58,880 bases of DNA from an uncultured Rickettsiales bacterium (GTDB taxonomy: Bacteria; Myxococcota_A; UBA796; UBA9615; CAYRNR01), in assembly GCA_964584075.1 (NCBI GenBank), contig CAZOYV010000005.1:5060-63939 (forward strand), in the 5' to 3' direction. A program made the position numbers and the translations under genes. The notes beneath the pieces were generated by a model. It was not told the DNA's origin and searched no databases. It saw only the letters and a list, made by a program, of their open reading frames with translations. Of this stretch, positions 1 to 58,880 are shown in pieces. Numbering within the stretch: the first letter of the stretch is position 1; each line of letters opens with the position of its first letter.

Positions 1-310
1 ACAGCGCGCGATCCAGGTCCTTGCGCCGCCAGCCCCAGCCGCGCCAGCGCCGCTCGAGGCCCCGATCCCCGCGCAGGATCACCCGGGAGCGGGTCGCCGC
101 GTACGCCGCCATCGCGGGGTGGTGCGAGCGGGGCACCACCTCGCAGTGCTCGACCGCGGCGTGGAGCTCGGGATCCAGCGCCGCCCCGGGGCCCGGGTCC
201 AGCGCCCACACCCGCGGCGCCCCGATCAGCTCCGCGACCGCACCGATCTCGTCGTAGACGAACGTCTCCGAGTAGGTCGGGAAGTAGCGCAGCAGGTAGG
301 CCAGCTTCAC
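1..310 (-). CDS. GT4-family glycosyltransferase (WcaL-like N-terminus), runs off the window edge
   Basis: Read manually: GTG at 310 overlaps the upstream stop (GTGA) and gives VKLAYLLRYFPTYSETFVYDEI, the typical 'AYL..FP..SETF...EI' start of WcaL-like GT4 enzymes. Confidence 0.75.
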   Translation of the reverse strand, partial: MKLAYLLRYFPTYSETFVYDEIGAVAELIGAPRVWALDPGPGAALDPELHAAVEHCEVVPRSHHPAMAAYAATRSRVILRGDRGLERRWRGWGWRRKDLDRAL

Positions 311-1395
311 GTCGCCTCCAGCATCGCCAGCACGCGCGCGCCGCGCGCCGCCCAGGTCCGCTCCGCGCTGCCCTCCAGGGCCCGGCGGGCCAGCCGCGCC
401 GCCCGCGCGCGGTCGTCCGCCAGCGCCGCCACGGCCTCGGCGACCGCGCCGGCGTCCCCCGGCGGCACCAGCAGCGCGGTGCGGTCCGGGTCCACCAGCG
501 CCCGCACCGAGGGCAGATCGCTGGCCACCAGGGGCACGCCGGTGGCCGCCGCCTGGGCCACCTTCAGCGGGCTGGCGAACTCGCGGGTGTTGAGGTCGTC
601 GCGGTACAGCGCCAGCTGGCACAGCGCACCGTCCAGGCGGCGGTCCGCCTCGGCGGGCGACAGCGCCCCGGCCCCGCCGGAGCCGGGACCCACGGCGTGG
701 AGGGTCAGCCCGGGCGGAAGCCTCCGCGCCAGCGCGTCGAGCACGTCGCGGTCCGCCGAGGGCCTGGCCAGGCCTGCCGAGACCACGCCCGTGGCCTGGT
801 CCAGCTCCGCCAGCCGGCGCTCGGCGACCCCCTCCCCGGCCGGCTGGCAGGCGTTGGGGGCCACCAGCCGCGGCCCCCGGACGCCGAACCGCTCGCGCAC
901 CCGGGCGGCCAGCCCCGCGGAGACGAACACGTGGGCGTCGGCCAGGGCCGCGCCGTCGCGCTCGCCCTCGTCGCGCTCGCCGAGCAGCGAGGGCAGCGCG
1001 TGCCACTCCAGCGCCAGCCGCAGATCGCGGCCGGTCAGGCGCCGCAGGCGGTGCAGCTGGCGCAGCACGGCCAGGTCGCGGGTCAGCACGGCGATCCCCG
1101 GTTCGCGGGTCAGGCGCAGCAGCAGCGCCCGCCTGCGGAGGCCCCGGGCGCCGGGGTGGCGTCCGTGGGCGAGGTGCAGCGTCAGGCCCGGCCCCAGCGC
1201 GTGGCCCAGGTGCGCCTCGATGTGGCCCCGCGACGGCGGCGCCGCGGCCGGGGCGTCCATCACCAGCGCCACCTCGGCGCCGGCCGCGGCCAGCCCCGCC
1301 GCGGCCCGCAGCACCTGGATCGGCTGGGGCCGCGGGGCCAGCGGATCGTGGCGCGAGACCACCACCACCCGCCGCACGCGCCACGCCCGGGTCAC
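307..1395 (-). CDS. GT4-family glycosyltransferase
   Basis: C-terminal half of ORF 307..2313; GTGA-coupled start at 1395; motifs FASPLKVAQAAATGVPLVASDLPS and LVPPGDAGAVAEAV. Confidence 0.8.
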   Translation of the reverse strand: MTRAWRVRRVVVVSRHDPLAPRPQPIQVLRAAAGLAAAGAEVALVMDAPAAAPPSRGHIEAHLGHALGPGLTLHLAHGRHPGARGLRRRALLLRLTREPGIAVLTRDLAVLRQLHRLRRLTGRDLRLALEWHALPSLLGERDEGERDGAALADAHVFVSAGLAARVRERFGVRGPRLVAPNACQPAGEGVAERRLAELDQATGVVSAGLARPSADRDVLDALARRLPPGLTLHAVGPGSGGAGALSPAEADRRLDGALCQLALYRDDLNTREFASPLKVAQAAATGVPLVASDLPSVRALVDPDRTALLVPPGDAGAVAEAVAALADDRARAARLARRALEGSAERTWAARGARVLAMLEAT

Positions 1396-2519
1396 GGCCC
1401 GGCCTCCAGCACCCGCTCGGCGTAGGCCCCGGGCAGGAACCCGCGCTCGACCCGGGCCCGGCCGGCGGCGCCGAGCCGCGCCGCGCGGTCCGGATCGCCC
1501 AGCAGCGCCAGGCACGCCCGGGCGATGTCGCCGGGGTCGGTGCCGTCCACCAGCAGCCCGGTCTCGCCGTCGAGGACCGCCTCCCCCACGCCGCCGGTCC
1601 GCCCCCCGACCACCGGCAGCCCGCGGGCACCGGCCTCGAGGAACACCAGCCCGAACCCCTCGCTGTCGCCGCCGGCCTCCTCGCGGCAGGGCAGCACGAA
1701 CAGGTCCGCGGCGCGGTAGGCCGCCTCCAGCGCGTCCGGCGCCAGGAACCCCCGCAGCGTCACCTGCGCGGACAGCCCCAGGCGGCGGACCCGATCCCGG
1801 AGCTCCGAGCGCCGCGGGCCGTCGCCGACGATCCACAGCCGGGTGCCCGGCACGGCCGCGAGGATCGCCGGGAACGCCTCGAGCAACCGGTCGTGCCCCT
1901 TGCGCGGGACCAGCCGGCCGACCGAGAGCAGCAGCGGGCCCTCGCCGCGCGCCGGGGGCCCGGTGCGGGCGCCGCCGGGGGCGGGGTCGGCGGGTGGCAG
2001 GATCCCCGGCAGCGCCACATGGACCCGCTCCGGCGGGAGCCCCCGGTCCACCAGGATATCGGCCATCCAGCGGGTCAGCGCGACGACGCGGTCCGCCTCG
2101 CGCACGGCGCGGGGCAGCCCCTCGCGGGCGGTGACGTCCCGCCCGTAGACCAGCACGTGGACCGGCATCCCCAGCCGCCGCGCGAGCCGCGCCGGCGCGC
2201 CGGCGAGCTGCCACGCGGCGGCGTACAGGACCGCCGGTCGAAACCTCGAGTAGATCTCGAAGATGAAGGGGATGACATTCCGTGATGGATGACGAATCCA
2301 GGAATGACCCCACATCCGACGGACCGGGTACGGGCGGGTCCGGTCCCAGTCGCGGACGTCCCTTCCGGTCCCCCGCGCGTAGACCACCACCGGCTGCCGG
2401 CGGTCGTGCAGCCCCGTGGCCAGCACGTCCACCAGGGTGGCGATCCCGCCGTCCTGCCGGGGGGGCAGGTCGAGGGTCAGCAGCACCCGGTGGGGTCCGC
2501 GGCGGGGCGCCCCCCTCAC
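1392..2519 (-). CDS. GT4-family glycosyltransferase (PimB-like)
   Basis: LLTLDLPP..GGIAT, LSVGRLVPRKGHD, EGFGLVFLEAGARGLPVVGG motifs; GTGA-coupled start at 2519. Confidence 0.9.
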   Translation of the reverse strand: MRGAPRRGPHRVLLTLDLPPRQDGGIATLVDVLATGLHDRRQPVVVYARGTGRDVRDWDRTRPYPVRRMWGHSWIRHPSRNVIPFIFEIYSRFRPAVLYAAAWQLAGAPARLARRLGMPVHVLVYGRDVTAREGLPRAVREADRVVALTRWMADILVDRGLPPERVHVALPGILPPADPAPGGARTGPPARGEGPLLLSVGRLVPRKGHDRLLEAFPAILAAVPGTRLWIVGDGPRRSELRDRVRRLGLSAQVTLRGFLAPDALEAAYRAADLFVLPCREEAGGDSEGFGLVFLEAGARGLPVVGGRTGGVGEAVLDGETGLLVDGTDPGDIARACLALLGDPDRAARLGAAGRARVERGFLPGAYAERVLEAGP

Positions 2520-3538
2520 CCGCTCCTCCGCTCGAGCAGCTCGCGGGCCGCGGCCAGCACCGCTCCCGGCTCCAGCCCGCGGAGGCACTCGTGGTGCTCC
2601 AGCGGGCAGCGCTCGGCGCCGTACAGCGAGCAGGGGTGGCAGGGCAGCGCCGGGACCAGCGCCCGCCCGCGGGTCGACCACGGCCAGTAGCCGGTGTCCG
2701 CCGCGGTGGGCCCGAACAGCCCCACCGGGCGGGCCCCCGCCGCGGCCGCGAGGTGCAGCAGCCCGGTGTCTCCGCCGACCGCCACCGGGCAGCCGGCCAG
2801 GGCCTGCACCACGGCGGTCAGCTCCAGCTCCTCGCAGCGCGCGGCCGCGCCACCGGAGGCGGCCAGCACCGCCTCCGCGATGCCTTCCTCGCCGGGTCCG
2901 TGGAACACCCGCGAGGGGCCCCCCAGCTCGTCCCGCCACAGGCGGGCCAGCGCCCCGAACCGCTCCGGCGGCCAGCGCTTGGTCGCCGTGCGGGCCCCGG
3001 GGAGCAGCGCCAGCACGGGCGGCTCGCCGCGCCCGGGCCGCCCGTTGGCCAGCGGCCAGCGCGGCAGCTCGGGCTCGTCCGGTCCGGCCCCCACCGTGGC
3101 CAGGTAGCGGCCGGGGAAGCTGGGCAGCGCGCTGGTCGCCCCCAGCCGCGCGCGGCCGCCGCCGAGGCGGACCCCGACGCGCAGCCGACGCCGCAGCGAG
3201 CCCTTGACCACCCGCCGCATCGCGCCCCCCAGCGCGGCCGCCAGCAGCCGGCTGCGCAGGCTGCCGTGGAGGTCCACCACCGGTCCGTGGCCCGCGCGGC
3301 GGATCTGGCCGGCCAGCGCGAGCACCTCGCGGGCCCCCTCCCCGCCCCCGAGCCCGCGCAGCGACCACACCCGGCGGACCCACGGGAGCGACTCGAGCAG
3401 GCCGCGGTAGGCGTCGCTGGTGACCACGTCCACCGGCCCGCCCCGGCGAGCCAGCGAGGCCAGCGCGGGCGTGATCAGGACGAGATCGCCGAGCCGCCCG
3501 AAGCGGATCACCAGCGGCGGGGGAAGCTCAGCGGCCAT
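2516..3538 (-). CDS. GT9 LPS heptosyltransferase family protein
   Basis: IRFGRLGDLVL, KRWP, GGDTGLLHLAAA, LFGPT, C-terminal CxPC..CP..HHEC cluster. Confidence 0.9.
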   Translation of the reverse strand: MAAELPPPLVIRFGRLGDLVLITPALASLARRGGPVDVVTSDAYRGLLESLPWVRRVWSLRGLGGGEGAREVLALAGQIRRAGHGPVVDLHGSLRSRLLAAALGGAMRRVVKGSLRRRLRVGVRLGGGRARLGATSALPSFPGRYLATVGAGPDEPELPRWPLANGRPGRGEPPVLALLPGARTATKRWPPERFGALARLWRDELGGPSRVFHGPGEEGIAEAVLAASGGAAARCEELELTAVVQALAGCPVAVGGDTGLLHLAAAAGARPVGLFGPTAADTGYWPWSTRGRALVPALPCHPCSLYGAERCPLEHHECLRGLEPGAVLAAARELLERRSG

Positions 3539-4607
3539 CGGCGAGCGCCTCCGTCACGGCGGCGAGCACCTCCTCGGCAGGGATCGAGACCATGCACTCG
3601 TGCCCGGTCGGGCAGCGCCGATCGTAGCAGCCGGCGCAGGGAAGATCGCCGCGGTGCAGCACGCGGTGGTGCTCGCCCAGCGGGCCGTGCAGCCCGGGCA
3701 GGCTGGAGCCGAACAGCGCCACCACGCGGCCCCCGCCGGCGGCCCAGACGTGCATCGGGCCGGTGTCCACCGAGACCAGCAGCGGCAGCGCGCGGGCCAG
3801 CGCCGCCAGCGGCAGCAGCGGGACCGCGCTGCGCCCGGCCAGCACGCTCAGCGCGCCCGCCCCCCGTGTCGCGCGCACCGGCTCCGCCAGGCGCCGCGCG
3901 CGCCGGCCGTCGCGCGGCCCCCCCACGATCGCGGGGTGCAGCCCCCGCTCGATCAGCAGCCCGAGGAGCCGCGTCCAGTGGAGCGGCGGCCAGCGCTTGG
4001 TCGCGCCACCCTCGCTGAACGGCGCGATCGCGACCACCTCCGCGGCGGGGCGCGGCAGGTCCGCGAGCACGCGCCGGGCCACCGCCTGGTGCTCCCCGTC
4101 GGGCTCCAGCCGGGGGACCGGATCGCGGGCGCGGGCGCCCAGCGCGGCGGCGAGGTCGAGGTACTCGCGCACCTGGTGCGCGGCGGGGCGTCCCCGCCGG
4201 CGCCCGACCACGTCGGTCAGCAGCGGCCCGCGCATGTCGCCGGTGAACCCGATCCGCCGCGGGACGCCGGCGCGCCACACCTGGTAGGCGCTGCGGAACG
4301 AGGGGCTCAGCAGCAGCGCGAGGTCGTGGGCGCCGCGCCGCAGCGACCGCACGGCGTCCCGATCGCCGTCCCGCCGCGCGGGCAGCTCGACCCGCTCCGC
4401 GACCGCCGGGTGCCGCTCGAACACGGCCAGCGCCGGCCGGCGCGTCGCGACGGTGATCCGCGCACCGGGCCACCGGCTGCGCAGCGCCGCCAGCGCGGGC
4501 AGCGACAGCGCGGCGTCCCCGATCCAGTTGGGGGCGCGGAACAGCAGGCGGGCGTCGGGGGCGATGGACTCGGGGAGGGGCGCGGGCACCGGCGGGGGTC
4601 GGCTCAC
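3528..4607 (-). CDS. waaF: LPS heptosyltransferase II
   Basis: RAPNWIGDA, SFRSA, KRWP, DTGPMH, C-terminal CAGC..CPTGHECM. Confidence 0.85.
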   Translation of the reverse strand: MSRPPPVPAPLPESIAPDARLLFRAPNWIGDAALSLPALAALRSRWPGARITVATRRPALAVFERHPAVAERVELPARRDGDRDAVRSLRRGAHDLALLLSPSFRSAYQVWRAGVPRRIGFTGDMRGPLLTDVVGRRRGRPAAHQVREYLDLAAALGARARDPVPRLEPDGEHQAVARRVLADLPRPAAEVVAIAPFSEGGATKRWPPLHWTRLLGLLIERGLHPAIVGGPRDGRRARRLAEPVRATRGAGALSVLAGRSAVPLLPLAALARALPLLVSVDTGPMHVWAAGGGRVVALFGSSLPGLHGPLGEHHRVLHRGDLPCAGCYDRRCPTGHECMVSIPAEEVLAAVTEALADGR

Positions 4608-5824
4608 ATGTGGCCGCCGCCGGGCTCGTCGTCGTACAGGTTGGAGCCCCGCTCGAAGCCCGGGATGTCGCCCGAGTCGTGCGAGCCACCCGTCGGCGTC
4701 CCGCCCCGCTTGGCGGCGCTGCGGGCCACGTCCTTCTCGGCCTCCATCAGCCCGACCAGGCGGTCGAAGTTGGACGCGGAGGTGGCGGCCTGGCGGGCGG
4801 TGTCCAGGTCGAGGACGTTGCTCTGGTACAGCTTGATGATGTGCTGGTCGAAGGTCTGCATCCCGTAGCCGTCGCCCTCCTCCTGCAGCTCGCGGATGTT
4901 GGCCTGCTTGTCGGGCTCGCGGATGCAGTCGCGGATCGCGTTGGTCGCCACCAGGATCTCGCAGGCCGCGATGCGCCCCTTGTGGTCGCTGCGGGGCACC
5001 AGCCGCTGGCAGACGATCGCGGCCAGCGCGTCGGCCAGCCGGCCGCGGACCTCGAGCTGCGACTCCGGCGGGAAGAACGCCAGGATCCGGTTGATCGACT
5101 TGGGCGTGTCGGTGGTGTGCAGCGTGGAGAGCACCAGGTGGCCGGTCTCGGCGGCCTTGAGCGCCATCTCCATCGACTCGGCGTCGCGCATCTCGCCGAC
5201 GAGGATCACGTCCGGGTCCTGCCGCAGCGCCCCGCGGAAGGCGGTGACGAAGCTCTGCGTGTCGGTGCCCACCTCGCGCTGCGAGATGGACGCCTGGTGG
5301 TTGCCGTGGAGGTACTCGATGGGGTCCTCGATGGTCAGGATGTGGCAGCGCCGCGAGCGGTTGATGTGGTCGATCATCCCGGCCAGCGTGGTGGACTTCC
5401 CGCTCCCGGCGGCCCCGGTGACGAGGATCAGGCCGCGGTTGACCAGCGCGAGGCTCTGCAGGATCGGCGGGACCTCGAGGTTCTGCAGCGAGGGAACCCT
5501 GTGGGGGATGATGCGGACGATGATCGCGAAGCTGCCACGGGTGCGGAACAGGTTGACGCGGAACCGCCCCAGCTGCGGCACCGAGTAGGCGAAGTCGAAC
5601 TCGCGGACCTGGTCGACCTTGAAGCTGAACCCGCTGCTGGACAGCAGCGCCGAGCCCAGCGCCCGGGTGTCGTCCGGCTTCAGCGGGACCGTGTCGGGCT
5701 TGACCCGCAGCGAGCCGTCGACGCGGTACATCGGCGGCTCGGCGACCTTGAGGTGCACGTCGGAGGCGCCCACGTCGACGCCGTACTGGAGGATCGCGTG
5801 CAGGACCTGTTCGACGCTGGCCAT
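4604..5824 (-). CDS. pilT: Type IV pilus retraction ATPase (PilT/PilU family)
   Basis: ASDVHL, RFRVNLF, Walker A GAAGSGKSTT, TIEDPIE, LRQDPDVILVGEMRD, AETGHLVLSTLHT, GMQTFDQ. Confidence 0.9.
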   Translation of the reverse strand: MASVEQVLHAILQYGVDVGASDVHLKVAEPPMYRVDGSLRVKPDTVPLKPDDTRALGSALLSSSGFSFKVDQVREFDFAYSVPQLGRFRVNLFRTRGSFAIIVRIIPHRVPSLQNLEVPPILQSLALVNRGLILVTGAAGSGKSTTLAGMIDHINRSRRCHILTIEDPIEYLHGNHQASISQREVGTDTQSFVTAFRGALRQDPDVILVGEMRDAESMEMALKAAETGHLVLSTLHTTDTPKSINRILAFFPPESQLEVRGRLADALAAIVCQRLVPRSDHKGRIAACEILVATNAIRDCIREPDKQANIRELQEEGDGYGMQTFDQHIIKLYQSNVLDLDTARQAATSASNFDRLVGLMEAEKDVARSAAKRGGTPTGGSHDSGDIPGFERGSNLYDDEPGGGHM

Positions 5825-5828
5825 CACG

Positions 5829-7358
5829 TCACCTCTTCTTCTTGCGCGCCTTCTTGCGGGCCTGGCGCTGCTTCTTGCGCTGGGCCTTGACCTTCTTCTT
5901 GTCGACCTTGCGCTTGGTCGCCGGCTCCGGCCCCCCGGCGGGCATCCCCGGGAGCCCCATCCCCGGCATCCCGCCCATCCTGCGCATCTGGCGCGCCGCG
6001 GACATGCCCTTCATCCCCGGGATCTTGCCCATCAGCCCGGTGGCCTTGCCCAGCTCGCCCATCACCTGGCGCGCCATCGCGAAGCGCTCCAGCAGCTCCT
6101 TGACCTGCTTGACGCTGCGCCCCGCGCCGCGGGCGATGCGCTCGACGCGGCTGTCGTTGAGGATGTCCGGGTTCTCCCGCTCGGCGCGCGTCATCGAGTT
6201 GATGATCGCCTCGATCCGGACCAGCTCGCGGTCGTCGATCACCGTGCCCTCGGGGACCAGGTCCCCGAAGAACGGCATCTTCTCCATCACCTCCTGCAGC
6301 GGCCCCATCTTCTGGACGGTCTTCAGCTGCTCGAGGAAGTCGTTGAAGTTGAACCGCCCGCGCAGGAGCTTCTTGGCGTCCTCCTCGGCCTTCTCCTCGT
6401 CGACGACCTTCTCGAAGTCCTGCATCAGGCCGACGATGTCGCCCATCCCGAGGATCCGGGTCGCCATCCCCTCGGGGCGGAACTCCTCGAGCCGGTCCAT
6501 CCCCTCGCCGGTCCCGATGAACTTGATCGGCTTGCCGGTGACCTGCTTGATCGACAGCGCCGCACCGCCCCGCGCGTCGCCGTCGAGCTTGGTCAGGATC
6601 ACCCCGTCGACGTCCAGCCGGCGATCGAACTCCACCGCGGTCTTGACCGCGTCCTGCCCGGCCATCGCGTCACAGACGTACAGCACGTGCTCGGGCTTGG
6701 TGCGGAGCTGGATCGCCTCCAGCTCCTCCATCAGCGGCTCGTCGATCGCCAGCCGCCCGGCGGTGTCGATGATCAGCACGTCGCGGCCCACCGCGGCGGC
6801 CTGGTTGAACGCCGTGGAGCACAGGTCGGGCGGCGCCAGCCCCGGCATCGAGAACACCGGGATGTCCAGCTTGCGCCCGAGCACCATCAGCTGGTCGACG
6901 GCGGCCGGGCGGTAGACGTCCGCGGCGACCAGCATCGGCTTCTTGTTCCGGGTGCTCTTGAGCAGCCGGGCCAGCTTGCCGACGGTGGTGGTCTTGCCGG
7001 AGCCCTGCAGCCCGACCATCATGATCACCACGGGGGGCTTGCCGGCCAGGTCCAGCGACGTGTCCACCGGACCCATCAGCTCCTCGAGCTCCCTCTGGCA
7101 GATCCGGATGAAGTGGTCCGCGGGGGTCGCCCGCAGCGTGCCGTCCTTGGCCTTGACGCGGGTCTTGACGACCTCTCCGAGGGCCTTGTCGGTGACCGCC
7201 GCGATGAACTGGTTGACCACGCCGAACTCGACGTCCGCCTCGAGCAGCGAGATGCGGATGTCGCGGATCGCGTCGCGGATGTTCTCCTCGGTGATCTCCG
7301 CCTCGCCGGACAGCTTCTGCTTGGCGCTGCGGAACCCCTTGGTCAGCGTCTCGAGCAT
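5829..7358 (-). CDS. ffh: Signal recognition particle protein Ffh
   Basis: LLEADV, GLQGSGKTTT, DVYRPAA, DTAGR, TKLDGDARGGAALS, Met-rich M domain. Confidence 0.97.
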   Translation of the reverse strand: MLETLTKGFRSAKQKLSGEAEITEENIRDAIRDIRISLLEADVEFGVVNQFIAAVTDKALGEVVKTRVKAKDGTLRATPADHFIRICQRELEELMGPVDTSLDLAGKPPVVIMMVGLQGSGKTTTVGKLARLLKSTRNKKPMLVAADVYRPAAVDQLMVLGRKLDIPVFSMPGLAPPDLCSTAFNQAAAVGRDVLIIDTAGRLAIDEPLMEELEAIQLRTKPEHVLYVCDAMAGQDAVKTAVEFDRRLDVDGVILTKLDGDARGGAALSIKQVTGKPIKFIGTGEGMDRLEEFRPEGMATRILGMGDIVGLMQDFEKVVDEEKAEEDAKKLLRGRFNFNDFLEQLKTVQKMGPLQEVMEKMPFFGDLVPEGTVIDDRELVRIEAIINSMTRAERENPDILNDSRVERIARGAGRSVKQVKELLERFAMARQVMGELGKATGLMGKIPGMKGMSAARQMRRMGGMPGMGLPGMPAGGPEPATKRKVDKKKVKAQRKKQRQARKKARKKKR

Positions 7359-7424
7359 CGGTCCTCTTCTGTCGGTGGGGGCGCGCCCCGCTCGACCGCC
7401 GACGGGCGGCGCGCCGTCGCCCCG

Positions 7425-7453
7425 AAAGTGCCACCGGGGGGGCGACCTGTCAA
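7425..7453 (-). promoter_or_regulatory. Putative sigma70 promoter of ffh
   Basis: Minus strand TTGACA-17 nt-CACTTT, about 67 nt upstream of the ffh start. Confidence 0.5.
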
Positions 7454-7905
7454 TCGTCGTCGGAGCCGCAGGAGCCCTTCAGCACGAGCGTCCCGACGTC
7501 CCGCGTCGCGTTCCAGTAGCCGCTGGCCTCGAGGCTGCTCATCGCCGTGACCTCCCAGCGGAACGAGCCGCGATCCTGGGCCCAGCACGTGTACTGCACG
7601 CCGAGGGTGATGCCGTCGTCGGCCCCGACGACGATCGGCTCCTCCCCGAACTCGAACGGATCGCCCATGTCGTCCCCGGCCGGGACCAGGTCGGCGGCGA
7701 ACGTCTCGGGGGCCAGGAAGTAGACGTAGACCTCGTGGTCGACCAGGCTCGCGAGCGTCAGGTCGAGGGACTCCTCCCCGCCGATGTCGATCACGCCGAA
7801 GTCCAGGACCTCGGGGGCCATCGTGGCGTGGTGGATCGTCTCCTGGCAGCCGACGACCGTCAGCGCCAGCACCGCGATCAGGAGTCCTTCCCGCACCGTG
7901 CTCAT
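7450..7905 (-). CDS. Putative lipoprotein with Ig-like (ASH/choice-of-anchor D-like) domain
   Basis: ATGA-coupled to dut; lipobox VVGC; '[12 protein letters not shown]' beta-sandwich motif. Confidence 0.6.
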
Positions 7906-8354
7906 CGTCTCCCCGTCGATCCGAAGCCGCCGGCGCCCCGCCCGGTCTCGTCGAGCCGCGCCCGGACCTCCCAGGTCACCTGCCCGACCGGACAGCAGAC
8001 CAGCTGGGCGATGCGGTCCCCGTCCCGGACCACGTACGGCTCCTGGCCCAGGTTGGCCAGCAGCACCCGCACCTCGCCGCGGTAGTCCGAGTCGATCGTA
8101 CCCGGCGCGTTGATCACCGTCACCCCGAACTCGATCGCCAGCCCGCTGCGGGGCCGGACCTGGATCTCCCAGCCCTCCGGGATCGCCACCGCGAGCCCGG
8201 TGGGGACCGCGGCGCGGGCCCCCGGCGCCAGCGTCAGCGGCTCGTCGAGCAGGGCCCGCACGTCCATCCCCGAGGAGCCGCGGGTCATCGCCTCGGGCAG
8301 CACCGCGCCGCTGTCGGGGTCCAGCCGCGCGACGGCGATCGTGACCTCGCTCAT
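7902..8354 (-). CDS. dut: dUTP diphosphatase
   Basis: [44 protein letters not shown] motifs at the end of ORF 7902..12137; ATG at 8354. Confidence 0.96.
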
Positions 8355-9907
8355 CCGCCGCTGGCCCCCTCGGCCTGGCTGGCCTCCTCGCCCTCGCCCG
8401 CCGCCGGCTCCTCCGGCTCGGGCGGCTGGGCGGCCTGCTCCAGCGCCTCGTCGTCCATCGACACCGCCAGCGCCGTGCGGGACAGCGTGCGCACCGCGGG
8501 GTCCACGTCGCGCAGCCCGCGGCGCAGGGTCCCGGCCAGGGACTCGTCGGTGGTCGCCAGCGCACCGAGCCACACCGCGCAGTCGGTCCAGCCGTGGGAC
8601 ACGTAGGCCAGGCAGAAGCCCAGATCGGTGGCGCCCAGGTCGCGCAGCGGCGGGGCGGCCTCGGCCGGCCAGTCGAGCCGCGCCCGGGTCTCCTCCAGGC
8701 CGCTGTCCCGCAGGCGATCGCCGAGCAGGCGCAGATCCTCGTCGGAGAGCACCACGCGCCCCTCCTCGCGCTGCGCCCAGGGGGCCGCCCCGCGCTGGTA
8801 CTGCAACGTCAACCGGCAGGTCCCCGAGCGCGGGACCCACGGCGCGGAGCCGTCGGCGTGGGTCGCGGCGAGGCCCTGCTCGAAGCAGTCGCGGAGCTGG
8901 CCCTCGGGGGTCTGCTCGACCTCGCCACCGTCGCCCTCCGCCGCCGCGGAGGACGCCGCCCCGGCCCGGTCGGAGCCGGTGTCCACGACGCGCACCGTCG
9001 GCGCCCCGCGCGCCCCCTGCAGCGTCACCTCCAGCACCGCGCGGGCGCGGTCGCCGGCCACGGCGCCCCAGGTGCCGGCGCAGCCCAGCGGCACGTCGGC
9101 CATCAGCTGGTTGGCGACGCGCCCGAAGTCGGTCCCCGGATCGGGGGGGATCAGCTCGACGAAGCCGCCCTCGACCGGCACCACCGGCGCCCCCGTCGCC
9201 TCCCGCGTGTAGCGCGCCCGCCGCTCGTCGAGCCGCGCGGTGAGGCGCAGCGCCTTGCGCTGGGCCGGCTCGGGGGGGATCACGTCGCCGCCGCCGATGC
9301 GCAGCACGATCTCGTCCAGCTCCGCGACGCGGTCGGTGGCGACCCCGGTGCGCAGCCGCTCGTAGGGCGCCGGGTCGTCCTGGGGGCCGGCGAGGGTGAA
9401 GGACCGCATCCAGCGCGACTGGGTCTCCCCGTCGGCCGCGGCCCACAGCCGCCCGCAGGTCTCCAGCAGCTCCTCCTCGGCGCCGGCGTAGGCCGGCCAG
9501 CAGACGTCGAGGAACGCCGCGGCGCGGGTCCCCTCGTCCAGCTGGTCGTACAGCACGGCCAGCTGGTTGCCCAGGCGGCCGTACTGGCGGGCGGTGTCGA
9601 ACGCCGTGGAGACCCGCTCGGGCTCCTTGTCCAGCACCTCGACCAGCAGGCTGCGGGCGTCGTCGTCGTCGATCAGCACCAGCGCCGTGACCAGGTTCTG
9701 CCGCATCGCGTCGTCGGTGACGGTGGGCTCGACCTCGGCCAGCTTCTGGGCCGCCTCGGGCTGCAGCACCTCGATGCTGGACGGGGTCGGCGGCGAGGAG
9801 AGGAACACCAGCGCCGCCGCCCGCCGCTCCTCGGCCTCGTCCGGCGGGCAGCCCACCAGCAGCGAGGCGATCAGCGTCAGGGCGGCGGCGGTGCGGGGGG
9901 TACGCAA
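8351..9907 (-). CDS. Hypothetical lipoprotein
   Basis: 518-aa ORF with lipobox LLVGC; protein-like composition; fills the pnp-dut gap and overlaps the dut start. Confidence 0.6.
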
Positions 9908-9931
9908 GGCTCGCGGCCTCCGGTCGGGGGG

Positions 9932-12046
<2,115 letters not shown>

Positions 12047-12099
12047 GGTTCCCTCTTCTCGGGGCCCCGGCGCGTCGCTGTCGATTGGAGAACGCACGC

Positions 12100-12135
12100 G
12101 GGGGCGTTGCTGCAGTCCCCCCGAGCAACGCCCCC
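12100..12135 (-). promoter_or_regulatory. Perfect 12-bp hairpin in the rpsO-pnp spacer (possible RNase III/autoregulatory stem)
   Basis: GGGGGCGTTGCT (12100-12111) is the exact reverse complement of AGCAACGCCCCC (12124-12135); 12-nt loop. Confidence 0.55.
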
Positions 12136-12218
12136 ATGGCGCTGCTCCGTTCGGTCGTCTACCCCTGGGGAACCGCTCGGGTGGGGCGCCTCTCAGCGCC
12201 CCGGACTCCGGAGCACCG

Positions 12219-12485
12219 TCACTTGCGGATGCCGAGCGAGGCGATCAGCGTCTTGTACCGCTCGAGATCCTTCCGCTTCAGGTAGTCCAGCAGCCGGCGG
12301 CGCTGGCTGACGAGCTTGAGCAGCCCACGGCGGGACGTGTGGTCCTGCTGGTGGGTCTGGAGGTGCTCGGTCAGGTACTGGATGCGGTGGGTCAGCAGGG
12401 CGACCTGGACCTCGGGCGAGCCGGTGTCCGAGTCGTGGGTGCGGTACTGCTCGATGAGCTGCTGCTTGTCCTCGGGCGTGAGCAT
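12219..12485 (-). CDS. rpsO: 30S ribosomal protein S15
   Basis: [13 protein letters not shown], [15 protein letters not shown], LGIRK. Confidence 0.98.
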
Positions 12486-12598
12486 CTCGAACCTCCCGGG
12501 AGACCGATGACGCGCCCTCTTCGCGCGCCTGTCGGGAATCCCAGCGACGGGTTCCGGACACACCGGACCGGCACAACCGCCGGCTCGGCGAGGGGAGC

Positions 12599-12627
12599 AA
12601 CATAGTGGGAAGTCCCCGGGCTGTCAA
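12599..12627 (-). promoter_or_regulatory. Putative sigma70 promoter of rpsO-pnp
   Basis: Minus strand TTGACA-17 nt-TATGTT. Confidence 0.7.
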
Positions 12628-12647
12628 CGGTTCGCGGCGAGCGACGC

Positions 12648-13700
12648 TCAGGATGGCAGCACGCGCACGACCTTGAGCACCGGCGCGGCGGGCTCCATCT
12701 TGGCCGCCAGGTCGCCGCGGCAGGTGGCCTGCAGCACCGCGAGCGCCCGCCCGTCGGGCCCGCCGCCGATCAGCTGGGCCCCGGCCGCGAAGTCCAGCGC
12801 CGCCGCCCCGGCGAGGTCGCCGGCGCGGATCGGTCCACCGCTGCGCAGCCGCTGGCGGGCCGCGTCGCCCAGCGGGAGCTGGGGCAGCCCCACCGCGCGG
12901 GAGACCGGGACCAGCGCGTCGCCCAGCCGCTCGCTCCACCACGCCGTGGCCTCCTGGTGGGGCCAGCGCCAGCGGCGCTCCGCGTCGGGCGCGGTGCGCT
13001 CCGCCTCCTCCTCGCGGAAGCGGGTCCCGAGCTCGTCCAGCGCGTCCAGCGAGATCGCGTCCTGCAGCGGGAAGTGCCCCGAGCCCTCGCGCACCAGCTC
13101 GCTGAGGTGCGCGCCGCAGCCCAGCGCGGCCCCGATCTCGTCGACCATCACCCGCACGTAGGTCCCCGCCGAGCAGTGCACCCGGAAGCGGACGTCGGGC
13201 AGGTCCACCGCGAGCACCTCGACGGCGTGGATCGTGATCGCCTTGGGCTTGCGCTCGACCTCGATGTTCTGGCGGGCCAGCTTGTACAGCCGCTCGCCGC
13301 CGACCTTGACCGCCGAGTACATCGGGGGGATCTGCTCGATCTCGCCGACGTAGGCGAGCACCGCGTCTCGCACCTGCTGCTCGGTGAGGCCGTCCACGGG
13401 GTGCTCCCCGAGCACCGCCCCGGTGGGGTCCAGCGTGTCGGTGGTGACCCCCAGCCGCATCACCCCCTGGTAGCGCTTGTCGTCGGCGGTGAGCAGCGAC
13501 GCGACGCGGGTCGCCGAGTTGACGAGCAGCGGCAGGACGCCCGTGGCGAAGGGGTCCAGCGTCCCGCCGTGGCCCAGCTTGTGGATCCGCATCGAGGCGC
13601 GGGCACGGCTGACGGCTTGCTGGCTGGTGATGCCCGCGGGCTTGTCGAGGATCACCACGCCCTGGAGGTGGGGGTTGCGCAGGCGGTCACGGCGTCCCAC
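12648..13700 (-). CDS. truB: tRNA pseudouridine(55) synthase
   Basis: LDKPAGITS, GHGGTLDPFATGVL, PPMYSAVKVGGERLYKLAR, CSAGTYVR. Confidence 0.96.
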   Translation of the reverse strand: MGRRDRLRNPHLQGVVILDKPAGITSQQAVSRARASMRIHKLGHGGTLDPFATGVLPLLVNSATRVASLLTADDKRYQGVMRLGVTTDTLDPTGAVLGEHPVDGLTEQQVRDAVLAYVGEIEQIPPMYSAVKVGGERLYKLARQNIEVERKPKAITIHAVEVLAVDLPDVRFRVHCSAGTYVRVMVDEIGAALGCGAHLSELVREGSGHFPLQDAISLDALDELGTRFREEEAERTAPDAERRWRWPHQEATAWWSERLGDALVPVSRAVGLPQLPLGDAARQRLRSGGPIRAGDLAGAAALDFAAGAQLIGGGPDGRALAVLQATCRGDLAAKMEPAAPVLKVVRVLPS

Positions 13701-14132
13701 TCAGGTCTCCTCGTTCTCGTCCTCGGTCTCGGCCGGATCGCCGGACCGCTCGGACTCGGTCTCGCCCCGTTCCCGCTGCCGCTCCCGGTCCTCGGCGACG
13801 ACGCGGTCGATCATCAGGCGCACGTCGGTGGCCTCGTGGAGCACGTGGTCGTGGACGAAGCGCAGCTCCGGGATCTGGCGCAGCCGCAGCTGGCGGCCCA
13901 GCTGGCGGCGCACGTAGCCGCCGGCGCGCTCGAACGCGTCCCGGGCCTGCTCGGCGCGCGACTGGTCGGACAGCAGGGTGAACAGCACCCGGGCGTGGCG
14001 GCAGTCGGCGGACAGCTCCACGCGCGTCACCGCGGCCCCCTCGAGGCGGGGGTCCTTGAGGCTGCGCCGCAGCATCTCGTTGATCTCCTGGCGCAGCAGG
14101 CTCGCCAGCCGATCGCTCCGCGGGGTGGTCAC
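13701..14132 (-). CDS. rbfA: Ribosome-binding factor A
   Basis: R..RLASLLRQEI, KDPRL, VTRVELSAD, LRQIPELRFVHD; upstream of truB. Confidence 0.95.
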   Translation of the reverse strand: MTTPRSDRLASLLRQEINEMLRRSLKDPRLEGAAVTRVELSADCRHARVLFTLLSDQSRAEQARDAFERAGGYVRRQLGRQLRLRQIPELRFVHDHVLHEATDVRLMIDRVVAEDRERQRERGETESERSGDPAETEDENEET

Positions 14133-14156
14133 GCCGTCCTCCTTCCCGGGGCGCGC

Positions 14157-14185
14157 AAGATGCGCGACGCTCCCGGGCGTGTCAA
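14157..14185 (-). promoter_or_regulatory. Putative sigma70 promoter of rbfA-truB
   Basis: Minus strand TTGACA-17 nt-CATCTT. Confidence 0.5.
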
Positions 14186-14195
14186 CCCGCCCGGC

Positions 14196-14732
14196 TCACT
14201 GGAGGCTCTCCAGCTCCTGGGGACGGATCTTCCAGACCTGGATCTCGTCGAACGTGTCGGCGCCCTTGTCGCTGCGGATCAGCGAGATCTGGCGCATCCC
14301 CCAGTGGTGGACCAGGCGGCACTCCAGCGTCGCGTCCAGGCAGCGCGGGACCTGCAGCGGGAACCCGGTGACGCCCATCGCGGTGGTGATGTCCAGCGCG
14401 TGGTCGAAGCGCACCGAGACGTAGTAGATCTCCCCGTCGTAGAGCCCGATCGTGCGGTCCGCGTAGCGCACCTCGGTGGTCCCGGCGAAGTCCCCGTCGC
14501 CGCGGCCGATCTCCTCGCCGAGCTGGTCGGCGACGACCGCGGGGTCGAGGGAGTCGAACCGCCGGCCCGCGAGGTACGGGACGTCCACCAGCAGCCCCTC
14601 GCGCTTCTCGTAGGGGGCGACCGCCGACTGGGCGGAGGCCTGCTCGGCCTCCTCGATCAGGCTCGGCTGGCGCGGCTCGGCGCGGCAGGCCAGCAGGGAC
14701 AGGCACCACAGCAGCAGGACGGCACGTCGCAT
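14196..14732 (-). CDS. Hypothetical lipoprotein
   Basis: ATG at 14732, MRRAVLLLWCLSLLAC lipobox; C-terminal part of ORF 14196..17495. Confidence 0.65.
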   Translation of the reverse strand: MRRAVLLLWCLSLLACRAEPRQPSLIEEAEQASAQSAVAPYEKREGLLVDVPYLAGRRFDSLDPAVVADQLGEEIGRGDGDFAGTTEVRYADRTIGLYDGEIYYVSVRFDHALDITTAMGVTGFPLQVPRCLDATLECRLVHHWGMRQISLIRSDKGADTFDEIQVWKIRPQELESLQ

Positions 14733-14789
14733 GGGGGGAGAGTAGCACGCCCCTACCGCTCCGCGCCCGAGGGCGGTATACGTCCCGGG

Positions 14790-15575
14790 ATGGGCGACGA
14801 TCACGACCGGCGGCGAGGCGACCCGGCGCCCGAGGGGGCGGCCGGGGGAGAACCGATCTCCACCACCGACGCGGTGGCCGGGCGCCACGTCCTGCCTCCG
14901 GGGTACGTCCCGCCCCCCCCCGGGCGGCGCTTCGTCAACCCCTACATCGCACGGCTCGCCGAGTACCCGGAGCTGATCCTCGATGGCCAGGCCGCCGAGG
15001 CGCTGCGCGGCCGCTGGGCCGGGGCGTTCCCCTCCCCCGGGCCGCTGGAGGTCGAGATCGGCAGCGGCAACGGGTTCTACCTCCAGGGACTGTGCGAGCG
15101 GCACCCACGGCGGCGCTTCGTCGGGCTCGAGATCCGCTACAAGCGCGTCTGGATGGCGGCGCGCAAGCTGGACCGCGCCGGGCTGCCCAACGGGCGGGTG
15201 GTGCTGTTCCACGCCGGCTACCTGGCGCGGCTGTTCGCCCCCGGCGAGGTGTCGCGGTTCCACCTCAACCACCCCGACCCGTGGCCCAAGGACCGCCACG
15301 CGCGCAACCGGCTGATCAACCCCGCGTTCTGTCGCACGGTCGCCGAGCTGCTCCCCACCGGGGGCCGGTTCGTGGTCAAGAGCGACTGCATGCCGTACGT
15401 GGACGAGCTGCGCCGCGGGTTCGCCGGCCTGCCGGTCGAGGAGGAGGCGTTCACCGCCGACCTGCACCGCCCCGGAGAGCCGCTGGCCGAGGGCAACATC
15501 CTGACCAACTACGAGCGCAAGTTCGTTCAGCGCGGCCTGCCGGTCTTCCTCATGAGGCTGCTCAAGACCGGCTGA
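14790..15575 (+). CDS. trmB: tRNA (guanine-N7)-methyltransferase
   Basis: EIGSGNG, FVGLEIR, NHPDPWPKDRHARNRL, TNYERKF. Confidence 0.93.
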   Translation: MGDDHDRRRGDPAPEGAAGGEPISTTDAVAGRHVLPPGYVPPPPGRRFVNPYIARLAEYPELILDGQAAEALRGRWAGAFPSPGPLEVEIGSGNGFYLQGLCERHPRRRFVGLEIRYKRVWMAARKLDRAGLPNGRVVLFHAGYLARLFAPGEVSRFHLNHPDPWPKDRHARNRLINPAFCRTVAELLPTGGRFVVKSDCMPYVDELRRGFAGLPVEEEAFTADLHRPGEPLAEGNILTNYERKFVQRGLPVFLMRLLKTG

Positions 15576-16606
15576 CGCTGGCGCCAGTCCCCCTCGTCGC
15601 GCTCGGCGGCGACGAGGTACTCGATGCCCTCGAGCCGCACCCGCGACTGGGCCCCGAGGGTCTGGATCACGTGCGACGCGTAGTAGTTGCCGATCCGCGC
15701 GCAGACCGGCAGCGGCAGCTCGCGGCAGATCCCGTACAGGAAGCCGGCCTGGAACGCGTCGCCCGCGCCGTTGAGGTCCAGCGGGCTCTCCACCGGCATC
15801 GTCGCCACGCGCAGCACCTTGCCGCCGGCCCGCAGCAGGCAGCCCTCGGCGCCGAGCTTGACGACCACCACCTCGGCGTGCTGCTCGAGCTCGGCGCCGA
15901 GGTCGTCCACGTCGTCGGAGTCGTGGGAGAACCGCAGCGCCTCGTCGCGGTTGGCGAACACGACGTCGACGCCGTCGGCGAGGCACTCGTGGATCGCCTC
16001 GACGCGGCGATCGAGCAGCGCGGCGTCGGCCAGGTCGAACGAGACCTTGTGGCCCAGGCTGCGGGCCTTGCGCTGGGCCTTGCGGGCGGCGGCGGCGATG
16101 GGGTGGTCGCCGCGCAGCTCGTAGGCGCTGAAGTGCAGGAAGCGGGTCTCGGCCAGCACCTGGTACAGCACCTCGTAGGGCATCAGCTGCTTGCAGACCC
16201 CGAAGTCGACGCCGAAGGTCCGCTCGCCGTCGGGCGTGATCAACGTGTAGGCGATCCCGCTGCGGCCGTCCTTGATCGAGACGAAGGTGTCGATCTGGTC
16301 CTCCCGCAGCTGGTGGATGTAGCGGTAGCCGTTGTCGTCGTTGCCCACGCAGCCGATGAACGCGCAGCGCAGGTTGAGCCGCGAGGCGCCGTGGGCGGTG
16401 TTGGCCGGGGAGCCGCCGGCGCAGACGATCACGTCGTCCGGGCGGGCGGCGAAGGTCCGCTCCAGCCGCTTGCGCAGGCCGTGGTCGACCGCGAAGCTGC
16501 GGCCCCGGACCAGCCCGAGGCGCTCGACCTCCTCGTCGTCCACCGCGAGCAGGTAGTCGGTCAGCGCGTCGGAGATCGCGCAGATGTCGTAGCGGTACGC
16601 GTTCAT
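15527..16606 (-). CDS. PfkB-family sugar/nucleoside (adenosine-type) kinase
   Basis: GGSPANTA, GCVGNDDNG, ITPDGERTF, FANRDEA, DLNGAGDAFQAGFLYG. Confidence 0.9.
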   Translation of the reverse strand: MNAYRYDICAISDALTDYLLAVDDEEVERLGLVRGRSFAVDHGLRKRLERTFAARPDDVIVCAGGSPANTAHGASRLNLRCAFIGCVGNDDNGYRYIHQLREDQIDTFVSIKDGRSGIAYTLITPDGERTFGVDFGVCKQLMPYEVLYQVLAETRFLHFSAYELRGDHPIAAAARKAQRKARSLGHKVSFDLADAALLDRRVEAIHECLADGVDVVFANRDEALRFSHDSDDVDDLGAELEQHAEVVVVKLGAEGCLLRAGGKVLRVATMPVESPLDLNGAGDAFQAGFLYGICRELPLPVCARIGNYYASHVIQTLGAQSRVRLEGIEYLVAAERDEGDWRQRQPVLSSLMRKTGRPR

Positions 16607-16675
16607 TCCGCTCTGCGTCCTCCGGTTCCGGGACGGAACCTCTCTGCGTCCTCGCGCGCCCCGGATCGGCGCGCC

Positions 16676-18334
16676 CTACCTCAGGGTGGCCTTCCAGCCT
16701 CCACCGGGGGCCGGCTCGAGCAGCAGCCCGACCGAGCCGCCGGCGGGGACCTCGACCGTCCCGCTCCACAGCGTGCCGGCCCCGGCGTGGTGGACGCGCA
16801 GCAGCCAGCGGCCGGCCGGCACCTCCACCGCGGACAGCGGAGCATACCGATCGTTCCAGCCCGGCGCATCCAGGTGCACCAGCCCGGTCCCGCCCTGGAC
16901 CACGACGGTGAGCTGCCCGACGTCCTCGCCCGTCGCCACCGCTGCGCGGGGCGCGGGGGTGGGGTCCGGCGCCGCGCCGGTCGCCGTGGGGGGCTCCTCG
17001 GCCACCGCCACCGCGGCGCCCGGGGCGATCCCGGACGGCCCGGTCGCGGCAGCCGGGCCGTGGTCGAGGCCGGGCGCGAGCGTCGAGCCCGGGGCCGGCG
17101 GGGCCGGCTCCCCGGCGGCGTCTCCGTCCGAGGCGCGGTGCGGGTCCTCGCTTGCCGGCGAGTCCTCCGCCGGGGGGACCTCGTCCGGTCCGCCGGCGGG
17201 CTCCGCGGGACGCTCCCACGGGGACCACAGCACCACCAGCACGGCGGCGAGCCCGACCGCGGCGACGGCCAGGGCGGCCCACGGGCGCGGCCGAGGACGC
17301 GGCTCGGCCGGCGCCTCCAGCGGGGCCGGGGGGGGCGGCGCCGCGTCGGCGCGGGTCACCAGCGTCTGGGTCCGGGGGGCCGGCGGGGGCCGCGTCTCGG
17401 CGGCGGGCGGCGGCGTCCCGGCGGCGGCCTCGGGGCGCACCAGCGCCACCAGCTCGGCCAGCCGCTCCTGCCCCTCGTCCGGTCCGTGGGACCACGGCGC
17501 CAGCGCCGCCCGCATCGCCCGCGCGTCGGCGTGGCGATCCCGGGCCGCCGGCTGCAGCGCCCGGCGCAGCGGCTCGTGGAAGTCGGCGGGGATCGCGTCA
17601 CCGGCCCGGTCGATCTGCTCCAGCGCGCCGCGGCGGGCCGCCTCCAGCACGACCAGCTCCGCGTCCCCCTCCAGCGCCCGGCGCCCGGCCAGCATCTCGA
17701 ACAGCACCAGGCCCGTGGCGTACAGGTCGCCGGCCGGCCCCACCGGCTCGCCGCGGGCCTGCTCGGGGCTCATGTACGGCAGCTTGCCCTTGAGCCCGCC
17801 CTCCGTGGCCTCGCCGCCGAGCGCGGTGCGCGCGATGCCGAAGTCGGTCAGCCGCACCCGCCCGTCGCGGGCGACCAGCACGTTGGTCGGGCTGATGTCG
17901 CGGTGCACGATCCCCAGCGGCGAGCCGTCGTCGCCGCGCACGCCGTGGGCGTAGTGCAGCGCGGACAGCACCTCGCGGGCGACGTGGCCGGCCAGCCGCG
18001 GCGGGAAGCGCACCCCCGACGCCCGGGCGGACTCCAGCAGGAGGGCCAGGTCGCACCCGTGCACGCGCTCGAGCACGATGAAGTAGTCGTCGCCCTCGCG
18101 CCCGAGCTCCAGGACCTGCACCACGTTGGGGTGATCGAGCCGCACGGTCAGCTTGGCCTCGCGGATCAGCAGGTCGACGAACCGCCGGTCCCGCGTCAGG
18201 TGCGGGTGGATCCGCTTGACCACCACCGGCTTGCGGAACCCCTGCACCCCCGCCGCGACCCCGGCGTAGACCACGGCCATCCCGCCGCGACCCAGCTCCT
18301 CGTGGAGCTCGTAGCGCCCCAGCTGCTCGATCAC
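16676..18334 (-). CDS. Membrane-anchored Hanks-type Ser/Thr protein kinase
   Basis: LGRGGMAVVY, VVKRI, HRDISPTNVL, DFGIAR, KLPYMSPEQ, then a TM helix and Pro/Ala-rich periplasmic tail; GTGA-coupled start. Confidence 0.92.
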   Translation of the reverse strand: MIEQLGRYELHEELGRGGMAVVYAGVAAGVQGFRKPVVVKRIHPHLTRDRRFVDLLIREAKLTVRLDHPNVVQVLELGREGDDYFIVLERVHGCDLALLLESARASGVRFPPRLAGHVAREVLSALHYAHGVRGDDGSPLGIVHRDISPTNVLVARDGRVRLTDFGIARTALGGEATEGGLKGKLPYMSPEQARGEPVGPAGDLYATGLVLFEMLAGRRALEGDAELVVLEAARRGALEQIDRAGDAIPADFHEPLRRALQPAARDRHADARAMRAALAPWSHGPDEGQERLAELVALVRPEAAAGTPPPAAETRPPPAPRTQTLVTRADAAPPPPAPLEAPAEPRPRPRPWAALAVAAVGLAAVLVVLWSPWERPAEPAGGPDEVPPAEDSPASEDPHRASDGDAAGEPAPPAPGSTLAPGLDHGPAAATGPSGIAPGAAVAVAEEPPTATGAAPDPTPAPRAAVATGEDVGQLTVVVQGGTGLVHLDAPGWNDRYAPLSAVEVPAGRWLLRVHHAGAGTLWSGTVEVPAGGSVGLLLEPAPGGGWKATLR

Positions 18335-19425
18335 GGCCCCTCCCCGTCCAGCGACCCCGGGTCCTCCCCGGCGCTGCGGGCGGCGGCGACGACCCGGCGC
18401 AGCGAGATCTGGTCGATCCACAGGAAGGCCAGGCCGGCGCCGACGATCAGCACGACCTGCGTGACGTGCAGCACCACGGCGTACGCCGCGGCGGGCTCCT
18501 TGTCGATCCCGTACAGCGCCAGGGCGCCGATCGTGAAGGCCTCGAACACGCCGGCGAAGGCCGGCGGCGCGGGCAGCATCACGCCCACGACGAGCATCAC
18601 CAGCACCACCAGCGCCGCCACCGGTCCGAGCTCGAACCCGAACGCCCGGCACATCAGCCACATGCTCGTCACGTTGGCGGCCCACAGCCCCGCCGTGCTC
18701 CCCAGCAGGGCCAGGGCCAGCCGCGGGTCGCGCATCGTCCGCACGCCGTCGAGGAACGACTGCATCAGGCCGGCCAGCCGGCGCGCCAGGCCCCGGTGGA
18801 CCCACCCGACGATCGCCTCGGTCCAGCGTACCGCGCGGTCCTGCAGCACGACGAAGGCCACCAGGCAGCCGGCGAACGGGACCAGGGCGATGGTGATTGC
18901 GGTGCGCCCCTCCTCGACGAACCGCACCTCCCAGTCGCCCACCACGAAGTGGTCCAGCGGCAGATCGGCGAACAGCACCGCGACGGTGAACATCGCCGCC
19001 AGCGCGAGGATGTCCAGCGTCCGCTCCACGACGATGGTGTACATCCCCGAGCCGAACGGCACGTCGCGGCGCTCGAGCAGCAGGTAGGGCCGGGCGAACT
19101 CGCCGAGGCGGAACGGCAGCGCCTGGATCGCGAGGAACCCCACCGAGGTGATGCTCAGCAGATCGCGGAACGGGACCGGCTCGACGCGGTTGACGATCTG
19201 CCCCCAGCGGAACGCACGCCCGGCGTGGAGGAAGACGTAGGACAGCGTGGACAGCGCGTACCACCCGGGGTGGATGCCGCGCACCGCCTTCCAGAACTCG
19301 CCGAAGTCGATGTCGTAGAACACCAGCGCCAGGAAGCCGGCGCCCACCAGCAGGCTGATCGAGAAGCGCAGCAAGCGCTTCCATCCCCCGGCCTCGCGGG
19401 GGGTCTCGGCGGAGCGCTCGCTCAC
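18331..19425 (-). CDS. Lysylphosphatidylglycerol synthase TM / flippase-like (YbhN/AglD2) membrane protein
   Basis: RAFRW, LPFRLGEFAR, VVERTLD, PAPPAFAGVFE; multiple TM helices. Confidence 0.88.
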   Translation of the reverse strand: MSERSAETPREAGGWKRLLRFSISLLVGAGFLALVFYDIDFGEFWKAVRGIHPGWYALSTLSYVFLHAGRAFRWGQIVNRVEPVPFRDLLSITSVGFLAIQALPFRLGEFARPYLLLERRDVPFGSGMYTIVVERTLDILALAAMFTVAVLFADLPLDHFVVGDWEVRFVEEGRTAITIALVPFAGCLVAFVVLQDRAVRWTEAIVGWVHRGLARRLAGLMQSFLDGVRTMRDPRLALALLGSTAGLWAANVTSMWLMCRAFGFELGPVAALVVLVMLVVGVMLPAPPAFAGVFEAFTIGALALYGIDKEPAAAYAVVLHVTQVVLIVGAGLAFLWIDQISLRRVVAAARSAGEDPGSLDGEGP

Positions 19426-21275
19426 CGCCTCCTCGCCGTGCTCCAGGCCAGCGCCAGCGCGAGCAGCGCCAGCACGCCCGCGCCGCTGCGGCGCCCCACG
19501 GCGCAGCTCGCGCCCAGGTCGTCGTGCGGGTCGGTGCGCTCGAGGTACTCGTCGAGGTTGGTCACCCCGTCCAGGTCGGGGTCCTCGAGGGAGTCGTCGC
19601 GGGACGGCTCGAGGAAGTGCAGCCACTCCCAGACGTCCGACATCCCGTCGCCGTCCAGGTCCTCGGGCAGGGTCAGGTCGTGCTCCGCCCCGCCCCCGGC
19701 CTCGAGCTCCAGCAGCTCGGCCTCCTCCGGCCGGCGGCCGTCGCCGCTGTAGGTCGTGACCCAGCCCGGATCGCCGCCGCAGTACCGGTAGGGCTCCGCC
19801 GACAGGGTGTAGCGGCCGGGCCGCATCCCGGTCATCGCGAACGCCCCGTCCTCGTCGGCGCTGACCGCCAGCATCGACGGCTGACCCGCCTCCTCGGGCA
19901 GCGCGGTGACGTAGATCCGGCCCAGCGGGACCTGGCCCTCGCGCTGGCGCACCTGGCCGGTGAGGGTCGCCGCGGGGGGACACGCGACGGGTCCCAGGTC
20001 GAGGTCCTCGCCGGCCTCCACGGCCAGCAGCGTGGCCTCGGCGATGCTGGCACACAGCGCGTCGCCGCAGACGTAGCCCGCCAGGGACGCGTCGTCCCCG
20101 GGCAGCACGTAGAAGTAGTACTCGGCGGGGCCGAGCTGCGACAGGGTGAAGCGCCCGTCCTCGAGCGACCAGCTGGTGGCCGAGACGCCGGACAGCGGGA
20201 CCGCCTGGACCATCCCGCCCTCGAGCGGCTGCCCCCCGGCCTCGAGCGTCCCGGAGACCGTCGCCTCCGCGGGGAGCTCGAACGCCAGCCCGGAGACCAC
20301 CTCGTCCTCCTCGAGCGCCACCGGATCGGCCGGTGCCAGGGAGCCGTGGCCCGCGGCGGTGAGCTCCAGCGCGTACTCCCCCGGCGCCAGCCCGCCGAGG
20401 GCGAACGTGCCGTCCGCCTGGATCGAGACGCTGGACTGGATCCAGGGCTCGAGGCGGTGCACCGCCTCGACGACGCCCCCCGACACGGGCGCGCCCTGGT
20501 GGTCCGCGACCGAGCCGCTGATCACCGCACCCGTGGGGACCTCGACGTCGATCAGCGTCGTCTGCCCGCGGATCGCCCCCACCGGCACCGCGTCGGTCGG
20601 GCTGTAGACGCCGGGGTGGTAGATCACCGGCCGCCCCGGGGCGGAGATCTTCAGCTCGTAGTGGCCCGGCACCGGGTTGAGCGTCTCGGGATCGTCGATC
20701 GCCGAGTCGAGGCCGACGATCCGGAACGCCCCCTCGGCGTCGGTGTAGGTCGTCGGGTCGAGGTTGTTGTTGTAGTAGTCCAGCCCCTTGACGTCGACGC
20801 GCGCCTGCTCGATCGGCTCGCCGCTGACGGCGTCGGTGACGGTGCCCTCGATGGCGCCGCCGTGGGGCAGCTGGAAGTCGACCCCCTCGGCCACCGCCCC
20901 GCCGCGCAGGTCGAGCAGCCGCCCGGTGCAGTAGAAGTACGTGTCGCTGTAGTACGCGCCGATGAAGTCCTGGCCGTCCAGCGGCCACGCCTTGACCCGA
21001 TAGAACCCCGGGGTCAGCCCGGTCGCGGTGTAGTAGCCGTCGGGGTCCGTGACGAACACCTCGTAGCGCGCCTGGACGTCGAACGGCACCACCGAGATGT
21101 CGGCGATCGGATCTCCCTCCGGGTAGCTCACCACCCGGCCCCGGATCTCGGAGGTCGCTCCCTCGCGGGGCGTGATCGTCGGACCGTCGCCGGGACCGCC
21201 GCCCGGCACGGGCTGGCACGCCGCGAGCCCGACCGCGGCGACGAGGGCGAGCAGCACCGGGGTGGAGCGGATCAA
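19422..21275 (-). CDS. Surface lipoprotein with repeated carboxypeptidase-regulatory-like beta-sandwich domains, DxDGDG Ca-binding motifs and MYXO-CTERM-like tail
   Basis: Lipobox GLAAC; repeated 'I.G.V...G.P' / 'G.F...GL.PG.Y' units; DLDGDGMSDVWE, DPDLDGVTNLDEY; C-terminus SCAV..LALLALALAWSTARRR. Confidence 0.8.
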   Translation of the reverse strand: MIRSTPVLLALVAAVGLAACQPVPGGGPGDGPTITPREGATSEIRGRVVSYPEGDPIADISVVPFDVQARYEVFVTDPDGYYTATGLTPGFYRVKAWPLDGQDFIGAYYSDTYFYCTGRLLDLRGGAVAEGVDFQLPHGGAIEGTVTDAVSGEPIEQARVDVKGLDYYNNNLDPTTYTDAEGAFRIVGLDSAIDDPETLNPVPGHYELKISAPGRPVIYHPGVYSPTDAVPVGAIRGQTTLIDVEVPTGAVISGSVADHQGAPVSGGVVEAVHRLEPWIQSSVSIQADGTFALGGLAPGEYALELTAAGHGSLAPADPVALEEDEVVSGLAFELPAEATVSGTLEAGGQPLEGGMVQAVPLSGVSATSWSLEDGRFTLSQLGPAEYYFYVLPGDDASLAGYVCGDALCASIAEATLLAVEAGEDLDLGPVACPPAATLTGQVRQREGQVPLGRIYVTALPEEAGQPSMLAVSADEDGAFAMTGMRPGRYTLSAEPYRYCGGDPGWVTTYSGDGRRPEEAELLELEAGGGAEHDLTLPEDLDGDGMSDVWEWLHFLEPSRDDSLEDPDLDGVTNLDEYLERTDPHDDLGASCAVGRRSGAGVLALLALALAWSTARRR

Positions 21276-22606
21276 GAGCCGGCCGCCTCGAGGGTCCGCG
21301 AGGGGGCGTCCGCGGTCCGGTCGCCGCGCCGCGGCTCCTCGCGGGCCGGGTCGTCCCCCTCGCGGGCCGGGTCGTCCCCCTCGCCGTCGTGGGTCGCGTC
21401 ACGGCCGTCCCGGGCATGCGCCAGCTCGGCGTCGACGCGCTCGGCGAGGGCAATCGCGAAGCGGAACGCCTTGGTGCTGGTCGCCCGCTCCAGGTGACGG
21501 ATCCGGTCGCGGTCGGTGTGGACCGGGGTCGCCGGGCGCCCGCGGCGCAGCGCCTTGAGCGTCACGGCGGCGTAGCCGTGGCGGGTGGCGACGCCGGCGT
21601 CGCCGAGCCCGATGATGCGCACCGGCCGGACGTCGCGGAACGGACGGGTGCGGGCCAGGGCGGCGGCGTGGCCGGGCATCAGCGGGTGGTACGGCAGCTC
21701 GCCCGGGACCCGCTCGCCGGTGGCGAAGTGCAGGTCGCCGGCGCCCACGTCGTCCAGGTTGATCACGAACGTCCGCGCGCGCGGCAGCTTGCGGCCGAAG
21801 CTGGTCAGGAACGCGTCCATCCCCCCGCAGTCGGCCTCGCGCGAGCCGGTGACCAGGAACACCACCTCGGCGTTGCGCAGCGGGGACGCCGCGAAGTGCT
21901 CGGACAGCGCCGCGAGCACCGCCAGCCCCGAGGCGTTGTCGTTGGCCCCGCGGGCCGGGCGGGGGCGCATCCAGTCCAGCGCGAGCAGCACGATCAGGGC
22001 GAAGAACCCGACGGTGACGAGCAGGAAGCGATCGAGGATCTCCAGCTGGATCCCGGGCAAGCGCAGCAGGATCAAGGCCACCTGGGCCCAGGCGACCGCG
22101 AGCACGACGCGCATCGGGTGGGTCTTGAGCCGCCCTGCCGCGCCGTGGAACAGGCCGCCGAGCCAGCGGTTGTGGATCAGGCCGCGGCGGGCCACGTCCC
22201 CGTGGGCCACGAACACGACCAGCGAGGTGTCCTCGTCCACCTCGCGACGCATCCGGGCGATCAGGTTGCTGGAGACCTCCTTGGGCACGAACCAGCGCAG
22301 CAGCCGCCCGCGGAACACCGTCTCGCCGTACAGCGACACCAGCACGACGCCCGTGACGACGAGCCCGGCCAGCGCGCCGTCGACCGCGTGGTGGCCGGCC
22401 AGCAGCCCCCCGGCGACCAGCAGCAGCCCGTGGGCCAGCCACAGCAGCGCCGGGTTGGTGTGGCACACGCAGCCCTCGACCCGCGCCAGGTACCCGCGGC
22501 GCTGGAGCAGCCCGGCCATCGCCTCCTGCGCGGCGCGCTCGCCCACGCCGCCCGCGGTGCGATCCTCGAACTGCTCGAGCTGCTCGATGAAGGGCCGAAC
22601 CTCCAC
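21272..22606 (-). CDS. Membrane-embedded M28-family peptidase-like protein
   Basis: VAHGD, GANDNASG, NLDDVG, VHTDRD motifs, four TM segments; GTG at 22606 preceded by GAGGAG. Confidence 0.8.
   Translation of the reverse strand: MEVRPFIEQLEQFEDRTAGGVGERAAQEAMAGLLQRRGYLARVEGCVCHTNPALLWLAHGLLLVAGGLLAGHHAVDGALAGLVVTGVVLVSLYGETVFRGRLLRWFVPKEVSSNLIARMRREVDEDTSLVVFVAHGDVARRGLIHNRWLGGLFHGAAGRLKTHPMRVVLAVAWAQVALILLRLPGIQLEILDRFLLVTVGFFALIVLLALDWMRPRPARGANDNASGLAVLAALSEHFAASPLRNAEVVFLVTGSREADCGGMDAFLTSFGRKLPRARTFVINLDDVGAGDLHFATGERVPGELPYHPLMPGHAAALARTRPFRDVRPVRIIGLGDAGVATRHGYAAVTLKALRRGRPATPVHTDRDRIRHLERATSTKAFRFAIALAERVDAELAHARDGRDATHDGEGDDPAREGDDPAREEPRRGDRTADAPSRTLEAAGS
21337..21384. repeat. 21-bp tandem duplication (about 2.3 copies) encoding EGDDPAR in the M28 C-terminal tail
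   Basis: CCTCGCGGGCCGGGTCGTCCC at 21337-21357 and 21358-21378, plus partial CCTCGC. Confidence 0.85.
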
Positions 22607-22682
22607 GGCGGGTCTCCTCGGGCCAACTGTAGCATGGCGCGGGGGCCGGCAGCGGCTATCATCCCCGGTCGAGGAGGCGCCC

Positions 22683-24071
22683 GTGGAGCGCATCGTGGAG
22701 TGCCTGCCGTTCGCCGCCGAGGGGCACGAGTTCCTGCTGGCGATCCCCAGCTCGGCGATCTTCGAGGTCGACCCCGAGGTCGCCTCGTGGGTCCGTCGGG
22801 CGCGGGCGCGAGCGGAGGCACCGCCCGCGATCCCGCCCGAGGTCGCCACCCCGCTGCGGGCGCTCGGCCTGCTGGTCGCGGACGGGGCCCCGACCCCGGC
22901 GCTGCCCGACCCGGTCCCGCTCGGCGCCCCGCTGCAGACCCTGGTGCTGCACCTGACCCACCGCTGCGGGATGCGCTGCGACTACTGCTATGCGGAGCCG
23001 GGTGGCGCTCGGGGACGGGGCGGCGCGGGGGGCGCCCGGCCGGCCGAGATGACGCCGGAGCGCGCGCGGGCGGCGGTGGACTTCCTGTTCGATCAGGCGG
23101 CGCCCGAGGGGCCGCTGGGGATCACGTTCTTCGGCGGCGAGCCGCTGCTCAACCTGGCGGGGCTGCGCGCCGCGGCGGACCGCGCGCGACGCCGCGCCGA
23201 CGCCGCCGGCCGCCCGGTGCGGTTCTCGATCACGACCAGCGCCGTCCCGCTGCCCGCCGGCGCGGTGTCGCTGCTCGCCGAGCTCGGCGCCGAGGTGACG
23301 GTCTCGCTGGACGGGCCGGCGGCGATCCACGACGCACACCGGCGGCTCCCCGGCGGCGAGGGCAGCTACCGGACGACCGTGGACGGGCTGCGGCGGCTCG
23401 CGGCACGCCTGCCGGTGCACGGTCGCGCGACGCTGACGCGGCGGGCGCCCGACCCGGTGCCGGTGGTCGAGCACCTGCTGTCGCTGGGGATGGTCAGCGC
23501 CGGCGTCTCCACCGCCGACGTGCCCCCGGGGCCGCTGGCCTTCGACGACGAGGCCCACGAGATCCTCGGCGCCGGGCTGGAGGTCCTCGCCGCACGGTAC
23601 CTCGACGCGCTCCGTGCCGGCGGGCACCTGGGGTTCGCCAACCTGGACGGGTTGCTGCGCACCCTGCACCGCGGGACCCACCGCGCGCTGCCCTGCGGCG
23701 CCGGGGTACGGCTCGCGGCGTGCGACACCGACGGCACGCTGTACCTCTGCCACCGGCTGACCGGCGATCCGGCCCACGCCCTGGGCTCCCTCGCCACCGG
23801 CCTGTCCCCCGACCGCCCGGCGCGGCTGCGCGCCGCGAGCCTGCAGCGGCGCCCCGGGTGTGCGGACTGCTGGGCCCGTCATCTGTGCGGCGGGGGCTGC
23901 CACCACGCCCGCGCGCTGGCCGCCGCCGCGGGGCGCGAGCGGCCCGACGCCTGCCGCTGGCTGCGGCGCTGGTTCCGTACCGGCCTGGAGGTCTACGGCG
24001 CGGTGGCCGTCGAGCGGCCGGACGTTCTGGACAAATGGATCGATCCGCTCCCCCCCTGCGGAGTAGAGTAG
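22683..24071 (+). CDS. qhpD: Radical SAM/SPASM peptide maturase, QhpD/PeaB-like thioether cross-linker
   Basis: GAGGAGG RBS then GTG; N-terminal RRE-like IPSSAIFEVD; CxxxCxxC (CGMRCDYC); FFGGEPLLN; VSLDG; GFANL..LHRG..LPCGAG; LCHRL; CADCWARHLCGGGCHH; C-terminal WFRTGLEVY. Confidence 0.88.
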   Translation: MERIVECLPFAAEGHEFLLAIPSSAIFEVDPEVASWVRRARARAEAPPAIPPEVATPLRALGLLVADGAPTPALPDPVPLGAPLQTLVLHLTHRCGMRCDYCYAEPGGARGRGGAGGARPAEMTPERARAAVDFLFDQAAPEGPLGITFFGGEPLLNLAGLRAAADRARRRADAAGRPVRFSITTSAVPLPAGAVSLLAELGAEVTVSLDGPAAIHDAHRRLPGGEGSYRTTVDGLRRLAARLPVHGRATLTRRAPDPVPVVEHLLSLGMVSAGVSTADVPPGPLAFDDEAHEILGAGLEVLAARYLDALRAGGHLGFANLDGLLRTLHRGTHRALPCGAGVRLAACDTDGTLYLCHRLTGDPAHALGSLATGLSPDRPARLRAASLQRRPGCADCWARHLCGGGCHHARALAAAAGRERPDACRWLRRWFRTGLEVYGAVAVERPDVLDKWIDPLPPCGVE

Positions 24072-24076
24072 GCCCG

Positions 24077-24373
24077 ATGGCCGGACGGATCCGCCCCCTC
24101 AACCGCAAGGCCCGGCTGCTCGCCGGCGAGGCCCACGGCGACGTGCGCGGGCAGGCGTTCAGCGAGTGCTCCTCGGTCTTCGCGCCCGGCTGGGAGGTCG
24201 GCGAGTTCGGACAGCCCGATCCCTGTCCCTGGAAGCACGACCTCGAGATGTGCTGGGCGACCTGCTACTGGACCGGCCAGGTGCCGGACATGTACATGTA
24301 CCCCGAGTGGCTCGGCGCCTGTGCCAACATCAACCAGGACTGGCGCGACCTGTGCACCATCCCCGATCACTGA
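24077..24373 (+). CDS. qhpC: QHNDH gamma-subunit-like precursor peptide (CTQ/thioether RiPP), 98 aa
   Basis: Leader RPLNRKAR; core CSSVFAPGWEV..C....DL..C...CYW..QVPD...YP.W......QDWR.L matches the QhpC pattern CTTSFDPGWEV..C.....DL..C...CWW..QV.D...YP.W......QDWR.L; hidden at the end of ORF 21389..24373. Confidence 0.88.
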   Translation: MAGRIRPLNRKARLLAGEAHGDVRGQAFSECSSVFAPGWEVGEFGQPDPCPWKHDLEMCWATCYWTGQVPDMYMYPEWLGACANINQDWRDLCTIPDH

Positions 24374-25407
24374 TCCGCCGCGCCGCCCGGTCGGCCGCCC
24401 CGCTGCTGCTCGCCGCGCTCCTCGCGGCGGTTTCCGCCGGGCCACTGCGCGCCGAGACGGCGTGGGTCGCCAGCACCGCGATCCAGCTCGTCGATCTCGA
24501 CTCCGGGGCCCTCGCGGGGCAGCTCGTCGTGGCCGCCGACCAGGTGGTCGAGCAGATCGCGTTCGACCCGGCCGGCGACACCGCGCTGGTGGCCTCGATG
24601 GGGGGCCTGTTCCCGGTGGACCCCGACACCCTCGAGGTCGGCGCGCCGTGGTCGCCGCGGCCGACCTGCTCGGTGGCCCGCGCCGCCGCGGCCGACCGCG
24701 CCGTGGCGCTGCACCTGCTGCCCCCCGGGGAGGGGCTGGCCAACCGCGAGCGGGGCATCCCCTCGACGGTCACGCTGCAGGTCTACGAGGCCTCCAGCGG
24801 GACCCCGCTGGCCGCCGCGGAGGTCCACGGCCGGCCACTGCGCGCGGCGATCGCGCCCGACGGCGACCGGATCTACGTGCTCGACTCCAACGAGGCGCGG
24901 CTGTCGGTCTACGACGGGGCCGCCCGCCCGCTGGGCGAGGTCGACCTGGCCCCCGACGGCGCGGCGCCGGCGCTGTGCACCGACCTGGCGCTGGCCCCCG
25001 ACGGCGCCTCGCTGGCCGTGATGCGCCGCGGCCCGGGCGGCGCGGCGCTGCTGGTGGTCCACCCCCGCGACCCGGTGGCGAGCAGCGCGGTGCGCATCGA
25101 GCCGCTGGGCGCCGAGCCCCAGGCCCGCGGCGTGGCGCAGGCCCCCGACGGCGCGATCTTCCTGTCCGCGATCGGGCACCTGGCCCGCTACCACGCCGAC
25201 CGGCCGGGCGCCCTGTGGCGCGACGTCGGGCACCAGTTCTCGCTCGTCGCGGTGACCCCCAGCGGGCGGCACGTGGTGATGGCGACGCCGACCTTCGACG
25301 AGGCCCGCGGGACCGGCGCGGTGCTGGTCGCGGACCCCGAGGGCAACCCGCTGCGGGTGATCGAGCTGACCGGGCTGTCGCCCTACACCCTCGCCATCCA
25401 GCCGTGA
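24352..25407 (+). CDS. Secreted beta-propeller, QhpB (QHNDH beta subunit)/YncE-like; start uncertain (GTG 24352 or CTG 24370)
   Basis: Signal peptide LLLAALLAAVSAGPLRA; repeated blade motifs AFDPAG, IAPDGDRIYV, LAPDG, APDG, VTPSG; immediately after qhpC as in qhp operons. Confidence 0.7.
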   Translation: MHHPRSLIRRAARSAAPLLLAALLAAVSAGPLRAETAWVASTAIQLVDLDSGALAGQLVVAADQVVEQIAFDPAGDTALVASMGGLFPVDPDTLEVGAPWSPRPTCSVARAAAADRAVALHLLPPGEGLANRERGIPSTVTLQVYEASSGTPLAAAEVHGRPLRAAIAPDGDRIYVLDSNEARLSVYDGAARPLGEVDLAPDGAAPALCTDLALAPDGASLAVMRRGPGGAALLVVHPRDPVASSAVRIEPLGAEPQARGVAQAPDGAIFLSAIGHLARYHADRPGALWRDVGHQFSLVAVTPSGRHVVMATPTFDEARGTGAVLVADPEGNPLRVIELTGLSPYTLAIQP

Positions 25408-26288
25408 GCGCGCGCCCCGGCTGGCCCGGCCGCCCCCCCGGCCTGTCGCTGCACCTCGGGCCGGACCTCGAGCGGACGCCGACCGTCCCCCGGTGGGTCC
25501 CCGAGCCGCGCCGCGTCGACCGCGTCCGCACCGGCTCGTCGCTGTGCCCGCGGCTGCTGTCGCCCCCCGACCGGCTGCGCCACGCCGCCCACGCCGCGCA
25601 GCGCAGCGCCGCCCGGCTGGAGCTGGAGACCCCCCCGCTGGGCGACCGCGACCTCGACCGGCTGCGGCGCCTGCTGGATCGCCTCGACCAGGTCGCGCCG
25701 CGGGCCGAGGTGGTGGTCAACGACTGGGGGGCGCTGCGCGTCGTGCGCCGCGAGCACCCCTCGCTGGTGCCGGTGATCGGGCGGGTCCTGCACCGCCAGA
25801 TGCGGGACCCGCGGATCCCCGCGGTCGATCCCGCGCGCCTGGGCCGCTGGCCGGTCACGTGGGGCCGCGGCGCCGCCACGTCGCCGTCGTGGATCGCGCT
25901 GGTCCGCCGCTGGGGCGTCGGCCGGATCGAGCTCGACTGGCCGCTCCACGGGCTCGACCGGGCCGCCTGGCGCGACCCCGGGGTGGCGCTGTCGCTGCAC
26001 CTGCCGCTGGCGCTGGTCGCCGCCGGCCGCAGCTGCCTGCTGCGCGACCCCCGCGGCGCCGTGGATCGCGCCGACGGGGGCGACCGCTGCGACCGGTCGT
26101 GCACCCACACCGCCGTGCACCTCGAGGCGCCGTGGACGACGTCCGCGGCGGGCGCCCCGGCCGAGGTCCTACGGCTGGGCAACGCCGAGCTGGTGCGGCT
26201 GCCCGCGGAGACCCGCGAGGCCGCGCTGGCGTGGGCCGCGGACCCGGCGGGGCCGGACCGCGTGGTGCTGTTCCCGGAGGAGCCGTGA
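25404..26288 (+). CDS. U32-family Fe-S protein, UbiV-like partner subunit
   Basis: GTGA-coupled; RVRTGSSLC, EVVVNDWGAL, GRVLHRQMRDPR, RIELD, and C..C-x17-C-x3-C (GRSC..CDRSC) four-Cys pattern resembling UbiV. Confidence 0.7.
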   Translation: MSARPGWPGRPPGLSLHLGPDLERTPTVPRWVPEPRRVDRVRTGSSLCPRLLSPPDRLRHAAHAAQRSAARLELETPPLGDRDLDRLRRLLDRLDQVAPRAEVVVNDWGALRVVRREHPSLVPVIGRVLHRQMRDPRIPAVDPARLGRWPVTWGRGAATSPSWIALVRRWGVGRIELDWPLHGLDRAAWRDPGVALSLHLPLALVAAGRSCLLRDPRGAVDRADGGDRCDRSCTHTAVHLEAPWTTSAAGAPAEVLRLGNAELVRLPAETREAALAWAADPAGPDRVVLFPEEP

Positions 26289-27265
26289 GCGTCGCGATCC
26301 TGGCCCCCTGCGCCTCGGCCGACGAGGTCGAGCCGCTGGTGCGGGCCGGTGCCGGCGAGCTGTACTGCGGGGTCTACGACGAGGCCTGGGCACGGCGCTG
26401 GGGCCTGGGGGCGTGGCCCAACCGGCGCGGCCCGGGGCCCGGCAACCTGGGCAGCCTCGACGAGCTGCGCGCGCTGGGCGCGGCCGCCGGCGGCGAGGGG
26501 GTGCCGGTGTACCTGACGCTCAACGCCCCGTACTACGCCCCCGAGCAGGAGGACGCGGTGGTGCGCCTGGCCCACGAGGCCGCGGCGGGCGGCTGGGTCG
26601 CGGGGCTGGTGATCGGCGACCCCGGGGTGCTGGCCCGGCTGCGCGCCGAGGGCGTCGCCGCGCGGCTGGTGGCGAGCACGCTGTGCACCGCGCGCAACGC
26701 CGAGGCGGTGCGGTTCCTGGCGGAGTGCGGCGCCGCCCGCGTGATCCTCAGCCGCGAGCTGTCCGTCGCGGAGATCGTCGCGCTGCGCGGCGCGGTGCCC
26801 GGCACCGAGCTCGAGGTCTTCGTGCTCGGCGACGCCTGCGCCTTCGAGGAGGGCAGCTGCGCCACCGCGCACACGCTCCCCGATCACGGCGTGTACTGCA
26901 TGACCCCGTGGCGCTGCCGCGGCGCGGACCCGGCCGTGGAGCACGCGGTGGAGCAACACCGCCTGCGCCTGGCGAGCCTGGCGCCGCGGGGCTACGGGCC
27001 CCGCAGCGGGCTGCCGCTGGGCCCCTGCGGGCTGTGCGCGCTGCCCGAGCTGGCCGCCGCGGGGATCGACTCGGTCAAGATCGTCGGGCGCGAGGCGCAC
27101 CCGTACCGCAAGGTCCGCTCGGTGCAGATGGTGCGCCACGTGCTCGACGGGCTCGACGAGGGGGGGGCCGACGAGGCGCGGCGGCGGGCGCTGGCGCTGC
27201 GGGACGACCCCGGGGGCTGCCGCGCCGGGCTGTCGTGCAGCTTCCCCGAGCTGCGCCCGCGGTGA
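26285..27265 (+). CDS. U32-family Fe-S protein, UbiU-like
   Basis: GTGA-coupled; ILAP..AGAGELYCG, VYLTLN, RVILSRELSVAEI, ELEVFV, C-x6-C-x12-C...CGLC, DSVKIVGRE (U32 'S.KIEGR' motif). Confidence 0.88.
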   Translation: MSVAILAPCASADEVEPLVRAGAGELYCGVYDEAWARRWGLGAWPNRRGPGPGNLGSLDELRALGAAAGGEGVPVYLTLNAPYYAPEQEDAVVRLAHEAAAGGWVAGLVIGDPGVLARLRAEGVAARLVASTLCTARNAEAVRFLAECGAARVILSRELSVAEIVALRGAVPGTELEVFVLGDACAFEEGSCATAHTLPDHGVYCMTPWRCRGADPAVEHAVEQHRLRLASLAPRGYGPRSGLPLGPCGLCALPELAAAGIDSVKIVGREAHPYRKVRSVQMVRHVLDGLDEGGADEARRRALALRDDPGGCRAGLSCSFPELRPR

Positions 27266-27292
27266 CCCCCGTTTTTGCTACGATGACTCCCC

Positions 27293-27997
27293 GTGAGCGG
27301 GCGCTCCGTTCCCATCGCGGTGATCGACAGCGGCATCCACGCCGGCCACCCGCACCTCGCCGGCGTCCCGGTGGAGGGGCTGGCGGTGACCTCCGGGAGC
27401 GGCGGCCTGGGGCTGGTCCCCGACGACCGGGACGTCCACGGCCACGGCACCGCGGTCGCCGCCGCCATCGCGCGGCGCGGGGCGCCGGTGCGTCTGATCG
27501 GGGTCCGCGTGCTCGACCGCGCGCTGCGCTGCGAGGCCGCGGCCCTGGCGTTCGCGATCGAGGCCGGCGCGCGACGCGGGGCGGTGCTGATCAACTGCTC
27601 GCTGGCGACGGACGCGGAGGGCGCGCGTGATCCCCTCGCCGCGGCGGTGGCGCGGGCCGGCGAGCGGGGCGCGTGGGTCGTGGCGGCGGCGCCGGCGACG
27701 GGCCGGGGCTGGCCCGCCGATCTGGACGGCGTGATCGCCGCGGTCGCCGAGCCGGGCTGTCCCCCCGGGCGTTGCGTCCCGCGCGGCCCGCTGCGGTTCG
27801 GGGCCCACGGCGCGGCCCGTCCGCCGGAGGGGCGACCGCGGGCCGGCAACCTGGCCGGGAACAGCCTGGCCGCGGCGCACCTGACCGCGCTGGCGGCGGA
27901 GCTGGTCGCCGGCGGCGGGATCGACTCGGTGGCCCGGCTCGCCGGAGAGCTGGCGGATCGCTTCGGCGGGGGGCAGCGGAGAGGAGGGCACGGCTGA
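27293..27997 (+). CDS. Short S8 subtilisin-like protease without signal or propeptide, QhpE-like leader peptidase
   Basis: Catalytic triad VIDSG, HGHGTAVA, GNSLAAAH; 234 aa. Confidence 0.8.
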   Translation: MSGRSVPIAVIDSGIHAGHPHLAGVPVEGLAVTSGSGGLGLVPDDRDVHGHGTAVAAAIARRGAPVRLIGVRVLDRALRCEAAALAFAIEAGARRGAVLINCSLATDAEGARDPLAAAVARAGERGAWVVAAAPATGRGWPADLDGVIAAVAEPGCPPGRCVPRGPLRFGAHGAARPPEGRPRAGNLAGNSLAAAHLTALAAELVAGGGIDSVARLAGELADRFGGGQRRGGHG

Positions 27998-29511
27998 TGC
28001 CCGCATGGCGCTGGTTGGTGGCGGTGGGGTTGGCGTGGTGCGCGGTGGCGGGGGTGGCGGGCGCCAACCAGGGCGACATCATGGGGCTCGGGGCCGCGGC
28101 GATGGGCCGCGGGGGCGGCGGCGTGGCGATCGCCGACGACGTCTTCGCGCTGTACTACAACCCCGCGGGGATGGCCCAGGGCAACGGCGGGTTCTCGTTC
28201 GGCGCCCACGGCGGCCACATGCGGTTCCAGGGCTTCCCGCCGATCGCGTGGGACGCCACCAACGACGGGATCATCAACCCCGACAACCCGTACGACCGGT
28301 GGACCGTCAGCGAGGACGACTACGACGACCCCAGCGGCTACCACGCCGGGCTGGTCAAGGGCTACACCAAGTGGCTGCGGCTGGGGCTGTGCCTGTCGCT
28401 GCCGTGGAAGCGGATCATCTCCGTCGAGCAGGTCGACCCCTACCTCCCCTACTACGTCCGCTGGAAGAACCGGCCCCAGCGGATCAGCCTCTACGCCGGC
28501 CTCTCGGTCCAGCCGATCGACGGGCTGGCGTTCGGGTTCTCGCTGGCGATCCTGGCGCGCTGCAAGCTGGTCCTCGACTTCGACCTCGACGCGGCGATCA
28601 ACGACGAGCAGCTGCAGAACGGCACCGACGAGACGCTGGTCCTCGACTTCGACGTCAACCCCCGCTACATCGAGCTCGACGTGCGCCCGGCGTTCGCCCC
28701 GATCGCCGGCTTCCGGCTGGACATGAAGCTGTTCACCGACAAGCTCGCCGGGTGGAGCTGGGGGTTCGTCTACCGCCACCCGATCAACCTGCTGATCGAG
28801 CCGACGATCCTGGGGCTCAACCTGTACGGCAAGGCCGAGGACATCGGCTCGCTGGAGACGATCATCATCCCGCTGCAGGCGCGGGTGTTCTTCACCATCC
28901 TGGACTACTTCACGCCGCGCCAGATCGCGTTCGGCACCGCCCTGCGCAAGGAGCGCTTCAGCGCGTACGTCGACGTCTCGTGGAACCAGTGGTCCAAGGC
29001 GCTGCCCAGCGTCGGCCGGATCAACGAGACCGACACCGACGTCAAGATCGGCCTGATCGACCTCGACCCCACCGCCTACAACGCCCGCGACTACGATCCG
29101 CTGGGCTGGAAGGACACCTGGATCCTCCGCGTCGGCGGGGAGCTCACGCCGCCGGAGATGCCGATCCCGAACAAGCTCCGGTACCTGGGCTTCACCGTCC
29201 GCTTCGGCTACGCCTACGACCCCACGTGGGTCCCCGAGCAGACCGGGCTGACCAACTTCATGGACAGCGACCACCACGTGTTCTCCCTCGGCGGCGGGGT
29301 CCGCGCCGCCGACCCGTTCGAGTGGATCGACGGGCCGATCAAGCTCGACGCGTTCCTCCAGATCCAGAAGATGGTCGAGCGGACCCACACCAAGGACGCC
29401 AGCCTCGTCGCCGCGGACGGCAGCGTCCCGCCGGGGTATCCGCTGACGGGCGAAATCGTCAGCGACGGGATCGTGATCGCGGCGGGGGGGACGGTCACGT
29501 TCGTGTATTGA
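27997..29511 (+). CDS. FadL/OmpP1-family outer-membrane transporter
   Basis: TGATG-coupled to the S8 gene; signal peptide; AMGRGG.GVA.ADD..ALYYNPAGM hatch motif; WKDTW.LRVGGE, RFGYAYDPT; aromatic C-terminus. Confidence 0.85.
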   Translation: MPAWRWLVAVGLAWCAVAGVAGANQGDIMGLGAAAMGRGGGGVAIADDVFALYYNPAGMAQGNGGFSFGAHGGHMRFQGFPPIAWDATNDGIINPDNPYDRWTVSEDDYDDPSGYHAGLVKGYTKWLRLGLCLSLPWKRIISVEQVDPYLPYYVRWKNRPQRISLYAGLSVQPIDGLAFGFSLAILARCKLVLDFDLDAAINDEQLQNGTDETLVLDFDVNPRYIELDVRPAFAPIAGFRLDMKLFTDKLAGWSWGFVYRHPINLLIEPTILGLNLYGKAEDIGSLETIIIPLQARVFFTILDYFTPRQIAFGTALRKERFSAYVDVSWNQWSKALPSVGRINETDTDVKIGLIDLDPTAYNARDYDPLGWKDTWILRVGGELTPPEMPIPNKLRYLGFTVRFGYAYDPTWVPEQTGLTNFMDSDHHVFSLGGGVRAADPFEWIDGPIKLDAFLQIQKMVERTHTKDASLVAADGSVPPGYPLTGEIVSDGIVIAAGGTVTFVY

Positions 29512-29549
29512 CCCGTCTCGCTCCAAATCCCCGCGCAGATCAGGAAGAA

Positions 29550-29689
29550 GGAGGGTTCTCACGCAAAGGCGTAAAGTCGCAAAGAGCGGTAGGAGAACCA
29601 AGGACAATCTCCCTTCGACGGCCCCCCTCCGTGGGGCCCCTTCTCTTCTCCTCCCTTTGCGCCTTTGAGCCTTTGCGTGAGAACCCTCC
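29550..29689. repeat. Long imperfect inverted repeat (MITE/REP-like element) with internal 9-bp CGCAAAG periodicity
   Basis: Left arm 29550-29584 GGAGGGTTCTCACGCAAAGGCGTAAAGTCGCAAAG matches the reverse complement of 29655-29689 at 32 of 35 positions. Confidence 0.85.
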
Positions 29690-29794
29690 GCGCCTCTGCT
29701 CCCTTTGCGCCTTCTCCTCACTCTGTCCCCGATCCTCCCCGCTCCAGCGTCTCTGTATCGACGCCTCGATACAGCCCATACCTGGAGAGTCGCC

Positions 29795-30766
29795 ATGAGC
29801 CGCCGGATCGTCGCCGCCCTGCTCCCCGCATTGCTGCTGCTCGCCGCCCCCGGCTGCGAGATGCCGGACCCCGAGGCCGAGCTCGACGCCCGCATCGCCG
29901 AGATCATCGGCGGCGAGGTGGACGAGGACGACGAGTACCTGCCGGTGGTGGCGATCTACTTCTTCATCACGGTCTGGGAGGGCGGGCTGTGCTCGGGCAC
30001 GATCGTCAACGACGAGTGGATCCTGACCGCCGCCCACTGCCCGGTGGACGGCTTCGCGATGGGCTCCAGCCGGGTCTACGTCGGCCATGACATGAACGCC
30101 GGCGACGTGACCAAGCTGGAGTTCGACGAGGTCGAGATCCACCCGGACTACGGCTACGACTACGGCGTCCCGTTCAACGACGTGGCGGTGATCCACCTGG
30201 CCGAGCCCAGCCCGGTCGAGGGGATCCCGATCCAGCGCGACGAGCTCACCGACGATCTGATCGGCGAGGAGCTGACCTACGTCGGGTTCGGGGTCACCTC
30301 CAACGACCCCGACGCCCAGGTGGACGGGCTCAAGCGCCACGTGGACATCGAGGTCGCCGACGTCTACCCGTTCGACTTCGACGTGCTGTACTACGAAAGC
30401 GCGTCGACGGGGACCGCGCACGGGGACTCCGGCGGGCCCGCGCTGTACGACTTCGGCGACGGGCCGCGGGTCGTCGGCGTGACCTCGTGGGGCGGCGGCC
30501 AGTACGGTGTCAGCATGGCCGTCGACAAGATGGCCGACTGGATCGACGGCCACACCGGCGGCGACTCGGCCCCGTGGGACGACGACGACGCCGGCGACGA
30601 CGACGACTCCGCCGCGGACGACGACGACGGCGACGACGACTCGGCCGGCGGGGACGACGACGGCGAGGGCTGCGAGTGCCGCAGCGGCCCCGGCGGGACC
30701 ACCGCGGCCGGACTGCCGCTGGGGCTGCTGCTGGCACTGCTCGCCCTGCGCCGCTTCCGCCCGTGA
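29795..30766 (+). CDS. Trypsin-fold (S1) serine protease, lipoprotein with Asp-rich linker and MYXO-CTERM-like tail
   Basis: IIGG, CSGTI, LTAAHC, DVAVI, GDSGGP, GVTSWG; tail GCEC..LLLALLALRRFRP. Confidence 0.92.
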   Translation: MSRRIVAALLPALLLLAAPGCEMPDPEAELDARIAEIIGGEVDEDDEYLPVVAIYFFITVWEGGLCSGTIVNDEWILTAAHCPVDGFAMGSSRVYVGHDMNAGDVTKLEFDEVEIHPDYGYDYGVPFNDVAVIHLAEPSPVEGIPIQRDELTDDLIGEELTYVGFGVTSNDPDAQVDGLKRHVDIEVADVYPFDFDVLYYESASTGTAHGDSGGPALYDFGDGPRVVGVTSWGGGQYGVSMAVDKMADWIDGHTGGDSAPWDDDDAGDDDDSAADDDDGDDDSAGGDDDGEGCECRSGPGGTTAAGLPLGLLLALLALRRFRP

Positions 30767-30801
30767 GCGCGGATGGCTACGGTACCGTTGGAGACACACC
30801 G

Positions 30802-31707
30802 ATGACGCACCCGCTCCCCCGCGCGCTGCTGTGCGCGCTGCCCCTGATCCTGATCGCCTGCGACGACGGGGCCGGGCCCGAGGCTCTCGACGCCGCGATC
30901 GTCGGCGGCGAGGTCACCGAGGACTACCCCACCGTGTTGGCGATCTACTTCCACGTCTCGCTGGCCGAGGGCGGGGCGCTGTGCAGCGGCACGATCATCC
31001 ACGACGAGTGGGTCCTGACCGCCGCCCACTGCCCGCCGGCCAGCTTCGACCTCGAGGCCAGCCACGTGATCTACGGGTACGACATCCACGACCCGATCGA
31101 GGAGCTGGCGTTCGACGAGTGGTACGTCCACCCGGACTACAACGGGGTCTCGCTGGACGTGGCGGTGCTGCACCTCGCCGGGCCCTCGCCGGTGGAGCCC
31201 ACGCCGATCAACCGCGAGGACATCGAGGACCTCCAGGGCGAGCCGCTGACCTTCGTCGGGTTCGGCCTCAGCGAGCCGGGGATGCAGCAGGTGGACGGGC
31301 TCAAGCGGGTCACCGAGATGGAGCTGACCGAGATCATGGGCACCGCGTTCTATTACGACGACGAGGACTCGATGACGTCCAACGGCGACTCCGGCGGCCC
31401 GGCGCTGTACGACTTCGGGGACGGGATGCGGGTCGTCGGCGTGACGTCGTGGGGCGACCCCGAGCACCAGGTCTTCGGGTTCAGCACCCGCGTCGACTCG
31501 ATGGCCTCGTGGATCGACGGCTACACCGGTGGCGACTCGCCCCCCTGGGACGACGACGACGACGCGGACGACGACGACGACGACGCGGACGACGAGGGCG
31601 GCGGCTGCCGCGCCTCGGCCGATCCGGGGCCCCCGGGCGGCCCCGCGGCCCTGCTCCTGCTGCTCGGCGGCGCGCTCGTCGCCACCCGGCGCCTCCCCCC
31701 GCGCTGA
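30802..31707 (+). CDS. Second tandem S1 serine protease paralog with Asp-rich linker and MYXO-CTERM-like tail
   Basis: IVGG, CSGTI, LTAAHC, GDSGGP, GVTSWG; tail GGGC..LLLLLGGALVATRR. Confidence 0.92.
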   Translation: MTHPLPRALLCALPLILIACDDGAGPEALDAAIVGGEVTEDYPTVLAIYFHVSLAEGGALCSGTIIHDEWVLTAAHCPPASFDLEASHVIYGYDIHDPIEELAFDEWYVHPDYNGVSLDVAVLHLAGPSPVEPTPINREDIEDLQGEPLTFVGFGLSEPGMQQVDGLKRVTEMELTEIMGTAFYYDDEDSMTSNGDSGGPALYDFGDGMRVVGVTSWGDPEHQVFGFSTRVDSMASWIDGYTGGDSPPWDDDDDADDDDDDADDEGGGCRASADPGPPGGPAALLLLLGGALVATRRLPPR

Positions 31708-31776
31708 TCCACTTCGAGGTTGCCGTCCGGGGCGGCCGTCCGGTAGAACGCCCGCCCACGAATGGAGAGTGGCCCG

Positions 31777-32649
31777 ATGCCCGACTCACGGTGGACCGCC
31801 GAGGACGCCGAGGATGCCTACGCCGAGGGCGACCTGGAGCGCGCGCTCGAGGTCTGCGAGGCCCTGCTCGAGGCCAACCCCGAGGAGCCCGACGCGCTGT
31901 ACCTGATGGGCGAGGTGATGCTCGAGCTCGAGGAGTTCGAGGCCGCCGAGGAGATCTTCCGCGACGCGCTGGGGCTCGAGCCGGAGAGCGGCGCGCTGTA
32001 CAACGGCCTCGGCGTGGCGCTGTTCGAGCTGTGCCGCTTCGACGAGGCGCGCAAGGCGCTCGAGACCGCCCTCGACCTCGACCCGCGGCTGGCCGAGTCG
32101 CGGATGTACCTGGGCTTCTTCCACGAGCGGCGCGGGGAGTTCGACCGGGCCCAGGAGCAGTTCCAGCACGCCGTGTCGCTGGACAGCGAGCACTTCCAGC
32201 TGCCCACCGAGATCAGCCTCGAGCAGCTGCAGGCGGCGATCGAGGACGTGATCGACCGCCTGCCCGACGCGCTGCGCGGCTACCTCTCGGGCGTCCCCTG
32301 GTCCGTGGAGGACGTGCCCCCGACGGCCACGCTGCGGTCGCGGGTGCCGCCGCTGAGCCCCCTGCTGAGCTGCCTGATCCCGGGCACCCCGCGCGATCCG
32401 GTGCAGACCCCGATGCCGCTGGAGCACGCGCCGGTCGAGATCGTGCTGTTCCGCCGCAACCTGGCGCGCTCGCTGCAGACCGCCGGCGAGCTGCCCACCG
32501 CGCTGCTCCACGCGTTGCTGTTCGAGCTCGAGGGCTACCTCGAGCTCGACGACGCGGAGGTCGAGGCGCTGGGGATCCGCGCGCTGCTCGAGGAGGCCGC
32601 GGCGTCCACCACACTCGAGGACGGCCCGGCCGGCCGCGTCCTGCACTAG
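31777..32649 (+). CDS. TPR protein with C-terminal minimal-zincin-like domain (metal site degenerate)
   Basis: About four TPR repeats, then LPDALR..VEDVP..LSPLL..EIVLFRRNL..; alternative ATG at 31762. Confidence 0.8.
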   Translation: MPDSRWTAEDAEDAYAEGDLERALEVCEALLEANPEEPDALYLMGEVMLELEEFEAAEEIFRDALGLEPESGALYNGLGVALFELCRFDEARKALETALDLDPRLAESRMYLGFFHERRGEFDRAQEQFQHAVSLDSEHFQLPTEISLEQLQAAIEDVIDRLPDALRGYLSGVPWSVEDVPPTATLRSRVPPLSPLLSCLIPGTPRDPVQTPMPLEHAPVEIVLFRRNLARSLQTAGELPTALLHALLFELEGYLELDDAEVEALGIRALLEEAAASTTLEDGPAGRVLH

Positions 32650-32745
32650 CAGCCTGTCGCGCATCGCCACGGGCACCCCGGACATCTGCGCCCCAACCCG
32701 GCTACACTGGTCTGCGCGGCGCCGGCGACGGCCCGCGGAGGAGCC

Positions 32746-33546
32746 ATGGAGATCACCATCGTCGGCAGCGGCACCGTGTTCCCCACCGCGTCCCGGCGCC
32801 CCCCCGGCTACCTGCTCCACCAGGACGGCTACCGCGCGCTGCTCGACGCCGGTCCCGGGACGCTGTCGGCGATCGCGGCGCGGGGCGTCCTGCCCCGCGA
32901 CCTCGACGCGGTGCTGATGACCCACCTGCACCCCGATCACGCGCTCGACCTGGTGCACCTGCTGTTCCTCCACAGCCTCGGCGAGGAGTCGGGGATCGGG
33001 GACGAGCTGACCCTGATCGGCCCTCCGGGGTTCCACGACGAGCTCAACTGCTGGCTGGACGCGATCCACCCCCACGCGGTGGACACCAGCGCGGATCTGA
33101 ACTGGATCGAGATGGACGAACCGCACACCCGCCTCGGCCCGTGGAGCGTGACCGCGGTCCCGGTCAGCCACCGCGCCACCGCGGCGTCGGGCGCCGTCGG
33201 GTACTACCTGGAGTCCAGCCGCGGGATCGCCTCGTTCTCCGGCGACACCGGGATGTGCGATGCGCTCAGCAACCTGCTCGACCGGCGCGGGGCGTTCCTC
33301 TGCGAGTGCACCCAGCCGGACGACGATCCGCTGCCCGGCCACATGACCCCCGGCCAGGTCCGCGACCTCGCCGAGCGCAACCCGCCGAGGCTGCTGGTGC
33401 TGACCCACGTGGGGCCCGAGTTCCACCCCAAGCGCAACCCGCTGCCCGGCCCGGCGTTCGAGGGCTACGCGGGCCGCGTGGTGGTCGCCGAGGACGGGAT
33501 GGTGCTCAGCTTCGATCCGGGCTACATCCGCTCCGAGGAGCCCTGA
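32746..33546 (+). CDS. MBL-fold metallo-hydrolase (RNase Z/PhnP-like)
   Basis: TIVGSG, LLDAGPG, THLHPDH, SGDTG, LCECT, HMTP, LVLTH. Confidence 0.88.
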   Translation: MEITIVGSGTVFPTASRRPPGYLLHQDGYRALLDAGPGTLSAIAARGVLPRDLDAVLMTHLHPDHALDLVHLLFLHSLGEESGIGDELTLIGPPGFHDELNCWLDAIHPHAVDTSADLNWIEMDEPHTRLGPWSVTAVPVSHRATAASGAVGYYLESSRGIASFSGDTGMCDALSNLLDRRGAFLCECTQPDDDPLPGHMTPGQVRDLAERNPPRLLVLTHVGPEFHPKRNPLPGPAFEGYAGRVVVAEDGMVLSFDPGYIRSEEP

Positions 33547-33577
33547 TCTCCTCTCGTGTTCTCGGTGGCCTCCACCG

Positions 33578-34522
33578 TCACTCCTCGCGTTCTCCGTACT
33601 CTCTGCCGCGCTCGTCCAGCAGGGCGGAGAAGGCCCCTCCGGTCATGCCGTCGAGCAGCGCCGTGACCTGCCGAAGCTGCAGCTCGAGGGTCAGCCGCTG
33701 CTCCGCGTCCAGGTCCTCCGCCCCCGGGCGCAGGCGGGCCCGCAGCCGCTGGCGGTCGTAGTACGCCGCGGTGACCTCCTCGACCACCTCGGCGCGCTGG
33801 CGCACCAGGTCCTGGCGGGCGTCCTCGACGCGGATCCGCTCGTAGCTCATCGCCAGATCGGCCAGGTCCCACTCCACCTCCAGCTGGAGATCCCAGGCCT
33901 GCTCGTCCCCCATCCCGGTGGCGTTGCCGAAGGGGTCCAGATCGCGATCCCAGCCCCCGTCGAGCTGGCCCTGGATCGCGATCTCGGGCAGCGCCCCGAA
34001 CGCCCTCGCGTCGCGCTGCAGGGCGCGCACGACGGTCTCACCGCAGCCGGCGTGGCGGATCGCCGCGCGCTGCACGTCGGCGATCGCGGGCTCCCCCCGC
34101 AGCAGCGCCTCGAGGGCCCCCCCGGCGGAGCCGCGGCCGTCGGCCGGAGCCGCGAGCCCGTCGCCCTCGGGCGGTGCGTCCTCCCCCGGGTCCCGGCGAC
34201 CGGCCCCGCGGACGGCGCGGTACACCGGCCGCGTCCCCATCGACAGCGTGACCCCCACCGCGACCTGGGGCTCGTCGCCCCCCGCGAGCCCGGCGCGCAG
34301 CGCGATCCGGGGCGGCGCTGGCGCGACCCCGACGCGGATCACCCGGGGGCGCTCCTCGATCCACCACCACGCGTCCGCTGCGTCGAGCGGCTGCAGCCAG
34401 GGGTCCTGCTCCACGCGCCAGCGCAGCCAGTCCTCGGTGCTCCCCGCCGCCGCGGGCGTGGCCACGGCCACGGAGCACAGCACCGCCAGCGCCGCGCGCG
34501 CGCACGCCTGTACCTTCCTCAT
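33578..34522 (-). CDS. Secreted hypothetical protein with TolC-like helical segment
   Basis: Signal peptide; LPEI..WDLADL..EEVTAAYYDRQRL..LDGMTGGAFS. Confidence 0.55.
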   Translation of the reverse strand: MRKVQACARAALAVLCSVAVATPAAAGSTEDWLRWRVEQDPWLQPLDAADAWWWIEERPRVIRVGVAPAPPRIALRAGLAGGDEPQVAVGVTLSMGTRPVYRAVRGAGRRDPGEDAPPEGDGLAAPADGRGSAGGALEALLRGEPAIADVQRAAIRHAGCGETVVRALQRDARAFGALPEIAIQGQLDGGWDRDLDPFGNATGMGDEQAWDLQLEVEWDLADLAMSYERIRVEDARQDLVRQRAEVVEEVTAAYYDRQRLRARLRPGAEDLDAEQRLTLELQLRQVTALLDGMTGGAFSALLDERGREYGEREE

Positions 34523-34636
34523 CGGGTCCGTTCCGGGGGGAGCGGCGGTGGGTTGAGGGGACCGCCGGCAGCCCCCCCAAGCTGGTCACCCGCGCGGCGC
34601 TGTCAAGCGCCGGGCCGCTGTGTCATCATCCCCGGC

Positions 34637-35431
34637 ATGACGCTGTTCTCCGAGATCGTGAAGCTGGAGCGTAGCGGCGCCCCCGGGGTGCTGTGCACGC
34701 TGATCGAGGCCCGCGGCTCCGTGCCCCAGCGGGTGGGCTCCAAGATGCTGGTCCGGGCCGACGGCACGATCGCCGGGACCGTGGGTGGCGGCGCGCTGGA
34801 GCACGCCGCGGTGCAGCGCGCCAGGGAGGTCCTCGAGCGCGGGACCCCCGAGACCTGGTCGATCCGGCTCGGCCCCGACCTGGGCATGGCCTGCGGTGGC
34901 GCCGTGACGCTGTTCTTCGATCCGCTCCGGCACGCGCCGCCCCTGATCGTGTTCGGCGCCGGCCACATCGCCCGCGACCTGGCCGCGATGGCGGCGCGCG
35001 TCGGCTTCCGGGTCGTGGTCGTCGACGGCCGCCCCGAGTGGGCCACCCCCGAGGCGTTCCCCGACGCGACCGAGGTGATCGCCGCCGATCCGACGACCGT
35101 GCTGGACCGGCTGCCGTTCGGCCCCGAGGCCTACGTCGTGCTGGTCAGCCACTCCCACGCCGTCGATCAGGGGATCCTCGGCGCCGTGCTCGACCGAGAC
35201 TGGACCTACCTGGGGATGATCGCCTCGAAGACCAAGGTCGAGACGGTGTTCCGCGAGCTGGAGGCCGAGGGGGCCGACCCGGCCCGGCTGGCGCAGGTCC
35301 ACTCCCCCATCGGGCTCAAGATCGGCGCCATCGACCCCGCCGAGATCGCGGTCAGCATCCTGGCCGAGCTGGTGCGCGTCTCGCGTGGCGCCGCGGAGGA
35401 CCCGGCCACGGCGTTCCGGGCCGACGACTGA
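34637..35431 (+). CDS. XdhC/CoxI-family molybdoenzyme accessory protein
   Basis: GSVPQRVGSKM, GTVGGGALE, LGMACGG, FGAGH, HSHAVD, YLGMIAS, SPIGL..PAEIAVSI. Confidence 0.92.
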   Translation: MTLFSEIVKLERSGAPGVLCTLIEARGSVPQRVGSKMLVRADGTIAGTVGGGALEHAAVQRAREVLERGTPETWSIRLGPDLGMACGGAVTLFFDPLRHAPPLIVFGAGHIARDLAAMAARVGFRVVVVDGRPEWATPEAFPDATEVIAADPTTVLDRLPFGPEAYVVLVSHSHAVDQGILGAVLDRDWTYLGMIASKTKVETVFRELEAEGADPARLAQVHSPIGLKIGAIDPAEIAVSILAELVRVSRGAAEDPATAFRADD

Positions 35432-35453
35432 CGCCCCCTGGCGACCGGCCGAC

Positions 35454-36728
35454 CTACTCGAGGTGGAACGTGAAGTTGGTCTCGCCGATCACGATCGTCT
35501 CGCCGCCCTCGAGCTTCTTGCGCGTGATCGCGCGCCCGTTGACGATCGTGCCGTTGCTGCTCTTGTTGTCCTCGATCAGGTACTGACCGCTCTTGAACAC
35601 GATCCGGCAGTGGTAGCGGGAGACCTTGCCGTCGTGCTTGATCTGGATGTCGTTGTTGCGGCCGCGACCGATGGACAGCACCTCGCCGTTGAACCCGTAC
35701 TCGGACGGCGCGCCCTGCTTGGGCTTCATCACCAGCCGCGCGGTGGCGGTCATCCCCTCGGCGCCGCCCTCGTGGTCCTTGATCGACTCCTGCCACTCGG
35801 CGGTGCTGTGGATCGGGGGCTCGCCGTCATCCTTGGGGGCATCCTGGAGGCCGGGCGACTGGACCGTCTCCATCGCGCCGTCGGCCAGCGCGTCGATCGC
35901 GGCGTCGCCGTCCGCGGCGCCCGCCGGCAGGTCGACGACGTCGTCGCCGCCCTCGGCCTCGACGGCCTCCTCGTCCTCCTCGTCCCCGGCCGGAGCCTCC
36001 ACCGCGCCGCCCTCCTCGGCGGGGGCGGCCTCGACGGCCTCCTCCTCGCCGTCCATCGAGGCGTCCTGCACGATCTGGACCTCGACGCCGGTCATCGCCG
36101 CCTCCTCGGGCAGCGTGCCGCCGGCCTCCTCGAGCAACCGGTGGGCGGCCAGCGCCCGCTGCAGCGAGCCGTCGAGGGCGTCGCGGCGGGCGGTCATCGC
36201 CTCGATCTGCTCGCGGAGCTTGTCGATGTCGCCGCCCATCTCGGCGTCGAGCTCCTCGAAGTCCTTGTCGTCGAGCTCACCGATCATGTTGCGCAGCTTG
36301 AGCTCCTCGCGCTCGAGCTCCTGCTTGGACAGCTCCTCCTGGATCTGCACCGGCGCGTCGCGCTCTTCGTCCAGGGTCTGCTGGATCTCCTGGATGTGGG
36401 GCTGCATCTCGCGGATGACGTCGGTCCACTTCTCGAGGTAGTCCCCGACGACCTTCTTGACGATCTCGGACTTGAAATCGCCGCCGGCGCCGCGGGCCTT
36501 CTCGACCCACGCGGAGAAGGTGCTGCACTTGTCGACCAGCTCCATCAGCTGGGCGACCGCGTCGGGCAGATCGGGAACCGACGAGGGGTCGAACGCTCCC
36601 TCACCGCCGCCCTGGGCGCCCTCCTCGGGGGTGCCTTCACCCATCCCGTCCTCGTCCACGGCCTCCTCCTCTCCGTCGGTCCCACCATCGGGGGCCGCGT
36701 CGTCGGTGTCCTTCTTCTTCCTCGCCAT
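35454..36728 (-). CDS. Coiled-coil protein with acidic linker and C-terminal FHA domain
   Basis: IGRGRNNDI, VSRYHC, DNKSSNGTIVNG FHA motifs; ATG at 36728 after GGAG. Confidence 0.88.
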   Translation of the reverse strand: MARKKKDTDDAAPDGGTDGEEEAVDEDGMGEGTPEEGAQGGGEGAFDPSSVPDLPDAVAQLMELVDKCSTFSAWVEKARGAGGDFKSEIVKKVVGDYLEKWTDVIREMQPHIQEIQQTLDEERDAPVQIQEELSKQELEREELKLRNMIGELDDKDFEELDAEMGGDIDKLREQIEAMTARRDALDGSLQRALAAHRLLEEAGGTLPEEAAMTGVEVQIVQDASMDGEEEAVEAAPAEEGGAVEAPAGDEEDEEAVEAEGGDDVVDLPAGAADGDAAIDALADGAMETVQSPGLQDAPKDDGEPPIHSTAEWQESIKDHEGGAEGMTATARLVMKPKQGAPSEYGFNGEVLSIGRGRNNDIQIKHDGKVSRYHCRIVFKSGQYLIEDNKSSNGTIVNGRAITRKKLEGGETIVIGETNFTFHLE

Positions 36729-36848
36729 CGTCTGCTCCAAAGATACCCAGTCGTGAAGGCGCATCCCCGGAGGGGATCGGGATGATGTCGAATCCATCCT
36801 CGCTCGACCCGCAGAGAGACGGGATCCAGCGGCTTTGCAGCAAGCGGA

Positions 36849-36878
36849 AGTCTATTTTTTGCCCCCGGACAGTGTCAA
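36849..36878 (-). promoter_or_regulatory. Putative sigma70 promoter of the FHA gene
   Basis: Minus strand TTGACA-18 nt-TAGACT with an A-tract in the spacer. Confidence 0.55.
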
Positions 36879-37556
36879 GGTGCCTTCCCGCCCGCGGGCC
36901 CGTGCGGGGAAGCGCCCGACGACGCCGACCACGACCCCGCCCGGCACCGGGCCCCCGGTGTCCGGTGCGATCCAGACCGCCATCATGCGCGCGCGCCGGG
37001 CCGCCAGCGAGGCGGAGGTGATCCGCGCCGCGAGCTCGAGCGCCCCCAGGATCGCCGCCACGAACGGGTTCTGGTTGATCGCCAGGCTCAGCACGATCGC
37101 GGCGTCGACGACCAGCGTCCCGAGCAGGTAGGTCGCACCGAGCCCGGGCTGCCCGAGGGCGAACTGGCCCAGCCCGGGCACGAAGAAGCTGCCGACCGCC
37201 AGCCCTGCCGCGCGAGCGCGGGCCCGAGCGCGCCGCTGCCGGGCCTCCTCGCCGTCGAGGGCCTCCTCGACGCGGCGCAGCGTGGCCTCGTCCCAGCGCT
37301 GGAGCAGCTCGATCCAGGCGACGATCGCGGTGTCGACCCGCAGCACCTCGCTCGCCACGTGGACGTGCAGCTCGCCCCGGCGCTCGTCCAGCGCCAGGGC
37401 GTTGCCCACCAGCTCCCCCCCGTGGCGCAGCACGACGCGGATCCGATCGCCCTGGTGCAGCTCGGACGCGTCGATCGACGGAGGCGGGTCCACCGCGGCC
37501 CGGGCCACGCCCCCCAGCAACGAGACCAGCCCCAGAGCGACCAGGGCACGCTTCAA
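36852..37556 (-). CDS. Hypothetical membrane protein (signal peptide, TM2-like segment)
   Basis: TTGA overlap with the dnaB stop; SFFVPGLGQF motif followed by hydrophobic helices. Confidence 0.6.
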   Translation of the reverse strand: MKRALVALGLVSLLGGVARAAVDPPPSIDASELHQGDRIRVVLRHGGELVGNALALDERRGELHVHVASEVLRVDTAIVAWIELLQRWDEATLRRVEEALDGEEARQRRARARARAAGLAVGSFFVPGLGQFALGQPGLGATYLLGTLVVDAAIVLSLAINQNPFVAAILGALELAARITSASLAARRARMMAVWIAPDTGGPVPGGVVVGVVGRFPARARGREGTLTLSGGKK

Positions 37557-38893
37557 GTGGAATCTCCGGCGTAGCTATCGAAACGTCCGAATTCCTTGTG
37601 GAAATATAGCTCGACTCGCCCCGTCGGACCGTTGCGTTGCTTGGCGATCTCGACCTCGGCGATGTTGGGCCGGTCGCTGTCCTCGCGGTTGTAGTAGTCG
37701 TCGCGGTGGATGAACATCACCACGTCGGCGTCCTGCTCGATGGCGCCCGACTCGCGCAGGTCGGACAGCATCGGCCGCTTGTCCTTGCGCTGCTCCAGCG
37801 CGCGGTTGAGCTGGGACAGGATCACCACGGGAACGTCCAGCTCCTTGGCCAGCCCCTTGAGCCCCCGCGCCAGGGTCGCGATCTGCTGCTCGCGGCTGTC
37901 GATCCGGGGATCGGTGCCCATCAGCTGCAGGTAGTCCAGGACCAGCATCCGGACGTTCTCCTCGAACACCAGCCGCCGGGCCTTGGAGCGCAGCTCCTGC
38001 AGCGAGATCGCGGGCGTGTCGTCGATCCAGATCGGGGCCCCGCCGAGCTCGGCGTTGGCCTGGGCCAGCGCCTTCCAGTCGTCGTCGGTCAGCTCGGCCT
38101 TGCGCAGGTGGTCGGCCGGGACCCGCCCGTGGATGCTGTACAGCCGCATCCCCAGCGACGCCTTGCCCATCTCCAGCGAGAACACCGCGCAGGGGTAGCC
38201 CTGGGTCGCGGCGTTGTGGACCAGGTTGAGCGCCAGCGCGGTCTTGCCCATCGACGGCCGCGCCGCGAGGATGACCAGCTCCTGGGGCTGGAGCCCGGCC
38301 GTCATCCGGTCCAGGTCGGGGTACCCGGTGGGGACGCCGACGATGTCGCCGGCGCGCCGGGACAGCTCGTCGAGCTTGTCCCACGCCTCCTTGAGCACGT
38401 ACTTGAGCTGGACGGTGTCCCGCGCCGAGCGATCGCGGCCGAGGTCGAACACCAGCTGCTGGGCGCGGTCGAGCAGCGGGCGCGCGTCGCGTGGCTGCTC
38501 GTACGCCCCCTTGGCCAGCTCGTTGCAGGCGTCCAGCAGGCCGCGCAGCACCGCCTTGTTCTTGACGATGTCGATGTAGTGCGGCAGCGACGCGGTGGTG
38601 GGCAGCACGGTCCCGAGCTCGCCGAGGTAGACCAGCCCCCCCGAGTCCTCGAGGTGGCCGTGGGCCTGCAGCGTGTTGCTGAGGGTGACCGGGTCGATGT
38701 TCTCCCCGGCGCCGAACAGCTCGACCATCGCCCCCAGGATGTGCTGGTGGGCCGGTCGCCAGAAGTCGGCCTCCTGCAGCGACGAGGTGATCCGGCCGAG
38801 CAGGTTGTTGTCCATCAGCACCGCGCCGAGCACGCACTGCTCGGCCTCGATGCTGTGGGGCACCTCCCGGGGGGAAGCGACCTGCTCGTCCAT
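37553..38893 (-). CDS. dnaB: Replicative DNA helicase
   Basis: PHSIEAEQ, ARPSMGKTA, FSLEM, DYLQLM, SQLNR, RPMLSDLRESGAIEQDAD, KQRNGPTG. Confidence 0.98.
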   Translation of the reverse strand: MDEQVASPREVPHSIEAEQCVLGAVLMDNNLLGRITSSLQEADFWRPAHQHILGAMVELFGAGENIDPVTLSNTLQAHGHLEDSGGLVYLGELGTVLPTTASLPHYIDIVKNKAVLRGLLDACNELAKGAYEQPRDARPLLDRAQQLVFDLGRDRSARDTVQLKYVLKEAWDKLDELSRRAGDIVGVPTGYPDLDRMTAGLQPQELVILAARPSMGKTALALNLVHNAATQGYPCAVFSLEMGKASLGMRLYSIHGRVPADHLRKAELTDDDWKALAQANAELGGAPIWIDDTPAISLQELRSKARRLVFEENVRMLVLDYLQLMGTDPRIDSREQQIATLARGLKGLAKELDVPVVILSQLNRALEQRKDKRPMLSDLRESGAIEQDADVVMFIHRDDYYNREDSDRPNIAEVEIAKQRNGPTGRVELYFHKEFGRFDSYAGDST

Positions 38894-38897
38894 CGGC

Positions 38898-39347
38898 TCA
38901 GGCGTCCTTCGCGACGACGCGGACCGTCAGCTCGAACGGCTCGCTCTCCTTGAGCTTGACCCGCACCACGTGCTCCCCGAGCGTCTTGATCGGCTCGTCG
39001 ACGACGATCGTGCGCTTGTCGACGGTGACGCCCTGGGCCTCGAGCACCTCGGCGATCTCGGCGTTGGTCACCGAGCCGTAGAGCCTGTCTTCCTCGCCGG
39101 CGAGCTTGGCGATCTCGACGTTCGCGGCGGCCAGCTGCTCGCGCAGCGCGGCGCTGGTGGCGGCCACCTTCTTGCGGTGGACGTCCACGAGCCTGCGGGC
39201 GTGCTCGATCTGCTTGAGGTTGCCCTCGTTGGCCGGGATCGCGAGCTGATTCGGGATCAGGTAGTTGCGACCGTAGCCGTCCTTGACGGTCACGATCTCC
39301 CCTGCCGAACCCAGGTTGGGGACATCCTCCTTGAGGATCAGCTTCAT
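38898..39347 (-). CDS. rplI: 50S ribosomal protein L9
   Basis: MKLILKEDVPNLG, VKDGYGRNYLIP, LYGSVT. Confidence 0.98.
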   Translation of the reverse strand: MKLILKEDVPNLGSAGEIVTVKDGYGRNYLIPNQLAIPANEGNLKQIEHARRLVDVHRKKVAATSAALREQLAAANVEIAKLAGEEDRLYGSVTNAEIAEVLEAQGVTVDKRTIVVDEPIKTLGEHVVRVKLKESEPFELTVRVVAKDA

Positions 39348-39359
39348 CGTGTCCTCCCT

Positions 39360-39599
39360 CTACGCGTTCGTCACGACGTACGGGAGCAGCGCGATGTTGC
39401 GCGCCCGCTTGATCGCATCGGAGACCTGGCGCTGGTGCTTGGCACAGTTGCCCGAGATCCGCCGCGGCACGATCTTGCCACGCTCGGTGATGAAGTGCTT
39501 GAGCAACTTCGTGTCCTTGTAATCGATCAACAGGTTCGCATCCGCACAGAAGCGACAGACCTTCCGCCGCGGCTTCCTACGCTTTCCACCAAAACCCAT
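39360..39599 (-). CDS. rpsR: 30S ribosomal protein S18 (Zn-binding form)
   Basis: [31 protein letters not shown]. Confidence 0.98.
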
Positions 39600-39656
39600 G
39601 TCCGGTCCTCCCGGTGGACCGCCCGCGAGGGCGCCACCGACGTGTTCCGTTCCCTA

Positions 39657-40196
39657 CTACGCCTCGGACTCTTCGTCGTCGGAGTGCTCCGAGTCGTCCT
39701 CCGCCTCGGCGGGGGCATCCTCGTCGTCGGCGCTCGGCGCACCCCGCTCTGCGGCCCGCGCGGCCTCCCGCTCGGCGCGCTCGCGCTCGATCGCCTCGCG
39801 CTCCTCGGCGGCCCGGCGCGCGGCCTCCTCCTCGGCCGCGCGCTTGGCGGCCCGCTCGGCCTCCTCGCGCTCGGCCCGCGCCTTGCGCTGCTCGACGTCG
39901 ACGCGGTCCTCGAGCTTGACCGTCATGTAGCGCAGCACCTGGTCGTGGTAGCGCAGGAAGCGCTCGGCCTCGGTGACGACGCGGGGCTCGCCCAGGAAGT
40001 TGAGGATGAAGTACATCCCCTTGGTGAAGTCCTCGATCTCGTACGCCAGCCGCTTGCGGCCCCACGGGTCGATGTGGAGCTTGTGGCCGCCGGCCTCCTC
40101 GACGACCTCGGCGAGGCGATCGCCCACCTGGCGATAGACCTCCTCCTCGAGCTCCGGCTTGGCGATGTAGACCAGCTCGTACTCGCGCAGATACAT
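39657..40196 (-). CDS. rpsF: 30S ribosomal protein S6 with long charged C-terminal extension
   Basis: REYELVYI, WGRKRLAYEI, VLRYMTVK. Confidence 0.95.
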   Translation of the reverse strand: MYLREYELVYIAKPELEEEVYRQVGDRLAEVVEEAGGHKLHIDPWGRKRLAYEIEDFTKGMYFILNFLGEPRVVTEAERFLRYHDQVLRYMTVKLEDRVDVEQRKARAEREEAERAAKRAAEEEAARRAAEEREAIERERAEREAARAAERGAPSADDEDAPAEAEDDSEHSDDEESEA

Positions 40197-40227
40197 GGTC
40201 TCTCCTCGGGCTTCGGGGCCGGGCGGT

Positions 40228-40815
40228 TCACCCGCGCTCGGCGTTCCCCTCGCCCTTCGTGTTGAATCGGTTCATGGCCGCCTCGATCCCCTCGGCGAGG
40301 ATCGCCTCGACGGCATCCGACGCGCGGTCCACCGACGCACGCGCCGCGTTCTGCTCGTCCGGACGGAACTTGTGCAGGACCCACTCGGCGGGATCCTCGG
40401 GGCCGTCCGGGCGCCCGATGCCGATCCGGACCCGGGCGAATCCCGGGTCCCCCAGCGCGGCGCGCACGTCGCGGATCCCGTTGTGGCCCCCGTGCCCGCC
40501 GCCGACCTTGAGCTTGACGCGTCCGAGGTCGAGGTCCAGGTCGTCGTGGATCACGATCACCCGGTCCGCGGGGACCTTGTGCCATCCCGCCATCACCCCC
40601 ACCGACTGGCCGCTGCGGTTCATGTACGTCTGCGGCTTGGACAGCAGCACCGAGCTGTGGGCGATGCTGCCCTTGCCGTAGAGCGCCTTGAACCGCTTGA
40701 GGCCCAGCTCGATCCCGTGCCGCCGCGCGAGCTCGTCCGCCACCTGGAAGCCCAGGTTGTGGCGGGTCCCGCGATAGCGCGCGCCCGGGTTGCCGAGCCC
40801 CACGACCAGGTGCAT
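40228..40815 (-). CDS. pth: Peptidyl-tRNA hydrolase
   Basis: VGLGNPG, TRHNLGF, KPQTYMNRSG, HDDLDL, GGHNG, RVRIGIGRP. Confidence 0.97.
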   Translation of the reverse strand: MHLVVGLGNPGARYRGTRHNLGFQVADELARRHGIELGLKRFKALYGKGSIAHSSVLLSKPQTYMNRSGQSVGVMAGWHKVPADRVIVIHDDLDLDLGRVKLKVGGGHGGHNGIRDVRAALGDPGFARVRIGIGRPDGPEDPAEWVLHKFRPDEQNAARASVDRASDAVEAILAEGIEAAMNRFNTKGEGNAERG

Positions 40816-40827
40816 CGGTGGGGTCTC

Positions 40828-41514
40828 CTACTCGTCTCCGCCGCCGGCGTCGCCGCCCTCGGCGGCCTCGCCCTCTTCGCCCTCGGCGCCTTCGCCCTCC
40901 TCGCCCTCGGCGGCCTCGCCGTCGAACATGGCGGCCTCCTCGGCCAGGGCCTTGGCGCCCTTGGCGGCGACTCCCAGCACCGGGAAGCGCTGGTCGTAGA
41001 CCGCCTCGACGCCCTCGGGCAGCGCGATCTCGTTGATGTAGACCTTGTGGCCGACATCGAACTCGGTGATGTCGATCACCACCGCCTCGGGGATCGCCGA
41101 GGGCAGGCAGCGCACCGTGATCGAGCGCCGCATCTGGTTGAGCACGCCGCCGGCCTGGACGCCGATCGAGCGGCCCTCGGTGAACACGTTGACCGTCACG
41201 GTCACCGGCTTGTCGGGGTCGACGACCAGGAAGTCGACGTGGAGCAGCCGCCGCGACACGGGGTGCCGCTGCAGCTCCTTGATCATCACCAGCCGCGAGC
41301 CGGCCAGGCCGTCCACGGTCAGCTCGACGGGGGTGTTGAGCTTCAGCGGCAGCCGGCGGAGCTGTTCGATCGCGTCGGGGTCGACCGACAGCGCGGTGGC
41401 CTCCTGCGTCGCTCCGTAGAGCACCGCCGGGATCATCCCGTCTCGCCGCAGCTGGCGGGCGACCCCCTTGCCGGTGCTGGTCCGGATCTCGGCCGAGATC
41501 TCCTGCGTATGCAT
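40828..41514 (-). CDS. rplY: 50S ribosomal protein L25/Ctc
   Basis: GKGVARQLRRDGMIPAVLYG, QRHPV, LHVDF, acidic tail; ATG at 41514 after GGAGG. Confidence 0.95.
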   Translation of the reverse strand: MHTQEISAEIRTSTGKGVARQLRRDGMIPAVLYGATQEATALSVDPDAIEQLRRLPLKLNTPVELTVDGLAGSRLVMIKELQRHPVSRRLLHVDFLVVDPDKPVTVTVNVFTEGRSIGVQAGGVLNQMRRSITVRCLPSAIPEAVVIDITEFDVGHKVYINEIALPEGVEAVYDQRFPVLGVAAKGAKALAEEAAMFDGEAAEGEEGEGAEGEEGEAAEGGDAGGGDE

Positions 41515-41674
41515 GGTCCTGTAGCCTCCAGCGGGACCCACACGATCCCGCGCTGAGCCCGGGGAGGACGGGGCGATCCCCGCCGCACCGGGCAAACCGA
41601 ATCCTGGTTGTGCGAGGAGAGCGAGCTCTCCTCCCATTTCCGCCGCTCGAGGCGGCGTCACCGGGGTGCGCGGC

Positions 41675-42622
41675 CTACTCGAAGAGGGAGGAGACGGACT
41701 CGCTGTTGTGAATCCGTCGCACCGCCTCGGCCAGCGTCTGGGCTGCGGACACGACCTTGATCTTCTTGCACTTCTTCGCGTCGTCCCGCAGCGGGATGGA
41801 GTCCGAGACGATCAACCGGTCGATCTTCGACGCCTGGATACGCTCGATGGCCGGGCCGCTGAGCACCGGATGGGTGCAACAGGCGAACACCTTCTTGGCC
41901 TTGCGCTCCTTGAGGGCCTCCGACGCCAGGGTCAACGTCCCTGCCGTGTCGACCATGTCGTCGAGCAGGACGGCGATCTTTCCCGCGACATCCCCGATGA
42001 TTCTCATCTCCCCGACCACGTTCGGGGCGTCCCGCCGCTTGTCGATCACGGCGAGGTCACTTTCCAGTCTCTTGGCATAGGCCCGCGCCCGCTCGACGCC
42101 GCCGGCGTCGGGGGACACGAACACGCTGTTGCCCTCCTCCACTATCGCGGTGATCGTGGGCCACACCGCCTGCTGGAAGAAGAGGTGATCCACGGGGATG
42201 TCGAAGAACCCCTGGATCTGGCCCGCGTGCAGGTCCATGGTCAGCACGCGCGAGCAGCCCGCGGCCTCGAGCAGGTCGGCGACCAGCTTCGAGGAGATGG
42301 GCGTCCGCGGCGCGATCTTGCGGTCCTGGCGCGCGTAGCCGAAGTACGGCAGCACCACCGTCAACCGACCTGCCGAGGCACGCTTGACCGCATCCATGAT
42401 GATCAGCGTCTCCATCAGGTTCTCGTTGACGGGGGTACAGGTGGACTGGACGAGGAACACGTCGCGACCGCGGATGTTCTCCTCGATCTCGACGAAGATC
42501 TCCCCGTCGCTGAAGCGCTTGACGGTCATCGCCGAGATGTGGACGCCGAGGTAGCGCGCCATCTTCGTGGCGAAGTCGGGGTTGGAGTTGCCGGTCAGGA
42601 TCGTCAATCCGTTGGCGCGCAT
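41675..42622 (-). CDS. prs: Ribose-phosphate pyrophosphokinase
   Basis: FSDGEI, PYFGYARQDRK, DLHAGQIQGFF, SPDAGGVERA, DDMVDTAGTL. Confidence 0.98.
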   Translation of the reverse strand: MRANGLTILTGNSNPDFATKMARYLGVHISAMTVKRFSDGEIFVEIEENIRGRDVFLVQSTCTPVNENLMETLIIMDAVKRASAGRLTVVLPYFGYARQDRKIAPRTPISSKLVADLLEAAGCSRVLTMDLHAGQIQGFFDIPVDHLFFQQAVWPTITAIVEEGNSVFVSPDAGGVERARAYAKRLESDLAVIDKRRDAPNVVGEMRIIGDVAGKIAVLLDDMVDTAGTLTLASEALKERKAKKVFACCTHPVLSGPAIERIQASKIDRLIVSDSIPLRDDAKKCKKIKVVSAAQTLAEAVRRIHNSESVSSLFE

Positions 42623-42665
42623 CGTGCTCCTCCTACCCCGGACCGCGTCCGCGTTCCGTGTCACT

Positions 42666-42740
42666 TGGTTGGGGCGGCAGGATTCGAACCTGCGAATGCG
42701 GGTTCCAAAGACCCGTGCCTTACCGCTTGGCCACGCCCCA
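42666..42740 (-). tRNA. tRNA-Gln (anticodon TTG), CCA encoded
   Basis: TGGGGCGTGGCCAAGCGGTAAGGCACGGGTCTTTGGAACCCGCATTCGCAGGTTCGAATCCTGCCGCCCCAACCA folds as a cloverleaf; usual position upstream of prs. Confidence 0.97.
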
Positions 42741-42798
42741 CCACAGGGCTTCCTGCCGGGGCGCGTCGACCATCGACACACCCGTCCCGCGGGCGCGG

Positions 42799-42827
42799 AA
42801 GCTAACAGACGGAGGCAGGGGCGTCAA
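42799..42827 (-). promoter_or_regulatory. Putative sigma70 promoter of the tRNA-Gln-prs operon
   Basis: Minus strand TTGACG-17 nt-TAGCTT followed by a GC-rich discriminator. Confidence 0.6.
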
Positions 42828-42828
42828 T

Positions 42829-43992
42829 CTACCTCTGCACCTTGAGCTTCTTGACGGCGTCGTTGAGCCCGTCGATCGTCAGCGGGTACATGTCGAACAG
42901 CTGCCCGATGGCTCGGATCGTCGGGTGGTTCCAGTAGCGCTCGGGCTCGGGGTTGAGCCACACGCGGTGGGTGAAGTGCCGGCGGATCCGGCGCAGCCAC
43001 TCGATGCCCGGCGTGCGGTTGTGCTCGTAGTAGTAGATCGCGCCCCCGGCGGCGGTCAGCTCCCACGGCGCCATGCACGCGTCGCCCACCAGGATCACCT
43101 TGGTGTCGGGCGGGTACTTGCGCAGCAGCGCCTCGGTCTCGAAGCGGCGGCTGTTGTAGATGTCCCGGTAGACGTTCCCGTACACGCAGTTGTGGAAGTA
43201 GTAGTAGTGGAACTGCTTGAAGTGGCTCGACTCGTGGGCCGCCGTGAACAGCTGGCTGACCAGCTGGGCGTACGGCGACATCGAGCCGCCGGCGTCCATC
43301 AGCAGCAGCAGCCGCACCCGGTTGCGGCGATCGGGGCGCATCACCAGCTCGATCTCGCCGGCGTTGCGGCACGTCTCGTCGATGGTCTCGTCGAGGTCGA
43401 GGATCTCGTCGCCCTCGCGGGCCAGCCGCCGCAGCCCCTTGAGCGCGACCTTGAACTGGCGCACGTCCAGCGTCACGTCGGTGCGGTAGTTGCGGAACCG
43501 CCGCGCCTCGGCGACCTGGACCGCCGAGCGGCCGCCGCCCTCGCCGAGGCGGACCCCGGTGGGGTGCTGGCCGCCGCTGCCGAACGGGCTCGTGCCGCCG
43601 GTGCCGATGAAGCGGTTGCCGCCGTCGTGGCGCTCGCGCTGCCTGCGCAGCATCTCCTCGAACTTGGCGCGCAGCTCCTCCATCGTCAGGCCGGTCAGCG
43701 CCTTGATCGCCTCGGGCGAGAGGCCCTCGAACGCCTTGGGGTCCTTCAGCCACTCGTGGATCTGCTCGGTGATCTCGACGGGGGTCTCGATGCCCTTGAA
43801 GACCTGCAGGAAGGACTGGTCGTAGGCGTCGTAGTGGCTCTCGCTCTTGACCAGCACCGCGCGGCCGACGCTGTACAGCGAGTCCAGGTCGTGGACCAGC
43901 CCGCGGTCCAGCGCGTCGTGGAACGTCAGCAGCTCGGTGAGGCTGCAGGGGACGCCCCGGGAGCGCAGATCGATGAACAGCTCGAGGAACAT
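42829..43992 (-). CDS. VWA-domain CoxE-like protein
   Basis: IGTGGTSPFG, LDVRQFKVAL, LDETIDET, MDAGGSM, YFHNCVY, VGDACMAPWEL, WLNPEP. Confidence 0.9.
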   Translation of the reverse strand: MFLELFIDLRSRGVPCSLTELLTFHDALDRGLVHDLDSLYSVGRAVLVKSESHYDAYDQSFLQVFKGIETPVEITEQIHEWLKDPKAFEGLSPEAIKALTGLTMEELRAKFEEMLRRQRERHDGGNRFIGTGGTSPFGSGGQHPTGVRLGEGGGRSAVQVAEARRFRNYRTDVTLDVRQFKVALKGLRRLAREGDEILDLDETIDETCRNAGEIELVMRPDRRNRVRLLLLMDAGGSMSPYAQLVSQLFTAAHESSHFKQFHYYYFHNCVYGNVYRDIYNSRRFETEALLRKYPPDTKVILVGDACMAPWELTAAGGAIYYYEHNRTPGIEWLRRIRRHFTHRVWLNPEPERYWNHPTIRAIGQLFDMYPLTIDGLNDAVKKLKVQR

Positions 43993-44002
43993 CGCGCGGG
44001 TC

Positions 44003-44839
44003 CTACCTCACCCTCCCCTGGACCTTGCGCAGCAGCGTGTCCTGGTCCTGCTCCTGCTTGATCAGGGCGCCGAGGAACGGCAGCGAGCGGGCCACCTCGT
44101 TGGGCGACACCCCGCTGCGCATCAGCACGTAGAGCCAGTCGATCAGCTCCGAGGTGGACGGCTTCTTGCGCAGCCCCGGCACCTCGCGGACCTGGTAGAA
44201 GCGCTTGATGCAGGCCTCGAGCAGGTTGCGCTCCACGTCCGGGTAGTGGACCCGCACGATGCGCTCCATCAGCTCGGGGTCGGGGAACGCGATGTAGTGG
44301 AACACGCAGCGGCGCAGGAACGCGTCGGGCAGCTCCTTCTCGGCGTTGCTGGTGATGATCACGATCGGGCGGTGCCGGGCCGTGACCGTCTCGTTGACCT
44401 CGAAGACGTGGAACGCCATCTCGTCGAGCTCGCGGAGCAGGTCGTTGGGGAACTCCAGATCGGCCTTGTCGATCTCGTCGATCAGCACCACCACCTGCTC
44501 GTCGGCGGTGAACGCCTCGCCGAGCACGCCGTGCTTGATGTAGGTCCGGATGTCCCCCACGTCGCCGCCGCCGAAGCGGCTGTCGTTGAGCCGCTGGACG
44601 ACGTCGTAGGTGTACAGCCCCTCCACCGCCTTGGAGGTGGACTTGATGTGCCAGGTCAGCAGCGTCTTGCCCAGCCCCTCGGCCACGGCGTGGGCCAGCA
44701 ACGTCTTGCCGGTGCCGGGCTCGCCCTTGACCAGCAGGGGACGCCGCAGCGCCACCGCGGCGTTGACGTCGGCCTGCAGGGAGTCGTCGGCGATGTACGA
44801 CCGCGTCCCGAAGAATCGCTCGAACTGCTCGTCGCTCAC
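44003..44839 (-). CDS. MoxR-family AAA+ ATPase
   Basis: GEPGTGKT, LIDEIDKAD, ELPDAFLRRC, KKPSTSELIDW; GTG at 44839 after GGAGG. Confidence 0.93.
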   Translation of the reverse strand: MSDEQFERFFGTRSYIADDSLQADVNAAVALRRPLLVKGEPGTGKTLLAHAVAEGLGKTLLTWHIKSTSKAVEGLYTYDVVQRLNDSRFGGGDVGDIRTYIKHGVLGEAFTADEQVVVLIDEIDKADLEFPNDLLRELDEMAFHVFEVNETVTARHRPIVIITSNAEKELPDAFLRRCVFHYIAFPDPELMERIVRVHYPDVERNLLEACIKRFYQVREVPGLRKKPSTSELIDWLYVLMRSGVSPNEVARSLPFLGALIKQEQDQDTLLRKVQGRVR

Positions 44840-44930
44840 GGGTACCTCCGTGCCTACCCCTAGCACGTGAAGGGGGCTCATACCAGATAAGGATGAATGA
44901 CGATTCAGTCCAGCTCGCCGCGACCCGGCG

Positions 44931-45380
44931 CTACTCGGCGGGGACGGTGAACTCTTCCTCGAGCTCGTTGGACTCGTTGCCGGCGCGGTCCACGAGCTGG
45001 ACGCCGAACTGGTAGGTCTCGTCATGCTGGAAGCCGGTGTCGCCGCCGATGTCGCCGTAGACCAGCAGCGACCCGCTGGTGGCGTCCTGCTCGTCGCCGA
45101 GGCCGGCGGTGGCGCCCATCTGGCCGTCGACCCACAGCCAGATCTCGCCGTCCTGGATGTCGCCGTCGCCGTCGAGGAAGTCGAAGGCGAAGTTGAGCAT
45201 CTCGGCGGTCTCGCCGGTGGGCACGTCCACGTAGATGTCGAGGTTGCTGATCACCGGGGCCTCGTCGTCCCCCGCGTCGTCGTCCCCGGCGCTGTCGTCG
45301 TCGTCCGCGTCGGTGACGCATCCCGCGGCGCCCCACACCAGGGCGCCGACCAGCAACCAGATCCAGCTCGCCGTGCGCAT
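44931..45380 (-). CDS. Acidic lipoprotein with GDDD linker
   Basis: Lipobox AAGC, DDDDSAGDDDAGDDE linker, DGDGD motif, D.AGN.SN C-terminus. Confidence 0.7.
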   Translation of the reverse strand: MRTASWIWLLVGALVWGAAGCVTDADDDDSAGDDDAGDDEAPVISNLDIYVDVPTGETAEMLNFAFDFLDGDGDIQDGEIWLWVDGQMGATAGLGDEQDATSGSLLVYGDIGGDTGFQHDETYQFGVQLVDRAGNESNELEEEFTVPAE

Positions 45381-45474
45381 CGTCCGCCTCCAGGTGCCTC
45401 CCAGCATCGCACGCCAGGGCAGCAAGCGCCACGCCAGGTGGGGGGGCGGATCCGGGCACCCCCTCCCCCGCCGC

Positions 45475-46284
45475 TCAGCGCGCCTCGCCGCGCCACGTGA
45501 CCCAGGCGTCGACGACGACCTCGTGCTCGGCCTGCCCCGGGGCGCCGTCGGGCATCAGCCGCTGCTCCAGCCAGCCCACCGCCTCGGGGAACGCCGACGG
45601 CGCCGGGCGGTCCGCCCCGGGGGGCCGCAGCGGGCGGCGGATCAGCTCCACGGCGTGGGCCACGCCGCGGGCCTCGAGCACCGCGCGCAGGTCGTCCCAG
45701 TTGGTGGTCGGCAGCCGCCGCACGCCGCGCTCGCGGTTGAACCGGGACGAGAGCTTGCCGGGCCAGCGACCGGTCCGGACGTAGACCGCCACGCGGTGGC
45801 GGGCCGCGGCGGTCATCGCGTCGAGCACGCGGTCGATCCGGGGCATCCCGTACAGCGAGTGGGCGGCCAGCACCACGTCGTGGGTCTCGGCGCGCACGTC
45901 CTCCCAGCGCCCCGGGACGACCTCGACGAGCCGCCACAGCGCCGGCTCGGCGTCGAGCTTGGCGGCGAGCACGTCGCGCATCGGCGCCCGCGGCTCCACC
46001 GCCGTGACGGACACGCCGGCCCGCGCCGCGGGGATCGCCCACAGCCCGGTCCCGGCGCCGACGTCGAGCAGCGAACCCCCCGGCGGGACCAGCGCCAGCA
46101 GCGCGTCGAGGCGGTCCCCGGGGTAGCCCTCGAGCTGGAGGTGCAGGTCGTACTCCCGGGCCTGGCCCGCGGTGAACGTCCGCTTCTGCTCGGAGCCCTT
46201 GCGCGCCTCGACGCGCTCGCGCCAGGCCCGGACGGGGTCCGGTCCGTCGGGCGCGGTCGCCGGAGCGGTCTCGGGCGGACGCAC
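45475..46284 (-). CDS. Class I SAM-dependent methyltransferase
   Basis: LLDVGAGTG, VTAVEP, HDVVLAAHSLY. Confidence 0.85.
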   Translation of the reverse strand: MRPPETAPATAPDGPDPVRAWRERVEARKGSEQKRTFTAGQAREYDLHLQLEGYPGDRLDALLALVPPGGSLLDVGAGTGLWAIPAARAGVSVTAVEPRAPMRDVLAAKLDAEPALWRLVEVVPGRWEDVRAETHDVVLAAHSLYGMPRIDRVLDAMTAAARHRVAVYVRTGRWPGKLSSRFNRERGVRRLPTTNWDDLRAVLEARGVAHAVELIRRPLRPPGADRPAPSAFPEAVGWLEQRLMPDGAPGQAEHEVVVDAWVTWRGEAR

Positions 46285-46355
46285 AGGGGTTGCCTCCTCG
46301 CACGGGCCGGTGTGTAGGATAGCCCGTCCCCGGCGAGGGACAAGCGAGGGGCCCG

Positions 46356-47735
46356 ATGCTCGACCGCGCCACCGACCTGCTCGGCACCGTCTCCGGCTGG
46401 ATCTGGGGTGTGCCGATGCTGCTGCTGCTGGTCGGCACCGGGCTGTTCCTGACGATCCGCCTGGGCGGCGTCCAGTTCCGCGGGCTGCCCCACGCGCTGT
46501 ACATGGCGCTGATCGTCCGCCGCGAGAAGGGCGCCGCCGGCGACATCTCCCACTTCCAGGCGCTGATGACCGCCCTGGCCGCCACGGTCGGGACCGGCAA
46601 CATCGCCGGCGTCGCCACCGCCGTCGCGGCCGGCGGCCCGGGCGCGCTGTTCTGGATGTGGATCACCGGCCTGGTGGGGATGGCGACCAAGTACGGCGAG
46701 GCCGTCCTGGCGGTGAAGTACCGCACCACCGACGCCCAGGGGCGGATGTGCGGCGGCCCGATGTACTACCTCCGCGACGGGCTCGGGGCCGCGCCGCTGG
46801 GCTACCTGTTCGCGCTGTTCGCCGCCTTCGCCGCGTTCGGCATCGGCAACATGGTCCAGAGCAACTCGGTGGCCGACGCGGTGGACACCACGTTCGGCGT
46901 CCCCGGGTGGATCACCGGCGTGGTGCTGGCGGTGCTGACGGGCCTGGTGATCCTGTTCGGGATCAAGGGCATCGGCCGGGTCACCGGGGTCCTCGTCCCG
47001 GTGATGATCGTGCTGTACGTGACGGGCGCGTGCGTGCTGCTCGTGATCCACGCCGCCGAGCTGCCCGCCGCGCTGGCCCTGGTGTTCCGCCACGCGTTCT
47101 CGCCCACCGCGGCGGCCGGCGGGTTCGCCGGCGCGCTGGTCAAGGAGACGGTGCGGTTCGGCGTCGCCCGGGGCGTGTTCTCCAACGAGTCGGGGCTGGG
47201 CTCCTCGCCCATCGCCGCCGCCGCGGCCCAGACCAGCAACCCGGTCTCGCAGGCGCTGGTCTCGATGACCCAGACGTTCATCGACACCATCGTGGTGTGC
47301 ACGCTGACCGGGCTGGCGATCATCGTCACCGGCGCGTGGTCCAGCGGGATCGACGGCGCCCCGCTGACGCTCGAGGCGTTCAGCGACGGCCTCGGCTGGA
47401 GCTTCGCGCTCGCCGGCCAGGACTTCTCGGTGGGCGGGCTGGTGGTCACCGTCGGGCTGATCCTGTTCGCCTACTCCACGATCCTCGGCTGGTGCTACTA
47501 CGGCGAGAAGTCGGTGGAGTTCCTGGTCGGCTCGTGGGCCGTGATCCCCTACCGGGCGGTGTTCGTGGTCCTCGTCGCGGTGGGCGCGATGGTCCAGCTC
47601 AAGCTGGTGTGGAACTTCTCCGACTGCATGAACGGCCTGATGGCGTTCCCCAACCTGGTGGGGCTGCTGCTGCTCTCGGGGGTCATCGCGCGGGAGACCC
47701 GGCAGTACTTCGAGGCGCGGCGCAAGGGGTCCTAG
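46356..47735 (+). CDS. Sodium:alanine/glycine symporter (AGCS/AlsT family)
   Basis: [49 protein letters not shown]. Confidence 0.95.
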
Positions 47736-47829
47736 AGCACCGATCGAGCAACCCACCCCGGGTCCGAGACCCACACGTCTCCGCCACGAGACGCCGGTAG
47801 ACTCGCGTCCGTGCCCTGTTCGGTGCCTA

Positions 47830-48504
47830 CTAGTAGACGTTCCCCTGCAGCAGCATGTTGCAGGGCAGCTGGCCCACGACCTCGTCGGGACCGATCACGT
47901 CCTCGCAGTCGTGCCCGTCGTACTCGGTGATCTCGTTGATCAGGTTGTAGCTGAACGCGTTGTTGCCCGTGAGGTTGCCGAACCCGCTGACCTCCTGCCG
48001 CAGGATGCAGTCCTTGCCGTGGCTGACGTCGAGGTCGAGCAGCAGGTCGCCGAACAGCAGCACGTCGCCCTGCTTCTCGCCGAGCAGCCACGTCATCCCG
48101 TCCAGCGAGAAGTCGGCGTGGACGGTGGCGACGCAGTCCTCGACGACCAGGGTGAAGTCGTCCTCGACGGTGACGTTGATCCCGTCGTGGGCGGACGTCC
48201 CGCACTCGTTGATCGGCACGTCGGTGATCGACACGTCGTAGGTGCCGTCGTCCAGGCAGTACTGGTACTCGTAGGTGTCGTCGTCCCCGGCGTCGTCGTC
48301 GAACATGTCGTCGTCGGCCGCGTCGTCGTCGGCCGCGTCGTCGTCGGCCGCGTCGTCGTCGGCCGCGTCGTCGTCCCCGCTGCCGTCGTCGTCCCCGCTG
48401 CCGTCGTCGTCCCCCTCCCAGTCGCGGTCGAACGAGGACAGGCAGCCCGGACCGGCGGCGATCCAGGCCAGGGTGAGCAGGGCGATCAGCGGGGTGCGCG
48501 GCAT
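47830..48504 (-). CDS. Acidic lipoprotein with tandem Asp-rich repeats
   Basis: GGAGG then ATG at 48504; lipobox GPGC; (GDDDGS)2(ADDDA)4 linker. Confidence 0.7.
   Translation of the reverse strand: MPRTPLIALLTLAWIAAGPGCLSSFDRDWEGDDDGSGDDDGSGDDDAADDDAADDDAADDDAADDDMFDDDAGDDDTYEYQYCLDDGTYDVSITDVPINECGTSAHDGINVTVEDDFTLVVEDCVATVHADFSLDGMTWLLGEKQGDVLLFGDLLLDLDVSHGKDCILRQEVSGFGNLTGNNAFSYNLINEITEYDGHDCEDVIGPDEVVGQLPCNMLLQGNVY
48307..48414. repeat. Coding tandem repeats: 4 x 15 bp plus 2 x 18 bp
   Basis: GTCGTCGTCGGCCGC x4 (48307-48366), then GTCGTCGTCCCCGCTGCC x2 (48367-48402) plus a partial copy. Confidence 0.9.
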
Positions 48505-48728
48505 GCCTCCTCCTCGGCGGCGGGCGACGATCGGACCCCGGAGCACCGCGGGTCCCGGCCATCACGATCCCATCCCTGCCCAGGATACACCAGGGCAACC
48601 TGCGACCCCGCCCCCCCCGGGGCGCCACGGTGTCACGGCACCCCCCCCGCGGAGTGCAGCGCTCGCGGTCCGGTCGTGGCAGCCGACCCGCTCGTCTCGT
48701 AGAGTACCGGCGCCAGCCCGGAGGAACG

Positions 48729-49310
48729 ATGAACTGCGCCGACTGCGAGGAGATGGACTGCTACCGCGGCAAGGACGACACCGTGATCGCCGAGGACGCC
48801 GCCCGGATCATCGCCGCCGACCCGGCGATCGCCGAGGCGCTGCGGGTCGCCGCGGGGATCGAGGCCGACGGCTACGGGGAGTGGATCCGCGTCGAGGAGG
48901 TGGCGCGCTACGCAGAGCGGATGGGATTTCGCCGCATCGGCCTGGCGTTCTGCATCGGGATGGCCGCCGAGGCCCGCGTGCTCCAGGCGTACTACAAGGC
49001 CAAGGGGTTCAAGGTCTACTCTTGTTGCTGCAAGCTCGGAGCGCTGTCCAAGGAGGCGCTGGGGATGAAGCGGCTGCACCCCGAGTGGGACGTGGAGGCC
49101 AGCTGCAACCCGGTGGGCCAGGCGCTGGAGCTCAACCGCTGCCGCACCGAGCTGAACCTGATCGTCGGGCTGTGCATCGGCCACGACATCCTGTTCACCC
49201 AGCACAGCGACGCACCGGTCAGCACGCTGGTGGTCAAGGACCGCGTGCTGGGGCACAACCCGGCCGCCGTGCTCCACACCGGCTACGGGCGCAGGCGCCT
49301 CGGCGTGTAG
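48729..49310 (+). CDS. DUF1847 Cys-rich metal-binding protein
   Basis: CADC, RVEE, IGLAFCIG, CCKLG, CNPVGQA, GLCIGHD, TLVVKDRVLGHNP. Confidence 0.9.
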   Translation: MNCADCEEMDCYRGKDDTVIAEDAARIIAADPAIAEALRVAAGIEADGYGEWIRVEEVARYAERMGFRRIGLAFCIGMAAEARVLQAYYKAKGFKVYSCCCKLGALSKEALGMKRLHPEWDVEASCNPVGQALELNRCRTELNLIVGLCIGHDILFTQHSDAPVSTLVVKDRVLGHNPAAVLHTGYGRRRLGV

Positions 49311-49365
49311 GAACCCTGCGTCCGCTGCGCGTGCAGCACCGATTCGTGTAGTCTGCTCCCCCGAG

Positions 49366-51009
49366 ATGAGCCGACCTCCTGCCCCTGAGCCGATCCGCTG
49401 CGTCAGCCCGTGGGACGGCCGCGACATCGCCCGCGTCGACCCCGAGGACGCCGCCGCGGCCGCCCGCGCCGTGGAGCGCGCCCGGGCGGCGCAGCCCGGG
49501 TGGGCGGCCCTCGACGTCCGCGAGCGTGCCCGGCTGCTGATGCGGGTCCGCGACCGGTTCGCCGAGCGCAGCGAGGAGCTGGTCGACCTGCTGGTCCGCG
49601 AAGGTGGCAAGCCCCCGGTGGAGGCGTGGTACGCCGAGATCCTGCCGGACATCGAGCTGTTCAACTACTGGTGCAAGGCGGGGCCGAAGCTGCTGCGACC
49701 CGAGAAGGTCCGCATCGACCCCACCAAGTTCCCGGGCAAGAGGGGCGTCGTGCACCAGGTCCCGCGGGGCGTGGTGGCCGTGATCAGCGCCTGGAACTTC
49801 CCCGTCGCGCTGTCGCTGCGGGCGCTGGTCCCGGCGCTGCTGGCGGGCAACGCGGTGGTGTTCAAGCCCTCGTCCGAGGCGCTGCTGGTCAGCCGGACGC
49901 TCGAGGAGTGCTTCGACGGCGCGCTGCCCGACGACGTGCTCGTCCCGTTCCACGGCCCCGGGGCGCTGGGCACGGCGGTGATCGAGGCGGGGGTCGACCA
50001 CCTGGTGTTCATCGGCAGCGTCGCGGTGGGCCGCGAGGTCGCCGCGGCGGCGGGCCGCAGCCTGACGAGCTTCTCGCTGGAGCTGGGCGGCAAGGACGCC
50101 GCGATCGTGCTCGCCGACGCCGACCTCGAGCGCGCGGTGGAGGGCATCGCCTGGGGGGCGTTCTCCAACTGCGGCCAGAACTGCGCGTCGATCGAGCGGC
50201 TGCTGGTCGAGCGCGAGGTGGCCGACGAGCTGCTCGAGCGGCTGGTCGCGCGGGTCCGCGAGCTGCGCGTCGGCGGCCCCGACCCCGCCGCCTGCGACGT
50301 GGGCCCGCTGCGCAACACCGGCCAGATCCGGGCGGTCCAGTTCCAGGTCGACGACGCGCTGGGCAAGGGCGCCCAGATCCGCTGCGGCGGCAACCCCACG
50401 GGCGAGGGGTTCGGCTACGAGCCGACGATCCTCGAGCACGTCAGCGACGAGATGCTGGTGTGGAGCGAGGAGACCTTCGGGCCGGTGCTGCCGGTGGTGC
50501 GGATCGCGGACCTCGACGAGGGCCTGGCGCTGGCCAACGACACCCGCTACGGCCTGACCAACAGCATCTGGACGCGGGACGTGGCCCGCGCCCGGGCGGC
50601 TGCGCTGCGGCTGCGCTGCGGGGTGGTGACGGTCAACAACCACGCGTTCACCGGGGCGATGGCGTTCGTCCCGTGGGGCGGGGTCGGCGAGACCGGGGTG
50701 GGCAGCACCAACAGCCCCCACGCGCTGCGCGAGCTGGTCCGCCCGCAGCTGGTGCTCACCGACCGCCCGCGCGGCCACGAGTACTTCTGGTACCCCTACG
50801 ACGGGGTCGCCCTCGACCTGGCCCACGCGCTGCGGCGGTTCCTGACCGGCGGCGGCGGGCTGCTGGACGTGCTGGGCAAGATGCGCCGCGCCCAGCGGAC
50901 GCGCCCGGCCCCGGCGGCGGCGCCCGGGGAGGGTCCCGCCGCCGGCGGCGGGGACGACGACAGCGCCGACGAGGGCGAGACCCTCGACCGGGGAGAGGAG
51001 CGAGCATGA
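49366..51009 (+). CDS. Aldehyde dehydrogenase
   Basis: ISAWNFP, FKPS, FIGS, LELGGKD, NCGQNCAS, EETFGP, YGL. Confidence 0.94.
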   Translation: MSRPPAPEPIRCVSPWDGRDIARVDPEDAAAAARAVERARAAQPGWAALDVRERARLLMRVRDRFAERSEELVDLLVREGGKPPVEAWYAEILPDIELFNYWCKAGPKLLRPEKVRIDPTKFPGKRGVVHQVPRGVVAVISAWNFPVALSLRALVPALLAGNAVVFKPSSEALLVSRTLEECFDGALPDDVLVPFHGPGALGTAVIEAGVDHLVFIGSVAVGREVAAAAGRSLTSFSLELGGKDAAIVLADADLERAVEGIAWGAFSNCGQNCASIERLLVEREVADELLERLVARVRELRVGGPDPAACDVGPLRNTGQIRAVQFQVDDALGKGAQIRCGGNPTGEGFGYEPTILEHVSDEMLVWSEETFGPVLPVVRIADLDEGLALANDTRYGLTNSIWTRDVARARAAALRLRCGVVTVNNHAFTGAMAFVPWGGVGETGVGSTNSPHALRELVRPQLVLTDRPRGHEYFWYPYDGVALDLAHALRRFLTGGGGLLDVLGKMRRAQRTRPAPAAAPGEGPAAGGGDDDSADEGETLDRGEERA

Positions 51010-51542
51010 AGCGCTGGGAGCGCGTCCGCCGCCGCGACCTGTTCCGGTCCCCGGTGTTCCGCATCCGCGAGGACACGGTGGTCTCGCCGCGGACCGGCGA
51101 GGAGCTGCCGTTCTACGTCCTCGAGTGCGACGACTGGGTCAACGTGGTGGCGTTCACCGCGGACGACCGGCTGATCCTGGTGCGCCAGTTCCGGCAGGGC
51201 CGCGAGGAGTTCTCGCTGGAGATCCCGGGCGGCGTGGTCGAGGCCGGCGAGGACCCCGCCGAGGCGGCGCGCCGCGAGCTGCGCGAGGAGACCGGGTACG
51301 GCTGCGAGGCGGTCACGCCGCTGGGCTGGGTCGCCCCCAACCCGGCGATCCAGACCAACCGCTGCCACACCTACCTGGCCCGGGGGTGCCGCTACGAGGG
51401 CGAGCCGACCCCGGACGAGGGCGAGGACCTCGAGGTCGAGCTGCTCCCCGCGGGCGACGTCCGGGCGGCGATCCTGGACGGGCGGATCCGCCACTCGCTG
51501 GCCGTGGTGGGGCTGTGCCTGCACGCGATGCGCGAGGGCTGA
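51006..51542 (+). CDS. NUDIX hydrolase (ADP-ribose pyrophosphatase-like)
   Basis: Nudix box GVVEAGEDPAEAARRELREETGY; ATGA-coupled. Confidence 0.92.
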   Translation: MKRWERVRRRDLFRSPVFRIREDTVVSPRTGEELPFYVLECDDWVNVVAFTADDRLILVRQFRQGREEFSLEIPGGVVEAGEDPAEAARRELREETGYGCEAVTPLGWVAPNPAIQTNRCHTYLARGCRYEGEPTPDEGEDLEVELLPAGDVRAAILDGRIRHSLAVVGLCLHAMREG

Positions 51543-51558
51543 GGCAGGGGCGCGCGCG

Positions 51559-51942
51559 TCAGCGCAGCAGGCGGCTGCGGACCGACCGCACCAGGCTGGG
51601 GAACCACCGGTCTGCGCGGTCCAGCCGGGTCCCCAGCACGGGGCGCCGCTCCAGCAAGGTCACCGAGCTGTTGCCGCACTCGATCACGTCCCCCTCGGAG
51701 AGGTGCGCCGAGCGGGCCGGCTCGCCGTTGAGCCGGGTCGCGCCGTTCTCGGTGTAGGACAGCAGCACCATGGTGCCGTCGTCCTGCTGCAGCACCACGC
51801 CGTGGAGATCGTCGAGGTCGGCGTCGTCGATCTGGAGCACGGCCCCGGCGCTGCGGCCGATCGTCACGTTGCGCTCGTCGGTCACGACGGCGCGCCGGTA
51901 CTCCCCGTTGACGCGGATCTCGAAGGACAGCTGGTAGGTCAT
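51559..51942 (-). CDS. Small stand-alone FHA-domain protein
   Basis: VTIGRS, LH, NGATRLNG, LSEGDVIECG. Confidence 0.75.
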   Translation of the reverse strand: MTYQLSFEIRVNGEYRRAVVTDERNVTIGRSAGAVLQIDDADLDDLHGVVLQQDDGTMVLLSYTENGATRLNGEPARSAHLSEGDVIECGNSSVTLLERRPVLGTRLDRADRWFPSLVRSVRSRLLR

Positions 51943-52099
51943 CGACGCTCCTCCCACCTCGGCGCTCCCCCTCGGAGCGCCCCCCTGCGGGGCCGTGTGC
52001 GACGACTTCCGGTCGATCGTCCGGGGATCATTGGCGGCGACCCCGGATCCTTTCTACGCTAGCAACGTGACTGGACAGTGTCACCAGGAAAAAGACGCG

Positions 52100-54133
52100 G
52101 TGACCCGGGGGCTGGAGCGCGACGTGGCCGCGTCTCCGCGACTGGGGACGCTGCTGGTACGCTGCGCGGCCGCCACGGGGGCGTGCTCGGCGGGCGGGCG
52201 GCTGTACCTGGTGGGCGGCTACCCGCGGGATCGGGCCATCGAGGCGCTGCGCGGCGCGGCCCGGCCGCGGGGCGATCTGGACCTGCTCGTCACCGGCCTC
52301 GACGGCGACGGCTGGGGGCGGCTCGCCGGGTCCCTCGAGGCCGAGCTGGGGGGCACCGGCTGCAAGGTCACCGCCGGAGTCGGCCGCGCGTTCCCCGTGA
52401 TCAAGGTGGGCGGGTTGGGGCTCGACGCGGACGTGGCGCCCGCCCGCCGCGACACCGGCGGCGAGGTGGACGCGGCGGTGACGCTGGCGCAGGACCTGGC
52501 GCGCCGGGACCTCACCGTGGACGCGCTGGCGGTGGAGATCGAGGCCGGCGCCCCGCGCTGCTTCGGCGCGGTGGTCGACCCCCACGGCGGGCTCGCCGAC
52601 GTCGCCCGCGGCGTGCTGGCCGCGGTGGGGTCCCCCGGGGCCTGCCTGCGCGGCGATCCGCTGCGCCTGTACCGCGCCGTGCGCCTGGAGCAGGAGCTGC
52701 GGCCCGCGGGCTTCGCGCTGGACCGGGCGCTCGCCGCGGAGATCCGGCGGCGGGCGGCGGAGCTGGCCCCCGGGATCGCCGTGGAGCGCGTCGTCGCCGA
52801 GGTGGAGCGTGCCCTGCGCGCGGCGCCCGCGGACGCGCTGGAGCGGCTGCACGAGCTGGGGCTGCTGGACCCGCTGGCGCTGCCCGGCGCCGGGTCCGCC
52901 GGGGGAGCGGCCGCCCGCGCCGACGCCGCGGCGATGCTGAGCCTGCTCCCCCCCGGCGCCCCCCGCAGCGCGACGTGGGGGGCGCTGCTGGCGTGCTCGG
53001 GCCGGGACCCGCGCGAGGCAGCACGGCAGCTGCGGCTGCCCCGCCGGGCCGCCGCCGTCGCCACCCGGCTGGGGGCGCTGCGCAGCGCGGCCGCCACGCC
53101 GGCCCCCTCCCCCGCCGAGCTGGAGCGGACCCTCTCCCACCGCCTGACCGCCGCCGAGTCCGCCGCCCTGGTGGCGCTGCTGGGCGCCCCGCCGCTGGAC
53201 CCCGGGGGTCGCCTCGCCCGGGCCTGGGACGATGGACGCGGGCTGGCCCTCGAGGCCCACCTCGAGGACGCCCGCGCCGCGGCCCGCGCGATGGCCGGCG
53301 GCATGCCCCGCCGCCTGGCGCTGCCCCGCCTGCGGCGCAAGCTGCTGCGCCTGCTGCGCGCCGATCCCGCCGGCTGGCTGCGCGCCTGGAGCGAGTCCGG
53401 GCTGCTGCCGGCGCTGCTGCCCGAGGTGGAGGCGATGCGCGGCGTCCCCCAGCCCCCCGAGTACCACGCCGAGGGCGACGTGCTGTGCCACACCGAGCTG
53501 GCGCTGCGCGCCCTGGCGACCCACTACCCCGACGCCGGCGACGTGCTGACGCTGGCGGTGCTGCTCCACGACGCCGGCAAGCCCGCCACCCTGCGGATGC
53601 CCGAGGAGACCGGCGATCGCATCCGGTTCCACGGGCACGACCGCGCCGGCGCCGCGCTGGCGTCCACGGTGGCCGCCGACCTGGGCCTCGACGACACCGG
53701 GACCGCCGACGTGCGCTGGCTGGTGGAGCACCACCTCGCGTTCTTCGACGCGCTGGGCTCGATGCGGCTGTCCCGCGCCGCCCGCGTGTTCGGCCACCCC
53801 CGGATCTTCGACCTGCTGCGCCTGCACCATTGCGACAGCCTGGCCAGCCTGCGCGCCGACGGGGGCGGCGACCTGTCCAGCCTGCAGCGCGCGCTGCGGC
53901 GCTACGCCGACCACCTCGAGGCCCGTTCCGTCGCCCGCGTGGAGCGCGGCCGCTGGGACCGCCTGCGCGCCGCCGGGATCGACGGCTGGACCCTGCGCGA
54001 CCGGCTGGCCTTCGCCGACGGCCCCGCCGTGGGCGGGTGCCTCCGCGCGCTGCACGACGCCCTGGCCGCGGACCCCACGCTGGACGACGAGGCGCTGTGG
54101 ACGCTGGCGCGGAGGTACGCCGCGGACGGGTGA
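52100..54133 (+). CDS. Class II tRNA nucleotidyltransferase/poly(A) polymerase family protein with HD domain (divergent)
   Basis: LVGGYPRD, DLDL, DLARRDLTVDALA, DPHGGLAD, DPLRLYRAVR, QPPEYHAEGDVLCHT, LLHDAGKP, FHGHD; start uncertain. Confidence 0.82.
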   Translation: MTRGLERDVAASPRLGTLLVRCAAATGACSAGGRLYLVGGYPRDRAIEALRGAARPRGDLDLLVTGLDGDGWGRLAGSLEAELGGTGCKVTAGVGRAFPVIKVGGLGLDADVAPARRDTGGEVDAAVTLAQDLARRDLTVDALAVEIEAGAPRCFGAVVDPHGGLADVARGVLAAVGSPGACLRGDPLRLYRAVRLEQELRPAGFALDRALAAEIRRRAAELAPGIAVERVVAEVERALRAAPADALERLHELGLLDPLALPGAGSAGGAAARADAAAMLSLLPPGAPRSATWGALLACSGRDPREAARQLRLPRRAAAVATRLGALRSAAATPAPSPAELERTLSHRLTAAESAALVALLGAPPLDPGGRLARAWDDGRGLALEAHLEDARAAARAMAGGMPRRLALPRLRRKLLRLLRADPAGWLRAWSESGLLPALLPEVEAMRGVPQPPEYHAEGDVLCHTELALRALATHYPDAGDVLTLAVLLHDAGKPATLRMPEETGDRIRFHGHDRAGAALASTVAADLGLDDTGTADVRWLVEHHLAFFDALGSMRLSRAARVFGHPRIFDLLRLHHCDSLASLRADGGGDLSSLQRALRRYADHLEARSVARVERGRWDRLRAAGIDGWTLRDRLAFADGPAVGGCLRALHDALAADPTLDDEALWTLARRYAADG

Positions 54134-54160
54134 GCGCCGCCGGGTCGCGGCGGCCGGGGC

Positions 54161-54889
54161 TCAGCCGCCGAGCCCCAGCGCGTGGCGCAGCGTGGGCAGC
54201 ATCGCGGGCGGGTCCTCCTCGTCGAGGATGCGGACCACGTCGGCCCGCAGCCGCCGCTTCATCTCGGCGTAGGTGTCGGTCCGCTTGCCGGCCAGCATCG
54301 CCGCGAACTCGACGCTGCGCGGGAGCAGCTGGTCCTCGGGGAAGGCCCCGTCGATCAAGCCGATCTCCCGGGCCTCGGAGGCCCCCAGCCGCTCCCCGCT
54401 GTAGTACATCCGGCGGAACCCCGAGGCGCTCATCACCGACTGGCACGCCGCGATCATCCCCGGCAGCAGCGGGATGTTGATGTCCACCTCGGGCATGCAG
54501 GCCCACCCCCGGTCCTCGCGCATGAACCGGAAGTCCATGTGGCAGGCGAGGAACAGCCCGGCGGCGAAGGTGTGGCCGTTGAGCGCCGCGATGGTGGGCT
54601 TGGGGAACAGCACGACCCGGCGGTAGAGCGCGTTGACGCGGCCCAGGTAGTCCAGGATCGCGTCGAGGTCCCGGGCGTGGGCCATCATCCACTCGAGATC
54701 CAGCCCGTTGCAGAAGAACTTGGGATCGGCGCCGGTGAACACCAGCGCCCCGGCGCGGTCGTCGGCCTCCAGCTCGTCCAGCGCGGCCAGCAGCTCGGCG
54801 ACGAAGTCGGGGTGGAAGCGGTTCTCGGCCCCGTGCGCCATGCGCAGCACGGCGACGCGGTCGGCGATCTCGAGGGTCAGGTCGGACAT
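54161..54889 (-). CDS. Enoyl-CoA hydratase/delta-isomerase family protein
   Basis: ENRFHP, KFFCNGLDL, PTIAALNGHTFAAG, DFRFM, PEVDI. Confidence 0.9.
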   Translation of the reverse strand: MSDLTLEIADRVAVLRMAHGAENRFHPDFVAELLAALDELEADDRAGALVFTGADPKFFCNGLDLEWMMAHARDLDAILDYLGRVNALYRRVVLFPKPTIAALNGHTFAAGLFLACHMDFRFMREDRGWACMPEVDINIPLLPGMIAACQSVMSASGFRRMYYSGERLGASEAREIGLIDGAFPEDQLLPRSVEFAAMLAGKRTDTYAEMKRRLRADVVRILDEEDPPAMLPTLRHALGLGG

Positions 54890-54938
54890 CGTGCAGCTCC
54901 TGATCGGTCGCCGGCAGGGTACACCGCCGGTCCCGAGA

Positions 54939-54986
54939 TCGAGTTCGAGATCGAGGTCGAGGTCGAGATCGAGGTCGAGGTCGAGA
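54939..54986. repeat. Hexamer tandem array (TCGAGN) x8 abutting the tRNA-Leu 3' end
   Basis: TCGAGT TCGAGA TCGAGG TCGAGG TCGAGA TCGAGG TCGAGG TCGAGA, plus a degenerate CCGAGA at 54933. Confidence 0.85.
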
Positions 54987-54989
54987 AGG

Positions 54990-55072
54990 TGCCCGGGGCG
55001 GGGATCGAACCCGCACAGCCAGTGGCTAGAGGATTTTAAGTCCCCTGCGTCTACCAGTTCCGCCACCCGGGC
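54990..55072 (-). tRNA. tRNA-Leu (anticodon TAA), CCA not fully encoded (followed by CCT)
   Basis: GCCCGGGTGGCGGAACTGGTAGACGCAGGGGACTTAAAATCCTCTAGCCACTGGCTGTGCGGGTTCGATCCCCGCCCCGGGCA; class II cloverleaf with variable arm. Confidence 0.96.
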
Positions 55073-55079
55073 AGGGGGG

Positions 55080-56267
55080 CTAGGTGACCCGCATCACCTC
55101 GTCGATCGTCGTGATCCCGGCCAGCACCTTGCGCACGCCGTCGCGGCGCAGGGTCGGCACGCCGAGGCGGTGCAGCACGCGCTTGTAGCCGTCGCTCGAG
55201 CTCTTGCGCTTGATCAGGACCCGCAGCTCCTCGTCCAGCGCCACGACCTCGAACAGGCCGGTGCGACCGCGGTAGCCGGTGCGGGCGCACTCGGCGCAGC
55301 CCTTCGCGCGGTACAGCGCGGTATCCGTCGCCGGGAGCGCGAAGCCCAGCACGTCGCGCAGGTCGCCGGCGGGGCGGTACGGCTCGCGGCACGCGGGGCA
55401 CAGCACGCGGACCAGCCGCTGGGCCACCACGGTGCGCAGGCTCGAGGCGACGAGGTAGGGCTCGAGCCCCATGTCCAGCAGCCGCGTGATGGTCTCCACG
55501 GTGGTCGAGGTGTGCAGCGTGGAGAGCACCAGGTGGCCGGTCAGCGAGGCGCGGAACGCGATCTGCGCGGTCTCCACGTCGCGCATCTCCCCGACCAGCA
55601 CCACGTCGGGGTCCTGCCGCAGGATCGAGCGCAGCCCCGTGGCGAAGGTGAACCCGGCGCGGGGGTTGATCTGCCCCTGGGTCAGGCCGTCGGCGCGGAT
55701 CTCGATCGGGTCCTCGAGCGTCATGATGTTGAGCTGCGAGTGGTCCACGCGCTGGAGGATCGAGTGCAGCGTCGAGGTCTTGCCGCTGCCGGTGGGGCCG
55801 CTGACCAGGATCAGCCCCGAGGCGTACTCGGCGGATCGCTGGAGCGTGGCGAGCTGGTCGGTGGCGATCCCGAGCCCCGCCAGATCCGTGAGGATCAGGG
55901 CGTCGGAGAGCAGCCGCAGCACGACCTTCTCGCCGTCCATCGCGGGGAACGTGGAGCCGCGGACGTTGACCGTCTGGCCCTGCAGCTCCGCCGCGAACGT
56001 GCCGTCCTGCGGCCGGCGCCGCTCGGCGATGTCCATCCCGGCGAGCACCTTGATGCGGGACGTCAGGGGCCGGCTCAGCTCCGGCGGCAGCGGCTTCTGC
56101 ACCTGCAGCACGCCGTCGATCCGGAACCGCACCGCGAGGTGGTCGCGCTTGGGCTCGAGGTGGATGTCGCTGGCCCGGCCCGCGATCGCGTGCTCCAGGA
56201 TGCTGTCCAGCAGCCGCACGACGGTGCCCTCGTCGATGCGCTGATCCGGCTCGCTCGCTCGCGCCAT
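55080..56267 (-). CDS. GspE/PilB-family secretion ATPase lacking the N-terminal N1 domain
   Basis: ASDIHLEP, RFRIDG, MDIAERRRPQDG, GPTGSGKTSTL, LRQDPD, TGHLVLSTLHT, CxxC..CxxC Zn motif, GYRGRTG. Confidence 0.92.
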   Translation of the reverse strand: MARASEPDQRIDEGTVVRLLDSILEHAIAGRASDIHLEPKRDHLAVRFRIDGVLQVQKPLPPELSRPLTSRIKVLAGMDIAERRRPQDGTFAAELQGQTVNVRGSTFPAMDGEKVVLRLLSDALILTDLAGLGIATDQLATLQRSAEYASGLILVSGPTGSGKTSTLHSILQRVDHSQLNIMTLEDPIEIRADGLTQGQINPRAGFTFATGLRSILRQDPDVVLVGEMRDVETAQIAFRASLTGHLVLSTLHTSTTVETITRLLDMGLEPYLVASSLRTVVAQRLVRVLCPACREPYRPAGDLRDVLGFALPATDTALYRAKGCAECARTGYRGRTGLFEVVALDEELRVLIKRKSSSDGYKRVLHRLGVPTLRRDGVRKVLAGITTIDEVMRVT

Positions 56268-56346
56268 CCGACCGGTTTCCCTTCCCCCGCGGCGGGTCCG
56301 GATCATGATAGCGCTTTCCGCCCCTCACAGCGCGCGCCGGGGCGCG

Positions 56347-56375
56347 TTGACGCGTGGAGGCCCGATCACTATAAT
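56347..56375 (+). promoter_or_regulatory. Near-consensus sigma70 promoter of the dnaK-like gene
   Basis: TTGACG (56347-52)-17 nt-TATAAT (56370-75) in an AT-rich island. Confidence 0.8.
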
Positions 56376-56521
56376 CGTGGAGGGTTGGTTTCCGGGAAAA
56401 CCCAACTATTTCGTAGGGTTAGAGCAGATTAGAGCCCGGAATCGAGCCCAGGTGCCGCGTCGCTTCTCACGCGGCCCTCGCGCCAGCCGAGGCGCGGGAT
56501 CCCTCGGGTGTAGGGAGACCG

Positions 56522-58354
56522 ATGGGCAAGATCATAGGAATCGATCTGGGAACGACCAACACGGTCGCCGCTTTCATGGAAGGCAGCGTTCCCAAGATCA
56601 TCATCAACGAGGAGGGGTCTCGGATGACCCCTTCCGTGGTGGGGTTCTCCAAGGAAGGTGAACGGCTCGTCGGCGACGTCGCCAAGCGCCAGATGCTGAT
56701 CTACCCCGAGACCACGATCCACTCGGTCAAGCGGTTCATCGGCAAGCGCTTCAGCGAGGCCAAGCAGGACATCAAGGAGGTGTCCTTCAAGCTCATCGAT
56801 CGCGGCAAGGACGAGCTCGGGATCCAGGTCGGTGACGAGACCTACTCCCCCCAGGAGATCTCCGCGCTGGTGATCCAGAAGGTGCGCAAGGCCGCCGAGG
56901 ACTTCCTCGGCGAGCCGGTCAACGAGTGCGTGATCACCGTCCCCGCCTACTTCAGCGACCTGCAGCGCCAGGCCAGCCGCGACTCGGCCAAGATCGCCGG
57001 GCTGGAGGTGCTGCGGATCATCAACGAGCCCACCGCCGCGGCGCTGGCCTACATGTCCAAGCGCAAGCAGGCGGCGACCATCGCGGTCTACGACTTCGGC
57101 GGCGGGACCTTCGACCTGTCGATCATGGACATCGAGGAGGACGTCGGCGAGGTCCGCGCCACCGCCGGCAACAACCGGCTGGGCGGCAACGACATCGACA
57201 ACCGCGTGGTGGACTGGCTGCTCGAGGAGTTCAAGCGCGCCAACAGCATGGACGTCGGCGAGGACAAGATGGTCCGCCAGCGGCTGCTCGACGCCGCCGA
57301 GAAGGCCAAGATGGAGCTCTCGACCGACTTCGAGACCGAGATCCACCTGCCGTTCCTGACCGCCGACGACTCGGGCCCCAGGCACCTGCAGACCACGCTG
57401 TCGCGGGCGACCTTCGAGTTCCTCTGCGACGACATCTTCAAGGCCACGATCGACGAGTGCGACCGGGCGATGGCCGAGGCCAAGATCAGCCCCGAGGAGA
57501 TCGACGAGGTCATCATGGTCGGGGGCTCCAGCCGGATCCCCAAGGTCCAGAAGATGGTCCGCGAGGTCTTCATGCGGCCGCTGGACAAGTCGTTCAACCC
57601 GGACGAGGTGGTCTCGATCGGGGCCGCGATCCAGGCCGGGATGCTCGGTGGTGACGTGGCCTCGGTGACCCTGCTCGACGTGACCAGCTTCTCGCTCGGG
57701 ATCGAGGTCAAGGGCCGCAAGTTCGCCAAGCTGATCCCCAAGAACACCACCGTCCCGGCGGTGCGCAGCCAGATGGTCTCCACGGTGGTCAACAACCAGA
57801 AGACCGTGAAGATCCACGTGCTGCAGGGCGAGTCGGACAAGGCCCGCGACAACGTCAGCCTCGGCGAGTTCGAGCTGACCAACATCGAGCCCGCCCCGGC
57901 CGGCGAGCCGCGCATCGAGGTGACGTTCACGATCGACACCGACGGGATCGTCAACGTCTCGGCGCAGGACACCCGCACGGGCAGCCAGAACAGCATCGTG
58001 ATCCGCAACCCGACGTGCATGACGCAGGAGCAGATCGAGGAGGCCCGCAAGGCGATGGCCGCGCCCAAGGCCGTCACCGAGGAGGACCCCGAGGTCGTCG
58101 AGCTGCGCGGCAAGATCGAGAAGCAGCTGTACTCCCTGGAGAGCCTGTTGCGGACCCACAAGCTCAAGCTCAAGAAGAAGGACATCTTCGACGTGGAGCA
58201 GGCGCTCAAGCGCGGTAGGATGGCCCTGGTCAAGAAGGCGGGCAAGGACAGCCTGACCGAGCTGGGCCGCTACCTGACCCGGTTCCAGGGCCTGCTGATG
58301 GAGAAGGCCGGCAACGGCGAGGGCGCCGAGGTCCGGGTCCTGCCCGACGAGTGA
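56522..58354 (+). CDS. dnaK: Hsp70/DnaK-family chaperone (divergent paralog)
   Basis: GIDLGTTN, TVPAYF, RIINEPTAAALAY, DFGGGTFD, VGGSSRIPKV, NPDEVV, IEVTFTID. Confidence 0.88.
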   Translation: MGKIIGIDLGTTNTVAAFMEGSVPKIIINEEGSRMTPSVVGFSKEGERLVGDVAKRQMLIYPETTIHSVKRFIGKRFSEAKQDIKEVSFKLIDRGKDELGIQVGDETYSPQEISALVIQKVRKAAEDFLGEPVNECVITVPAYFSDLQRQASRDSAKIAGLEVLRIINEPTAAALAYMSKRKQAATIAVYDFGGGTFDLSIMDIEEDVGEVRATAGNNRLGGNDIDNRVVDWLLEEFKRANSMDVGEDKMVRQRLLDAAEKAKMELSTDFETEIHLPFLTADDSGPRHLQTTLSRATFEFLCDDIFKATIDECDRAMAEAKISPEEIDEVIMVGGSSRIPKVQKMVREVFMRPLDKSFNPDEVVSIGAAIQAGMLGGDVASVTLLDVTSFSLGIEVKGRKFAKLIPKNTTVPAVRSQMVSTVVNNQKTVKIHVLQGESDKARDNVSLGEFELTNIEPAPAGEPRIEVTFTIDTDGIVNVSAQDTRTGSQNSIVIRNPTCMTQEQIEEARKAMAAPKAVTEEDPEVVELRGKIEKQLYSLESLLRTHKLKLKKKDIFDVEQALKRGRMALVKKAGKDSLTELGRYLTRFQGLLMEKAGNGEGAEVRVLPDE

Positions 58355-58389
58355 GGGTCGCGCGGCACGACGCCGCGCCAGGAGGAACG

Positions 58390-58830
58390 ATGCGCTCCTG
58401 GACACGATGGCTCGGAGCGGCGCTGGCGCTGGGGCTCGCCCTGGCGGGCGCGGGCTGCCCCACCGAGGGCGAGGATCCGCCGCCGACCGGCATCGAGGTG
58501 GTCCCCCCCGAGATCCTGGACTTCGGCACGGTCTACGAGTGCACCGAGCACCACGACGAGATCCGGATCATCAACCACGGCCCGGACACCGAGGACGTCT
58601 CGCTCGACGTCGACGGGATCCTGTTCGCCCACATGGTGGTCGTCGGGTTCACGCCCGACGTGACCCTCGAGGAGGGCGACGAGTACGCCATCGCGATCGG
58701 GGTCTCGCCCGGCGCCGGCGGCGCCGCCGTCGACGGGGGGATGTGGGACGGCAGCGCGTTCATCACCACGCAGGACCGGATCATCGAGATCAAGGTCCGC
58801 GCCGAGATCGTCGAGGGCAACGAGTGCTAG
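58390..58830 (+). CDS. Putative lipoprotein with Ig-like (ASH-like) domain
   Basis: GGAGG RBS, lipobox GAGC, PEILDFGTV..I.N.G motif similar to 7450..7905. Confidence 0.65.
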   Translation: MRSWTRWLGAALALGLALAGAGCPTEGEDPPPTGIEVVPPEILDFGTVYECTEHHDEIRIINHGPDTEDVSLDVDGILFAHMVVVGFTPDVTLEEGDEYAIAIGVSPGAGGAAVDGGMWDGSAFITTQDRIIEIKVRAEIVEGNEC

Positions 58831-58880
58831 CAGCCTGTCGCACATTGGCGCGTGCCGAGCCGCGCTCGACTGGCGAGTCG

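Follow-up and report, generated by a model that had tools for sequence, protein, structure and literature searches.

Can the cross-linked gamma subunit of a quinohemoprotein amine dehydrogenase (QHNDH) be built and used by an organism that lacks both the haem subunit QhpA and the flavoprotein monooxygenase QhpG? The question is raised by a locus in a 58,880-nucleotide stretch of DNA (hereafter the window) from an uncultured bacterium of the Myxococcota_A. It encodes a 98-residue peptide that resembles the gamma subunit QhpC and, further downstream, a UbiV-like protein and a UbiU-like U32 protein. Our reading, to which we assign a probability of about 0.75, is that the peptide is the QhpC-type precursor of a haem-less two-subunit amine dehydrogenase, with a proposed role of the U32 pair in its maturation; the figure does not extend to how two further cysteines of the tail are linked.

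The precursor peptide and its operon

The relevant features of the window are, in order:

22683 to 24071, + strand: radical SAM/SPASM maturase, QhpD-like (TIGR03906 and Pfam Radical_SAM matches)
24077 to 24373, + strand: QhpC-family (gamma-type) precursor, 98 aa (HMMs, PDB alignments, GC by codon position)
24320 to 24367, + strand: codons of the C-terminal tail of the precursor, Cys82 to Asp97, including Cys82, Asp88, Cys93, Pro96 and Asp97 (conservation)
24352 to 25407, + strand: secreted beta-propeller protein of 351 aa, placed where a beta subunit gene would be expected (frame from GC3; profile search)
25404 to 26288, + strand: UbiV-like protein X294, 294 aa (start overlapping the upstream stop in GTGA)
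26285 to 27265, + strand: U32-family protein, UbiU-like, 326 aa (PF01136; GTGA overlap with the upstream stop)
27293 to 27997, + strand: subtilisin-like protease, QhpE-like, 234 aa (NF049966, PF00082)
27997 to 29511, + strand: FadL/Toluene_X-type outer-membrane protein, 504 aa (PF03349)

The gene order is thus radical SAM, gamma, propeller, UbiV-like, U32, QhpE-like protease and FadL-like porin. The peptide ORF is a genuine coding gene. Its GC content at codon positions 1, 2 and 3 is 0.63, 0.52 and 0.93, and in a sliding GC plot the frame changes at both of its ends. The ORF lies, as an earlier reading made from the sequence alone had noted, within a much longer open frame (1065 codons from stop to stop, 21176-24373); the third-position GC content and conservation both speak against a chance ORF within that GC-rich frame, a reading that was rejected. 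The same reading expected the gene to be easily missed by annotation, which proved incorrect: the exact 98-residue protein is already on record, with NCBI as its source, from the window's own contig, and NCBI lists an 81% identical relative under the name quinohemoprotein amine dehydrogenase subunit gamma.

The sequence-only reading had described the peptide as a divergent gamma-type precursor and made this depend on a match to the QHNDH gamma HMM. That match is present and the assignment was borne out, with both gamma models scoring above their curated cut-offs (NCBIfam NF037958 QH_gamma, E = 9.6e-18, 64 bits, cut-off 50; Pfam PF08992, E = 1.2e-11, 44.9 bits, cut-off 25). In the PDB, the peptide matches the solved gamma chains 1jmx_G (E = 1.6e-10) and 1jju_C (E = 5.8e-10), which are the QhpC proteins of Pseudomonas putida (1JMX chain G) and Paracoccus denitrificans (1JJU chain C) and belong to the same curated HMM family. 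The precursor would consist of a leader of approximately residues 1-24 and a core of approximately residues 25-98 (~74 residues). We infer the leader length from the alignment of solved-chain residue 3 with residue 27 of the peptide, together with the canonical leader of 28 residues (given in an excerpt of PMC7876137). A leader motif with invariant Asn9 and Ala12 was found across 9 close relatives, and 16 members of a five-cysteine type of the family, described below, all have the equivalent Asn, Lys and Ala; the motif Asn-x-Lys-Ala is shared with QhpC. The radical SAM enzyme and the protease encoded nearby are QhpD-like and QhpE-like by their best family matches.

The radical SAM gene begins with a GTG at 22683 that is preceded by GAGGAGG, and its stop lies 5 nt upstream of the peptide ATG. 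The best NCBIfam match of its product is TIGR03906 quino_hemo_SAM (268.4 bits, under the cut-off of 453), followed by the PapB ranthipeptide maturase (214.5 bits), and Pfam Radical_SAM is matched at 48.8 bits. The protease matches NF049966 QH_SP at 122.4 bits, under the cut-off of 165, and PF00082 at 33.4 bits. That both enzymes fall under their equivalog cut-offs (268 versus 453 and 122 versus 165) counts against our reading.

The start of the propeller gene overlaps the 3' end of the peptide gene, and the protein has a hydrophobic, signal-like N-terminus. It has no Pfam or NCBIfam match, and no match to QH_beta (TIGR03907) at E 0.001. A profile of 16 orthologues, in contrast, retrieved 1l0q_A (5e-14), 5c2v_B (2.1e-8) and the QHNDH beta subunit 1jju_B (2.8e-7), the propeller being closer to an S-layer propeller than to 1jju_B. 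A predicted complex of peptide residues 27-98 and propeller residues 31-351, made with alignments, scored 0.02 against a mark of 0.32 and permits no verdict. The ATG of the outer-membrane protein and the stop of the protease gene overlap by a single base. This protein scores 30 bits with PF03349, where the cut-off is 29.7, and is retained downstream in relatives at 44-73% identity. The operon in the window contains no ABC exporter (QhpF), the gap between the U32 and protease genes being only 27 nt, and the best match in the same genome to the exporter of a relative is 35% identical; an exporter is present in the operon in 19 of 27 loci of the clade.

The translationally coupled operon is conserved across a whole Myxococcota order. 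Each of the 15 genomes sampled from this order has a gamma match of 55-64 bits (f1, 4/4; f2, 9/9; f3, 2/2), the genome of the window also carries one, and in the phylum overall 19 of 401 genomes do. The order of genes in the clade is rSAM, gamma, propeller, X294, U32, (ABC), S8, OMP; in 25 of 27 loci the peptide gene is followed by that of the propeller.

Cofactor residues, the missing haem subunit and the UbiU/UbiV-like pair

The sequence-only reading held that the canonical cross-link residues are kept. Translation of 24077-24373 (+) confirmed its residue numbering, both for Cys31, Glu40, Cys50, Asp55, Cys59, Cys63, Trp65 and Asp71 and for Cys82, Asp88, Cys93, Trp52 and Trp60. The first eight align, in this order, with residues 7, 16, 27, 33, 37, 41, 43 and 49 of the solved chains, each in register with both gamma subunits. 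The peptide therefore shares with QhpC the three Cys-acid pairs of the thioethers (Cys31/Glu40, Cys50/Asp55 and Cys63/Asp71, corresponding to 7/16, 27/33 and 41/49) and the Cys59/Trp65 pair of cysteine tryptophylquinone (CTQ), which aligns with Cys37/Trp43 and is invariant in 28 of 28 clade sequences. Asp55, the counterpart of Asp33 in the solved chains, is likewise invariant in 28/28; Asp33 is the proposed catalytic base. From these aligned residues, the thioethers and the quinone are predicted to be present in the mature peptide. The described departures from QhpC were also found: ring 2 is one residue shorter, Cys50 and Asp55 enclosing four residues instead of five, and the FAPGWE and CYWT changes place Ala36, Tyr64 and Thr66 where the solved chains have Asp12, Trp42 and Pro44. 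Further differences are two added cysteines and a Cys-x-x-Pro-Asp end.

Unlike QhpC systems, the genome of the window, which is 95.9% complete, has no match to the models of the dihaem alpha subunit QhpA (TIGR03908) and of QhpB (TIGR03907, at E 0.001), and no QhpG match over the cut-off (best 68.9 bits versus 240; matches of this kind occur in 14 of 14 control genomes). The QhpA, QhpB and QhpG models score 510, 315 and 426 bits when applied to a canonical locus from this phylum. A tblastn search with QhpA, QhpB and QhpG matched none of the 27 clade loci, whereas its QhpA query detected an alpha subunit in every one of the 26 loci of the five-cysteine type.

The operon does contain the genes of the UbiU-like protein and of X294. 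The UbiU-like protein matches PF01136 at 116 bits (cut-off 22.4); its best NCBIfam match is UbiU at 71.5 bits, far under the cut-off of 440, so it is not a UbiU equivalog. Four cysteines, Cys185, Cys192, Cys205 and Cys248, are invariant in it (CX6CX12CX42C). X294 has no Pfam or NCBIfam match, and the UbiV model reaches 17.5 bits in the pair, against an equivalog cut-off of 275. Its Cys48, Cys211, Cys229 and Cys233 (CX162CX17CX3C) are invariant in 13 orthologues. The published motifs, as given in an excerpt of PMC6747719, are CX6CX16CX38C for UbiU and CXnCX12CX3C for UbiV. The window pair resembles UbiU-UbiV, an iron-sulfur pair that hydroxylates independently of O2, in consisting of two adjacent genes, one for a clear U32 protein and one for a shorter partner, with four conserved cysteines each in similar spacing. 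The substrate of UbiU-UbiV is a prenylated phenol, whereas that of the window pair would presumably be a protein tryptophan. U32 proteins have been proposed to be prephenate-dependent hydroxylases, according to an excerpt of PMC10990095.

The kinship of X294 to U32 is weak. In hhalign, X294 matches the neighbouring U32 family with 75% probability (E = 2.5e-5, 78 columns). Its predicted structure, a TIM barrel with pLDDT 78, matches the U32 structure 5d88 with a Z score of 13.1, tied with other TIM barrels (CutC, 13.4). Foldseek places GH18 chitinases first by E-value (TM 0.24-0.41) and gives 5d88 the best TM score (0.44/0.51). The modelled fold therefore does not discriminate among TIM barrels.

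X294 and U32 occur together in 12 of the 15 loci retrieved, in 20 of 27 loci from species genomes and also in 3 of 26 long five-cysteine loci. The pair is missing from the operon in clade loci L031/L066, L032, L073 and L074, and the only U32 match in the genome G087, which is 93% complete, is a weak one (69.6 bits). With the pair lacking in part of the clade, there is either a different hydroxylase or a merely facultative association with U32.

The C-terminal tail

Cys82 and Cys93, described by the sequence-only reading as two extra cysteines, are indeed extra with respect to the two crystallised proteins, which have Ala61 and Gly72 (or Gln) in their place. In the family at large Cys82 is the majority residue, present in 196 of the 211 unique sequences of our sample, which is biased and includes 61 unique sequences of the clade (the family search gave 2791 matches, of which 120 are listed). 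The expected conservation was found for Cys82, Asp88 and Cys93, which are kept in 61/61 unique clade sequences at identities down to 38%; Cys82 is not, however, restricted to U32-associated homologues. Pro96 and Asp97 are kept in the same 61/61, and all five residues are invariant in the 28-sequence clade alignment, while residue 98 is variable (His, Asn, Ile, Leu or Thr).

Cys82 is common to 135 members of the five-cysteine type, which includes proteins that their sources assign to Bryobacter, Blastocatellia and Acidobacteriia. In all 26 long metagenome loci of this type, a homologue of the haem subunit QhpA adjoins the gene; Cys82 is therefore no novelty of the clade and has no tie to U32. 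These proteins share with the window peptide Cys82, Asp88 and an aromatic residue (Phe/Tyr) before the CTQ Trp; they differ in having Asp93 and Pro97, a ring 2 of canonical length and an adjoining QhpA (26/26). The clade-specific element is Cys93 with Pro96-Asp97, in 61/61 unique sequences. Neither cysteine marks U32-associated systems, since Cys82 occurs with QhpA (26/26) and Cys93 also occurs in loci without U32. The pair Pro96-Asp97, the partner of Cys93, had been overlooked by the sequence-only reading; Cys93-x3-Asp97 has CX3D spacing.

A Cys82-Cys93 disulfide formed after export is a serious candidate at somewhat less than even odds. Positions 82/93 change from Ala/Gly in the canonical type through Cys/Asp (135 sequences) to Cys/Cys (61), and in one lineage (P0018, L075; 2/61) Cys81 and Cys91 are gained together and Asp71 is lost, these covariation counts being of sequences and not of independent events. 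This pattern and the joint gain favour a disulfide. A precedent is the small subunit of methylamine dehydrogenase, which carries tryptophan tryptophylquinone (TTQ) and is held by six disulfides (excerpt of PMC7876137). Against a simple disulfide, a seventh cysteine, Cys32, is found in 23/61 clade sequences, and Pro96-Asp97, which accompanies Cys93 in 61/61, would have no role. The AlphaFold2 model of the peptide (28 clade sequences, mean pLDDT 46.6) is too poor for reading a contact between residues 82 and 93.

More tentatively, the tail may carry two further thioethers made by the radical SAM enzyme, Cys82-Asp88 and Cys93-Asp97, giving five thioethers plus CTQ. The spacing of Cys82-x5-Asp88 is, as the sequence-only reading had remarked, that of canonical ring 2 (Cys27-x5-Asp33 in the solved chains), and the five-cysteine type offers Cys82 no cysteine to pair with, while it keeps Asp88 in 140/140. 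Cys93-x3-Asp97, found in 61/61 clade sequences, fits the CX3D motif that is cross-linked by PapB (excerpt of PMC9413430), and the adjacent enzyme has PapB as its second-best family match (214.5 bits); QhpD has been called highly homologous to PapB (excerpt of PMC13692751). PapB is a related rSAM/SPASM enzyme that makes Cys-to-Asp beta-carbon thioethers in PapA (freyrasin) (excerpt of PMC9413430). PapA differs from the window peptide: it is a short exported product containing six repeats and has neither a quinone cofactor nor a propeller partner. In addition, Pro96-Asp97 occurs only with Cys93 (61/61; one more sequence has Asp97 without Cys93), and its [VI]-Pro-Asp context mirrors the ring-3 acceptor Val69-Pro70-Asp71. 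However, the solved proteins, which lack Cys82, keep Asp88 just as well, so the conservation of Asp88 is uninformative on a Cys82-Asp88 thioether. Position 93 is Asp in 136/140 of the five-cysteine type and Cys in the clade, which fits an 82-93 contact, and the joint appearance of Cys81 and Cys91 in one lineage also speaks for a disulfide. We consider it rather unlikely that the tail cysteines are something else, such as free thiols or a metal site. The full combination of an undescribed haem-less amine dehydrogenase, a tryptophylquinone built by a U32 iron-sulfur pair without O2 and five rSAM thioethers including Cys82-Asp88 and Cys93-Asp97 is unlikely to hold in all its parts.

A quite different proposal is that the peptide is an exported, cross-linked, ranthipeptide-like product, with the propeller and porin serving in export, immunity or sensing. 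An rSAM/SPASM enzyme, a leader peptide, an S8 protease and an ABC exporter (19/27 loci) are typical of RiPP clusters, neither the haem subunit nor a clear QhpB is present, and some clade members have no linked hydroxylase. Yet none of 28 sequences deviates at Asp55 or at the CTQ residues Cys59 and Trp65, the propeller follows the peptide in 25/27 loci and its profile matches the QHNDH beta subunit (E = 2.8e-7), and the peptide scores above the gamma equivalog cut-off, which make a ranthipeptide-like product very improbable. Least credible of all is a metal or iron-sulfur centre bound by Cys82 and Cys93, perhaps with acidic residues, as an electron outlet replacing the haems: the absent haem subunit leaves the electron acceptor missing, and the divergent relative L073 has an operon protein with a MopE-type copper-binding motif, but two cysteines are too few for a cluster, residue 98 varies, and Cys82 is also found in haem-containing operons (26/26).

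Proposed maturation and its meaning

For the haem-less two-subunit amine dehydrogenase, we propose the following maturation. The QhpD-like radical SAM enzyme would bind the leader and form the thioethers Cys31-Glu40, Cys50-Asp55 and Cys63-Asp71. The UbiV-like and UbiU-like pair would stand in for the missing QhpG and hydroxylate Trp65 without O2, after which Cys59 and Trp65 would become cysteine tryptophylquinone. The leader would be removed by the QhpE-like protease and the peptide then exported; the operons of most relatives encode an ABC exporter, but that of the window does not. Together with the secreted propeller, the peptide would constitute the dehydrogenase, supplied with a hydrophobic substrate through the FadL-type porin. 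The two further invariant cysteines would staple the C-terminal tail, perhaps making up for the absence of the alpha subunit, which is wrapped around the gamma subunit in the canonical enzyme.

Like the proposed enzyme, methylamine dehydrogenase is a quinoprotein of two subunits, one a small cofactor carrier and the other a propeller, and contains no haem. Its small subunit is stabilised by disulfides (excerpt of PMC7876137) but belongs to another family, with TTQ in place of CTQ and periplasmic maturation by the dihaem MauG.

In the library that was searched, we found no paper joining 'tryptophylquinone' or 'quinohemoprotein' with 'U32'. To our knowledge, tryptophylquinone formation has so far been known only through O2-dependent flavoproteins (QhpG, LodB, GoxB) or the dihaem MauG. 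With all cofactor residues kept, no QhpG and a UbiU/UbiV-like pair in the operon, an O2-independent route becomes directly testable at this locus, and if it is true, the peptide would be the first protein substrate for U32 hydroxylases. In both solved enzymes the haem subunit wraps the gamma cage; the clade indicates that this cage can exist without the haem subunit, and that an invariant Cys...Pro-Asp tail element was gained on its loss. For the five-cysteine type, which is the largest group in the biased family sample, a fourth cross-link may have gone unnoticed, since the only two proteins that have been studied lack Cys82.

Identity and coding status of the gamma peptide

Translation of 24077-24373 (+) gave a 98-residue precursor in which the residues named in the sequence-only reading fall at their numbers: Cys31, Glu40, Cys50, Asp55, Cys59, Cys63, Trp65 and Asp71, and likewise Cys82, Asp88, Cys93, Trp52 and Trp60. 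Its assignment as a gamma-type precursor of quinohaemoprotein amine dehydrogenase (QHNDH) was borne out by matches over the cut-off in both NCBIfam NF037958 (QH_gamma, equivalog; 64 bits against 50, E = 9.6e-18) and Pfam PF08992 (44.9 bits against 25), and the peptide matched the solved chains 1jmx_G (E = 1.6e-10) and 1jju_C (E = 5.8e-10). In the alignments to these chains, the eight canonical residues are in register with chain residues 7/16, 27/33, 37/43 and 41/49, which agrees with the numbering of the canonical thioether acceptors. Ring 2 is indeed shorter by one residue (Cys50-x4-Asp55, against five intervening residues in the solved chains), and Ala36, Tyr64 and Thr66 stand for Asp12, Trp42 and Pro44. 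Cys82 lies opposite Ala61, Cys93 opposite Gly72 or Gln, and Asp88 opposite Asp67, so the Asp88 position is conserved even without a cysteine at 82. The thioether-forming cysteines of the canonical chain are Cys7, Cys27 and Cys41, according to passages of PMC11951088.

Because its 58,880 bases have a GC content of 73%, the window contains long spurious frames throughout. The gamma ORF does lie buried in one of them, a 1065-codon stop-to-stop frame (21176-24373), but the expectation that annotation would easily miss it did not hold: the identical 98-residue protein is already recorded for the window's contig by an NCBI source. A relative of 81% identity bears the name 'quinohemoprotein amine dehydrogenase subunit gamma [Myxococcota bacterium]'. 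The three codon positions have GC fractions of 0.63/0.52/0.93, the high-GC3 phase changes at each end of the ORF in a sliding plot, and the ATG, preceded by a GGAG-rich stretch, lies 5 nt past the stop of the upstream gene.

The operon and its missing canonical parts

A single operon was delimited by GC3 phase and start-codon overlaps:

Genes of the operon (window coordinates)
22683-24071: rSAM/SPASM protein; top match the QhpD (rSAM) model at 268 bits, below the 453 cut-off; second PapB at 214.5 bits
24077-24373 (+): gamma peptide; NF037958, PF08992, solved chains
24352-25407: secreted propeller; a 16-sequence profile matched 1jju_B at 2.8e-7, ranked after 1l0q_A and 5c2v_B
25404-26288: X294, a 294-residue UbiV-like protein; four invariant cysteines, CX162CX17CX3C
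26285-27265: U32, a UbiU-like U32-family protein; PF01136, 116 bits; CX6CX12CX42C
27293-27997: QhpE-like S8 protease; 122 bits, below the 165 cut-off
27997-29511: FadL-type porin

The propeller had no match in Pfam or NCBIfam, and X294 matched no family. Compared with the U32 family by hhalign, X294 gave 75% probability (E = 2.5e-5), and its predicted model is a TIM barrel (pLDDT 78) whose Z score to the U32 structure 5d88 (13.1) is tied with that to CutC (13.4), other barrels scoring 11.3-12.7. The cysteine spacings of X294 and U32 are similar to the UbiV (CXnCX12CX3C) and UbiU (CX6CX16CX38C) motifs, respectively, in passages of PMC6747719.

The operon has a divergent M28 peptidase gene (21272-22849, -) on one side and, downstream, the gene of a trypsin-like protease (29681-30766, +) whose hydrophobic C-terminal tail contains Cys; both may belong to the system, since their positions are kept in many relatives. 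Directly past the porin gene, a 40-nt inverted repeat (29550-29689; arms 88% complementary, 60 nt apart), with short direct repeats alongside, may be a terminator or an intergenic repeat element.

The window's own genome (8.6 Mb, 95.9% complete) has one gamma gene, no match to the models of QhpA (dihaem alpha subunit) or QhpB (beta), and none over the cut-off to the flavoprotein monooxygenase QhpG (best 68.9 bits against 240). On a canonical control locus, taken from a different family in the phylum, the models scored QH_alpha 510, QH_beta 315, QhpE 214 and QhpG 426 bits. The operon contains no ABC exporter, only 27 nt separating U32 from the protease (27265-27293), and the nearest match in the genome to a relative's exporter has 35% identity. 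Two related genera from the window's family (L025 and L029; contigs of L053 and L057) likewise have no exporter between U32 and the protease.

Distribution of the extra cysteines and their gene context

The gamma model matched 19 of 401 sampled genomes of the phylum. Every one of the 15 genomes sampled from the window's order was among them (4/4, 9/9 and 2/2 in families f1, f2 and f3), matching, like the own genome, at 55-64 bits. Three genomes of another family gave matches of about 156 bits and are canonical. Gamma and propeller genes were present in 15/15 relatives and X294 with U32 in 12/15, one locus being truncated by a contig end. At the two f3 loci (L031, on the contig of L066, and L032), a secreted, cysteine-rich protein of 235 residues (4475-5182 in L031) with no family match occupies the X294-U32 slot; one f3 genome retains the pair elsewhere (L078), whereas its counterpart gave no more than a weak U32 match.

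Among cluster representatives, an exhaustive search found 38 relatives at E <= 0.001, and a profile search gave 2791 family members, 120 of which were listed. Positions 82/93/97 were tallied over 211 unique sequences, a sample biased towards query and profile: Cys/Asp/Pro in 135, Cys/Cys/Asp in 61, Ala/Gly/Pro in 3 and scattered other patterns in 12. The three Ala/Gly/Pro sequences are peptides of canonical type within the same phylum (L036-L038; ~156 bits on the gamma model). On this biased sample, Cys82 is the family's common state, from which the two studied proteins depart. Of the two cysteines singled out earlier, Cys93 is thus clade-specific, whereas Cys82 is not special, occurring in 135 further sequences with Asp at 93. 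What marks the clade is Cys93 together with Pro96-Asp97; Cys82, Asp88, Cys93, Pro96 and Asp97 are invariant in all 61 unique sequences of the clade, whose identities fall as low as 38%. Ring 2 mostly has four residues in the clade, against six in P0016 and L074 and eight in P0031 and P0033, and 23/61 sequences have a seventh cysteine, Cys32. In one divergent lineage (P0018 and L075 4424-4714; 2/61; record title Gemmatimonadota), the peptide carries about ten cysteines; Asp71, the ring-3 acceptor, is gone and Cys81 and Cys91 have both been gained, as though thioethers were giving way to disulfides.

By tblastn, none of 27 clade loci from a pattern scan (one genome per species) matched canonical QhpA, QhpB or QhpG; X294 and U32 were both found in 20/27, the ABC exporter in 19/27 and the propeller in 25/27. 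L073 and L074, which diverge most, retain the cysteines and have no U32 nearby. In L073, the place that the U32 pair has in other loci, between propeller and ABC exporter, is taken by a 637-residue protein (11339-13252) that combines a MopE-type copper-binding motif with a PKD-like domain. Peptides with Cys82 but without Cys93 (five-cysteine type; loci L082-L160) were followed in those 26 metagenome loci, of 80 fetched, that span 12 kb or more. A coarse tblastn test at 1e-5 found a QhpA homologue upstream in 26/26, the X294-U32 pair in 3/26 and canonical QhpG within 10 kb in 0/26. Cys82 is therefore not tied to a haem-less or U32 context, whereas the locus contents of the two types tie Cys93-Asp97 to the haem-less clade. 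In most long five-cysteine operons, the same coarse search for QhpG and the U32 pair did not locate a tryptophan hydroxylase.

Chemistry of the tail and maturation

We tentatively favour a Cys82-Cys93 disulfide (probability about 0.4). Positions 82 and 93 covary over three types (Ala/Gly, Cys/Asp and Cys/Cys; the counts are of sequences, not independent events), Cys81 and Cys91 are gained jointly in the P0018/L075 lineage, and the mature protein would be periplasmic. Extra thioethers in the tail are nearly as likely: Cys82-x5-Asp88 has the canonical ring-2 spacing, Cys82 lacks a cysteine partner in the 135 sequences, the CX3D motif known from PapB substrates (passages of PMC9413430) recurs as Cys93-x3-Asp97, and Pro96-Asp97, found only alongside Cys93, repeats the Pro-Asp seen at the ring-3 acceptor. 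Some other explanation of the two cysteines is less likely. The predicted model of the peptide is too poor to bear on the bonding.

The gamma peptide belongs to a known family and is already annotated accordingly. A haem-less variant without QhpG, with a U32 pair and a Cys...Pro-Asp tail was not found in print: no mention of one was met in QhpC/QhpD passages of PMC7876137, PMC13692751 and PMC11951088, the term U32 does not occur in PMC7876137, and no paper with openly searchable text paired 'tryptophylquinone' or 'quinohemoprotein' with 'U32'.

In the canonical system, as described in passages of PMC7876137, QhpD acts in the cytoplasm to form three thioethers, QhpG introduces two hydroxyl groups into the Trp, QhpE cleaves off a leader of 28 residues and QhpF is the peptide's exporter. 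Completion of the oxidation has been proposed to fall to the haems of the alpha subunit, a subunit that the clade system does not have. The leader motif Asn9, Lys11 and Ala12 is common to the gamma peptide and the five-cysteine type, which fits leader recognition by the RRE domain of the maturase (passages of PMC13692751). U32 proteins have been proposed to be prephenate-dependent, O2-independent hydroxylases (passages of PMC10990095). Maturation in the clade would follow the canonical sequence of steps, the U32 pair taking the place of QhpG.
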